64,000 nt of DNA from Geosiphon pyriformis uo1. Lineage: Eukaryota > Fungi > Glomeromycota. The stretch is taken from positions 1-64,000 of the forward strand of contig JAAOMT010000057.1 of assembly GCA_016748015.1 (NCBI GenBank), given 5' to 3'. The position numbers and the translations under genes are program-made. Below are positions 1-64,000 of the stretch, piece after piece (position 1 is the stretch's first letter; every line of letters begins with the position of its first letter). The notes beneath the pieces are model-generated. The model ran no database searches. It saw nothing but the letters and a program-made list of their open reading frames with translations, and was not told where the DNA came from.

Positions 1-93
1 ATAAGGCTGTGAGATGTTCTAGAATGAATGTTGAAACAATCAATTTTACAATTTACACCAAATGGTAAAGTAAAACCTTAGGTTGTCGGCGTT

Positions 94-1231
94 TTAAACG
101 CGAGCAAGAATCCAGTCGACATACTCATTTATGACCTTCTCTTTTTCCAAATCATTATGCACTAGATGGAAGCAATTGTGAATATCAGAAATGAAGACGG
201 GAAAAATGAATTATCACCACTTACATTCATGATAACCCCCTTCCCAGGATCTAAAGATTTTATCTTCTGAAGGAATCTTTTCAATCAGTTCTTGGGTCGT
301 CTTGTGACAGCATATGTTATCAGCGTTCCCATGCGTGATAAAAATTGGTTTTGTTATGTTCTTGTGTTTTACCCCCATGATGGCCTTTGATCCTGAAAGC
401 ATATCACCAACTATATTGCCGTTGGATTAAAGTAAAATGTCTAAACAAAATTTAAAATCAATTCAAATTTAAATAAAAACTAACCTCCCCTAAGGGAACC
501 TATCGAGTGAACAAGAGGATCGGCTTCATATTTTTCTACTTCTTCCGGAATGCGACTGAGATGTTTGGCTCCCAAATTAACCCGGAATTGAAAACTCGGC
601 AACAGTTTTCCTAACATATTACCAATAAATATAGTTGGTTCTCGAGCCGCTGTTTTAGGTGATTGTTTAAGTAGTGGTGCTGACGCGATATATCCGGCGA
701 GATTGTCTTTCTCTTCACCTTCTGCTGCATAATTGATGACCAGTGCACCACCCTGAGTCGGTGTCAGTATATATATATCATCAAAAGGAATATTGATTTA
801 ATATAAAACAAAGTGTTTTACCATGCTGTGACCAAACAAGAATTGCGGGATCCCTTGCTGTCTATTTGTGCGAAGGGCAGTCGTAATGTCCTCTGTCGCA
901 ACCTTCCAACCTCCAGTTACCCCCGGATTTTTATTCCGAGCCGCGGTTCTTCCAAAGCCACGTTGATCGAATGCGTAAACTTCTATGTTCGCCTTTTGAA
1001 AGATCTCAAATACATGGTTATAGCGGTCAATGTGCTCACCAAAACCATGGATAAAAACTACGGTAGCAGTAGGAGGTTCGGAAGCCGTCTAGCATCCCAT
1101 CAGAACATTGAGGTGTGTTTATTTTGAAAGGAGACTAGTAAAAATGGAAAACTTACCTTCCATGTCTTTGTGTAAAGTGAGACGCCGTCATTCGTAGTTA
1201 TCCACTTTTCAATAGTATTCCCAGTTGCCAT
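94..1231 (-). CDS. Monoglyceride lipase / lysophospholipase (alpha/beta hydrolase, Yju3/MGLL-like), 5 exons: 1231-1157, 1088-822, 752-485, 410-225, 161-94
   Basis: The spliced translation contains VVFIHGFGEH, AFDQRGFG, the nucleophile elbow GHSMGG (across an intron), ITHGNADNI and the C-terminal GGYHELHND...WILARV*. All introns are GT-AG. Confidence 0.9.
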
Positions 1232-1484
1232 TATGTTAAGAAAATTATATAATGTATACTTTTAGGAAGTGAAAAAGCTTTTTAAATTTAAGGCAGGGAG
1301 TTTCACAGGCCTTTAAGAAGTTTATTAATAATTATTCTTTTACATATTTGTGTGATCATAATATATATTTTCTTTTCCTAAATATTCAAACAAGAAATGT
1401 TAAAATGTACAACAAAAGGCTATTGATGCCAATTTGCAGGATACATCCACCTCAATGATGTAGATAAGAAGCACTATAGCTGAA

Positions 1485-3630
1485 TCAGGTCGATGCAACA
1501 CGTAGAACGCGAACAAAGGCATCCATCTCTTCGATTGTTAAACCCATACTTTCAATTGTATTTTTGAATCTTTGATCATCATTTTTGGATCCAGAAGGAA
1601 AGATATGAATACGAAGACGTGGAATCTCCATTGATAATCTAATATCATAGCGGGAAATTTTTTGGAAACTTAGTTTAACAGAATAGAATTAAAAGTAATC
1701 AATACCAAGACCCTGAATGCTTACGCATAAACAAATACCAGGCACAAGATATTATTTTCCAAATCATTAAGAATCACTGAAGAACTTTCAAGAGTGAAGG
1801 TACGCATTAGACCAAGAAGTTCATCCTCAATACTTATTGGGATACCCAAGTGTGGCCGAAGAAAATTGTAACTGTCATAAATTTATGAAAGATGAAATTT
1901 TTGGGAAATTATTTTAGAAAATGGAATTTAATCCAAGAATCGACTCGAAGAAATGAAGTATATAAACCTCTCTATTATCTTTTCACTGAAAATATTGATT
2001 CTCATATTCATAATTTCGTTTTTTACAGCTTGGTTAGCTAAAACTGTTTTCACCTCTTGAATCTGGCACGACCGCAGAATGTACATATATTGACGTGTCT
2101 GTTGAGTAGTCATTCGATCTAAAGCCGTCCAGATCTTGCCAAACATTGACATTTTTGGTATAATTCGCCTTGTTTTTTTAGGTTTCGCTGATTTAGTGTA
2201 CATATTTAATGACAATGGACCGCTTTCAGGACTCCCTTCGACTCTATTATTATCGGAAAAATCTATAGAAGATTTAGCTGCCATATTTGACCCGCACCGT
2301 GAACTTTCAGAGCCTTTTCCCTTTTCAGTCGAAGAAATCGTGGTCTTGAACTCAATTTCTTGGATACCTTTTTCAATCTGGTTGATATTGTTATTATTTT
2401 GAGTGACAAGAGTATCTGCAAATTCATTTTTTTTTGTTAGCTGTTTATGATTTTCAGAATCTTCATAATGAAATCGGCCATTACGAAACATGGCATTAGC
2501 TAATGACATTGCTAATTCGTATTCTTCTGACTTAGATGTGTCAGATGTGTCGATTAAGCTTGTTTCCCTTGACAATATCAAGGTTGTGGGCTTGCTTATT
2601 GGATCAACTAATTTTTTTTTCACAAACTCTATTCGGAAGCCCTCGATTGAATCATGGGTATTTTGCTGCCCAGAAGTTGGTAGCATTGGGAGTCCAATTT
2701 CATCTTTGGTTTTTTCCTTTATAACGAGTTCTGGTGGCCCAGGAGGGAGGCTTCCTAATAAGGATTTAACATAGTCCATCTGCGTTTTGGAGCGTAAAGA
2801 GGATATTGCTTTTTTCGATTTGGGTCTCACCTGTCTTTAATTGCGGTAGCCTATTGATTAATATAAATCAAAGATTTTTTGTGCTTATATATTTCTTTAT
2901 TTACCTAAAGTCTTCATCTAATGAGAAAATTTCAAGTGGTTTCCAGGATTGAAAATCTCTCATATATACAGCTTCTTCTGACAATTGAGCGGCAAACATC
3001 TTTGAAGCTAAAAAACAACGATCTGAGCAGTAGCATTGTAATTCGGACACATCATAAATCTTTCGGGCGCTAAGCGATATCCGATATTTGCCTTCAATTT
3101 CCTGAGTGAAAAAACATATTCTTAAAGTTTGACACACACCTAAGAAACCAATCTGACAGCTGCTATATATGTACTTGGCGAGATTTTGGACAAATGGGAT
3201 ATCCACACATATTATCGGCATTTCTCTCTTCGATTACTTCATAGTATTCGACAGGTTGGATAAACTTAGCCTATGGAATTCCGAAAAAAATAAATTGCCT
3301 TGTTACTATTTAAATAAAATTATCTCCATAAAACTTTATTTCACTAACCGATTCTTGAAGTACATCAATAGTTACGGTATCATAAAGCTTTTCTTGCCAT
3401 TCTAAAGTCAACTTTTCAAACTCTTTACGCTTCTCGAGGCTATTTTTAATCAGTTCTCGTTTCTGTGATTGTTTTGTCTCTTTAATTGCCGATTTTCCCA
3501 AAGTCTGAGATTTAATCTTTCTATTATTCTTTGTTTTATGCTTTGGATTAGTTGTCCCAAAAACTATATTTGAAACTTTGTTTGGATTAAGGGGTGAACT
3601 ATCAAAATTTCTTTGGGCATTAGAAAACAT
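1485..3630 (-). CDS. RPAP2: RNA polymerase II CTD phosphatase RPAP2/Rtr1 homologue, multi-exon
   Basis: The Rtr1 zinc-binding domain is present (YYEVIEERNADNMCGYPIC...KYRISLSARKIYDVSELQCYCSDRCFLASK). The C-terminal RPAP2 region (MSMFGKIWTALDRMTT...) ends MGLTIEEMDAFVRVLRVAST* at 1485. Confidence 0.85.
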
Positions 3631-3862
3631 ATTGACTGGTAAAAACCAAGAATCTGTAGTTTATTTGATATAAAACTTCGAGCTTAGCCGCAGTAGCCGA
3701 TCCAACGATGAGTCCCAGCTCCTTAGATTTTGGGGAACCTTGTTTTTCTGACGCACAACAAATAAGTGACTTTCCTATCTGCTATCTAATAAATAGATAG
3801 AAGACTAACTTTTTCGCTGTAGATAGACAACTACGGTATTCACTCTTCCAACTTCACCCATA

Positions 3863-5234
3863 ATGTCCACTCCAAGTAAACGTAAGTTCTTCAGACTTTC
3901 AGATTTTTCTAAAGGGTTGCAGTCTCCCAATAAAAAACTCGACAGCTTCCAGCGACTAAATCAGTTTTACATTGATGCTAATCAAAACTACTGCCAGTCT
4001 ACATAGGACATCTTTCACAAAGAACAGAAAAGAGAGACCTGGAAGAGTTGGTGAGTTTCTTCTTTTACTTTATTTAGTTACACCCTTCTGTCTCCTGCTA
4101 TTATATCGTAAAAAAAATTAACCCAATGTTTTTTTTGCAAATTTATAGTTTGAAAGATATGGTAAAGTTATTAGTGTTGATGTCAAGCCAATGGGTTATG
4201 CATTTGTTGAATTCGAGGTTAGTGTTATTTATCGATACCAATTTTAGGACTTTATGCCCTCTTGTATTTAATATTCGAGTATAATATAAATGATGATAGG
4301 ACCCGCGAGATGCCGATGATGCTGTAAAACAGTTAAATGGTTATGAGCTAGATGGAGCTCGAATCGCTGTAGAATGGTCTCGCCGCTCTGGAGGTCCTGG
4401 TAGCGGTTGTTTTCTGTGTGCAGGGCAAGGTCATTGGGCGAGAGAATGTCCTGAAGCCAGAGAAAAGGGAATGGATGTCAGAAGTGGGCGATGTTTCCGA
4501 TGTGGTGAGATAGGACATTTAGCGAAATATTGCAGGTAATAATTTTACACATAAATAATTTACTGTATGTTATGGTTCTTTTTTCATCGATTATTCATTA
4601 TTCCTGAACCACTTTTTACAGAGGAGAAGGTGATTATGATCGTCGTGTTTCTTCTGGTAGTCGCTATGGCCGAGGCCGTTCTCCTCATCATGGCCGTAGT
4701 AGCTATTATGATGATTATAGCGACCGTGACCGCTATGCTCGTCGTTATTCTAGATCTCCCCAAACCTATGGCTCCTACAGCGCATCTGGCCAAAGGAATC
4801 GATCAAGGAGTCCCTATTATAGTGGCAAACGGAGCCCGAGTCCTTATGTATATGATAACACCTATTCAAGCAAGAGGAGTCCTAGTCCGTATGGGTATGT
4901 TAATTCTGGGTTCGTCTATTTAAGTGATTACTTTCATTCCCGGTTACTTTTTTCTTCCCGAACTTTTTTATTTTTTGTTTCTTTTCTTTCCTGGAAACCC
5001 TTGTTCTGGATGCCAAGGAGACCTTCATTTTGATGTGGCTCTTGGGCTTGGGAGGCAACTCAGGCGCGGAATCTGTTTCGGAGGCTGTGCTAACCGTCTT
5101 TTTGGCGGCTTGCATGGCTATTTGTTAAACAGCTTATTGCTCACCAATTCTTTTTTGCTCTTTTGTGTTACCCGTCACTGGATAAAATTCCATTCTGTCC
5201 GGACCAATATAATCATAGGCGAAAAAGATATTAG
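3863..5234 (+). CDS. SR-type splicing factor with RRM, two CCHC zinc knuckles and an RS/SP-rich tail (SRSF7/RS2Z-like); the last exon is inferred
   Basis: RRM exons [17 protein letters not shown] / [15 protein letters not shown] / [19 protein letters not shown]. Knuckles [14 protein letters not shown] and [14 protein letters not shown], then an RS-rich exon. Proposed intron 4895-5218 gives the ending ..SPSPYGRKRY*. Confidence 0.85.
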
Positions 5235-6139
5235 GCTGCTGCTGGAGAGGCAAACAAATAGGAACCCTTTTACTGACGAATCTTCTATAACGGATACCTT
5301 GGAAGGGCCAGTATGAAATGGCAAATGACTGGCCATTGAAAAATGGATTACCGGGAAAATTATTGGGCGATGGGATTTTTACCGGAGAAAAAAGAAAATA
5401 GATATAATGTGGATTCCCTGTTTTTATTCATCTTATCCTTTTTGGGCTGGAGTTTTATGAACTGGATTAATGAGAACAGGAGCTAACTTCTTGGGAACAG
5501 GAATTCAATTAATTTTGCAAGGAAACTTGAATCAAGTATGTTTCTTGAATGGAGACCTACTCTTAGTGCTATCACCTAACTGTTAATCGTTGGAACTCCA
5601 TTCCTTGGTAATGTTCAGTCAATTGAACCTTTTTGGTACAACTGAATAAACCATACCAAGCCATGGGGATTTGATAAGGTTGTCTGGAAGTATTCAATGG
5701 TATTTGAATTTTTGAAATTAGAATTAAACCAATGAAAATCCAGCATTACCTTTTCAAATTTATTGGTAAATTGATTTTTAAAGAATGAATGCCATTTTTT
5801 AAAAGTTATTAACATTCAATGCAGAATGGAAATTTTACATCAAGTTCAAATTTGTTTACAAAGTCATATATTAAATATTTGATTTTATAAACACTCCAAA
5901 ATGAAAATACAAAATTTTGTCCATGTAGAATATCTTGAAATAATGTTCACTTGGATATCAATCCGCGAATTATCTGTTGTTAAAATAATCTATATATTGT
6001 CTAATTTGACATATCATCAGTGCAAAACATCTATTAAAAACAATATATAATTGGCCTTCCGAAAGTTCTTTTTCAAAGGCAAATTGTCGTCTTTGGAACA
6101 GGTAGTCATAATATTATTTATCTAAATACAATCAAACTC

Positions 6140-7995
6140 TTATTCCAATCCGAATATATGATATGCTAACTGCACTGTGGCAAATATGATCTAAAGAAAT
6201 GACGTGTTATGGATGAACTAATCCTGAAAAGCGATAAAGATTAATTAAATCCTATGAAAACTTACTGGTTGCCAAACGACCAAATAACGAACTCCATCAA
6301 GCAAACTGAGGTAAAGTTGTTGTTGAGTGTCCCATCTTTATTAATTAAAGTAGTTATGATTAAAAAATAAATTCAAATTTGGCATTTAAATGCATAGTCG
6401 AAACTCACGGATTTGTTTTAAATTCTTTCATGTCAACCTTCTCCTTACTGGATCAACATGAGGATAAATATGAAGTTTTATGTTAAAATGATACTCAAAA
6501 GGAGAACAAAATTTTATAACTATACCAATATGGACAGATATCCTTTTTTCCAATGAGACACCACCCACGTATACACTCCTCATGAAATACATGGCGACAT
6601 GTTAATTGATGAACTTTGTCGTGTTCCCGATTTTCCGTTGTCCCACCACATACTGCACAAATAACCACGCGAAGGTGTTTTCTAGGAAAGCCATCTTTAT
6701 TATAATACCCAAGTGTCGATGCCATTCTGTCTGTACAAATCTCAACAAAATCTCGACTCAATACTCTAAAAATAATATAAAACATAATTTTAATAAATTT
6801 GGAAATTTAAAGGCCAACACTTTAATGAAATACCCGACCATTTACCCAAAATATAATCCATATGATAAAAGAATGATTCCTAAATCTGCTACCTCAGAGA
6901 AATCATAAAACAATTGCACAATTCCGAAAAAGGTGAGCATAATAATGGCATAGCCGGTCACACCTACGGCATAACACAATTTATAAACAATTGAAAACCA
7001 ATTGTAAACGAGTCTAGAAATATAAAAAAAAATTGTATTAAAAAAAATTTTGTTGAATAAAATAAATGTATCTGACCTTGGTGTCTTATGATCTAGAGGC
7101 TTTCTTGATGCAAGATAAATGACTAATTTTGGAGGTAACAGAAGTAATTTATTATATTTTTCAACATGTTGGAATTTTTTAAGAATTTAAAATTTTATTC
7201 ACTTACCCCGGAAGTTTGCAATAGAATATAAACACCAAATAGAAAGAAATCTCCAGAATTGTGCTTGAATACCAAAGATATACATGGGTATTAACCTGAA
7301 TAATAATCAGCGAAATCTTTTTTGAATTTGAATCTCATTCACATTATGATATTTCCACTGATGGATATCTATTCTAATCGAGACAAAAAACTGATTTAAA
7401 TGCCAGAAATTCAATCATCGTTCCTGACGCAGCTGGCATACACATAAGCACCGCGCACGCACCCAATATAAAGTAGGTCGACTTCGTCGCAGTTCTTGAC
7501 CAAGGTTCATTTCGTGGGGAATCCTTCTAGAAATAATCTGAGAAAAGTTCCGGGTATCTCAGGGTTCAAGAAAAGGAATCCATGTGCATCAGGAACGATG
7601 TTGTTGATCCAAGTACGATACGAGAAATTCTCAATTTAAATATTCATATTTACAGACCATAAGCCGATCAAAGTAACTGCCTGAAAGGATCGATAGTGCT
7701 TTTGCTTCCAAAACAAAATGACAAACTGAAATCCAAAAAGAGCTATCAATAAAATTAAAGCCATTGTACTATGTTGTGTTTCGTGTCCTGCGTGACTCTG
7801 TGCGAATTTTTCTTGTGGACTTGAACTAATAATAAAGAACAAAAGAAATTTAACTATTTTGACGGAGATTCGAGTTTGGTAAAAGAAATTAAAATCAGAC
7901 CTTCCGATCGGTACAAAAGTTGAATTGGGCATAGTTGGAGTAGATTCAGGCCCTAATGAAGCAAGTGTCCCATTCTCAAGAGTTCCTTCTGTCAT
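6140..7995 (-). CDS. RNF121/RNF175-like multi-pass membrane RING-H2 E3 ligase, multi-exon
   Basis: Motifs HAGHETQH, WKQKHYRSFQ, RKPLDHKTPRLVYNWF, YGLYFGVLSRDFVEICTDRMA and RING CAVC..CRHVFHEECIRGWCLIGKKDICPY. The gene ends ..AYHIFGLE*. Confidence 0.88.
7400..7610 (-). ncRNA. Candidate structured RNA element in intron 7657-7296 of the RNF121-like gene (unassigned)
   Basis: A 16-bp closing stem (7585-7600 with 7416-7431) encloses several nested hairpins. The segment is GC/CpG-rich relative to the other introns. Confidence 0.45.
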
Positions 7996-8426
7996 AATGG
8001 CAAATTTTTCTACTCGACTTTTATAAAAGCAAATCTAAAGGAAATCAATAAGCCAAGTTTCGTGTCGGTTAAGGAAAAGGCTAAGGTAGTGTTTGAAAAC
8101 TAAATCCTTCAGCCCCAAGGAATATCAATCAACAAACATTGACAGATTAAAACTTATGATAATTCGTGTTGTCTGATTCTGAGCCCCTTGAGATTGTTGG
8201 CGAAGTTACAATCAAACAGACTAACCAAAAGAAGCCGTAAAAATCTCATATTAACCGACGCGTGGGACAACCACTCCTGTATGTGCAGTAATTTTACATC
8301 ATCATGCACAACATCCAACCTCCTTACTCTCTATCATTTGGTTGACTGCCAAAGTTTCTGCTGAAAATTAAAGTGTATCTCTCTCTCTCTCCTTTTTTAC
8401 GATCTTCCACTTGCTAAACAATCATA

Positions 8427-9690
8427 ATGAGTACTCGTTGGGGTGGCACTCCAAAGTGTCCGCGTTGTCAAAACTCAGTCTACATGGCTGAACAGGTATT
8501 GCTTTTACCATTTGAATTTCTTCTTTTCTGTTTCTTTAATTCACCCGACAAATCTTAAATTTCTAGGTAATTGGTCCTAATGGTCCTTGGCACAAATCCT
8601 GTCTAACATGTATTGTAAGGATTTTGATATTCAACACGTTTCGTATGATTTAATTCTTATTATTTCCCTGAAAAGCTTACCTTTTTCATAATGTTCTCAA
8701 CACGACAATCTAGGATTGTAAGAAACGCTTAGACTCTTTTACTTTAGCTGAACACGAAGGAGAGGCAAGTGTTTTAAATTTTGAGCCTGTTGCAAATTTC
8801 AAATGACCTAATCTAATTGCAACCGTCAATTCAATTTAATGATAGGCCTATTGTAAAACTTGTCATGGACGTCGATTTGGCCCCAAAGGTAGAAAAATAT
8901 TATTTGATATATTAAATTCTTACTTTTTAATACAGCATGGCCTAATCAAGAATTTCACTTTTCATATTTAGGTTATGGTTTTGCTTCTGGTACCTCTTTT
9001 CTGAATACCGAGCGGCCGATTGGTAAACCAACTAAAGATGAATTCAGTGGGTCGCTGAGATCATCTACTGATGAGACAATTGGGCAATCACCTCCCACCT
9101 CTCCTACCCCCATGTCTCCATCTTATGGCTTTTTCAGTAGCCGATCTCAATCACAAAAAAATGGAGTAGCCCGACGTTGGAGCCTTCCAGTTAATCATGA
9201 CATATGTCCTCGTTGTTCGAAGGCAGTCTATGCAGCTGAAGCGGTATTGTTCATTTTGCTTTAAGACGATAATTTATTTCAATCATCTACTCACGCCTGA
9301 AGTAAATTGCAATCCCCTTATCCAAAAGGTTTTAGGTGCCGGGGTAAAATATCATAAATTATGTTTGCGTTGTATCCAATGCAACAAACTTTTGGATTCT
9401 ACTAACATGACCGACCGTGATGGCAAAATTTATTGTCGTGCTTGTTACTCAAGAGAATTTGGCCCAAAGGTGAGCTTTGAATATTAGCGAAATTTTCAAT
9501 ATTTAAAACTTTAGCTATGTCTAGATTTTGATTTTTTATATTTTTTGTATTTGTTCTCGAATCCTTTAGGGTTATGGATATGGTGGAGGTTAGTAAAAAA
9601 GTTTTACTTGTTTTCTGCCCATGATAATTTGATTTATTGGAATTATTTTTAGGTGCTGCATTCTTAACAACTGAAGGGACTGCCAGATAA
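8427..9690 (+). CDS. Two-LIM-domain cysteine/glycine-rich protein (CRP/CSRP-like), 8 exons
   Basis: CPRCQNSVYMAEQ..WHKSCLTCIDC..YCKTCHGRRFGPKGYGF, then a second LIM CPRC..YHKLCLRCIQC..YCRACYSREFGPKGYGYGG. Stop TAA at 9688-9690. Confidence 0.92.
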
Positions 9691-10619
9691 ATTTTCTTTG
9701 GTAAAGTCTAGACTCTATGGACTCAGCTTCATTTCGAACTCATTCCCTATCACCTCGGCTAAGTGGAAATCAAGTACAAATTATATTCTCGGTAGATGAT
9801 ATTTGATCAATTCCAACTCATTTTTTTTCTTTTGTAGTATTAAAGCTCGGGGTTATAGTAATACCAAGAATATTCAGCCCAATGTATATGTATAATGTTG
9901 AAATTCATATATATAATTTCCCATTTTGTATAGGATAGAATTATATAGGTTTGCAACTATCCTCACAAAAATGAAACCTTTTTACAATGTGATTCATATT
10001 TATACAGTTTTGTGGAAAAGTCTTTCTCTTCTAAAGAAATTATTCATGAAGATATCAAAGAATGATTTCTTCATTTTCTCAATTGTATTAAATATATAAG
10101 TATTTGTGAAGAATAAACAAATGAATATGCAACTGGATCATTTGAAACACTTAAGTTATTTTTGATTACATCGAATTTAAAACTCGGCGTATTTGAAAAC
10201 ATTGTCTCAATCAATCATTCATACATTTATTAATAAAAAGAAATATTATATATATAATGTAAGTCTTATAGGCGAATCTCGTGTAGTTAATTTGTAGAAA
10301 TTGCATTACGCATATTAAGAAATTTAAAGAAATTTATATCTGATTTAATTTGTAAGCTAAATTAAATTAAGATTATTTACAAATTATTAATATTTTTTTA
10401 TTTTTTTTATATTTTATTAAATTTTGAATAAAGCTGTATATACCAATGTTAAATAATTAAACTAAGTGTTGTCTAATAAACTAAGAGTTTCTAAACAACA
10501 TAATTTAGTAATTGAGCATTTTTAATAATATAAGTTAATAAATTAAGTATTTTTATATATATTAAAAAAATTATTAAATTTATTACATATTATTTAAAGA
10601 TTTGAACCAAACAAACAAA

Positions 10620-13600
10620 AAAAAACTTCTTTCTCTCTTTCGTTCTAAATTTCCAAAAAGAGTCAAAAATTTTTTTTGAAAAAAGTTTTTTACAATTCAA
10701 TATGATAAATCCAAACCTTTTTTTGATTTTGAGGCCATGGTCGGCCTCAGTATTGCTGTCATAAAAGAGGTTGTTAAAGATTCTGGCTCTGGTAAAGGTT
10801 TCAGATCTGTTTTGCCAAGGAAGAAGAGAAAAGATGGTGCTTTGAAAGAGAATGTTGGAGACAAAGGAAGATCTGCTAAGGAGCCAAGTGGTCATTTATG
10901 GAGGTCTAAAACTAGTGACACCACTGAGTTTGATAGTGTTGACATGGAGGAAAAATGTCTGATTGAGAAAATTAGCTTTGACTATGGTGAGAGTGGTGTT
11001 CTTGCTAATGGAAATCCTAATTAGACACTTAAGAGGCTAGGTATTAAGACTAAGAAAGTGTTAGGCAAGTCATTAGAAAAGATAGATTTTACTAATCATA
11101 GTGATATGGATGATATTCTATTAGATGGTCCTCTAGAACTTCACTTTCCTTTGAAGAATTTGGTTAATATCTCTGTTTGAAAATCTTTTGCTTTGGACAT
11201 TGGGCTGGATAAAGTGGCTGGAAAATTTTCTCAGAATAAATTTTCAGTGGTCAGAAAATTATTTTCAGGAATCAATGGTTTTGGGGAGGCCTCTACTCTC
11301 TCAAAATTTTCTGGAATCATCTGAGTGACATTTACTTCTGAATTGAGTTTAATAAAAGCCACTGAAAAGGCTGTTAGTGTAAAGATCTTGGTAAATGCTG
11401 ATCTCAAAAAATCTATTAGGCACTCAGATTGGACTGTGATATTGAAAGAAATTTCAATTGGAATGTCAACAGAGACTGTGTGTACTGCATTATCTAAATA
11501 TAATGTGATGGTGTCAATTAAGATACAACTGGTGAGTTTGTGGCAAAAAGCTGTAGTCAAATTTGGTAAGATTGAACAGGCTGATTTGGTCGCAGCTTAT
11601 TGGTCTATTCTGATTGGGAAAGATGCTGTGTGTGTGGCCAAAGCTGATAAGAATAGAGAATTGTAAGATGCAAGAGATCATTATAGGGCTCTGCTCTATA
11701 CTTTGCCAATAGAAACAAATGCTCACAACATCTGGAATTTTATTGGCTCTATTGGTGAGAAAACATGTGCTATCGATTGACATCCAGTTACATATGTTCG
11801 GGCCAGATGTGCCATTGTTTGTTTCGATTTAGCTATATTCTTGGATGCTGCCATGTCCACTATTCTAGTTTTAAAAGATGTGAATTTACACTGGTTTCAT
11901 TTGAGTTTCACTAAATGTGAGAAAATGGGTCATATATTATTGGACTGTTTTGTGAATGGAGATCTTTTCACTGAGAGATCTTCTTATAAAACACTTTTAA
12001 ACACAGATAAAAGCAGGCTAACTATTATCTATATCAAACACTCAGCCCTTGTTGCTTGTTTTGTTGCCTTTAATAGAATTTCTTGGGCAAAGATTGCTGA
12101 TAGATCTTTGTTTCCTCTTCTCTCTGTGCATAATAATTTGATTGATTCTGATTTCTCTTTGAAGATAAGGCCTACTCTATCTGTTACATTTGATATTGAG
12201 AAAAGGTTCACTGTTTTGGAAAGCAGTCTTACCAGCTTTGTAGAACAAATTAGTGAGTTGGCTAAGAGGTTGGACTCACTTGTGCCAGCAGTTTCTCAGT
12301 CTAGCTTTGGATGTCAGCTGCTGATAATCCTCCCATCACAGAATCAAGTGGGTAATGTAGTAATAAGAGAGAGTTTGGGTGGAACTACAGGTGGTGGGAC
12401 TGCTGCGAATTTGGACTCTTCTGCCTCTTCCAAGATGAAAAAACTGGAAAACATGTTGAAAAGACTTTCTGCTTCAGTTCTAAGTCTGACAGCAAGATTT
12501 GATGATTCAATTTTGGCTGGTGGTGCATTTTCTAAACCCTCTTCTCAATGACTGGTCTAGTTTGGAAGTTTGCCACATGCAATATTAGAGGATTGAACAA
12601 TCTTGCAAAACAAAATAATGTTATTCATTGGCACAAAGACAAGAACAATTTAGTTTTTATTTTTACAGAATCAAAGTTGAAAGGAAAGGTTTGCTCCTGG
12701 ATTGTCAACAAATTTGATGGTGTTTGGGTGTTTACCTTTGGTTTGGAATCTGGTCATCTGAGTGCTGATGTCATGGTTGTTATGAACTTTTTATTGGCAA
12801 GACATGTGTGCAGAGTTTCAGAAATGCCTGGTTGGCTTCTGTCTATTAGGTTGCTTTTTAAGAATAAACTTTCAGTTTTAGTTTTGGAACTTTATGCTGG
12901 TGCTTCTTAAGTAATTCACTTTTCTCAGGCTGGCGAAATCAATTCTCTCATTGCAAAGGCTGTGAATAAATTTTTTTTTGTCATTTTTGGTGGTGACTTC
13001 AATAAAAATGGTTCACGTAAAAGTGCAAGTTTCAAAAGATGTCTTGATCTTGATCTGGTTAATTTTTTGGCTGAAAGCACAGTGTTAAAAAAGCCTACTT
13101 GGGAAAACTCTAGAAACATCATGAAAACAATTGATTACATGTTGGTTTCTCCGAATTTGGTCAGCATGATAGTACATTGCAACATTTTTAGAGTAGATGA
13201 GCATTTTAACACAGATCACCAGGCTGTTTCTGTGTCCATTGGTTTAGAAAGACTTTTGGATATGCAGTTAAACTCTCTTTGCAAACAGGCAAATAGAGAT
13301 TGTTGGAAATTTGATTTCAAACATGCTAGAAAAAAGGAATAGAACAATTTTAAGAATGCTACATCAGCCAATACTGCAATGTTCTCAAGTAAATTCACTG
13401 TTTCTGTGGTATCTTTGAATTTGGATGCTATGTGGGATGTTTTTCACAGGATAATGACTTTCTCAGCAAATAGAACATTCAAAAAGAAATGGTTTAAGAG
13501 TTATAATGAAGTTTTTACCAAAGAGTCTTCTAGATTTTATAGGCTAGAGTTGTTAGTATCTAAGCTGGTTAAGGCCTTCTATCTGGTTTTTAGTGTGAAA

Positions 13601-16600
13601 TTTGTGTCATTGCTGAATACGTAGGTTGAACTTGATGTTGTTGGTGTGTTAATAGTAAAATCTTTATTTTTTTCAGGTTCCAATTTTGACATAATTTGTT
13701 CTGTTCTGGCTAAGATAAGAAAATTTTACTGCTCCTCTAAGTTGCCGGAATTCAGGTATGCTGAGAAATCACACATTAGGGCAGCTGTTAATAAGAGAAT
13801 AGAAAGTTTTGAGTCAGACAAGAAACACATCATTAGAAGTGTTTTGGAGTGTTCTTTTCACAAAATGGTATTGAACTATCTGATTGTAGAAGATGAGTTG
13901 GTATTGGAGTCCAGCTTAGTTAAGTCTGGTATAAATGGAATTATGGAAGATTGAACCAGAAAGCACAGGATGGTGTTTGATGTCTCAGATAACTGGTTAT
14001 AACAATACCAGCCTTTGGAGTATGTTTTTGATGGTGCCTTTTTGAGTGTAATATGTCCAGTTAATTTTGATAAGTTGCTTGGTATGGTTTCTAATCTGCC
14101 TAAGGGCAAAGCTGCTGGTCTTTTTGAAATTTCAAACAAGCTTTGGAAGTATTATAACAAGTCAATTTTGGATATGCTTTTGGTGTTTTTGAATTCTTGC
14201 CTGATCCATAAGTCAGTACTCAGTGCCTGAAAGAAAACTTGGGTTTTGATGATTCTCAAGCTGTATGAGTGGAAGGGAGTTCTTACAAACACCTGACTTA
14301 TTGTCTTGATCAAGACTGTCTGCAAAATTCTTTCCAAGATTCTTTCCAAGATTCTTTCAAATAGAATCTTGTCAGCTTGTAATACTTATGATGTTTTATA
14401 TGGGGACAATTTTTCAGTTTTATAGGGTATAACAACACAGTCTCTTATTTTTGCCATTGGTTTGGTTATTGAAGATGCTTTGAAGAAAAATTGTGAACTC
14501 TGGTTGGTTTTGCAGAACATGCAGAAGGCTTATGATTCTGTTGGGTGGAAGCATCTTTGAAACAGTTTGATTAGAATAAAAATGTGCAACAGGTTCATTA
14601 GATTTTTTGATGGTATTCATAATAGTCGTGTAAATAAGATTATGACAGATTTTGGTTTGTCAGATAGGTACAGGGTGCATGATAGCTTAGATCAGAGAGA
14701 GGTGTTCTTACTACTTCTTTGGTATATATTTTATAATTCTCTTCTGTATAAGGTCAAGAAGCAAGCAAGCAGATGTGGGTATAGGTTGAATTCTTACTTT
14801 ATTTCTGGATGTAGTTGTGCTAAATCTTGGGCTGGTCTCTCTTTCTTTTTTACTGCAGGTGCTTTTGTTGATGATACTATATGGGTTGGCAGCAGTCAAA
14901 GTGCTACACAGCATATTCTCAATATTGTTAGTGAATTTTTTGACACCAATGACATTTCAATTAATAATAAAAAAACAGTGGTCATCTCTATCAATTGCTG
15001 AGTTATAAATTTCTCTCTGTTAATCAGTAGGTCACCAATTTTTGTTGCCAAAAAAGGAGAATTGCATCACTATCTGGATATCTTTTTGTTCATTGAGGGT
15101 CTTTCAAAGCCTAGCTTGGTTAAGGCAAATTCTGATGTCTGGTTCTTTGCTAATTTTGTCCTAAGGAAGGTGGTTTCTAATAAGCAGTTTTTATATTTGG
15201 TTTCAGCAGTTCTCTATCTTATCATTGACTATAAAATGCAATTCAGTTTTGTTTCTACCAGTGTATGCAATAAGTGAGACACTTTGATTTGTAAAGGCTT
15301 AAAGTTTAAGTCTGGTTTGCTGTGCAACTTCCCCAATAATGCAATTTATCATCCTTTTCTGTATGATTTAAAGACTTTTGAGCAGATTCAGGCTGAAAGC
15401 AAAGTGGCCTTGGTCATTTTTTTTGTAAACTCTGTTGAAATTTTGGGTAGACTGTTCTTTTACCAGTCACATAATCTTCAGGTTCTCTGTTGGCATCCAC
15501 TTCACCCTTTGCAATACTCAGTTTATATCAAAATCAACTTTTTAAATAATTTTTTAGCAGGTATGATGTGTATTTTCTCTGAAAGTAAATTGACTTTGAG
15601 TGGGTCTCTGGTCAGTGCTTTTTGTCATCATGGCAGAACCCCTATGTCTCTTGTTCTTGGTGAATCAAATTATCTTAGGTATGTCTTTTCACTTTGGCAT
15701 TATGGAATTGCTTTTATAGACCAACTTTGTAACTAGAGTGAAGCTATTTTCGGTTGAAAGACCTTCAAACAATGGAAGTAGTTAGACTTACATGGTTCAG
15801 TTCCCACCTGGTTTGAGCTTTCTGTTCAGTTTCTTAGTGGTGTGTCTTTTTAGTCTGTCTGTTCTTCACTTTTAGACAATTATGGCTCTTTAAATGTTCT
15901 TCAGTCTCATGAGTATGGTGTTATTAGTGATGGTTTGTTGTGTGCTGATATTGATTATCTTTCTGTCTATATGGATAAATCATTGAGCAGTTTAGGAACT
16001 TTTAATATGAAAGCTGGGGCTGCTGTTTTCTTTGAAGACATAGATATGGGTCTGGATGTGGGAGTGTCTGGTTTGATGTCTTCTACCATGACAAAATTGC
16101 AGACCATTGCTCTGGTTCTTGAGTGTGTTCCTTCTTTTTGCTTAGTCAACTTGTTCTCAGACAGTCAAGTGGCTTTGGACACATACAAGTTGGAGTTGAA
16201 ATTGGCTTATCTGGATTTCAGAAATTGGTGTTGAATTGAACACTGCCACATTGCCAGTGTCATTCATCATAAGAATTTAAATATTAATTGGCATAAGATT
16301 AAAGATCACTTGGAAGTTTCAGACAATGAGTGTGCTAATGAGTTGGCCAGGACTGCTGTCCTCTCTAGTTGGCATCTGCCCTATTTAGTTAATAAACACT
16401 TTCTTAAAGTTGGTGGTACAGCTGTTTTTGGTAATTCTAGGCATTTTGTTTGGAATGTTTTTTGGTCTGTTTATTGTGTGCATTGGGAAGTTAGTTCCAG
16501 TTCCCAGGTAGTAGTGGCCCATTTGTATACAGATATTAACTGGCTTAGATTATTTATGGTTTGGCATCTGGATTCTTACATGGCTGCTGGTTTTACTAGC

Positions 16601-18343
16601 AAGCAAACTGCTGGCTTCTAGACATATTTCATAAAAGCCTTGCACTATTGGCTCTCTGTTGTTGTACATAAACAACTTTATAATAAGCAGTATCCTAGTA
16701 TGGTGTGTTTGTTCTGTGGTGATGTCAAAGTCTCAGACCATGCTTTTTCTTGTTTATTTGATGTTGCAGATTGTTGGTGAACATTCATGCATCTACTTGG
16801 GGAGTGCACTCTGGTTTAATTCATTTTTCCTCAAGTATTTTGCAGCTGTTGTCTACTTGTGTTTCTGACATTTTGGTCAGCACTGCTCTATGTAAGGACT
16901 TTGTTTTCAGAGATTGGTTTCATAAATCTGTTTCCGTTTTTACAGACTTCAAGATAGTGGGTTAAAATATTGTAGCCTTTGTGCATGAGTTTAGTTTTGC
17001 ATTTTGGAAAAACATTTGGTTGGTTTGTGCCAAGCACCATGCATTTATGAAAAAAAATAGGCTTATTCTATGTAATAGATCTGTTCTTCCTCTGACTTCT
17101 GGGTTTTTTTCAATGCTTTTAACTGGCATGGCCAGGTTGTTGGGTGTTGCCAAAGCATTTGGTGTTGGTTTTAGGCTTTATAAGCCCTGTTTATTCTTTT
17201 CAGGTATAAATAACATGTTTTCTGTTCATATAGATGTTGTTACCAGACAAAATTAGAGATATTGTTTAGCATGAAATTACCCTTATAAATCTTATCAATA
17301 ATTAGCATATATTATCATTTCAAATTATCACTTATTACATTAGCAAAATATCCGAAATTATTATTTAATTAATAACTCAATTTGTACATAACACAAATAT
17401 AACCTAATTGTGATGATTAATCATGCAATACCCCAAACTATGTAATATTCAAAAAGTTTGCCAAAATAATTGATAGTTTGCCAAAATATCTAATAGTTCA
17501 CAGAAATAACTTGTAGTTTACCAAAATGTATCTTTAGTTCAGCAAAATTATAGAAAATAGCAAAGTTCAAGTTCATAGAATAGTGTTATGACAAGTTGTA
17601 TAAAAGAAGAGCTTCTCTCTTCAAAGAAATATATCTTACTTTAGATTTAACAATTAGGATCATTCTTTACACACAAAAATGAAATAAATATCAAATAATT
17701 TGAAAAATCAAATTCTTAATTATTTCCCTTTTGAAATTAACCAATTCTTACTAAACAGTTTTGAAATTGATTAGCTACCAATTTCAATAAACTGTTAGTG
17801 ACTTCAGGCCTGGATAGAAAACATTTCCCTTGATAAAATTCTATTTCTTTTACATTTCTTTTATTTTTCTTTTCTTTTCTTATTACAATCATTAAGGTAG
17901 CCTACAGACAAGATTCCTGTAGAAGAGTTGACTTTCATAGCAAAGTAACTACACAATTTTAGTGAGCTTCCAAACGAGCATTTCCTAGAAAAGAGTTGAT
18001 GTTTACTACAATGTAACTACACAAGTAATTGACATAGAATTGGCCATTCTACTTATAAGCCCAGCAGTTTAAATTATAGAAGATAATTTGAAGATAAATT
18101 CAGTTATTGGAGGTTCAAACACTTCCCATAATCATGAATTAACAGCATTACAACAAACATACAAGAGCTAAGCAAAGACCAAAAACCTCTGATAATAATG
18201 TTTAGTGTTGTTCTGATTGGTCTAAGTGGCTGGTCACATGTAGAAAGTACATGATTTACACCTAGTTTAGATTATTTACATAATGTATAATGCTAGGCAG
18301 TGTTTGGATTTTACTTGTTAATAAATAAAATAAAATAAAAAAA
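10620..18343 (+). mobile_element. LINE-A: near full-length decayed non-LTR retrotransposon (ORF1 ~10737-12551; ORF2 APE-RT-RNaseH-CCHC from 12548), interrupted at its last codon by a solo LTR
   Basis: APE motifs (FATCNIRGLN, GGDFN, IDY, TDH), RT GAFVDDTIW and an RNase H region. The 3' UTR and A-rich tail lie at 18202-18343. Possible TSD aaacaaaca. Many in-frame stops. Confidence 0.92.
17238..18197. mobile_element. Solo LTR (~960 bp) with a 4-bp ATGT target-site duplication
   Basis: Begins TGTTACCAGA and ends TCTGATAATA (decayed inverted end). ATGT lies at 17234-17237 and 18198-18201. Removing it restores the LINE ORF2 end HIDV*. Confidence 0.75.
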
Positions 18344-18591
18344 CAAACATAAGTTAAATTATTATTTAAAGATATTTAGAATTGGAAAATTTACACAGCT
18401 AATTACAAATTTAAAATTAAATATTTTAAAATTATGTTATAATTTTTAATTATATTATTATTTAGAATAATAATTTTATCAATATTATATTACAGACTTA
18501 TAAAATATTATAAAATATTTTACTTTCTTTATAAGTATAGTTTAATAAAAAATTTTATAAATGTTTAAATATTATAAAAATTAAAGCTTAA

Positions 18592-18670
18592 ATTTATTTT
18601 GTTTTGTTTTGTTTTATTTTGTTTTATTTTATTTTATTTTATTTTATTTTATTTTGTTTTGTTTTGTCTT
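18592..18670. repeat. (TTTTA/TTTTG)n pentanucleotide microsatellite
   Basis: The tandem array is directly visible. Confidence 0.85.
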
Positions 18671-20419
18671 ATTTAATTTTAATTCTATTTTATTTTTGTT
18701 TTTTGTTTTTTAATACTCTTGTAGTCTAATTATTAACTATTTTTATATGGTCTATTATTATAAATTATACAACTAGCTATTTTTTTATATTATTATAATA
18801 ATTTAATTAACTTTATAATTTTAAAACAAATTAATTTTGCTTAAGTTTTTTAAGTTTTTTAACATATTTAAAAGTTTTTTATACAGTTTTAATATGTTTA
18901 AATTATTATATTATAAACTATTATATTTAAATTTAATCTAAAAAATTTAATAACAATTATTTAAAACTTTAAAGTTTTATTAATTAGATTTATACAACTT
19001 TATTTTTATTATTATTTAAATAATATTAGCCAATTAGACTTATTAATTTATTTTTTATAAATAAAATTTGTATATTTAACAAATGTTTATTTATTTTTAA
19101 TATATTTATATAGTTATTTTTTAATTATATTTTTATTAAATTTAATTTAATTTTTTAATATATTATATATATTATATACTTTTTTATAAGTAATTTAAAA
19201 TTTTAAAATTTATAAATATTTATATTTTAAACTTTGTACTTAATTTTTAATTAATTAAAATTTTTAAATATAATAGTATTTAAATTAACAATATACTTAA
19301 TTTAAGCTTTTAAAAAACAAAACAACTTAATATTTATAATAAAATTAATTTTAACAATTACAAAAAAAAAATCTTTATTATTATTAATTTAATTAATTAA
19401 ACTTGATAAGTTTTGCAATTTAAATATATATTTTATATTATTAAAGTTATTAAAAAAACCAAATTAAATTTTAACAAAAAAGCAATAATTTTAACATATA
19501 ATTTTAAGTTAATAAATTAATTAACAAAAAATTTAAATACAGCAAAAAATTGAAAACCAATTTTATAATTAAATATTAATAATTTAAACTTAAATATTTA
19601 TAATAATACTAATATTCAAAAAATTTTACCAAATACAATTTTTGTATAAAATATTATTTAATAATTGTTTATTAAATTTCAAAATAACAATAATAAAAAA
19701 TAAAATAATTATTAACTTAAAAAACCAAATAATTAATTTTAAAAATTACATAATTAAAAACAAAATTAATTAACTTAATTTTAAAAAATAATAACTTTTT
19801 TTAATTAATAAAAAAAATTTTGATACTGATTTTTATTATTAAAATCAACTAATAAATAAAAATAAATTTAATAATATTAAAAAAATTAAATATATTATTA
19901 CAAACCAACAAATTTTAATTTATAATTTATAATTTTATTAAAAAAATATGCAAAAAAATACTATCTAAAGTTATAATAACAAAAACAAAATATATAAAAA
20001 AATTAATTAATATAATTTAAATAACAGTATTTAAAAAATTTAAGATGTAAATTTTACATAAAAACGTTTAATATTGTTTTTAATAATTCAAAAAAACCAC
20101 ATAAAAACTAAAATACAACTTTAATATAAGTTAATTTAATCTTAATAACTTTATAAAATATTAAAATAAAAACTATTTATTTAAAAAAATTTAAATATTT
20201 TTTAAATATTATTAAAATTAACAGTATTTTTTAAAATAAAATGGTTTAATTTTTGTTTAATTGTTTCAATTTTTATATTAAACAACTTAATAATTTAATT
20301 AATAAAAATTACATATAAAAATATAACTTGTTTTGCTTTTAAAATTGGCAAAATAAGTAAAATTTAATATAATTAATTAATTATATACTTTTTTTTTATT
20401 ACTATTTTACAAGTACAAT

Positions 20420-22560
20420 TTAATTACTATTTAGTATATAGAGTCAAGACAATAGACTTTAGCTAAATATAATTCACACTCTTACTATATGTAATTAACT
20501 ACTTAAACCAGTTCAAACTATACTATATTGATATTTTTTTAGAAAAAAACTTATTTAAAGAAAACATTTTTTGAATAATTTCAAATAATATAGTATTATT
20601 ATTAATTAATCCAACCAGTTATTTAGCTGTTTTAAAGACATAAGTTTTTACAACAACAGATTTATGTTTTCAAAGTAACATCAAATTAGAAAACATATTA
20701 TCATTAATAGAAAACAAACTTGTATAAAAACCAAACATATTAATGTTTTTATAGCTACACTTTGTCTTTAAAGCAATTATTTTTTATTCTAGTTTATTAA
20801 TAGTTTTATTAAAAATATTCATGTATATTAAAACTTTATTGATCTTAAAGTCAAAAACACTACTTAAAACCAAATTTCTATTAACAAATTGTTTAAACAC
20901 TTTAATCATAAAACCAACAAGTTTAACAATAAAATTAACCAGAACAAAAAGCTTGGCCATTTTAGATTTCAAAAAAGTCAACTGAAAAAAAACCACAAGA
21001 TTATTAGTTATTATATTAATAAACAAAGCTAAACCAATTAAAGGACAAAAAACCAAAAGAGACACAGAAGCAACAACCTTAACATAAAACTTGTTGCCAA
21101 TAATACAAGAAACAAAAATCTTAAGAATCTTAGAAAAAAAAAGTAAAGACACTTTATAATTTAAAGTTAGATGATTCAAATTTTGGCACCAAAAGCAGTG
21201 CTAATTTCCAAGAGTTTTTTACCAGATATAACATTTTTTCAGTATAGTAGTCTTGACAACTACAGCATTTAAATCTTTTTAAAAGCCAAATATAACCAGA
21301 ACAAACCAAAAACAATGACCAAAATTAGAAAAATAAGGAATAAAACATGGCTGATTACCAATTTGAGAAATTATATTACTGATTTCAAAGACAGTACAGC
21401 CAAAAAAAAGATTAATCAACTTGGTCTTAAACCTATTATAAGACAGAATAGTTTCATTTTAATTTATTAAAAAAAGAATCTTAATATTATTCTTATCCAC
21501 CAAAACTAACCAATTATTCAAAGTGAATACAGCAAAGTTTAGTTTTTTAAAATAAACAACTATATATTGCCAAATACTAATAGGCTTTTACATAACACAA
21601 ATAATTTTACCAAACACACTGAAAACTGTCTTAAAATCAGCAGCAAATATATCTAAAAACACATCATATAGCACAAAAAAAGAACCAGACTTAGAAATTA
21701 CCAAAAACTTGGCAATCTTAAAAGTGACTAAATGAATAAAACTTGTAAGTTCAACCAAAAAGACAGTTTTCAAAGACTTTTGAGAAGTAAACTCTATATA
21801 AAAAAGCTTTATATTGTCTTTTAATACTGACTTTGCATCCAAAAAACTATGTACAGATTGGAAAATAGTCTTAATATAAGCCAATTTAATTTTAAAAGTA
21901 GTACCAAACACCAAAGTAGAAACTATTTATTTAGTAAACTTTTGACAATTAGTAATAGTTTCCCAAACACTATTAGTAACAGCACCAGAAATTAACAAAA
22001 AAGATGATTTAGTTTTTAAGAACAGGTAACTTTACAGAAAATAGTTGTTTGCTTTTAAAACCAGCAATAATCTGCTAAAAAACACCATATTTGACAATAC
22101 AGTCAGTGGTTGATCTTGGCCTATTTTGGATAACATGCTAGATAATACAACAGAAATTTTATCTAAGATTTTATTAGAAACTATAAAAAGGTTTGGTATA
22201 ATATTAGCAAAAATAAGTAACTGCTTCCATTTTTTTGAACTTTTGGTTTTTTTGATTATTTTTTTAAAAAAGAGACACTAGCAATATCTGATATAAAAAC
22301 TATAAAAAAAACACAGTTTGTTAATTGGTTTGTTATTAAAAATTTTTGGGCTCTTTAAAAGAATAGAAACAATACTAGAACTGATTTAAGTATGTTTTTT
22401 TAAAAAAATTTTGACTGGTAAAAAACCAGTCAAAGATAAAAAAAATGCTTTAATAGCTACTAAAGACAGCTTTTCATAATTATTAGATAAAAAAAAGACT
22501 TTTAAAATATTCTGCTTAATTGTTTTTATAATAAAAAGAGCTTTTTTGATTAAAATTTTA
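20420..22560 (-). mobile_element. LINE-H: heavily decayed 5' part (ORF1 and ORF2 start) of a different LINE subfamily, fading into AT-rich sequence toward ~18400
   Basis: ORF1-like remnants (FKIKLAYIKTIFQSVHSFLDAKSV..; ADFKTVFSVFGKI RRM-like) with frequent stops. Confidence 0.55.
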
Positions 22561-22692
22561 TAAATATTTTAAGAGAAATATTAAGTACAGCTTTTTTACT
22601 TTTTGCTTTGGTTGTGATTATAAAATTAAGAAAACAAAAAGTTTTTAATAGTAATTTTATTATATACTAATTAAAATTAATTTTAATAAATA

Positions 22693-22723
<31 letters not shown>

Positions 22724-24495
22724 TTTTTTTTTATTAAGTTTTTACGAGTGCAGCCCAACCACAACCTAAGTACATAGATCAAATTAATCTAAATTAAGCA
22801 TGGCTCATGCTTTTTCTACACATAACCAGCCACTTGGGCCAATCAAGACAACACTATACACCCAAACACTCTGCTACAGAAATACCACAGAGAAAACCAA
22901 AATCTAAACTAGTCAAACATGGATGCAATCCAAAACACACATGGATATCTAACTTGAAACCAAAATTCCGGATTATCTTAGTAGACCACAACGAAGATAA
23001 ACCAGACACCAAAGGAATAGGCAATCTATCACGTAGCAGAAAATTATGTTTCTCATAATAGGCCTTTAGCTTAGCCACTGGCAGTCAAACGGCAAACCTG
23101 TGATTCTCAGCGAAATGGCAAATGAAATTGACCACTAATGTACCCCCATCAGAGTCAGCACCCAACTGGCCTACTGTGTTAACCATCCAACTCTTTAGCA
23201 CAAAACTTTTAGCCAATACTGTGTACAAGTTAATAGAAGAAGCAGCCTCATTTAGTGAAATAGCAATTGCATTTCCATTGAAAAAAGTGCTCAGCAACAC
23301 ATCCCACTCCAAAGTAGCATTAGATAACAAAATATTTCTAATATTCATATTATGACTGCAAGAGAAAATGTGATTAGAATCCTTCACTAAGCCACACCAA
23401 ATACAGGCAACACTCAGATAACTCAGATTATACATTTTTTTTCTTTTAGCCATAGGCAAGCGATGATGAAACACTTTTATAAAGTATGACCAAAGTGTTG
23501 CCAACACAGTGCCCGTGTAACCAATCCTGCCATCAAAATGCCAAACACAAAAGGTTCTGGCTTTATCAAAACGGTTACTAAGATCTATACTGATAACACT
23601 ACCAACACATTTGGCCTTCCAACCAACAAAGTAAACAGCATTGAACAATTTTTTGACAACATGACGAGTATTTCCAGAAACAGATCTGTCTTCAACAACG
23701 AAAAAGTGATAAGGCACTACAACAGAAAGGAAAAACTTAGAAGTGACAACTGCATTGGCATAGAAATCAGCACATTTATTTCCAACAACACCAGAATGGC
23801 CTTTAACCTTATTCTATGTAACTGACAAATCTTTTTTTGCAATAACATGGCGAATATGTTCTTTCTCAATCCAGCATTTATTACAAAAGTCAGAACCAGC
23901 TATACCACTGGTGAATTTACACAAGTCTAATGAGGCTTGGCTGTCCATATATAAAACAACCAACCGAAAAGTGAGCACACATTCCAAAGCAAGTGCAATG
24001 GCCTGCATTTCTGCCAAAGTTGATGACAGCAACCCATATACCTTAACCCAACACTAGTGTTCACATCTGAAAAATAGGTGACAGCACTATCATAAGCATG
24101 AGATAAACCCAAATTCTTGACAGAACCATCAGTATAGACAGTTATAAAGTCCAACTTGGAATCTAGCAGACATTCACTAACATAACCAAAGTTACAAGGA
24201 GATTCAGTAGGAGCAAAATGAGAAGACAACATCACCCCATTTGACAAGCCACTTTTGTTGATAAATTTTACCAGAGAAACAAACCAGACAGGAACTGGGC
24301 TCTTAGGGTTCAGCTTCTTTCACCTCTGAAAAGTGTTCTACATAAAACATCTGCTGTGGTGGTCCAGAAGCTGGTTCGCAAACACCATACTGTATCTCTT
24401 AAGAGACTTCACTATGCTCAAATAGGACTCAAAACCGAGTACATCCAAGACTGCTATATTATTTCTTGCCTGAAAAACATTAGGCAGGTCACCAC

Positions 24496-25320
24496 TGTTA
24501 CAGATGATTATTTAGAGTCTTAAATCAAATAACAAATCTATAACTTGGTGCTCAATAACTTGACAAGACTGGTGACACTAGTACATTGGTTGTATCTGAA
24601 GGTTTTAGAGTTGAGTCTTTTGTATAATGAACAGAGATTTAATTGATGATTTTATCCGTAGCTTCCTGAAACTGCAGTTTCATCAAATTTTTTTCTCAGT
24701 GTGGTGGCCAGTAATCTTCCTGGTAAGCTATTCTCAAATCTATGAGTGTTCTACCCTTGTTTCACAGGTCTTTTACCAGTCCCTATGATGTCTGTATCTC
24801 AGTGCTTAATCTTTAATCACTTTTAGTAAAACCAAAAAAATAACAAAAGAAATAAAAGAAAATAAAAGAAAATAAAGAAATTAACAAAAAGCAATTGCAA
24901 ATTAGTATTCTGTCAATAGCTGTGATCAAGAGCTATTGTTCCAGTGTGGTTAAGTATCAATTACTATTAACATGAAGTGTTGATAGTAAAGAGTGAATTA
25001 AGATAGTGAATAATTATTTATTGATATTTGTGATTTGGAAAGTTGCTTAAATAAAATCTAAATGGAGAGGTCTTCTAACTAAGGATTCTTCTTTTTCTAC
25101 TTCTAATGCTACCACTATATATACATAATTGATGTTCTATAAGATCACTCATATTTTTAAGTAATGTGCTATGATTTCTTAAGCAATGCTCATATTGCTG
25201 AGCAATGTATTCTAATTTTCTGACATTGCTTCACATTGCTGAGCAATGTATTCACGTACTAAATACTATTTTCTTATTGGTCTGCTATTTTTTATATCTG
25301 TTTTTTTTTTATGAGTAACA
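24496..25320 (-). repeat. 3' LTR of the Gypsy element
   Basis: TGTTACAGAT...GAGTAACA, a direct repeat of 33632-34455. The polypurine tract AAAAGGAGGAGATAA is adjacent (25321-25335, minus strand). Confidence 0.95.
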
Positions 25321-26029
25321 TTATCTCCTCCTTTTAATATTGAACTTCATTAAAATCTTCGTTTTGAATTAATTCTAATACTTTTTTTTCAAGTATTGTT
25401 TGTTTAACTCTGTTCTTCACTTTTTCTACTTGTGTATTGTTCATTCTTCCCTATTGGTTAATAGTTATGGTTTCCATGTCAAAGTATAATAGTATTTCTG
25501 AATAGTTCTGAAATATGTTGTGCAGTCAATAAATTGTTCTCACATGTAGTGTCAAGTTCGTCTTTTTTCTGATAAATTCTTCAATTTGCTGTATTATGTT
25601 TTGGTTAAATACTCTCTTGGATTTGTTGATATACAACTTCTGAATATTCAACTTTCGACCTAATTGGTAGTAACAATATAATATTGGAAGTTGTTCTGTC
25701 TATTGCTTCCAATTCTTTTTGTAAGTTCTTCTGTTGGTGCCATAATAAGTATTCTCCCAAAAGTGTTCTTTACTTTTTCTATTATGTTATCTGACCAGTT
25801 TTTATTATTTTTTGGTAACTGCTGATATGGTATATTCTTTGTCTTTCTTTTGGTGTTTCAATAGCAAATTGTTTGGTTGTTAACAATAATTTTCATGTCT
25901 AATGGTTGTTGACTTATGGCCTGGAATAATTGTTGAGCTATGGCATGAATATAATCTGGTATTTTCATTTTTTTTGGTTGCCTTTGTTGCGTATACTGTG
26001 TTTTTATATACTTTTTTATTTGTTTAATT

Positions 26030-27379
26030 TTACGTGTTTGGTTCAATAATTATGATTGGTTCCAGATCTTGTGGAATTTCATCTGGTTGGACTAGTATTC
26101 ATTGTACTCCTAATTGTGGAATGTTATTGGTGAATAATGGTGCTATTTGGTGATATGGTTTTAGTCAATCACCATGTGCTGCTTTGGCTAAGATTTTGTT
26201 GTCTCATCTTAGTTTATAAGCTTCATTTCCAAGAATTTCTTTTATGTAAAATGGTCCATCTTATTTGGGATCAAATTTTCCACTCCATTGTTTTTCCACT
26301 TTGGTATGATATAGAAGTACTTTGTCTTCAATCTTGAATTCAACTGGTTTATTTGGTAATTGGTTATCATGCCGTTTTTTTTGCTTTTTTTGAGACTTTT
26401 GAATGTTATCAGCTGCTTTTTGTTGTCTGTTTTCTAGTGTTTCTATTAGGTCATATGTTCTTCTTAACAATGTTTTTTGGAAATTAGCTTCTGTTATTGG
26501 TTCCGTTGGATATGTGCTGACCTCTCTCTCAACTGGTAATGTTGCTGTCTTACTATATACCAATTCAAATAGTGTTGCTTGTGTAGTGTCTTGTCTTATT
26601 GTCTAATAAGCAAATAATACTGATGGTATAAACAAATCCCATTCATCTTTGTTTTTTTGACTGATTTTGGCGATTACTTTACACAGTGTTCTGTTAAACC
26701 TTTCGACTAGTCTATTTGTTTATGAATGATATGGTGATAATAATGGTCTTTTTATCCTAAATCTCTGACTTAATTCTGTTAATGTTCTATTTACAAAGGG
26801 AGTTTCTTGATCTGATAATAATTCTTTTGGACATCCATGTTAACAAATCAAATCTTGATGAATGAATTTGGCAACAGATTCTGCATCTGCTCTTTGAATG
26901 GCTTTTGCTTCTGGCCATTTTGTGAGATAGTTCATAGCTACTGCAATATATCTGTTGCCTCTGTTGGTGATTGTTAATGGTCTAACTAAGTTGATTCCAA
27001 TGTAATCAAATGGTTTGCTGGGTTTTGTTCCTCCTTTTCTTTGACAAGCATCACAACTTTAAACATATTAAATGATGTTTGAATACATTGATGGCCAATA
27101 GTATCTTCTTCTGGTTTTTTCTATGGTTGTTTTTTTATAAAAATGTCCTGCTGTTGAATCTGAGTGCATGTTAAACAATATTGTTTCTTTTTCTGATTCT
27201 GTAATTACTCTGGTTGGTTGGTCTGGATTTCTTCTGTTTTTCTGGTAAAGTATATTTTGATGATTGATAAAATATTTTGATTGCTGTTTTATGTTGTTTT
27301 GTTTTTTTTGAGATAATTTCTCCTTGAATGATTGAGTATTTATATAATGCTGGAGTTGTTGATATTTTTGTGTGTTCAT
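26030..27379 (-). pseudogene. Gypsy integrase (decayed)
   Basis: HHCC zinc finger (MHSDSTAGHF..RYYWPSM..CDACQ), a core domain and a GPF module near 26255. Confidence 0.85.
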
Positions 27380-27449
27380 CTTTTGTTATATTTTTGGGTT
27401 GAAATGTTTTTAGATTTGTCTTATTCACAACAATCCATTGGCATTTCCA

Positions 27450-28700
27450 TTGTTTTTTCTCTTTTTATAATGTACCATATAATTGAATGGTAAAAGTTCT
27501 ATTTTCTATTTGACATGGCAATCATCTGCAAATTTTTGTTTCTGGATTGAAGTCAATCCTTTGTGATCCATATATATTTCAAACTTTTGGCTCAAGTATT
27601 CTCTCTATTTGATAACAGCCCAATAGATTGCTAAGTGTTCCAGTGCTGGAGTTCCATAGTTCTTTTTTGCTGGGCTTAAATTTCTACTGGCATAAGTTAC
27701 TGGATGCTCTTTTCCATTGGGTCTTTTCTGTGATAGTACTACTCCCAATGCTTAACCTGATGCATTGGTGGTAATTATGAATGGTTTGCTGTGATCTGAA
27801 TACATTAATATTGGAGCTTGGATAAGCTTTTTTCTTAATGTGTCAAATGCTTCTTGTTGAGCTTTGATCCATTCATACTTCACATTTTTGGTCTGTAGAT
27901 GGTGAAGTGGCTGAGCCAGTTTTGAAAAGTCTTTGATAAAATGGCAATAATAGTCTGTAAAATCTAAAAATACTCTTAGTTCTGTCAAGTTGATTGGTAC
28001 CAGAAAGTTCTTAACTACTTCAATCTTGTCTGGATTTATTTTAATTCCATTTTTGCTCACTACATGTCCCAAAAACTTGAGTTCAGTTTTTTCAAAGAAA
28101 CATTTGGTTGCATTTAGTTTTAATTCTGCTCTTCTCAACCTTTCGAATACTTGTTGGAAATAATGTAAATGATTATCAAATGTTTTTGAAAACACATTGG
28201 TGTTATCCAAGTATACAACTACTGATTTCCATAATAATTCAGTATAGACAATTTTCATGAGTTATTGGAATGTTGCTGGAGCATTTATCAAGCCAAATGG
28301 CATGACTTCAAACTCAAAATTTCCTTCTCTTGTGGTGAATACTATTTTTTCTTTGTTAGCTGGATCCATGGCTACTTGCCAGTAACCACTATCTAAGTCC
28401 AGTATTAAGAACCATTTATTTCCTCCAAAAGCATCGAATAGTTTTTGGATCTTTGGAGTTGGATAGCTATCACCTTTTGTTACTCCATTCAGTTTCCGAT
28501 AGTCTACACAAAAATGGATTTTTTTATTTTTCTTATGGACCAGTACTACTGGTGACAACCATGGACTTATTGATGGCTGAATTAGCCTATTGTTAAGCAT
28601 TCAGTTGATTTCTTAATGAATGATTTTATGGCTAGCAGGTAGTACTCTGTATGCTCTTTGTTTAATTGGCATTGTATTTCCAGTCTTGATCTGATGCTAG
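27450..28700 (-). pseudogene. Gypsy reverse transcriptase and RNase H (decayed)
   Basis: PSISPWLSPVVLVHKK, LDLDSGYWQV, VYLDN, KFLGHVVS, FIITTNASG and EHLAIYWAV. Confidence 0.9.
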
Positions 28701-29127
28701 ATGATGTTGATTCAGCCAAATTTATTTTTGCTAACAAAAATGTCATTAAAATTGTTGAGTAACATCTTGAGTTGCATCCATTGAAGTGGATCTAGATTCC
28801 CCATGTTCATCTGTTCCAATTGTTCTGATTGGAGCAAGTAATATTCACTATGTCCATATATTGTTTGTGATGTGATGTCAACATATCCACAAAGCTGTGA
28901 AAAGTCTGAAATGTGATTTGGTAATTGATCCTCAACTTCAGTGGTCAAATATTCAATAATAGTTCTCTTTGGTATTTCAATAACACTTCCAGTTGTGTTG
29001 TAGATAGAAATTTTGATGTTTTTGGGGCTTTTGGCTAATATGTAAAGATTAGTGAGTCCAATCTCTCCTGATTTGCAAATAGTGACTTCTGCTTTAAACA
29101 ACTGAGCCTGATTCTTTACTTCTCTTT

Positions 29128-29634
29128 TTATATGTAACATATACTAGTTATATGGTGGAATGAAATTAATTGACAGTTTGAGATAATTTCTCTTTTGTCA
29201 ATAACCTCTTCCTCTATTATATTAACTGGTATGTTTATTCTACCCATTGATCCAAATCCCTGTATCTTTTTAGCAGTAATCCCTAATTCTTCCCTGTTTC
29301 TCACTGACACTAATTGAGCTATTTTTACCAAAGATAGGAATATTGCTTGTGCTATCTTTTCATTTGGCTCTATGATATAGGCCTTTTCAAAGTCATTTTG
29401 TAGCATAGCAATGATATTTCTCACATACCTTGCATTAATTATTCCTTCTCTGATGTTGATTCCCTTTTTTGCTAGGCTACTCCCAAATGCTAATTGAACC
29501 ATAGTTGTTGCTGGAATTTCCAGAGCTATTTTGAGATCAATACATATGCACAAATTTGGTTCCAATTTAATGGCTTTTTTTTCTGGATATCTCAGATCAA
29601 ACTCTGTGTTGGTATCATGCACACATTCTGGCAT
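29128..29634 (-). pseudogene. dUTPase domain within the Gypsy pol
   Basis: Decayed trimeric-dUTPase motifs: EFDL (AGFDL), GSSLA (RSSLA), GIINARYVRNI (GIIDAGYxG), EKIAQAIF, and TAKKIQGFGSMG (RGxxGFGSTG). Confidence 0.88.
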
Positions 29635-32600
29635 GATACCTTTATCATTGTTACTATACTATTTGAGTTCCTGCTCTTTAGATAGATTAGGAAGTGCAAT
29701 ATATATTTTGGGATTTGAATCAGAATCTGAATTGCTGATATTTTCGTTGTTATTTTGAGCAGAGCTAGAACTGGTGTTTTCATTATCATCATTGTCGGAG
29801 TTTGAATTGGGATCAAAAACTGATTTTAATTCCAATGTGCAGCTGCTGATTGGTTCTTTTTCCTCTGGAATCGTGTAGATTATGTACGGTGGTGAATTGT
29901 AAATGAGATCACACTCATTACAATATTGAAAGTCACATAGAATCAAACAGTGGTCACATAGTCGAGTGTTTAACTGTACTAACCACTCTTCCTGTTCTTC
30001 TCTTGTGAGTGCTAATTGCTGGTAGTGTTCATGGAATTCTTCCGGGTTATTCTCAATGTTGCCAAAAATGTCAAAAATTTAGATGTATTTGGGTTTAAGA
30101 AGAGATAAAAGATTGTTCTTTATTTCCAGTAATTTGCTGGTTGTTGCACCTTCTGCTTTTGTATATGCCATTCTCTAAAGTTCATGTTTATTGTGGAGAT
30201 ATCTTTCCAATCATTGTAATGCTTTTTTCTATGTGTCATCGATTAGTGTTCTCTTGCATACCTAGTTGTTTATCAAGATGATGTACTAACATGTCTCATT
30301 GCACATTCCTCTTTGCCCAGGAATGTCATTCCACATTTCTTTGTCAGACAAGATTGTTCCACATACAAGACATGATTGGTTGTCCTACTTTCTTTGTCAT
30401 TTTAGTTGTCCAAAGCACTTTATAACACATGGGCGGCAGTAAAATCTGGTGGCAGTGGAGTATTCTTCATTATCGCCACAGCATGTGCCCATTGATGACA
30501 GTTTCTTGCCACAATTGATGCATATAAGCTTTGGTCAATAATAGTTGGTTGGTTGTAGTGGTGGGTGAGTATAAGTGGTATGGCTGTCTGTGAATGTTGA
30601 TTCTTTTTCTTTTGTTTTTTCCTTCCCTTTTTCATTTTTATTCTCTTCCTACTCCCAATTTATCACTTCCTCTTGGTCTTTATTGGTTTCTCAGTTGTTG
30701 TTGATGTCTTAGATAAGTTCAGTTTCCTTTTGTTTCTCTTTTTCTTGGTCATCTCATGATATTATTGGCAGCAGTTCATTGTGGTCTTTGTCAGCCCACG
30801 AGACTTGGTAGGCTTCCCAGGTAGGTTTTTTTTTCTCCTCTTCAAACTCAATTAGGGGTGTTGTTGGGTTGGTCATCTTGAAGTGGCCACATGTGGCTGG
30901 TACCCATATGTGTTGACCGTTCTGACTGAGAGCCAGTTTTTGAGTCATCCAGTCAAGTACAGTGTTGGTTTTGGACAACCAGTCATTGCCAATGAGTGCC
31001 TAATATTGTGTTGCTTTCATCATGAAAACTTTGATGGGTGTAATGATGCCATTGATTTCAATCAGTAAATTTTCAATTTTGCTGATTGGAGTTTTGGTTG
31101 CTCTATCAGCTGTGATGATGCGTGCAATGGCAGCTCAATCAACTTGGCGACCTAATTGGTCTATGAGTTGTTTTGTGATAATGCTGCCAGCTAATCCACT
31201 ATCTAATATTAGTTTGATAGACTGACCATCAACTTTGGCATCCATGTACATGGCAGTAATGGGTTTCTCCTCAAAGGCAGCTCCACTAAATAAAGGAGTT
31301 ACTAATGGTTCTTTAAGTTCAAATGGGAAGATCGCAGCTAACAATTTGTTGTGGAAGATAGTTGTGAGTAGAATGTTGTTGGTAAGTGTCCTTTGGTTGA
31401 TTTTCTGTGTACTGGGTGCAGCATCTTCTGGGCTAACCAAAAGACTTAAGTAGTTCTAAGAACTCAAGTTTTGGTTATACCCGGTTTTTGAACTCTACTG
31501 GCATGATCCTGATGGTTAATTTGATAAACTGGGAATTGGTTGGTGAACCACTATCGCCAATCTTCAGTTTTGGGTTACTCTGGATCTGGGGTTTTCTAAT
31601 GTTATTTGAACTGGGTTGAATGGTGGTGTTTGAACTACAAGTGCCTAATAAATTATTTGTGGTTGCAGTGGTTGATACATTACTGGTGGCTGTGGTTGAT
31701 AGACTAGAGGTTAATATATGGGTGGTTAATATATTGGCTGTTGTGTTATTGGCAGGTAAGTCGGTTGATATGGTGCTGAGTTGGATTGGTAATTTGGAGT
31801 TAGGAACCAGCAATCGGGATTTTGATATTGATTTCCTAATTGTTGATTATCTATTCTTAACCTACAGTCAATTCTTAAATGCCCTTGTTTACCACAGTAG
31901 TGGCAAACATGCATCTCCTGCTGTTACTGCTGATTGGTCAAAGATGATATGCACAACTGATTCTAGAAACAATTCGCGTTTCCTTGATTATTGTGTCATT
32001 GTGGAGGTTGATAGATTGTCTGATTGTTAGCTAAGTATTCCTCTAATTTTTGGTTGATGAACTTACTGAATTGTTTTAACTTGGAATCCAATTCAGATGA
32101 TCCATTCATCATTAGATTGACAGCTTGGACATGGTTAGCTTCGAGTTCAGCTGCTTCAAAATCTTTGGCATTGGTAACTGCAGCTTGAAGATCTGTTGGA
32201 TGCATTGGATGTATGTGTTGGAGAATACTACTATGCAGACCTCTAATAAATTGGTTTAGAATTTGTGGCACTGTGAAATAGTCAGTCTGGATTGCTTGAA
32301 TTTGGCACAGATTCCTGTGGAAGCATCCTAAATAAGTAGTGACTGCTTCATTTTCTCCTTGTTTGATAGTGGTGAAAGTGTTTGCTAGTCAATTAATACT
32401 ATTATTATTGTTGAAGTATTGTAGGAATGCAAGCTTGAATGCATTATAATCCTGGAGTTTGTTAGTTAAGCTTTGATACCATGAGTCAGCAGTATCCTGA
32501 AGAAAATAAAGAAGGTCTACATGGCTCTGGCATCATTCCATCTATTGGCTGCAATGGCTTTTTCCGCTATACTTAGGCATCATCCTCTTTGCTGGTGAAT

Positions 32601-33613
32601 TTTTCAATTTTGGCAATAGGAGCATATGCCATTGGCACTACAATGTGTTATTGTGGTGGTTGAAGTGGCTGTGGTTGAATTAGTTTAATAATCAGTTCAA
32701 TTGGTGGTTGATTTATGATGATATTTGGAGGTAAGTTTGGTTGATTGATTAAATCAGAGTTTAGAATATTCTGATTCTGCAGTGTTTAAATATTCTCGAT
32801 TTTCAGATTTTTTTGATTTGTATTTTTCGGAGTTTGAACGTTCAGGATTTTAACTTCTGGGTTTTCTGGAATTGGGTTCTGGTAAGTAAATTCTTGATCT
32901 TCAGATTCTCTTTCTTCTTCCAATTCTGATGTTTCCTACAGATTGGCTATTCCAAAATCTGGTGGAGGTGGTAGTGATCGGATTTCTGATGGCGTTGATA
33001 TTTGCGATTGAAATCCTTTAAAATATTCACCATATGGGCCTAGTAATTCTGTTTTCTTTTGTTTACTTTGGAATAAAAATTGTCTAAATGTTGATGTTGT
33101 ATTTGATGTGGACACATTTGGTAATGTGATACAGATGGCGCTTCCAGAAGTATAATGATATGATGAATTTATAGGTGATTCAACTCTGTGTTTCTTCTAA
33201 GTAAGTAGTTGGATCCGTTGAGGTGTTACTGTTGGTGTTTGTAGTTTTTCTTTGCCTTTACTTAAGTAGGTGATTGGGTATCTTTGTTGTGTGTGATGTT
33301 CAATTTTTTTGTTAATCTCAGTGATAATAAATGTAAAATTATGATTTGTTGATAAGCTGGTGTTTTGTATTAATTTGTGGTAGAAAGTTCTCTTGCTGAT
33401 TCAGTGTTTACTGGTGTTCTTAATAAATAAGCAATTTTCTCATTGATGTAGAAATTGAAGGCTGATTCTACTGATATATGATTGTGATTTAATCCCAAGT
33501 GTTAACAGTAATGTTGAAATAAGGATTTTACAAATCCTAAATGGTTTGCTCCTATATTTTCTGATTCTGCCACTGTTGATTAGTTGTTAATGCTGGTTTT
33601 CTGTAGGATTATA

Positions 33614-33630
33614 CCTCACAGGGAGCACCA
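33614..33630 (-). promoter_or_regulatory. tRNA primer-binding site TGGTGCTCCCTGTGAGG
   Basis: Starts 1 nt inside the 5' LTR boundary and is complementary to a tRNA 3' end ..CCUCACAGGGAGCACCA. Confidence 0.8.
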
Positions 33631-33631
33631 A

Positions 33632-34455
33632 TGTTACAGATAATTATTTAGGGTCTCAAATCAAATAACAAATCCATAACTTGGTGCTTAATAACTTAAC
33701 AAGGCTGGTGACACTAGTACATTGGTTGTATCTGAAGGTTTTAAAGTTGAGTTTTTTGTATAATAAACAGAGATTTAATTGATAGTTTTATCTATAGCTT
33801 TCCAAAACTGCAGTTTCATCAAATTTTTTTTCAGCATGATGGCCAGTAATCTTCTTGGTAAGCTATCCTCAAATCTATAAGTGTTTTACCCTTGTTTCAC
33901 AGGTCTTTTACCAGTCCCTATGATGTCTGTATTTCAATACTTAATTCTTAATCAATTTTAGTAAAACCAAAGAAATAACAAAAAAAATAAAAGAAAATAA
34001 AAGAAGATAAAGAAATTAACAAAAAGCAATTACAAGTTAGTATTCTGTCAATAGTTGTGATCAAGAGCTATTATTCTAGTGTAGTTAAGTATCAATTACT
34101 ATTAATATGAAGTATTAATAGTAGAGAGTGGATTGAGATAGTGAATAATTATTTATTAATATTTGTGATTTGGAAAGTTGCTTAGATAAAATCTAAACAG
34201 AGAGATCTTCTAACTAAGGATTTTTCTTTTTCTACTTCTAATGTTACCACTATATATACATAATTGATGTTCTACAAGATCACTAACATTTCTGAGCAAT
34301 GTGCTATGATTTCTTGAGCAATGTTCATATTGCTGAGTGATGTGCTCTAATTTTCTGACATTGCTCCACATTGCTGAGCAATGTGCTTATGTGCTAAATA
34401 CTATTCTCTTATTGGTCTGCTATTTTCTATATCTGTTTTTTTTTTATGAGTAACA
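33632..34455 (-). repeat. 5' LTR of the Gypsy element
   Basis: Direct repeat of 24496-25320, followed on the minus strand by the PBS. Confidence 0.95.
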
Positions 34456-37400
34456 CTGCCCAATGACAGATTGCACAGTTTGAGAGCATGTATAGTGCCA
34501 GCCAAAAAGCAATTTACCAGATCGACCAGTAACTTAATCGGAAATTTGAGAGGGTGCCAGGGCATCTAGCTAGTGGCCTGCAACTTCATCACTCTGTGTT
34601 TGAATAATTCACTGAGGATTCCATCAGCATTGGCAAATTTAACCAAACCAGCCAGCATATTCTCAGCCAGTATTTGCTTAAAAGTCCTCAAACTATATAG
34701 CTCTGGATGATACAAAGCTTTACTTGGAAAATTCTTGATCAGATTGGCCTTAAGCTTCAAACTCTTTCTTAACATTTTGTCCCACTTCTCACATACACTC
34801 TTGGAAACACAGCTGAACTGTAATCTATATCCAATTATGAGCTGCAGAACAGCCAAAACCAAATACAGAAATTGTTTCTCAGTGATGGCTTTCTTTAAAA
34901 CCACATTTGAAAAGAACTTGACATTTGAATGAGCTTTGGCCAAGCTTAACTTAGACATGCCATCTATAGAAACAAAAATCTCCAAATAATGGTGAGATTC
35001 ACCCTTTTTGGCAATAGATATTTTAGAACCACTGATGGACAATAAAACTTCTCTGGTCTCTTGATTGATAGGAATAGCAACTGTTTTGTCTGTGTTAATA
35101 ATGATGTTATTCATCAAGAAGAAATCACTTGCAATATCCAAAATGCATTGTGTTGCCACCAGGCAGTTCCCAACTCAAATAGTATCATCCACAAAAGCAC
35201 CAGCTGCAAAGAAAAATGTTTTGCCACCTTTAGACTCAGCTCTGCCAGTCTTAGTAAAAATTTTTAAATTCAACCTATATCTACACAATTGTTCATGCTT
35301 TTTGACCTCACAAAGCAAAGGATCATAAAAAATTCTCTACAGCAATGGTAAGAAAACTTCCCCTTGGTCCAACTTATCATAAACAGTGTATTCACTAGTC
35401 AGCCCAAAGTCTGTCATCATCTGATTGGTCCGATCATTGTGTATGTTTCCAAAAAATTCAATAAAATGGGAACACATCTTTATTTTAACTAAACTGTTCC
35501 ATAAATATGGCCATCTGACTGAATTGTAAGCCTTTCACATATCCTGAAGTACCAGCCACAGTTCCCTATTCTTTTCAAGTGCATTCTTAATGATAGAGCC
35601 AATGGTAAAAATTGGAGTTTGAGTAGATGTACCCTTCAGAACTAAGAAGTTATTACCATGAAAAACACCAAATTTACTACATGTCAGAGATATCCTGTCA
35701 GAAAGAATTTTAGACAGTATCTTCCAGGCTGTCTCAACTAATGCTATAGGCCTGGTATTAGTAAGTGTCCCTTCCCATTCATATGGTTTTGGTATCATAG
35801 ACACTCAGACTTGCCTCTACTGTAGAGGGACTGCACCTAACTCCAAACACACATTGAGAAGACTTAACAAGCCACCCAGAATCTGAGCATCTCCATGCTT
35901 CCATAGCTCATTAGGAATACCAGAAATGCCAACAGCTTTCCCATTAGGCAGGTTTTTAACCACCAGGAAAAACTCATCTGATCTAATCACATCTATTACA
36001 CTCAAAAATGCATTATCACTAACATAGTCTAAAGACACATATTGGTTAGACCAACAAACAGGCAGAGAGGCGAGAGCAACTTTTTTTCTTGTCCACCCTT
36101 CCATAATATTATTAACAGCAGATTTAACTTTCTCAAGTTCCAAAATTAATTTATTATTCACCACCAGATGATCTAATACCACTTTCTTAAATAGCCAGTC
36201 CAAAACACTCTTGATCATATGATCTTTATTGGAGCTGAAGGTTTCCATGCATTTGTCTATCACTTTTCTGATTGAAATGTCCTTGGCAACCCTAGACTTA
36301 TAGTATTTGGACTTTCAATACAATTTTTTAATTTTTGAAAGGTGTAACAAAATGCCCTCTCTACTTTCCTTATTATCAAACATTGCATGAACTTTAAATG
36401 CTCCCTTACTATTAAGAGTAGACCACACCTCAAAGAGATGAGCAGCTTCTGACTCCTAATCTGAGCTCAAACACTTCACCAATTTGGTCACCAACAATTC
36501 CAGCTTAAAGAACTATAAAGACTGCTTATTTTTTCAGCAATCAATCTTACCAAACCAATGTCTAGAAAACACACTATTAGCTGAGCTTGTAACCACTTTT
36601 TTGAGAATTCCCCACATAGTATCCAAATTTTTATTAATTTTTACATTATTGAACATATCTACATACATCAAGAACTTGTCCAACAAATGTTCTCTAAATT
36701 GTGCCTACTTATCAGCATCTGCATCTTTGATCCTGAATTTCCACCTATCTTTATTGGCCTGCTTATACATATTACTAAGCTGAGCATCCAAAAGACCTCC
36801 CAAACTGATTGAGACCAAAACAGCATTATGATTAGTATCAAAAAAATCAGACACAGAAGAAACTTTGTGACCAGCCAATGCAAATAACAAACTTTTGCTT
36901 ACAAAAATGTAGTCGATAACCCTCACAGCACTCCAAGAATTGTCCTAAGTGGGAGCCTTAATCAGAGAGTGTCCTCTAAAGGAGTTGACCAACCCCAAAT
37001 CTGTACAGAACTTAAAGCTAGCACTCTTCTTAATTCCATCTTCATTGAAATCACCATCCAGAACCACAAATGTAAAGAAGTTAGCAGCCTTAGCAATAAG
37101 AGAGTTGATTTCACAGACTTAACCAAACCTGGTTTCTGCAGAAGCACCAGTGTATATGCCCAAAAACACTACAAACATCTTGCTCTTAAAAAGAAGCCAA
37201 ATAGAAATAAGATGACCAGAAATCTTCTCAATCTTAGCCACATAACATACAAAAAAATTGTTCATAATAATAGCCACTTCAGTGCCAAGAAATTCTTTGT
37301 CCAAACCAGAAGAAAATATCCTCATTTTATTAAACTTATTTATAATCCATGGCTTAGTATTGGCCCTCAACTTTGTTTTCATGACAATAGAAACCATACT

Positions 37401-39944
37401 TCCAGAATTTACATGCCAACAAACAATGTTTTTCTGCTTGGCAGAGACATTGATATTACAAACATTGCATGTTGCAATTTTCCACACCAGATTCATTATT
37501 GGGAATGATAAACAGCAGGAACCAAACCAGCATTGTCTATTTTGGCCAAGAGGCCCATAACCATTATTGAAAGGTTGCACAATATTTCCTCCATTTTCGA
37601 AACAACAGAAACATCAAAACCCACTGCTCCCGGTACAGTCTCACCACTAGTAGCCACATCCAAACTCTCACTCATCACTATATCCACCTTTTGATTCTGT
37701 GATAAAGGAGTCATCAACAGCTGACATCCAGGGCTAAGCTGAGAAACCATCAGCTTAGGTGCATCCAACTTCTTAGCCAGCTCATCAATGCACTCTATGA
37801 GGCTGGCGAGACTGCATTCAAGAATGGCAAACCTGTTATCCAATTCCGAAGACACCAATGGAGTGGGCTTTATTTCCAAAGAGGAGTCAGCATTCAACAA
37901 ACCATTTTGAACAAGAGAAAAGGGGACAGAAAAACTACCAGCAATCTGTGTCCAAGACATACCACTGAAAGAAACAGGACAAGCAACTGAAGCTGAGCAT
38001 TTGGTATAAATGGCAGCCAGCCTACTTTTATCAGAATTTGAAAGAGTTTTCTGTGGTAAAGCACCAGAAAGAGAAGATTTTTTCTCACCAACAGGACAGG
38101 CCAAAGATGTATGATCCAATTTTCTACATCCAGCATACTTAGCTGAAATAAGATTAGACCAGTGCAGATTGGCCTCCTTTAAAACTGGCATGGTCTTTAT
38201 AACAGTCTCTAATAATTCAGCAGAATTAAAACAAACAGTAGTGCATCTGAGTTGGGCATAAGTAACCAAATGACAATCAATAGTACATGTTTTCTTACCC
38301 ATTGAAGTGACATAATCCCAAATATCATGTGCATTGGTCCCTATTGGCAAAGTATATAACAGAGCTTTATAAACGTTTCTTGCATTCCATGATTTTTTGT
38401 CCACATCAGATCTGGCAACTTGCACTGTATTTTTCCCGATCAGGATAGATCATCTTGCTGCGACCAAATCAGCTTAATCTGATTGCTCAAATTCCACTAT
38501 AGCTTTTTGCCACAGCCCCACCAATTGTATCTTGATTGACTTAATTATACCAAATTTGGATAGTGCAGTGTGCACAGCCTCAGCTGACATTTCAACTGGA
38601 ATTTCTTTTACTACCACAGTCCAATCTAAACGACCAGTAGATTTCTTGAGATTAGTGTTTATTAAAATATCTACTGCTCTTGTTTTTTCTGTAGCCTGTG
38701 CCAAACTGGATTCAGAAGTGAACATTGCTCTGATAATCTCAGCAAATTTTGAGGAGGTAAAGGCCCCCCCAAAACCATTGATTTTTGAAAACAATTTTCT
38801 AATCACAGCCAACTTATCCTGAGCAGATTTTCCAATCACTTTATCCAAGCCAATATTCAAAGCAAAAGATTTTCTGACAGAAACTGGGACCAAATTTTTT
38901 AAGAGAGAGGGGAGCTCTAGAGAGGTATTCGAGAGAACATTATCATCATCATCATTATCATCATGACCTAAAAAATTTATCTTACTCAATGACTTGCCTA
39001 ATGCCTTAGTAGTTTTAACACTTGGTTTTTTAGATGTATGCTCATGATCTCTATCCATTAAGATGCTTTTCTCACCATAGTCAAAGCTGGTTTCCTCAAT
39101 CAGACATTCTTCCTCCATGTCAATGCTTTCAGATTTGGTGGTATCACCAGTCTCAGAACCCCAAGAATGATTTCTTGGCACCTCAGTAGACACTCCTTTG
39201 CTACCAATACCCTTCTCTAAAGTAATACTCTTCCTTTTTTTCTTTGACAACACAGGCTTGAAACCACCACCAGAGCCAGAATCTTTAACAACCTTCTTCA
39301 TGATGGCAATACTAAGACCAACAGTGGTCTCAAAATCAAAAAACGATTTGGTTTTATTGTACTGAATGTTGAAAAAACTTCTTTTAAAAAACTACTGACT
39401 CTTTTTTGGAAATTTTGGGATGAATAAAAAAAAGAAGTTTTTTTTAAGTCAGTTAAAATTAAATTAAACTAAATTATTATTTAAATTAGAAATAATTATT
39501 GTTTATAACTAAATTTAATTAAAAATTATGTTTAATATATTTATAAATATTAAAAAAATTAAATAAATTTAATATTTTATTTTTTACCAAAAAAAAGCTT
39601 TAAATTAAAAATATTGTTTTAAGAAATACCAAAAATTTTTTTTTTAATTATTTAATCAAATATAAAAATAATTATTGTAAGAAAAAATAAATTAATTATA
39701 AATATTATTAAATTTTTAACTATTTTTTTTAATAATAATTAATTTAATTTAAAAATTAATAATTTAATATTTGAAACAAATTTTTTTTATAATAAAAATT
39801 ACAATAATTATTTATAATTAATTACTTATTAAAATTATTAAATTATATATATTATTATTATTATTTTTAATATTTGGTTTATTAAAGCAAATAGATATTA
39901 ATAATATTTATTCAATCTTCATTTACTATTAATTTTAAAATTAT

Positions 39945-42900
39945 ATTTCTTTCTTTTTTATGTCTTAAATTTTCCAAAAAGTATTTTTTAAAAAAAAAGT
40001 TTTTTATTTTTTACTTTTCTGTCTTTGTTTTTCTTGTATTATTATTTTCAACATTTTTTAAACAAGTAATCCTTTTGTAGTGGACTTGATAACTGCTTTT
40101 AATAACAATATGTCTAAAAAAAAAATGCCCAAAAAAACTTTTTATAGACCTATTAAAAGTTTTTTTTCTTAGAAGTAGAGAGTTTTTATAAGCAGTATCA
40201 AATACTTTAGCAATAAAAAAAATATTTTTTTAGTTAAATCTGGTAAAAATAAAAGTATATATTCGGACATAAATAGTAAATTTAGTAATAATAATAATAA
40301 AAATGTCTTAACAAATATTGGTAGTGGTTTTTTTTTTGGTTTGGCAGCAACAACTCTTAAAACAAAAAAAATTGTTAATAACTTAAAATATGATTTTTTT
40401 TTGGTAAAATCGATTTTGACATAGATAAAAATAAAAAACCTTTTCTTTCTTTTCTTAACATATTTCTGAAGAAAAAATAGATAGATCTAAAAATAGTAAA
40501 AACTCAAGTGGAAGTAGCAATAAAAAATTTTTTGTATTAAATATTAATCTTTTAGCTGTGAAAAAAAAATTGGCAACAACAAAAACTCAATTTATTAGAA
40601 AAAATTTTTTATTAATTAATGGTTTTAAAAGGACTACTATCTTTTCAAAATTTAAAGAAATTATTTAATCAATGTTTATATCTGAAAAAAGTATAGAAAA
40701 AGCCATATTATTGGCTAAAAATAAAGAAATTATTATAAACAACAATATCAAAAAACAAAAAATTCATTCAGATTAAGCCATAGTTATTAAAAAAATTTCC
40801 ATAAATATATTAAAAAAAATAATTGTTATAGCTCTCTATAAGTTTAGACAAGTAGTGTCAATTTATTTACAATTAATTAGGTTGTGACAAAAGACTGTGA
40901 TAAAATTTGCCAAATTGGCTTAAGCAGATTAATTGGTGGCAAAGTGGTTGTTCTTAATTGAGAAAAATTTAATGTATATGACAAAAGCCATAAAAGACTG
41001 AAATATAGTATAGGACAAAAAAAATTGAACACAAAAAACTAATTATTGTGCTTTAATTAATGGATCAAATTTTACAAAAAATATATTATTAGAAAGATAA
41101 AAAGCACATTATTTTATTAAAAAAAATTAATAAAATATTAATATGATATTCTTTCTCCCTTATTTGCAATTATCATCTTACAACACTATTTTATTGATCT
41201 TACTAACCCAATAAAGGTAGATCCAGAAATCATTTATCACTCTTCTTCTATAAACTGCATTAACTGGTCACAATTTTCAGGCATTTACTTTTCTACTTTA
41301 TTCTTAACAATAGCACACAAGTTTTCAATAGAGTTCAAGTCGGGTGAGTTGGCAAACCAGTCAAGAACATTATTAATATTGGCAGCTATAAAGGCTTGGG
41401 AAACTTTGCTTTTGTGTTTCAAATTATTGTATTGCTGGAACTACTACCTATGTCCAAGCATTTTTCTAATTTCAAGCAAGTAAGTATAAAGAATTTTTAT
41501 GTAAAAATAACTATCTATTATTCTAATAAAACAAAATAAACTTGTCTTTTCTCCTTTATAGAAACCACTCCAAGCAAAAACTTTTGTTTGATCTTTTGAA
41601 ATGACATAGATGGGCCGTAAATCTTTATACCAATGCTTTAGTGTGTTCCAGAATAAACAAAAAGCTGTTTTATCTGTAAAAACAGTTCAGTCCCAATTGT
41701 CATTTAAGTGTTGGTAAGTCTATTCTAAATGTTTCTCTTTATGTTTATTAGTAAGCATTAAGATGGCCTGAAAAAAGTTTTTTTTGTAACCAAGAAATAC
41801 TAAATGTCTTCCAATTGTTCTATAAGATATTTTTATATTTATTTTTGACAGCTTTGTTGTCAAAGTTTTCATTGAAATTGAGGAATTCTATTTGATGTAT
41901 GATTGTAATACTCACAAAACAACTCTTTTAATCTTTTTTGGCTGATTATTTCCACCTACATGCTTTACCACCCAGTTTTTTCAAGTTTTTTAAGATATTG
42001 TAAATAGTAGAACATAATATATTTGTTTACTTCTATATTTCTGCTGCAATTCATATTTCTTGGTTCCAAAAATACAATACTATTTGTTATTGTATTTCTT
42101 GCTTGGATGTTGCCATTTTTACATGAGAATTAAAAAAAAATTAATAAAATGCACAAAAAAAATATATAAGTCAATAGCCACTTATTTTCACATTCATTTC
42201 CAACTAACCTTATCACAATTTAACTAAAATTGGTTAAACTAAATCAAATCTTGTAAGATGCATTTTTTGTCCAATTTTTTTTGTTTCAGATTTTACTTGA
42301 ATGTTTAGGAATTGTTTTAAAGCATTGTTGTTTACTTTACCTATGGAAACAACTGCTTATAATCTTGGTAATTTGTTAGAAAAAACTGGTAAAAAAACTT
42401 ATATTATTAACTATTTATTTGAATTTGACAATAAAATTTGTTATACAGTTATTAGTTTTGAATCAAAAGAGAAGTTGAAGTCAGCTTTTTTTATGAAGCC
42501 TATTTTGAGTAATGTTAAACTTTTTTGGACTAGAATAAATTTAGTTTACTGTAAAAAATATGGGCATTTTGGTTATTTATTTCTTGAATGTAATTTTTTA
42601 AGTTTATTTGTCTCTGCTTTAAAAAGAGTTTATAAAAAAAATGTCTTAAATAAGAACTGCTTTTAGTTGGCTTATCTTTACACTAAAAAAAATGTTTTCA
42701 TTGTTTATTTTGCTGCTTTTAATGGCAAATTCTGAAAGCAGATAATTTTTCCAATTAACAATTCTGTTGGTATTTGTTTTGGTTCTTTTTTTAAGCTCTT
42801 TTTTTCTAGTAGTTTTTATCTTGGCAATGTTTTTTTTGTATTATAAAACATATTTTTAATTAGTGATTGGCTGGCCTCTCTAAAACATTTACTAAAATTG

Positions 42901-44910
42901 CTAATTGACCAGGTATTAATAATTATTTACAAGTTAAGCAATATAAAGTTGGTACCTTTTATATTTGTTTCCTCTTCTTTTTCTTCTATATTGGTAAATT
43001 TTTTGGCTTTTGATACAAATAAAACTTCAAACTTAGTTACAAACACTCTTATAATATCTTCTCTTTACATAAAATTGAACTTGTTTTTGAATAATCTACA
43101 GAATTTGTTTATCTTTTCTTTATTGGTTACAGTAGAAGCTCTAATTTTGGGCTTAAACAATTTAAAAATTCTAACCACCAAGATTGGAGATTTGGAATCT
43201 AAAATGATTGCTCTTAAAATTTTTATTGGCTCAGTTTTAACTAAATTAAATCAGTTATATACTAGCTTAGACTTTTTATTACTTTTATTATCTTAATAAC
43301 TGATTTGATTTAGAAGTTTACTATGTGTAATATTAGAGATATAAACAATTCTGCCAAGCAAAAAGATGTCATTTGTTGATACAGAGTTAAAGGTAATTCA
43401 ATATCTATTATTACAAAAATAAAAATAAAAGAAAAAGTTCATTCTTAGATAATAAACAAATTTGATGATATTAAAATCTTTATCTTGTGTGTTGATTTCA
43501 ATTACATGAGTTTTGGTGTTGCTGTAATAATTAATAGTAATATTGTTAGACATGTTTACAAAAATTCAGAGGTGGCTGGTTAGCTTTTGTTAATATGCTT
43601 ACAATTTAAAAATAGTTTTCTTGTTTATATTTTGGGTTTATATGCTGGGGTTACTCTGGAAAAAAAGTTGACTCAGTTCTGTAAAGTTAATTCAATAGTG
43701 GTTGAAACTTTAAACAATAGTGTATTTATAGTTTTTAATAATAATTTCAACAAAAATGATTCTGGTTACAAACAAGTTTCAAGAAAATTTTGAATATAAA
43801 ATTATGCAACTTTTTAGGTAGTTCTTTAGTATACAAAACACTTATGTAGTCCAATTCTAAAGAAGTTAATAAGTTTATAGACTTTATTTTAATTAGTGAT
43901 AATCTTTAGAATTTATTTTTTAATCAACAAATTTATAGTTTGAACAAGTTTTTTAATACCAATCATATAATTGTCTTGGTGAATATTGGTTTAAAAAAAC
44001 TTCTAAGCTCTCAGCTCATTTTAATATGCAAACAGGCTGTTAAAAATAAGTGAAAATTCAAAGTCAGTGGTGTTGACAAAAAGATTTAAAAGAAATTTGG
44101 AAATCTGTTGTTGGTTGCTGCTGTGATTGCTGTTAATAACTTTAAGAGCTATAAAAAAAGATTTAACATTAATGAAATATAAGAACTGCTTGTTCAGATG
44201 TTATGCTCTGCTGTTAAAACTGCTCTTTTGAAAACATAATACAGAAACAAAAATACATTCAAGTGTGCTGTATCTTCTAAGTTTTATAAGCTAAAATTAT
44301 TAATGTTTAAAATATTAAAAACATATAAATTAGATTATTTGAAAAAACTTCATTCTTTGTTCAATAAATAGTTTAAATTAGATCCAGATTATGTAGTTGA
44401 ATGTAGAATATTTTTTGATAATGGCTGCAACAAATTCTTAATTAAACAATTATTGGCTTAATTTAGGAGGTTTTATAAATTTCACAAAATATCAAAAGCT
44501 AAGGCTATTAAAGACTTTTATATTAAGACCATTATTACCAAATACATAGAAGCTTTGTTAGTAACAAAGACCAAATAATAAGAAGTGTGCTGAAATGGCT
44601 CTTTAGAAAAGTTATGCTGGACTATTTGGTTATTGATAGTAATTTAGTTTTGGAATTCAATTTGGTTATGTACAAAGTTGACTTAATTATAGAAAATTGA
44701 ACCAGAAAATACACTGTTATAGATTTTATTTTTCTTTGTTGGCAAAGGCAATTTATGCTTCTTAATTATGTTGAGGATAAAATATTTTCTAGTGTTATAA
44801 AAACTATTAATTTAGATAAATTTTTATTGGTTAAGAATCTCTTTGATAGCAAAGCAGTTAGTCTGTCTAATATCTTTAATAAGATATGGAAGCATTATAA
44901 TAAACAGTAT
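39945..44910 (+). mobile_element. LINE-F: highly decayed, 3'-truncated LINE (ORF1 + APE + start of RT) interrupted by a Tc1-like element
   Basis: ORF1 remnant FKALLFTLPMETTAYNLG, APE remnant VYILGLYAG and a decayed 5' UTR stem. Confidence 0.75.
41006..42293 (-). mobile_element. Decayed Tc1/mariner (DDE) DNA transposon with TA target duplication; transposase remnant ~42116-41165
   Basis: Imperfect ~30-bp TIRs (..ACAAAAAAAATTG(G/A)ACA..) and TA at 41004-5 and 42294-5. The transposase remnant begins MATSKQE..IVLYFWNQ and includes FQQ..KHKS and NSPDLNSIENL. LINE ORF1 rejoins across it. Confidence 0.8.
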
Positions 44911-44964
44911 CTTTAATTTTAAATTTCCATTTATCTTTATTGGTTTATTTGTATATGCTATTTA

Positions 44965-47690
44965 ATTAAGTATCTAGAAAACCATCCAAACCAATTGAAA
45001 TCAAAACAGTCTTGTAATCTATATTAAAAAAATCTGAAACAGAAATAACTTTGTAATTAGCAACAGCAGACAATAAACTTCTATTAACAAAAATGTAATC
45101 TATAATCCTTTCAACTCCTTTCAAGTTGCTTCAAATAAAAACTTTAACCAACAAATGTTTATTAAACAAATTAACCAAATTTAGATCCAAATAGAACTTG
45201 AAACTCATACTTTTCTTGGATTTATCTTTATTAAAATTTTTATTTAAAACCATAAAAGTGCTAAAGTTAACTGCTTTAGTAATAAAAAAGTTGGTATTTA
45301 CAATCTAATCAAATCTAGTTTCAAAAGAAACACCAGCATATAAACCCAAAATTGTAATTAAAAACTTGTCTTTGAAAAGAAGCTGTACTAAAATAACCCA
45401 ATCTAGAACTTTTTTCATCTTAAAAACATGTTAAGCCAAAAAATTTTTCATAATAATAGTCATTTTAGCACTGAAAAAACTTTTATTTAAACCAGATATA
45501 AAAATTTGCATTTTATTAAACTTATTCATAACTTATGGCCTAGTACTAGATTTTAATTTTGTTTCTATGATAATGAAAATTATATTACTTATACTTGTGT
45601 ACCAATAAACAATGTTTTTTTGCTTTGTATAAATATTAATATCTCAAATATTGTATATAATAAACTTTTATATTAAGCTGGTTATTAAGATAAAGAGAAA
45701 ACCAAAGAACTCAAACTAAAGCACAATTAATCTAATCTTATTAAAACCAAATTAATTAATACTTCAAAACCCACCATTTTTGATTTCAAGTCATTCACTT
45801 TAGTGATTAAAATTTTCGAATTATTTGAATTAAAATTTAAAGCCTTATTTTTTGCAATTGAAAAAAAGAGAATAAATAATACTAATAAGTTTTTTAAGAC
45901 TATATTTAAGTTTAAGTTTGAACTTAAAGATACAGAAATAGTTAAAAAAAAAGTATAAGAAGCAAATATCAAAGGCATTAGTTACACAAAACTTAATTTT
46001 TATATAATATTAAACACTTAATTTGCCAAAAGCTCTAAAAAGTGTTTTAAAAAGACCAAATTAGCATTCAAAAAGAAGTCAATTAATAAAGTGAAAGAAA
46101 GTTTACCATTAGAATCTAAAGTACCAAGAAGAAAAAAGCCAGAACCAAAACCAGTAAACAAATTATTAAAAACAGAAACTGTCAAAACTATTTGAGTCCA
46201 TGATTTGTTACTAAAAGCAGCAGGATGAGAAATAAAAATTTTTTTTTTTGCATACAATTTGGCCAGCTAAAAATAATTTTCATTTGAAACAAACTTTTTA
46301 AATATTCTTAAAAAAAAAATAAGAAAACCAGAAATACTATACTTTAAAACAAAATAACTAAAATATTTATATTTTTTATATCAAACCAAATCCAATCTAA
46401 TCTAACTCAAAAAAGTTTCATTACATTAAAAATTGGTTCTGTACAAAAAATAAATTTTAGCTTTTTATCTAAATTAAAACCAATTACAGCACAATAAATT
46501 TTGTTGCCAGTTTCAAATAATTAATTTATAATGCCAGTTTTTTTACCAGTTTTTTCTAATAGATTACTAAAATTATAAGCAGTTGTTTTTATAGACAAAA
46601 TAAACAAAAGTGCTCTAAACTGGTTTTTTGACATTTAGATTTTACAATCTCTTATAGTCTTTGTTATATATATTAAATTTTTTTTGATAAAGAATAACTA
46701 CTTTACTGCCAATTAATTAGTCTGACTTGATTTAGCAAATTTTATTACTGTTTTTTGCTATAGTCTAATTAATTGTAATTGAATTAACACTATTTGACCA
46801 AACTTAAAAAGAACTGTAACAATTATTTTTTTTGGCATATTTATAAAAATCTTTTTAATAGCTATGGCCTAATTTAAATAAATTTTTTGTCTCTTGATAT
46901 TGTTGTTTATGATAATCTTTTTATCTTTAGCCAATAATGTGGTTCTCTTCATACTTTTTTTTAATGTAAATGTTAATTAGATAATTTCTTCAAATTTTGA
47001 GGAAGTAGTGACCTCTTTAAAACCATTAATTAATAAAAAAAATTTTCTAATAACTTAAGTTTTTGCCATTGCCAATTTTTTTTTCACAGTTAAGAAATTA
47101 ATGTCCAATACAAAAGATTTTTTAACAGCCACCTCAATTTGAGTTTTTATTATATTAGAATTAATCTATTTTTTGTCAAGAAAAATATTAAAAAAAGAAA
47201 AAAAGATACTTGTATTTTTATTTATTCTAAAGTTAATTATACCAATAAAAAAACCACAATTTAAATTAACATTAAACTTTTTAGCTTTGAAAATTGTTAT
47301 AGCTGAACCAAGAAAAGAATTACTATCAAATTCTATCATAGTATTACTTATCTTATTGTTATTAGACTTACTATTCATATTTAAATACATGTTACTATTA
47401 AGACCAAGTTTGACCAAAAAAATTTTTTTTTTATTACCAAAATGTTTAATATTGTTCATTAAACCTCTTTTTTTTAAAAAAAAGTACCATCAATAAGATC
47501 ATAAAAAATCTTCTTAAACACTTTTTTTCTAAACATATTATTACTTAAAGCAGCTTTTAGATTTATTATAAAAAAATTATTAGCTTGAAAAATATTAAAA
47601 GAAATATAACTAAAAAAAAATAAAAACCATTTTTTTTTTAAAAAAATGCTCTTTGAGAAATTTTGAATATAAGAGAAAAAAAAGTTTTTT
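44965..47690 (-). mobile_element. LINE-G: highly decayed, 3'-truncated LINE (ORF1 + APE), same subfamily as LINE-F
   Basis: NIKHFGNKKKIFLVK, YAKKKIFISHPAAFSNKSW and KILITKVNDLKSKMVGFE, plus APE remnants ILGLYAG and IDYIF. Confidence 0.75.
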
Positions 47691-48109
47691 TAATTGGTTT
47701 TATTAATTAAATTAATTATTAAAATTATAAAATTAATTTGTATTTTTTTTTAAAATATTAAAATAAAGAAAAAAATTTTTACAATTAAAAAAATATTGGT
47801 AATTTAAACAAAAAAATAATAAATTTTAAAAAATATTTTTGGTGTTATAAATAATTTAAATTATATAATTAATAAAAAATATTTGTTTAAATAATAATTT
47901 TTTGAAATTATTAATTTCAAATATTAAAATTAAGATTAATATAAATGTTAAATAATTAGATAATATAATTAAAAATAATATTTAAATATATATAAAAAGT
48001 ATATAATTATGTTTATTTTAAATTTTTTAAATATTAAAATTATTAAAAACAATAAAAATAAAATTTATATTATAAATTTATTATTGTTATTATTATTATT
48101 ATTGTTGTT

Positions 48110-50234
48110 TTTCGTTGGTATGTGCAACAAATGGAATGCTTTGATTCGTAAGGACTTGAAATTTAAATCCAGTCTACCTCTCAATTTTCTTAGTGATACA
48201 ATTCATCACTCTTCCTTTTATGATTTAAAATTTTTCTTTTAAGTTCAGTCTGAAAGCAAAGTAGTTTCTTTTGTTAGTTTTGCAAACTTGGATGGCATCT
48301 TAAATCGTTTGTTCTTTTATAGATTCCATGACTTGCAGATCTTGTGCTGGTGCCCTGTTCATCTATTGAGTTTTCTTGTGTGTATTCATATCAGTGCTTT
48401 CGATAACTTTCTTATAAGCATAGTTCGCGTTCTTCTTGATTGCAATTTGTCCTTGGATGGCTTTTTGGCCAACCCCTTTCAGTTTTATGGTGGGGTTCCT
48501 ATGTCTGCTGTTCTGAATGAGTCACAGTTTCTCAAGTTTTTCTCTTCTCTCTAATAGTATAATATTGTCTTTGTGAACCAACTTCATGATCATCATGGTT
48601 CTGTTTTTGATTGATACATTTTTAAATGTTGAAAAAAATTAGACTCTCATGGCCCTGTTCCTGAGTGGTTTAAGCTTTTTGTTGCATTTCTTGATAGTAA
48701 AAGTTTCTCTCTTACTCACCTTCCAGTTTCAGATGATGTTGGTTCTTTGAATATTCTTGAATCTAGTGATTTTGCTTCTGTCTGTGATCATCTCTCGCAA
48801 GTTGGTGCTGACAGTTTGTCAGTGTATACAGATAGATCTCTTAGTAATCTGAACACAGTTGGTTGTAGAACTGGTGCTGCAGCTTTTTTTGAGGACATTG
48901 ATTTGGGTTTGGGTGTTAGTGTGTCAGGTTTAATGTCATCCACTTTGGCGGAGCTGCAGGCTATTGCACTGGCTCTAAAAAGTATTCTTCCACTGAGCTC
49001 TGTTAGATTGTTTTCGGATAATCAATCTGCACTAGATGTCTGTAAGTTTGAATTAAGTCTGGCAGTTCCTGACTTTTATTATCAGTGTTGGGTCAAACAT
49101 TATCATATTGTCAATATTATTCACAGTAAAAATTTGAAGGTTAGCTGGCATAAGATTAAAGGCCACTCTGGTGTTTCAGAGAATGAGTGCATTGATGCAA
49201 TTGTTGATAATGCTTCTCTTTCTAGTTGATATCTTCCTTTCCATGTGGATGAACACTTTATAATGGCTGGTGGTAGTGTGGTTTCAGGCAATTTTAGACA
49301 CTTTGTACATGATATTTATCATTCGGTCTGTTGTATGCACTGAGAGATTGGTTCTGGTTTCAAGTTTTTGGCAGGCAGTTTGCTTTTTGAAGTTGACTGG
49401 CTCTGTTCTTCTTTGGTTTGGCACTCTGACTTGTACATGGCTGCTGGTTTTACCAGCAGACCTTTGGCTAATACACATACTTATTTTATAAAGGCTTTGC
49501 ACTACTGGCTGCCAGTTGTTATTTGAAAGCACCTGTATAATAGACTATATCTGAGTGTATTGTGCTTATATTGTGACAATATGGAGATATCAGATCATGT
49601 GTTCTCTTAAAAGATTGATGATTCTGTCTGACGTCAGTTGCTGGAATTCTATGTGGACTTCTAAAAGGCAGTTTCTGGTCTCTCTCATTCTTTTTCGGAC
49701 ATACTACAATTGTTGTTTTCATGTGTTTCTGACTACTTTTTGTCCATGACTCTTTATAAGAGTTTTGTTTTTAATAATTGGTTTCACAAGGTGGTCACTA
49801 TCTTTCAAGATCCCAAGGTTGCTGGTTTGGAGATTGTCAAATTTGTGCACTCTATTAGTCTTGATTTTAGGAGTAATGTCTGGTTTGTTCATGCTAAACA
49901 TCATGCTTTTATGGAGAAATATGGATTGATTCCTCTTAATGGTTCAGTTCTCATCTCGGTTTCTGGTTTGGCCTCAGGGTTGTCAGCTGGAGTGGTCAAA
50001 TTGCTTGGCATTACTGATGCTTTTGGTGTTTATTTTGGTTTTCGCAAATCTTGTTTGTTTTTTTCAGGTGTAAGTGACTCAGTTTCAGTTCACATAGCTG
50101 TATAGTGTTGTTCTAATTGGCCTGAGTGGCTGATTATGTGTAAAAAATACATGATTCATGCTTAGTTTAGATCATTTTTGATGTATAGCACTAGGTAGTA
50201 TTTGAACCTTACTTGTAAAACAAGAAAAAAAAAA
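48110..50234 (+). mobile_element. LINE-E: 5'-truncated LINE (post-RT region, RNase H, CCHC, 3' UTR, poly A)
   Basis: VYTDRSL..AELQAIALAL..FSDNQ..KIKGHSGVSENEC, ending SVHIAV*. Flanked on both sides by (TTA/TTG)n. Confidence 0.9.
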
Positions 50235-50601
50235 TTATTATTGTTATTGTTGTTGTTTTTATTGTTTTAGAATAATTAATTATTGAATTAATAAATTTTT
50301 GCTTTTTTCCAAAAATTATTTTTTTTGATTTTATTATAATATTTAATATTTTTAACATAAGTGTTTAATGCTTTTTGATAATATTTTTTATGTAAAATAA
50401 TATTATATTGTAATTTAAATACTAATATTGATTCAATTTTTTTATTTAAAAAATTAACATATTATTTAATTTATTTAACTTTGGTTTTATTCAAATAATA
50501 ATAATTTATATAAATTTTTTCTACTTTAAATATTATTTTTTATCACTTATGAAGCTAATAATATTAATCTCATTATAGAGTTTAAAAATTATGATATTTA
50601 A

Positions 50602-52269
50602 TCACGATAAAGAGTCGTCTAAATATGATAGATAGTAAAATAAATATTATTGATCAATTGCACATACTGTAATTATATTCTCAATTTTGTTCAAGTTCTT
50701 ACCTTCAGGCAAATATATTAATTCTTTTATAATCAACATAAATTTTTAATATTAATATATACTGTATAATAATTGAATCAATCAATTAATTACTTTTAAA
50801 TTAAATTAAATAAACTAACCTTTAGAAAAATCAACTATCTGTGCAGTTAAAAGACGACTTGTATAAACTGCTTCTGGATGAATTAATGTTGTTGTTGTCG
50901 CGTCGTTCTTCAACATTCCTTTTATATAATTTTCTGATTCTAAAAACTGGCGACACACAGTTTTAGACACTTCATCTGTAGACACCTTAAAAAGATATCG
51001 CTCATGAATCCTCGAAAGTTCAAGCAACTTTTCCAGAACTTCTTCCGCAGTAGGACGATTCTTAGGATTAACATCCCAACACTTTATAATAATTTCGGCA
51101 ATTGAAGGTGGAATAAGGGGGAAGGTAATTTCAGGTCTTTGACCATTTAAAATATCCATTATAAGAAGGTGGTCATGAGAACGATCATGAAAAGGAGGTT
51201 TCCCTGTTGCTAATTCCCATAATAACATTCCTAAACTATAAATATCACCAGCGATTGTAAACTTTTCTCCTCTTAAAACTTCTGGTGGAATGTATGGAAT
51301 CACTCCAAATATTCCTTTCTTTTCCTCTGTTACTTTTCCTCTTGTTGTTGCGTCTATTATTATTGTTGTTGTTTCATGGTTTGTAGGTTGACATAATCCG
51401 AGGTCTCCAATCTCTACCCTATTAATTTCTGATTGTAGTATGTTGCCCGAGTGTAGGTCATGATGAATCATACCAGAAGAATGAATTGAATCAAGTCCTT
51501 CAGCTATAGAACGTGCGATCCATAATTTATTAGACCAACTAGTAGAATGAAAATTTGTTGATAAATATTTTCGCATGTCTCCATGTTCGGCAAACTCCAT
51601 CACAATTCCATACTCGAGCGTTTCAGCGTTTTGCGTAATCCCCCATATTGAAGAGATATAAGTTAAGTCTTTACCGTTATTATTAATAAACATAGCTCTT
51701 TGAATATTTAACTATCAACACAGTTTAAAAAAGTAAATAGATAATATACAGTAAATAAATAAATAAATAATAGGTAAATATGAATTAAATATAAATATAA
51801 ATAATAATACATTATTTACCTCTTTAAACACTTCTGAACTGTTCGTTAGAATAATTTTTATAGCTACTTCTGTTCCTTTCAATCTTTCATATTTCATTGA
51901 ACCATAATGTTTTATAGTCCACGTATCAATTAATCCATCAATTAGGGTTGCTTTATAAATTATACCGAACCCTCCTTTAGCAATTTCCTTGATATTCGAA
52001 AAACGCTCCCATGGAATCCATTCATAGTAATTCAATCTAGCATATTCATTATTATTATTATTAGGTGGAATATAGATTGGATTCTTAATGATTTCATCAA
52101 CTACTTTATTGCCGCTTGAAAAGTTCTGGTAAAGTTTTTGAAAAAATATGAATTGGCATGCCGTACATGAATTCCCTTTATTATTATTTTGAATACTTTC
52201 TTGACACAGTTTACATTTGTTACAATCATGAGCATATTGACGATGTCTATTAATTTCTTTGTTTTCCAT
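50602..52269 (-). CDS. Tyrosine-kinase-like (TKL) protein kinase; intron 51819-51712, probably two short 3' exons after ~50820
   Basis: YEWIPWERFSNIKEIAKGGFGIIYKA, VAIK, HHDLHSGNIL, IGDLGL, GVIPYIPPE, DIYSLGMLLWE, CWDVNPKNRPT and the tail HPEAVYTSRLL. The frames are open. Confidence 0.85.
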
Positions 52270-52737
52270 GATGTGAATAAAGGACAAAGAATAAAATATG
52301 AATAGGTTATTATTCGAAGAGGGTTTCTTTTAAAAAGTTTATTTGATAGTACATTTAGAAATGAACAAATTTAATTAAGTAGCTATATTACACGTCAAAC
52401 AAGTTTCCTAAATGAGCTAGTCAATTTATTTATAAAAAACAAGAAGGCTTCATCAAATATATAAAAAACCTTATTTCGGATTGAAGTTATGGTTTAAATG
52501 ATAATTTTTTTTGTTATTATAAAACTTTATTAATAACCACTTTTCATTTCATGTCTTTGACTTAACTTTAAATGCTTCAACCATAAACTTTCGAATTTCT
52601 TTTTTAAAAAACCAAGTGTTTTTAAAATTTCAAACTGGTTTTATTATCAGTATTTTTTTGTTTTATAATATATATAAATAACTATTAATTATGGTGCTTG
52701 AATAATTTTATGAAATAAAATAAACTTGATAATTATA

Positions 52738-55700
52738 TTTTTTTTTTATTAAAGTTTAATGAGTGGAGTCCAAACGCCACCTAGTGCTATACATTATACA
52801 AATGATTTAAACTAGGCATGAATCATGCCTTTGCTACACGTGACCAAACACTCAGACTAGTCAGAACAATACTATGCACTTATATAAACTGAAGTCATGT
52901 CACCAACACCCGCATAAAACAAACAATGCTTACAATACCTAAAACTAATGCCGAGTGCATCAGCAACACCCAACAATCTAATCACCCCAGCTAAAAGCCA
53001 CACAGAAAAACCAGAAACAGTGACAGGAATAGAACCATCACATAGAATCAACTTATTCTTTTCCATAATGGCCTGGTATTTCACACAGACCAGCCAGATA
53101 TTATTACGAAATGCAAGACAAAACTCCTGTACAAAATTCACAACATTGACCACTGCCACCTTAGGATTCTTGTAAACAGAAACAAACTCGCAATACCAAT
53201 CACCGAAAACAAAACCCTTACACAGAGCCATACTAACAGTCACATTTGAAATGCAAGTTGACAACAATTGTGATACACATGAAGATGAATGAAACAGACC
53301 AGAACACATCTCCCAAGCAGCTGTATAAGTATCCAACAAATTGACATGACTATTAGTGTCAGAAGAGCAAGAAAAGACATGGTCTGAGACTTTAATCTCA
53401 CCACAGAACAAACAAACTACACTGGGATAACCCCTATCATACAGACGCTTTTGCACAGCAACAGAAAGGCAATAATGAAGGGCTTTCATGAAATATGTAT
53501 GAAAGCCAGCCACCCGAATACTAGTAAAACCAGTCACCATGTGGGAATCCGGATGCCACACCAGAGAGGACCTCAACCAGTCAATATCAGCATGTAAACA
53601 ATCTGGAACAACCCAGGAACCAGAACCAACCTCCCAATGTGTGCGATAAATTGACCTGAATACGTCATGAACAAAATGCTTCGAATTACCAAAAACCATA
53701 TCAACACCAACCTTCAAAAACCTCTCACTAACCAAGTAGGACAGATGCCAAGCAGAAAAGACAGTATTCTTAGCCAGCGCATTAGCACACTCATTGTCTG
53801 AAACACCCAAATAGCTCTTAACCTTAATTCAATTAACATCCAAATTTTTGTGATGAATGATATTGGTAATGTGATGACGCTCAACCCAACAACAATTCCT
53901 GAAATCAGGGCCAACTGATAAAGACTCCGACCTGCAAGCATCAATAGCTGCCTGACTGTCCGAGAACAAGTCAACCAAATAAAAAAAAGGAACACATTCA
54001 AGAGCTAAAGCAATGGCCTGCAACTCCACTAAAGTAGAAGAAACCAAACCAAAAACCCCCACATCCAGACCTGAACCAATGTTCTCAAAGAAAACCACAG
54101 TACCAGTTAATATGTCAACAGTGCCCAAATTACTCAGAGACCCATCTGTGTATACAGAGAGGCAGACGGCACCTACACTCAACAGATCTTTACAAATAAC
54201 ACCAAAACCAAGAGACTAATGGATGTTAGAAGACTCACCAACACCCTCATAAAGGGAATGACCAGAAGAAAAAACTACACCACCAAGAAAACACACAAAG
54301 AAATCAAACCAGGAGGGGACCGGGCCATGGGGATCCAGTCTTTTCCAACACTTGAAAGTTTTCCAATCAAAAACAATGCCATTCCGATCACAAAGCTTTT
54401 CTATAAAAGCAATACCATAACGCCTGAGAAAGGAGACATATTTGAAGAAAATTGTCTCACCAAGTACTAGAAACATAGAAGTACTGCAATGAAGATGAAA
54501 AGTACCAGCCAGAGAGCCATCCAAAGACAAATCACACCCAGAAAAAATACAAACCACACCTGCCAAAAAGTTGTTTAAAGGGCTGACTCTAACCCGAACA
54601 GGAAACAACAAAGGGTGACGAGGACGCCAGCTAAGAACCTGAAGATTATGAGACCTATGAGAAAACAAGCAACCCAAAACACCAACCAAATTCACAAAAG
54701 CAATAACAGAAGCTGACTTGCTCTCAGCCTGAATTTGCTCAAAAGTCTTTAAATTGTACAAGGAAAAATGATGAAATATATCATTGGGAAAGTCCAGAGG
54801 CAGCCCAGATTTGGATTTTAGGCTCTTGCATATCAAAGCATCCCATTTGTTACATACACTAAGAGAAATAAAACTGAACTGAGTTCTGTAACTGATGATA
54901 GAAAAGAGAACCGAAGACACCAAATAAGCAAACTGTTTATCTGAAATAACTTTTCTCAGAATAAGATTGACAAAAACCAAACATCCAAATGCACTTTAAC
55001 CAAGTTAGACTTTGAAAGACCATCAGAAGATAAAAAAATACCCAGATAATGATGAGGTTCACTTCTATTAGTGATGGAAATTGGCATACCACTGATAGTT
55101 AGATAAGGAGTAGCGACCCGACAATTGATAGGAATGGCCACAGTCTTGTCATTGTTTATTGAAATGTCATTTAAACGAAAGAACTTACTAGCAACATTGA
55201 GGATGTGTTGTGTAGCAGCTTGGCTGCTATTAATTCAGATAGTGTCATCAACAAAAGCACCAGCAGCCAGAAACGATGTCAGCCCAGCTTAAGATTCCAC
55301 TTGGCCAGTCTTAAAAATGAAATAAGAAATCAATCTGTAATCATAAATGCTCTCTTGTCTTTTAACCTCACACAAAAGTGAGTCATAAAATATGCACCAG
55401 AGAAGTGGTGAAAAAACCTCCTTCTGATCCAATCTATCATGAACATAATATCTATTAGTCAAACCAAAATCTGTCATCACTCTGTTAGTGTGACCATTAT
55501 GAATGCTACCAAAAAATCTGATAAATTTGTTACACATTTTGATCCTGGTTAAACTCCTCTTGAGATGCTCCCAACTAACAGAATCATAAGCTTTGCACAT
55601 ATCCTGTAAAACCAGTTACAACTCTTGGTTCTTCTCCAAGGCATCTTTGATCACCGAACCAATAGCAAAGATAGGCAATTGAGTAAACGTACCTTTTAGG

Positions 55701-58700
55701 ACAGAGAAATTGTCCCCGCAGAGGACATCAAAAGTATTACAAACCAGAGAGATCCAATCTGAGAGAATCTTGGAAAAGACTTTGTAAGCTGTCTCAATTA
55801 AAGCAATAGGGCAGGTATTTGTAAGAACCCCCTTCCACTTGTAAGATTTAGGAATCATTGAGACCCAGACTTTCCTCCAAGGTTTAGGTACTGACTTACA
55901 ACCCAAACAAAAATTTAAGAGCACCAAAAGCATATCCAAGACCGACTTGTCACAGTGTTTCCAGAGTTCATTAGGAATACCAAAAAGACCAGCCGCTTTC
56001 CCATCGGACAAATTTGAAATAACACCAAACATCTTATCAAAACCAATTAAATGCATTATATCAGAGAAGACATCATTAAAGACATGATTCAAAGGCAGGA
56101 ATTGCCTTGCCCAATCATCAGAGATATCAGAAGCCATCACACATTTCCTAGTCCAACCCTCCATAATTCCATCCACCTTAGATTTAACCAACTCAGGCTC
56201 CAGGACTAACTCCCCACCATCCACCAAATGATTCAACACCACTTTACAAAAAGGACACTTCAAAACACTTCTAATAGTGTGATCCTTATCCACTTCAAAA
56301 CTCTCCATCCTTCTCTCAATAGCCTGCCTTATACTAGATTCCTTAGCAGGCTTTAATTTTAACAACTTAGAAGTGCAATAAGACTTCCTTGTCTTAGCCA
56401 GTCCAGAACGGATTGCATCAAAACTGGCACCAAAAAGAAACAGAGATCTAACTGACAAAGTGCCCACAGAATCAAGCCTGTTCCAAGTATCCAACAACAA
56501 GACAAAATCTCCACCAGAAACCAACCAAGAAGCCTTCACCAGTTTAGACACAAGTAGCTCCAGTTTATAAAACTGGGAAGATATCTTATTAAAAACACAA
56601 TCGAAACTCCTAAACCATTTTTTCTTGAACGTTTTACCAGCCGAAAAAACCATAACCTTACAAACAATGTTTTATATTGCATCCAGATCAGACAACTGCT
56701 TAGCCACAACAAACTCATCCAAAAACATAACAGCATTAGCAGCCATAGCATTCCTGAATTCTGACCACTTAATCTCACTGGTAATTTTGATATCATACTT
56801 CCAACAATCTCTATTAGCTTGTTTGCACAGTGAATTTAGCTGGACATTGAGCAGGCCACCCAGTTCCACAGAAACATAAACAGTCTTGTGATCAATATTA
56901 AAGTATTCCTCAATGCCATCCACACCACGATCTACCACTGCACCAACCAAATTAGAAGAAACAAACACATAGTCAATTGTCTTAGTAATACTATGAGAAT
57001 TGCACCAAGTAGGTGACTTTACAAAAAAGCTCCCCCCCAGAGAGTTAATCAAACCCAAATCAAAACATTTTTTGAAACTGACACATTTGTGCAAACCATC
57101 CTTATTAAAATTACCACTAAGAATAATGAAAGAAGACTCATTAATGGCTTTAGCAATGAGAGAGTTAATCTCACCAGCCTGAAAAAACTGAGCCACTGAT
57201 GAAGCACCAGCATAGAGCCCCAAAATAGACACTGAGAGTTTATTTTTGAAAAGCAACTTGATGGATAGGAGCTAACCAGGCACCTCAGAGACTTTGTAGA
57301 TGTGCTTTACTAAAGAAGAATTCACAATGATTAACATCCCAGCACTCAAAAAACCAGAATCTAGACCAGAAGTAAAAACCTGAACACCATCAAATTTGTC
57401 GGCCAACCATGGGCGAACTTTCCCTTTAAGCTTTGTGAAAATAGAAACCAAATTGTCCATATTCTTGTGTCAATGAATGACATCATCTTGCTTCACAGAA
57501 TTGTTCAAACCACGAATATTACACATAGCAATTTTCCATACCAGACTACTCATTGAAAAAGAGGTAGAGGAAAAGCACCACCTGCCAAAGCCAAACCATC
57601 CAAGTGCACTGATAGGCTCATGACCAAAGCAGAAAGACCTTCCAACATGTTTTCCAATTTCATAACCTCAGGTGAGGCAGTTGAACCAAGAATGGCAGCA
57701 GTTTTGTCACTAGTAGCATCACCTGAACCCATTCCCATCACTATATCTTTCCCTTGATTCTGCAATAGGGAGGTTACTGGCAGCTGACATCCAGGGCTAG
57801 GCTGGGAAACTGCCGGCATAAATGAGTCCAATCTCTTAGCCAACTCACTAATTTGTTCTGCGAGGCTGACAAAACTGCTTTCAATATTTTTCAAATGGTC
57901 TTCCAATTCACCATTAACAGTCAGAAGAGGTTTACCATAAGATATGGAACCAGATTGAGCTGAACCACCAAAAGACACTAATGGGAGTGGTTTACCAATC
58001 ACAGAGGCCCAAGTTTTTTTACCGAAAGCCAAAGGACAAAAAACAGAGGCAGATTTTTTTTCATATATCTTTGCCAGATGGAACTGATCCTAAGCTGAGA
58101 GAAGAGCTCTCTTGCTCCTAGAACTTGAGGACGCACCAGCAGTATGACAAGCAAAAGAAGTATGACTGGAAGTTTTGCAAATTGAGCACAGTGCAGTGGT
58201 TAAATGAGACTATCAAAGACTAACACCTTTTATAACAAGAGTGTTTGCCATTGTCTGAATAAGGCTACCTTCAGAATCAAAACACACAGTGGCACAGTGT
58301 GTTTGGACATAATTGACAGAACTGTGTTTAATAACACATGTTTTTCCACTGACTAAACCAATGAAGTCCCAAAGATCATGAGTGTTGATGCCCATGGGGA
58401 AAGTATAAAGCAAAGCTCTAAACTCATCTCTGGCATTCCATGTTTGTTTGTCAACATCGGCCTGGACCACACGCACCGTATCTTTTCCAATAAGGATAAA
58501 CCACTTAGCTGCCAAGAGATCAGCCTAAATTTGATCCTCCAATTTGACAATCGCCTTTTGCCATAGACCTACCAACTACATCTTGATTGACTTAATAAAC
58601 CCAAATTCAGAAATGGCTGCACACACTGCCTTAATGGAAGTTCCCACAGAAATTTTTTTCAACACAATTGCCCAATTCATACAATTGTTGATGGGACACT

Positions 58701-59489
58701 TGAGATCAGTGTTTACCACAATACTATAATCATTTGCCAACTGCACAGCTGTCATCATTGCCTTTTCAGAAATGAAAGATGTCCGAATGATTCCACCAAA
58801 TTTTGAGAGGGTAGAGGCCCCCCCAAAACTATTTATACCTAAAAAGATTTTTCTGACAAAATTGACTTTTTTCTAAGATGATTTTCCAGCCACCACTACA
58901 AGATCAATATCTAAAGTAAAGGATTTGCGAACAGGCACTTGAATGGATGGCTTGACTGGAAGAGGAGGTGGAAGAAGAAGAAAATCATCCAACACATCAT
59001 TTTCTACATTGACAGTATCATAATCAATTACACCCAGTGGCTTTCTTAACACTTTCTTGGTCTTCACATACAAACCCTTTGGTGTTTAATCAGAATTTCT
59101 TCCTGCAAAAGTACTATTATCATCATAGTCTACACTGGTTTCTTCAACCAAGCATTCTTCTTCCATGTCAATACTCTCAGATTCCATAGTGTCACCAGTC
59201 TTAGAACTCCATGAATGAGCACCAAGAGCTTTGGCAGCAACCCCTTTATTATCAATACTCTCTTCCAACACACTTCCCTTCCTCTTCTTCCTTGATACAA
59301 CAGCCTTAAAACCACCCTCAGAACCAGAAGCTTTAATGGTCTTCTTCATAACAGCAATAACAAAGTCAACAGTGATCTCGTAATCAAAGAATGATTTTGA
59401 TTTATCATACTGAATGGTAAAAAACTTCTTTCGAAAAAACTATAGACTCTTTTTTGGGATTTTTGGATGAAGGAAAGAAAGAAGTTTTT
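52738..59489 (-). mobile_element. LINE-C: full-length decayed LINE (ORF1 59349-57550; ORF2 57553-52872), the best-preserved copy
   Basis: 5' UTR stem, ORF1, APE, RT, RNase H VYTDGSL..FSDSQAA and CLFC..H..C. The 3' UTR and poly(A) appear as a T-run at 52738-52747. Confidence 0.93.
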
Positions 59490-60324
59490 ACTATTATATT
59501 AAGTTAATATTTTTGAAATTTTAATATAAAAATTGGTTCAATTAATTAAATTTATAATTATATTAATATATTCAAAAAATAATAATTAAAAAACTTTTAT
59601 AAAAATTAACAAACTCTTTTTTTTTTTATCATACTTAAAGCAAAGAGTAAAATAATTATAATCTCTTATTTTTGATCTTGTTTTTATTTATCAATTCTTT
59701 TTTTTTTATGTAATATAAAAATAAAGCAGTTTTTTAACTATTTTTAGAACATCATTTTTGGTTTTATGTAAAAGTTTTTTCCCAAGTAATTATAATTATT
59801 ATAAAAAATTAACAACAAATTAATAGCAAAAATTATTTTTATTTTTTATTATTTTTTTATATTTACTTAAATAATTAAAAAAGCCAAAAAAATTAAAAAG
59901 CAACTTTTTTATTTTTTTTATTTTAAAGTTTGTTTGTTTTTTTGTAAAAAATAAAATATTGGTTTTATTTAATTTATTGATATTTACATTAGTTTTGTTA
60001 AAATTATATTAATTATAATATTTATTTTAAATTTAATTATAAATAATAACTTTTTTTTTAAATAATAATAATAATAACATATATATTAAAATTAATTTAA
60101 ATTAATATATAATTAAATTATTTAATATATATAAAATATAACAAAAAAATAAATATGTATAATTATTTTAAATTTAAATATATTTATAAATTATTTTAAA
60201 AAATTTTAAAAATTTAATATTTTTAATTTAAAAATAAAAAAGTATTTATTAAATAAATAATTATAATTTATAAATAATAAATAATTTATGTAAAAATAAT
60301 TTATAATTAAACTATAATAATATA

Positions 60325-63300
60325 TTTTTTTTTATTCATTTTAACAAGTGCAGCCTAACCACTATTTAGCATACAGAAATAAAGCAAAATATTCCAAACT
60401 AAACATGACTCATGTGCTTACTACATGTGACTGACCACTTAGACTTATCAAGACAACACTATACACTCATCAGAACTTCCTTACCATCATCCAAACCAGA
60501 AAAAAACAAACAATACTTATGTGAACCAAAACTGACAGCAAAAGACTTCACCACATCTAGCATGTGAACAACACCATCAGATAGCAACCTGGGTAGACCT
60601 TGTGACAGAGCAAAATTCCCACCATCATTGCAAATCAGACCAATCTTTTCTATATCAACTCTAAACTTAGATCTCAACAGCCACAGATGATCATGATGAT
60701 CATCTACAAGATGACAAACAAACTTAACAACAATTGACTGGGCCTTCTTCCCGTCACCAAAAATGGAAACAGCCTTACCAATCCAATCTTGAAAAACAAA
60801 ACTCTTGCACAAAACAGCATATATACTGACATCTAAAGTATTTGCAAGTGTGTTTAGCACTGAGAATGATGCAGGAAAGTGAACACCCACCAAAGATTTC
60901 CACAATTCAATATGATCAGTCATGACCTTCGAATGTAAAAGAGAATTTGCAGAACACATAAAAACATGATCAGAGAATTCGACATCACTACACATCAGAC
61001 ACAAAACACTCAGATAACCAATGTTATACAATCTTTTACAGACAGCCACTGGCAACCTATTGTGAACAGCTTTTATCAAATAGATGTGCAGAACAGCTAA
61101 CCTTCTGCTAGTAAAACCTGCCAGCATATGAGAATTCAGATGCCAAACAGAAGCAGTACACTCTTAATTAACGCAATGAAGAAAAGAGCTGGACAAGACA
61201 TTTACACCAGGACCAGCTTCTCACAAGACATGGCACACAGTTCTGCAAACATCATGGATAAAATGCCAAGCATTACCAGAAACCACTAGACCATTTGCCA
61301 CAAGAAACCTATTATGAACTCCAACTGGAAGAAACAAGCTATATCAAGATGCAACAGAGGCCATGGTATCAGCCTGATCATTGCCAAACACTCCAAAATG
61401 TTCCTTTACCTTAACTCATCTTACAGTAACGTTCTTAGATTTGATCAAATTAGCAATATGCCATTGTTCTACCTAGCATCTGTTGCAAAAGTCAGTTGAC
61501 CCAACTTACATTCAGATACACACACATCCAAAGCTGCTTGACTATCAGAATGAATAACTACAGAGCAGGATAAAGAAACACACTCCAAAGCCACAGCAAT
61601 TGCTTGCAATTTTGCCAGCATAGAAGACAACAAACCCTGAACTTTAACACCAACACCTATATTAATCTTAGAGAAATAAGCAGCTGCTCCACAAGCCACA
61701 CTTAAAGTACCCAGACCACTCAATGAGCTATTAGTGAAAATATTCAACTCCCCTGTCCAAATCTTATGCAGGTACTTGCAAACAACCAAAAAATCACTTG
61801 AACAGAAGAGACCAGAACTATCCAACACTTCACTATTGTTTAAATCTACTAGACTATTACACATGTACACAAAAGCCTTATTGAACCAAACTGGTACTAG
61901 ACCCCTAGGACTCAATCTCTTCCAGCAATGAAAAGTCTTCCAATCTATGACTTGATCCTGCTTAGTCAGCAAACAGTCACCAAAAGCAATGCCGAAGCAT
62001 TTCAACAAGCGGACCACATCAAAATAGCATAAAGCACCCAGAATATCAGACATTGGGAAATGTTCAGGCTTATGAAATGCACAAGATAATTTGTTATCCA
62101 AGAAAACACCTGTATCCAAGAAGATCCTTACAACCCCAGCCAGAAAATTGTTCAGCAGACAAACTCTCAACTTAACCAAATGGCACAAGGAATTCAAAGA
62201 AGTCCAACTCAAAACTTGCAAGTTCAAAGCACAGTGTTCAAACATATGACCAAGAATCCCAGGAGCATTGGAGAAACCAATCACTGAAGCAATCTTGGCT
62301 TCAGCTTGTACTTGCTCAAAAGGCTTTAAACTATATAGAAACAGATAATGTAACGCCTTGCTGGGGAAATCCTTTGGCAAAAACGCCTTAGTTCTAAGTC
62401 CTTTTTTGATCATGATATCTCACTTTTGACACACACTTTTAGCAACAAAACTGAATTGCATATAATAACATATAATAAGCTGAAGAACTGCCAAAACCAA
62501 GTAAGAAAATTGCTTATCTGACACTGTTTTTTTAAGAACCAAATTAGAAAAAAACCTAACATCCACATGTGTTTTGGTAAGACTTGGTTTCAAAAGACCC
62601 TCTGTAAACAAAAAAATACCAAGATACCTATGAAATTCACCCTTTTTTACAACAGAGATGGGTTGGTCACTGATGTACAAAGAGGCATCCTTCACCCTCT
62701 AATTGATGAAAATCGCCACAGTTTTGTCATTATTAATAGAAATATTATTTATATCAAAAAATTTACTTGCTATATTCAGAATATACTATGTCAAGATCTG
62801 GCCATTACCAATCCAGATTGTATTATCAACAAAAGCACTTGTAGCAAAAAAGAATGACATGCCACCACTAGATTCGACTCTGCCAGACTTCACCACAAAA
62901 CTCGAATTGATCCTGTAGCCGCACAAATGTTTTTGCCTCTTAACTTTGCACAAAAGAGGATCATAAAAAATCCTCCAGAGAAGTGGAGAAAATATCTCAC
63001 TCTAATCCAAACCATCATAAACAACATAACTATTTGACAAACCAAAATCAGTCATAATTTTATTAATTCTATTCTTATGAATATTTCCAAAAAACTCAAT
63101 GAATCTGCTATACATCTTGATATGCTTCAAACTGGATCTCAAATGATGCCATCCAACTGAATCATAAGCTTTATGCATATTCTGTAGAACCAGCCAAATT
63201 TTCCGGCCTTTTTCCAAAACATCCTCCACAATCAAGCCAATGGCAAACACTGGGGACTGAGTTGAAGTACTTCTTAAAACTGAAAAATTGTCACCATAAA

Positions 63301-64000
63301 AAACATCAAACTCACTGCAGACCAAGAAGATCCAATCTAATAAAATCTTAGATAAGATTTTTTTCACCATTTTAATTAAGGCAATTGGCCTGGTGTTAGT
63401 TAGAATATCATCTTATTCATAGGGCTTAGAGATCATAGAAACCCAAGCTCTTTTTCACAAACCAGGTACATCACTAGCTCTCAAACAAGAATTCAGCAAA
63501 TCAAGAAGACAAGCCAACACATCAGCACTACTGTGCTTCCACAACTCATTAGTAATACCAGAAAGACCAGCAGCTTTGCTATTGAACAGCCCACTGATAA
63601 CCAGAGACAATTCACTCAAGCTAATATCACTTATCACGCCCAAAAAGGCATTATCATTTACATGATCTAAAGAGGCATACTGATGAGTCCACAGACCAGA
63701 GAGAGCTGAAAGAATCCTCCGCTTATGAATTCAGCCCATTATGATTTCATCCACTCTAGACCGAACCTCCATGAGGTCCAAAATCAACTCATCATCAACT
63801 ACCAAATAATCCAACACAATTTTGTGAAAAGGACACTCCAAGACACTCCTAATCATCTTACCTTTATTAGAATTAAAATTCTCTATATGTTTGTCTATTG
63901 CGTCCCTAATGTGTTTGCATCTAGCCAACTTAGTCTCATGGTATTTGGATTTCTGATAACATTTCTTGACTTTTAACAAAAGACTGTACAGCTCATGTAA
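60325..64000 (-). mobile_element. LINE-D: decayed LINE ORF2 (RT-RNase H-CCHC) and 3' end; runs off the window edge
   Basis: LQNMHKAYDSVGW, AFVDNTIW, an RNase H remnant and CLMC..DHVFMC. The T-run tail lies at 60325-60333. Confidence 0.9.

What the first reader, a model, noticed from the sequence alone, without database searches (positions are those of the whole stretch)
7385..7612. Unassigned multi-stem RNA structure inside an oversized intron of the RNF121-like gene
Seen: this intron (7657-7296, ~360 nt) is several times longer than the gene's other introns and is CpG-rich. On the gene's sense (minus) strand, CAUCGUUCCUGAUGCA (7600-7585) pairs with UGCGUCAGGAACGAUG (7431-7416). The single non-Watson-Crick pair is U-G on that strand but C-A on the other, which favours a sense RNA. 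Inside are a long arm GGAUUCCUUUUCUUGAA/UUCUAGAAGGAUUCC capped by CUGAGA/UCUCAG, and hairpins CGAC-GAA-GUCG and ACCUA..UGGGU. Just 3' of the stem come an Sm-site-like AAUUUCUGG (7411-7403) and a U6 run (7390-7385). A 7-bp AUGCCAG/CUGGCAU pairing (7439-7433 with 7406-7400) straddles the closing stem, giving a pseudoknot or alternative fold. Inference: an intron-encoded snRNA/snoRNA-like RNA or a splicing-regulatory switch that I cannot assign to a known family.
Basis: partly seen in the sequence, partly recalled or inferred. Interest (0 to 1): 0.75.

Follow-up and report, generated by a model that had tools for sequence, protein, structure and literature searches.

The report
Intron stem hiding a nested intron
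An unusually long intron of a fungal ubiquitin-ligase gene holds one very strong predicted RNA stem that encloses the start of a second, smaller intron seen spliced in one RNA contig; the stem likely steers splicing toward the protein-making route and is probably not a separate small RNA.

Summary
The window is Geosiphon pyriformis. Intron 2 of its RNF121-like gene (7657-7296, 362 nt, against 63-84 nt for six others) is confirmed by spliced contigs in two runs. The 16-bp closing stem is real. It is the strongest of 1,584 helices in the window (-26.4 vs next -20.3 kcal/mol), and 0 of 1000 shuffles match it. The rest is weak: the enclosed region folds at z = -1.0, the Sm-like 9-mer is at chance, and the 7-bp pseudoknot has zero predicted probability. 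Its donor lies inside the stem, it carries the stem's 3' arm, and the U6 run is its pyrimidine tract. Rfam, TPP-riboswitch, copy-number and prokaryote/virus searches were negative. The intron is short in two Mortierellaceae-like loci. No Glomeromycotina orthologue was reachable, so covariation is untested. Best reading: a cis loop-out stem favouring productive splicing (0.45). Rivals: neutral inverted-repeat relic (0.30), unknown intronic RNA (0.15).

The parts
7296..7657 (-). Intron 2 of the RNF121-like gene, 362 nt, GT..AG, phase 2 (TG|G of the Trp in GLW|LIP)
   Evidence: Skipped by contigs of X2 and X3; ends refined
7658..7825 (-). Exon 2 of the RNF121-like gene
   Evidence: Spliced contigs; 100% identical to P0001
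7207..7295 (-). Exon 3 of the RNF121-like gene
   Evidence: Spliced contigs
7585..7600 (-). 5' arm of the 16-bp closing helix
   Evidence: strongest helix in the window
7416..7431 (-). 3' arm of the closing helix; lies inside the nested intron
   Evidence: removed in X2 contig
7518..7581 (-). Predicted long arm with apical CUGAGA/UCUCAG stem; holds candidate acceptors ending at 7538 (paired) and 7527 (partly paired)
   Evidence: z -1.67 alone; use of these acceptors not observed
7461..7478 (-). Predicted hairpin ACCUA/UGGGU covering the GU of the nested donor
   Evidence: Pair probability about 0.7
7436..7460 (-).
   Evidence: Pair probability 0.85-0.98; folds only on the sense strand
7374..7462 (-). 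Nested 89-nt GT..AG intron (donor GG|GUGCGU, acceptor UUAG|AAU)
   Evidence: One 215-nt contig of run X2 joins 7463 to 7373, with 126 and 88 nt on the two sides; not seen in X3
7385..7390 (-). U6 run, read as the pyrimidine tract of the nested acceptor
   Evidence: 11-16 nt upstream of the used AG; runs of 5-9 U sit at the same place in 3 of the 6 other introns
7403..7411 (-). AAUUUCUGG ('Sm-like'); chance-level; overlaps a candidate branch region of the nested intron (7415-7410)
7306..7311 (-). Likely branch point of the outer intron (GCUGAU, 6 of 6 to RYURAY)
   Evidence: consensus from PMC6616335; not mapped experimentally

Best explanation
A 16-bp helix predicted to form inside intron 2 of the pre-mRNA likely loops out about 185 nt that hold a competing splice donor, and so would favour removal of the whole 362-nt intron as one unit. 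SHOWN: the outer intron is spliced (two runs); an inner 89-nt GT-AG intron can be spliced (one contig); that product, and use of the internal acceptors at 7538, 7527 or 7374 with the outer donor, would put a stop codon at or just after Trp88. PREDICTED: the helix forms, hides the inner donor (unpaired probability 0.06) and leaves 57 + 120 nt of intron outside it. INFERRED: when the helix fails to form, the inner donor and the acceptor at 7374 are used, which deletes the helix's 3' arm. The product then either finishes splicing as a 273-nt intron or stays as a truncated, probably NMD-sensitive RNA. Whether the balance is regulated is unknown.
For: Helix far beyond chance and better on the transcribed strand. 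The nested junction has GT-AG ends, a donor matching GURWGY at 5 of 6 like the outer donor (consensus from PMC6616335), a pyrimidine tract, a length close to the gene's other introns, and only 1 nt of ambiguity. The inner donor is paired in the fold, and forcing it open costs about 10 kcal/mol. Before the 3' arm is transcribed, the 5' arm is predicted to pair elsewhere, which leaves a window for the inner splice. One contig only in the DNA run at >=80% identity, and CpG intact, unlike the transposon zones. Precedent: long-range pairing brings a distal donor near the acceptor and restores the ORF in Neurospora NCU01977 (PMC3597705).
Against: No conservation or covariation was shown. The same intron in two Mortierellaceae-like loci is 133 and 97 nt with no similarity, and it is absent in an Umbelopsis-like locus. 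The nested splice rests on 1 contig in 1 of 2 spliced runs; the contig ends 10 nt into exon 3 and may be one amplified molecule. Hiding of the inner donor comes mostly from two local hairpins, and it stays paired when the long helix is blocked (unpaired 0.11), so the long helix may not control it. Even looped out, the intron is about 177 nt, twice its neighbours. The acceptor at 7374 lies outside the helix.
Confidence: 0.45

Rival explanations
1. A neutral, lineage-specific insertion with terminal inverted repeats (orphan MITE-like or template-switch relic) enlarged the intron; the nested splice is cryptic noise.
For: All folding significance comes from one inverted repeat; the inside is unremarkable. 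The intron is 4-5 times its neighbours and richer in GC. No counterpart in 3 of 3 Mucoromycota loci that cover this position. The window is rich in decayed retroelements.
Against: 1 contig laid on the intron from the whole DNA run at >=80% (that run may be the window's source and a filter drops some records). No second copy in the 64-kb window. Only a 2-nt AA repeat flanks the symmetric boundary. CpG is not depleted, unlike transposon zones. The helix's one non-Watson-Crick pair and the 7460-7436 hairpin work only on the transcribed strand.
Confidence: 0.3
2. An intron-hosted, stable non-coding RNA of about 190-215 nt of an undescribed family, closed by the 16-bp helix.
For: GC-rich, CpG-intact core with a terminal helix and AT-rich flanks, the layout of intron-hosted RNAs. 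A published covariation screen of fungal RNAs was limited to Ascomycota (PMC8216456), so a Glomeromycotina-only RNA could be missing from Rfam.
Against: No Rfam match at E<=10 beyond 4 chance hits of 9.6-17.1 bits, all far below gathering scores. Sm-like motif at chance. The U6 run and 3' arm are removed by a canonical splice in one contig. Inner fold not significant. No canonical C box or hallmark spliceosomal snRNA motif by eye (motifs recalled).
Confidence: 0.15
3. A ligand- or protein-sensing splicing switch, possibly a decayed or rewired TPP-aptamer-like domain, toggles between the outer and inner donor as in Neurospora NCU01977.
For: Similar layout: second intron, distal productive donor, proximal unproductive donor, long-range helix. 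7562-7545 reads CUGAGA-U-ACCC-GG-AACUU, close to part of the Rfam TPP consensus printed. An alternative partner for the 5' arm is predicted.
Against: No TPP hit in Rfam scans at E<=10, whereas the E. coli control scored 71 bits. A profile of 3 E. coli TPP aptamers gave 6 hits at E<=1000 in the window, none in the intron (small and imperfectly aligned profile). The 5' strand of P2 and the conserved P4/P5 junction letters of the consensus are missing by eye. An E3-ligase gene has no known thiamine link (my knowledge). The alternative folds are about 15-16 kcal/mol less stable.
Confidence: 0.06
4. A compact telomerase RNA, with the closing helix as core-enclosing stem and UGAACCCUGA as template for a TTCAGGG repeat.
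For: A 10-nt stretch at about 7568-7559 fits 1.4 copies of such a repeat (sequence). A search for telomerase RNA with Mucoromycota found 1 paper, and the passages read name none for this group.
Against: Rhizophagus irregularis telomeres are TTAGGG (PMC10234402), and no template for that repeat is present. Part of the putative template is paired at p>0.94. No convincing pseudoknot. No tandem TTCAGGG or TTAGGG in the window.
Confidence: 0.02

Closest known systems
Long-range intronic pairing in Neurospora crassa NCU01977 (Li and Breaker 2013, PMC3597705; abstract and section 18 read)
   Same: Large second intron between coding exons; a long-range helix brings the distal donor near the acceptor; proximal donors compete with it.
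   Different: There the helix is switched by a TPP aptamer and is conserved in many fungi. Here no aptamer is detected, conservation is unshown, and the inner donor was seen with its own inner acceptor.
Nested U2 introns / complex intervening sequences of fungi (PMC6616335, passages read)
   Same: A short canonical intron lies inside a longer one and can be, but need not be, removed first.
   Different: Not a stwintron: the inner intron does not interrupt the donor, branch point or acceptor of the outer intron.
Structure-concealed splice signals with poison exons, e.g. SF3B3 (PMC11162794, abstract read)
   Same: An intronic structure is predicted to hide a splice signal whose use would introduce a premature stop.
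   Different: Those are conserved and experimentally validated, and hide branch sites. Here the hidden signal is mainly a donor, and nothing is validated.
MITE / non-autonomous DNA transposon (my knowledge)
   Same: About 185-bp segment bounded by a 16-19-bp inverted repeat.
   Different: No further copy detected, no clear target-site duplication, CpG not depleted.

Membership tests
Sm-class spliceosomal snRNA (U1, U2, U4, U5, U11, U12, U4atac) | Match to the family covariance model | tested here: not met
   No hit at E<=10 on 2001 nt and on 362 nt, none at gathering score in 64 kb; these models find minor snRNAs in Rhizophagus (PMC10639083)
Sm-class spliceosomal snRNA (U1, U2, U4, U5, U11, U12, U4atac) | Single-stranded Sm site between stems | tested here: inconclusive
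   AAUUUCUGG present but at chance frequency, unpaired probability 0.42, and spliced out in one contig
Sm-class spliceosomal snRNA (U1, U2, U4, U5, U11, U12, U4atac) | Stable TMG-capped, Sm-bound transcript | not testable with these tools
   Only assembled contigs available
Box C/D snoRNA | C box inside the 5' end and D box inside the 3' end of a terminal stem | tested here: not met
   By eye, motifs recalled: no canonical C box; no D box before the 3' arm; best Rfam C/D hits 16-17 bits on the wrong strand
Box H/ACA snoRNA | Hairpin-H box-hairpin-ACA layout | tested here: not met
   Fold is one enclosed multiloop; no H box after the stem by eye; no Rfam hit
TPP riboswitch (RF00059) | Match to the model with P1-P5 in order | tested here: not met
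   negative; positive control; P2 5' strand absent by eye
TPP riboswitch (RF00059) | TPP binding | not testable with these tools
   Needs in-line probing
Stwintron | Inner intron interrupts donor, branch point or acceptor of the outer intron | tested here: not met
   Inner intron 7462-7374 lies 195 nt after the outer donor and 63 nt before the likely outer branch point
Nested U2 intron (non-obligate) | Canonical short intron inside a longer intron, seen spliced | tested here: met
   One contig in run X2; single observation
Nested U2 intron (non-obligate) | Intermediate goes on to mature mRNA | not testable with these tools
   Needs long reads of nascent RNA or lariat mapping
MITE | Terminal inverted repeats | tested here: met
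   16-bp inverted repeat, 15 of 16 Watson-Crick
MITE | Target-site duplication | tested here: inconclusive
   Only a 2-nt AA at the symmetric boundary; two 3-nt repeats at asymmetric boundaries
MITE | Many dispersed copies | tested here: not met
   1 contig laid from DNA run X1 at >=80%; none elsewhere in the window; no assembly available for BLAST
Splicing-controlling long-range intronic helix | Helix beyond chance, enclosing or bridging used splice sites | tested here: met
   (predicted fold)
Splicing-controlling long-range intronic helix | Covariation across species | tested here: inconclusive
   No Glomeromycotina DNA found; absent in distant relatives
Splicing-controlling long-range intronic helix | Disruption and compensatory rescue of splicing | not testable with these tools
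   Bench test
Telomerase RNA | Single-stranded template for the organism's telomere repeat | tested here: inconclusive
   No TTAGGG template; Geosiphon repeat not found in the papers read

The most novel reading that the evidence does not exclude
A Glomeromycotina-specific, regulated RNA splicing switch of an undescribed class sits in intron 2 of RNF121. A sensor domain closed by the 16-bp helix would choose between the productive outer splice and a self-deleting nested splice that removes the helix's own 3' arm and truncates the E3 ligase at Trp88.
Probability: 0.12. Interest if true: 0.7.

Novelty: new member of a known kind. Interest (0 to 1): 0.3.

Why it matters
If the best reading holds, it is one more case of a long-range helix helping a short-intron fungus splice an oversized intron, here in a symbiotic early-diverging lineage that at least one covariation screen did not cover. 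That is modest. It would matter more if the nested splice were regulated or conserved across arbuscular mycorrhizal fungi, because it would then be a structure-based control on a conserved RING E3 ligase and a candidate new eukaryotic RNA switch. The practical result is that the features read as snRNA hallmarks (Sm-like motif, U run) have a plainer explanation as the 3' end of a nested intron.

Tried and rejected
Whole-genome copy search: no assembly is held for this window; the DNA run's contigs were used instead.

Orthologues: a metagenome scan with exon-2 patterns from Glomeromycotina gave 232 pattern matches, 0 confirmed. A second scan with whole proteins gave 9 loci of 155 matches, none Glomeromycotina by best stored protein: 3 Mortierellaceae-like, 1 Umbelopsis-like, 5 closer to animal-type proteins. 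Its patterns lay near the C-terminus, so short contigs covering only exons 3-4 and the intron's 3' end would have been missed; no scan aimed at those exons was run. Of the 9 loci, 3 fungal ones cover the intron position (L003, L004, L007). L001, L002 and L006 are uninterrupted there but distant; L005, L008 and L009 do not cover it. The only BLAST hit of note was a 15-nt AT-rich match in L009, away from the gene, taken as chance. Viral contigs: 0 of 45.

Foreign origin: a two-arm pattern gave 0 hits in GTDB genomes and viral contigs; blastn gave none in plasmids or phages at E<=1.

Known RNAs: Rfam, ARAGORN and a TPP profile were negative. The bacterial promoter/terminator scan is not relevant to a fungus.

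Expression: the run search listed no holder on record as RNA; X2 and X3 are read as cDNA because their contigs skip seven GT-AG introns. No X2 or X3 contig covers the unspliced stem region in full, which says nothing either way about a stable small RNA. X4 laid nothing. Contig depths (40 vs 165) cannot give isoform levels.

Reverse-transcriptase template switch as the cause of the nested junction: possible (ATTGG/ATTAG near-repeat) but disfavoured by the GT-AG ends, tract and length. The inverted-repeat list was swamped by AT-rich pairs and was replaced. Longest stop-free frame in the intron is 55 codons; no protein search was run with it. Earlier scan findings: six look-ups, nothing.

Full report
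Setting. Exon 2 of the gene is 100% identical to a Geosiphon pyriformis protein, P0001 (321 aa), with a RING domain and 43% identity to a bird RNF121. No assembly is held. Contigs of runs X2 and X3 skip seven GT-AG introns and so are read as cDNA, although the tool labels them as uncertain. They fix intron 2 at 7657-7296 (362 nt). The six other confirmed introns are 63-84 nt; a further 3' intron was not measured.

What is really there. The closing helix 7600-7585/7431-7416 is the one strong signal. It is the most stable of 1,584 contiguous helices in the window, by 6 kcal/mol, and 0 of 1000 shuffles of the intron equal it. The 228-nt region folds at z -3.47 on the sense strand and -2.01 on the other, but 2 of 174 tiles of the first 20 kb reach that z (12 shuffles each). 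Without the helix the interior is ordinary (z -1.03; parts). The Sm-like 9-mer is at chance (2 found, 1.62 expected). The 7-bp 'pseudoknot' is not populated in the nested-structure model, and such helices arise in 24% of shuffles. The window has 373 runs of six or more T or A. CpG obs/exp is 1.16, against 0.70-0.77 in the rest of the gene region and 0.06-0.22 in two transposon zones.

New observation. One 215-nt contig of X2 runs 7588-7463, skips 89 nt and continues 7373-7286. The skipped piece begins GUGCGU, ends UUAG and has the U6 run 11-16 nt before the AG: an ordinary short intron nested in the long one. It contains the 3' arm of the helix and the Sm-like motif. It was not seen in X3, and it may stand for one amplified molecule. 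It remains mostly paired if the long helix is blocked, which limits how much the helix alone explains. The nested-spliced RNA reads a stop six codons after Trp88, and joining exon 2 to the acceptors at 7538, 7527 or 7374 makes TG|A, an immediate stop. The likely outer branch point (7311-7306) is predicted paired, but with changing partners (one helix only p about 0.16), so I do not claim it is concealed.

Relatives. No Glomeromycotina DNA was reachable. In two Mortierellaceae-like loci the intron is at the same codon but is 133 and 97 nt with no similarity; an Umbelopsis-like locus lacks it. The element is therefore restricted to Glomeromycotina or to Geosiphon, and covariation, the decisive test, is not done. 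The DNA run X1, which may be the window's own source, lays one contig on the intron at >=80% identity, against a multicopy MITE. No symmetric target-site duplication of 3 nt or more was found. No match was found in prokaryote genomes, viral contigs, plasmids or phages.

Known families. Rfam gives only chance hits. An 18-nt stretch resembles part of the TPP consensus printed, but the model does not hit, a three-sequence profile does not rank the site, and one strand of P2 is missing by eye. A telomerase template would need a TTCAGGG repeat, while Rhizophagus has TTAGGG. Hallmark motifs of snRNAs and snoRNAs were checked by eye from recall, not by a call.

Mechanism. Most likely (0.45) the helix is a cis loop-out that shortens the intron to about 57 + 120 nt and, with the two hairpins, suppresses a competing donor; the nested splice is the alternative route. 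This works like the long-range pairing in Neurospora NCU01977 without its aptamer, and is a non-obligate nested intron rather than a stwintron. A neutral inverted-repeat insertion with cryptic splicing (0.30) explains nearly the same data. An unknown intron-hosted RNA (0.15), a sensing switch (0.06) and telomerase RNA (0.02) follow.

Literature seen. PMC3597705: abstract and section 18. PMC11162794: abstract and outline. Passages only: PMC6616335, PMC10639083, PMC7367187, PMC10234402, PMC12449055, bioRxiv 10.64898/2026.01.14.699541, PMC8216456, PMC5640933. No supplements were read; motif lists there could bear on novelty. Nine searches (listings only for the rest) showed no description of a structured element in an RNF121 intron. 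The library lacks most subscription papers.

Verdict. Real helix, over-read surroundings, one useful new fact (the nested intron). New member of a known kind; interest 0.3, with a 0.12 chance of a regulated switch that would deserve about 0.7.

Noticed in passing
window 7368-7296 (-): Five nt after the nested acceptor, directly behind another AG, stands ATATCCAT, the only RTATCC in the 2-kb gene region (37 in the window, both strands). TTCGCTGAT, 7 of 9 to a recalled minor-intron branch consensus, lies 10 nt before the outer acceptor. It could be a degenerate 73-nt U12-like unit abutting the nested intron, or chance; the X2 contig retains it.
   Followed up: partly
window 6408-6336 (-): This phase-2 intron after AATCC appears to be the position of the U12-type RNF121 intron listed for rat and opossum (PMC7367187); here it starts GTGAGT, i.e. 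U2-type. The position match is inferred from the flanking letters.
   Followed up: partly
window 8076-8068 (-): A perfect TTCCTTAAC (recalled U12 branch consensus) in the 5' leader of the gene, which the spliced contigs cover without a gap.
   Followed up: no
window 3863-5400 (+): Neighbouring gene looks like an SR-type splicing factor (RRM-like start, zinc-knuckle-like CCHC motifs, RS repeats; by eye; no Pfam hit for the RS part). Tiles at 4333 and 4561 fold at z about -3.4, and a GC-richer stretch follows the stop at about 5000-5350.
   Followed up: no
window 5701-6156: AT-rich region between the convergent 3' ends of the two genes has the two lowest z tiles (-3.9, -3.5) of the 20-kb scan (12 shuffles each).
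   Followed up: no
window 8431-8476: GC-rich hairpin-like stretch upstream of the gene (tile z -2.7; weak top hit of the TPP profile at E 0.48); probably chance.
   Followed up: no
proteins P0002, P0007, P0008, P0019, P0023, P0003, P0005: Several Glomeromycotina gene models break or skip at or near the exon 2/3 junction, which may hint that this intron is awkward in other species too, or only reflect poor annotation.
   Followed up: no
window 11000-64000: Mostly decayed, CpG-depleted retroelement-like ORFs, with an RT/RNase H match at 27755-28261 and one tyrosine-kinase-like gene at about 50815-52329.
   Followed up: partly
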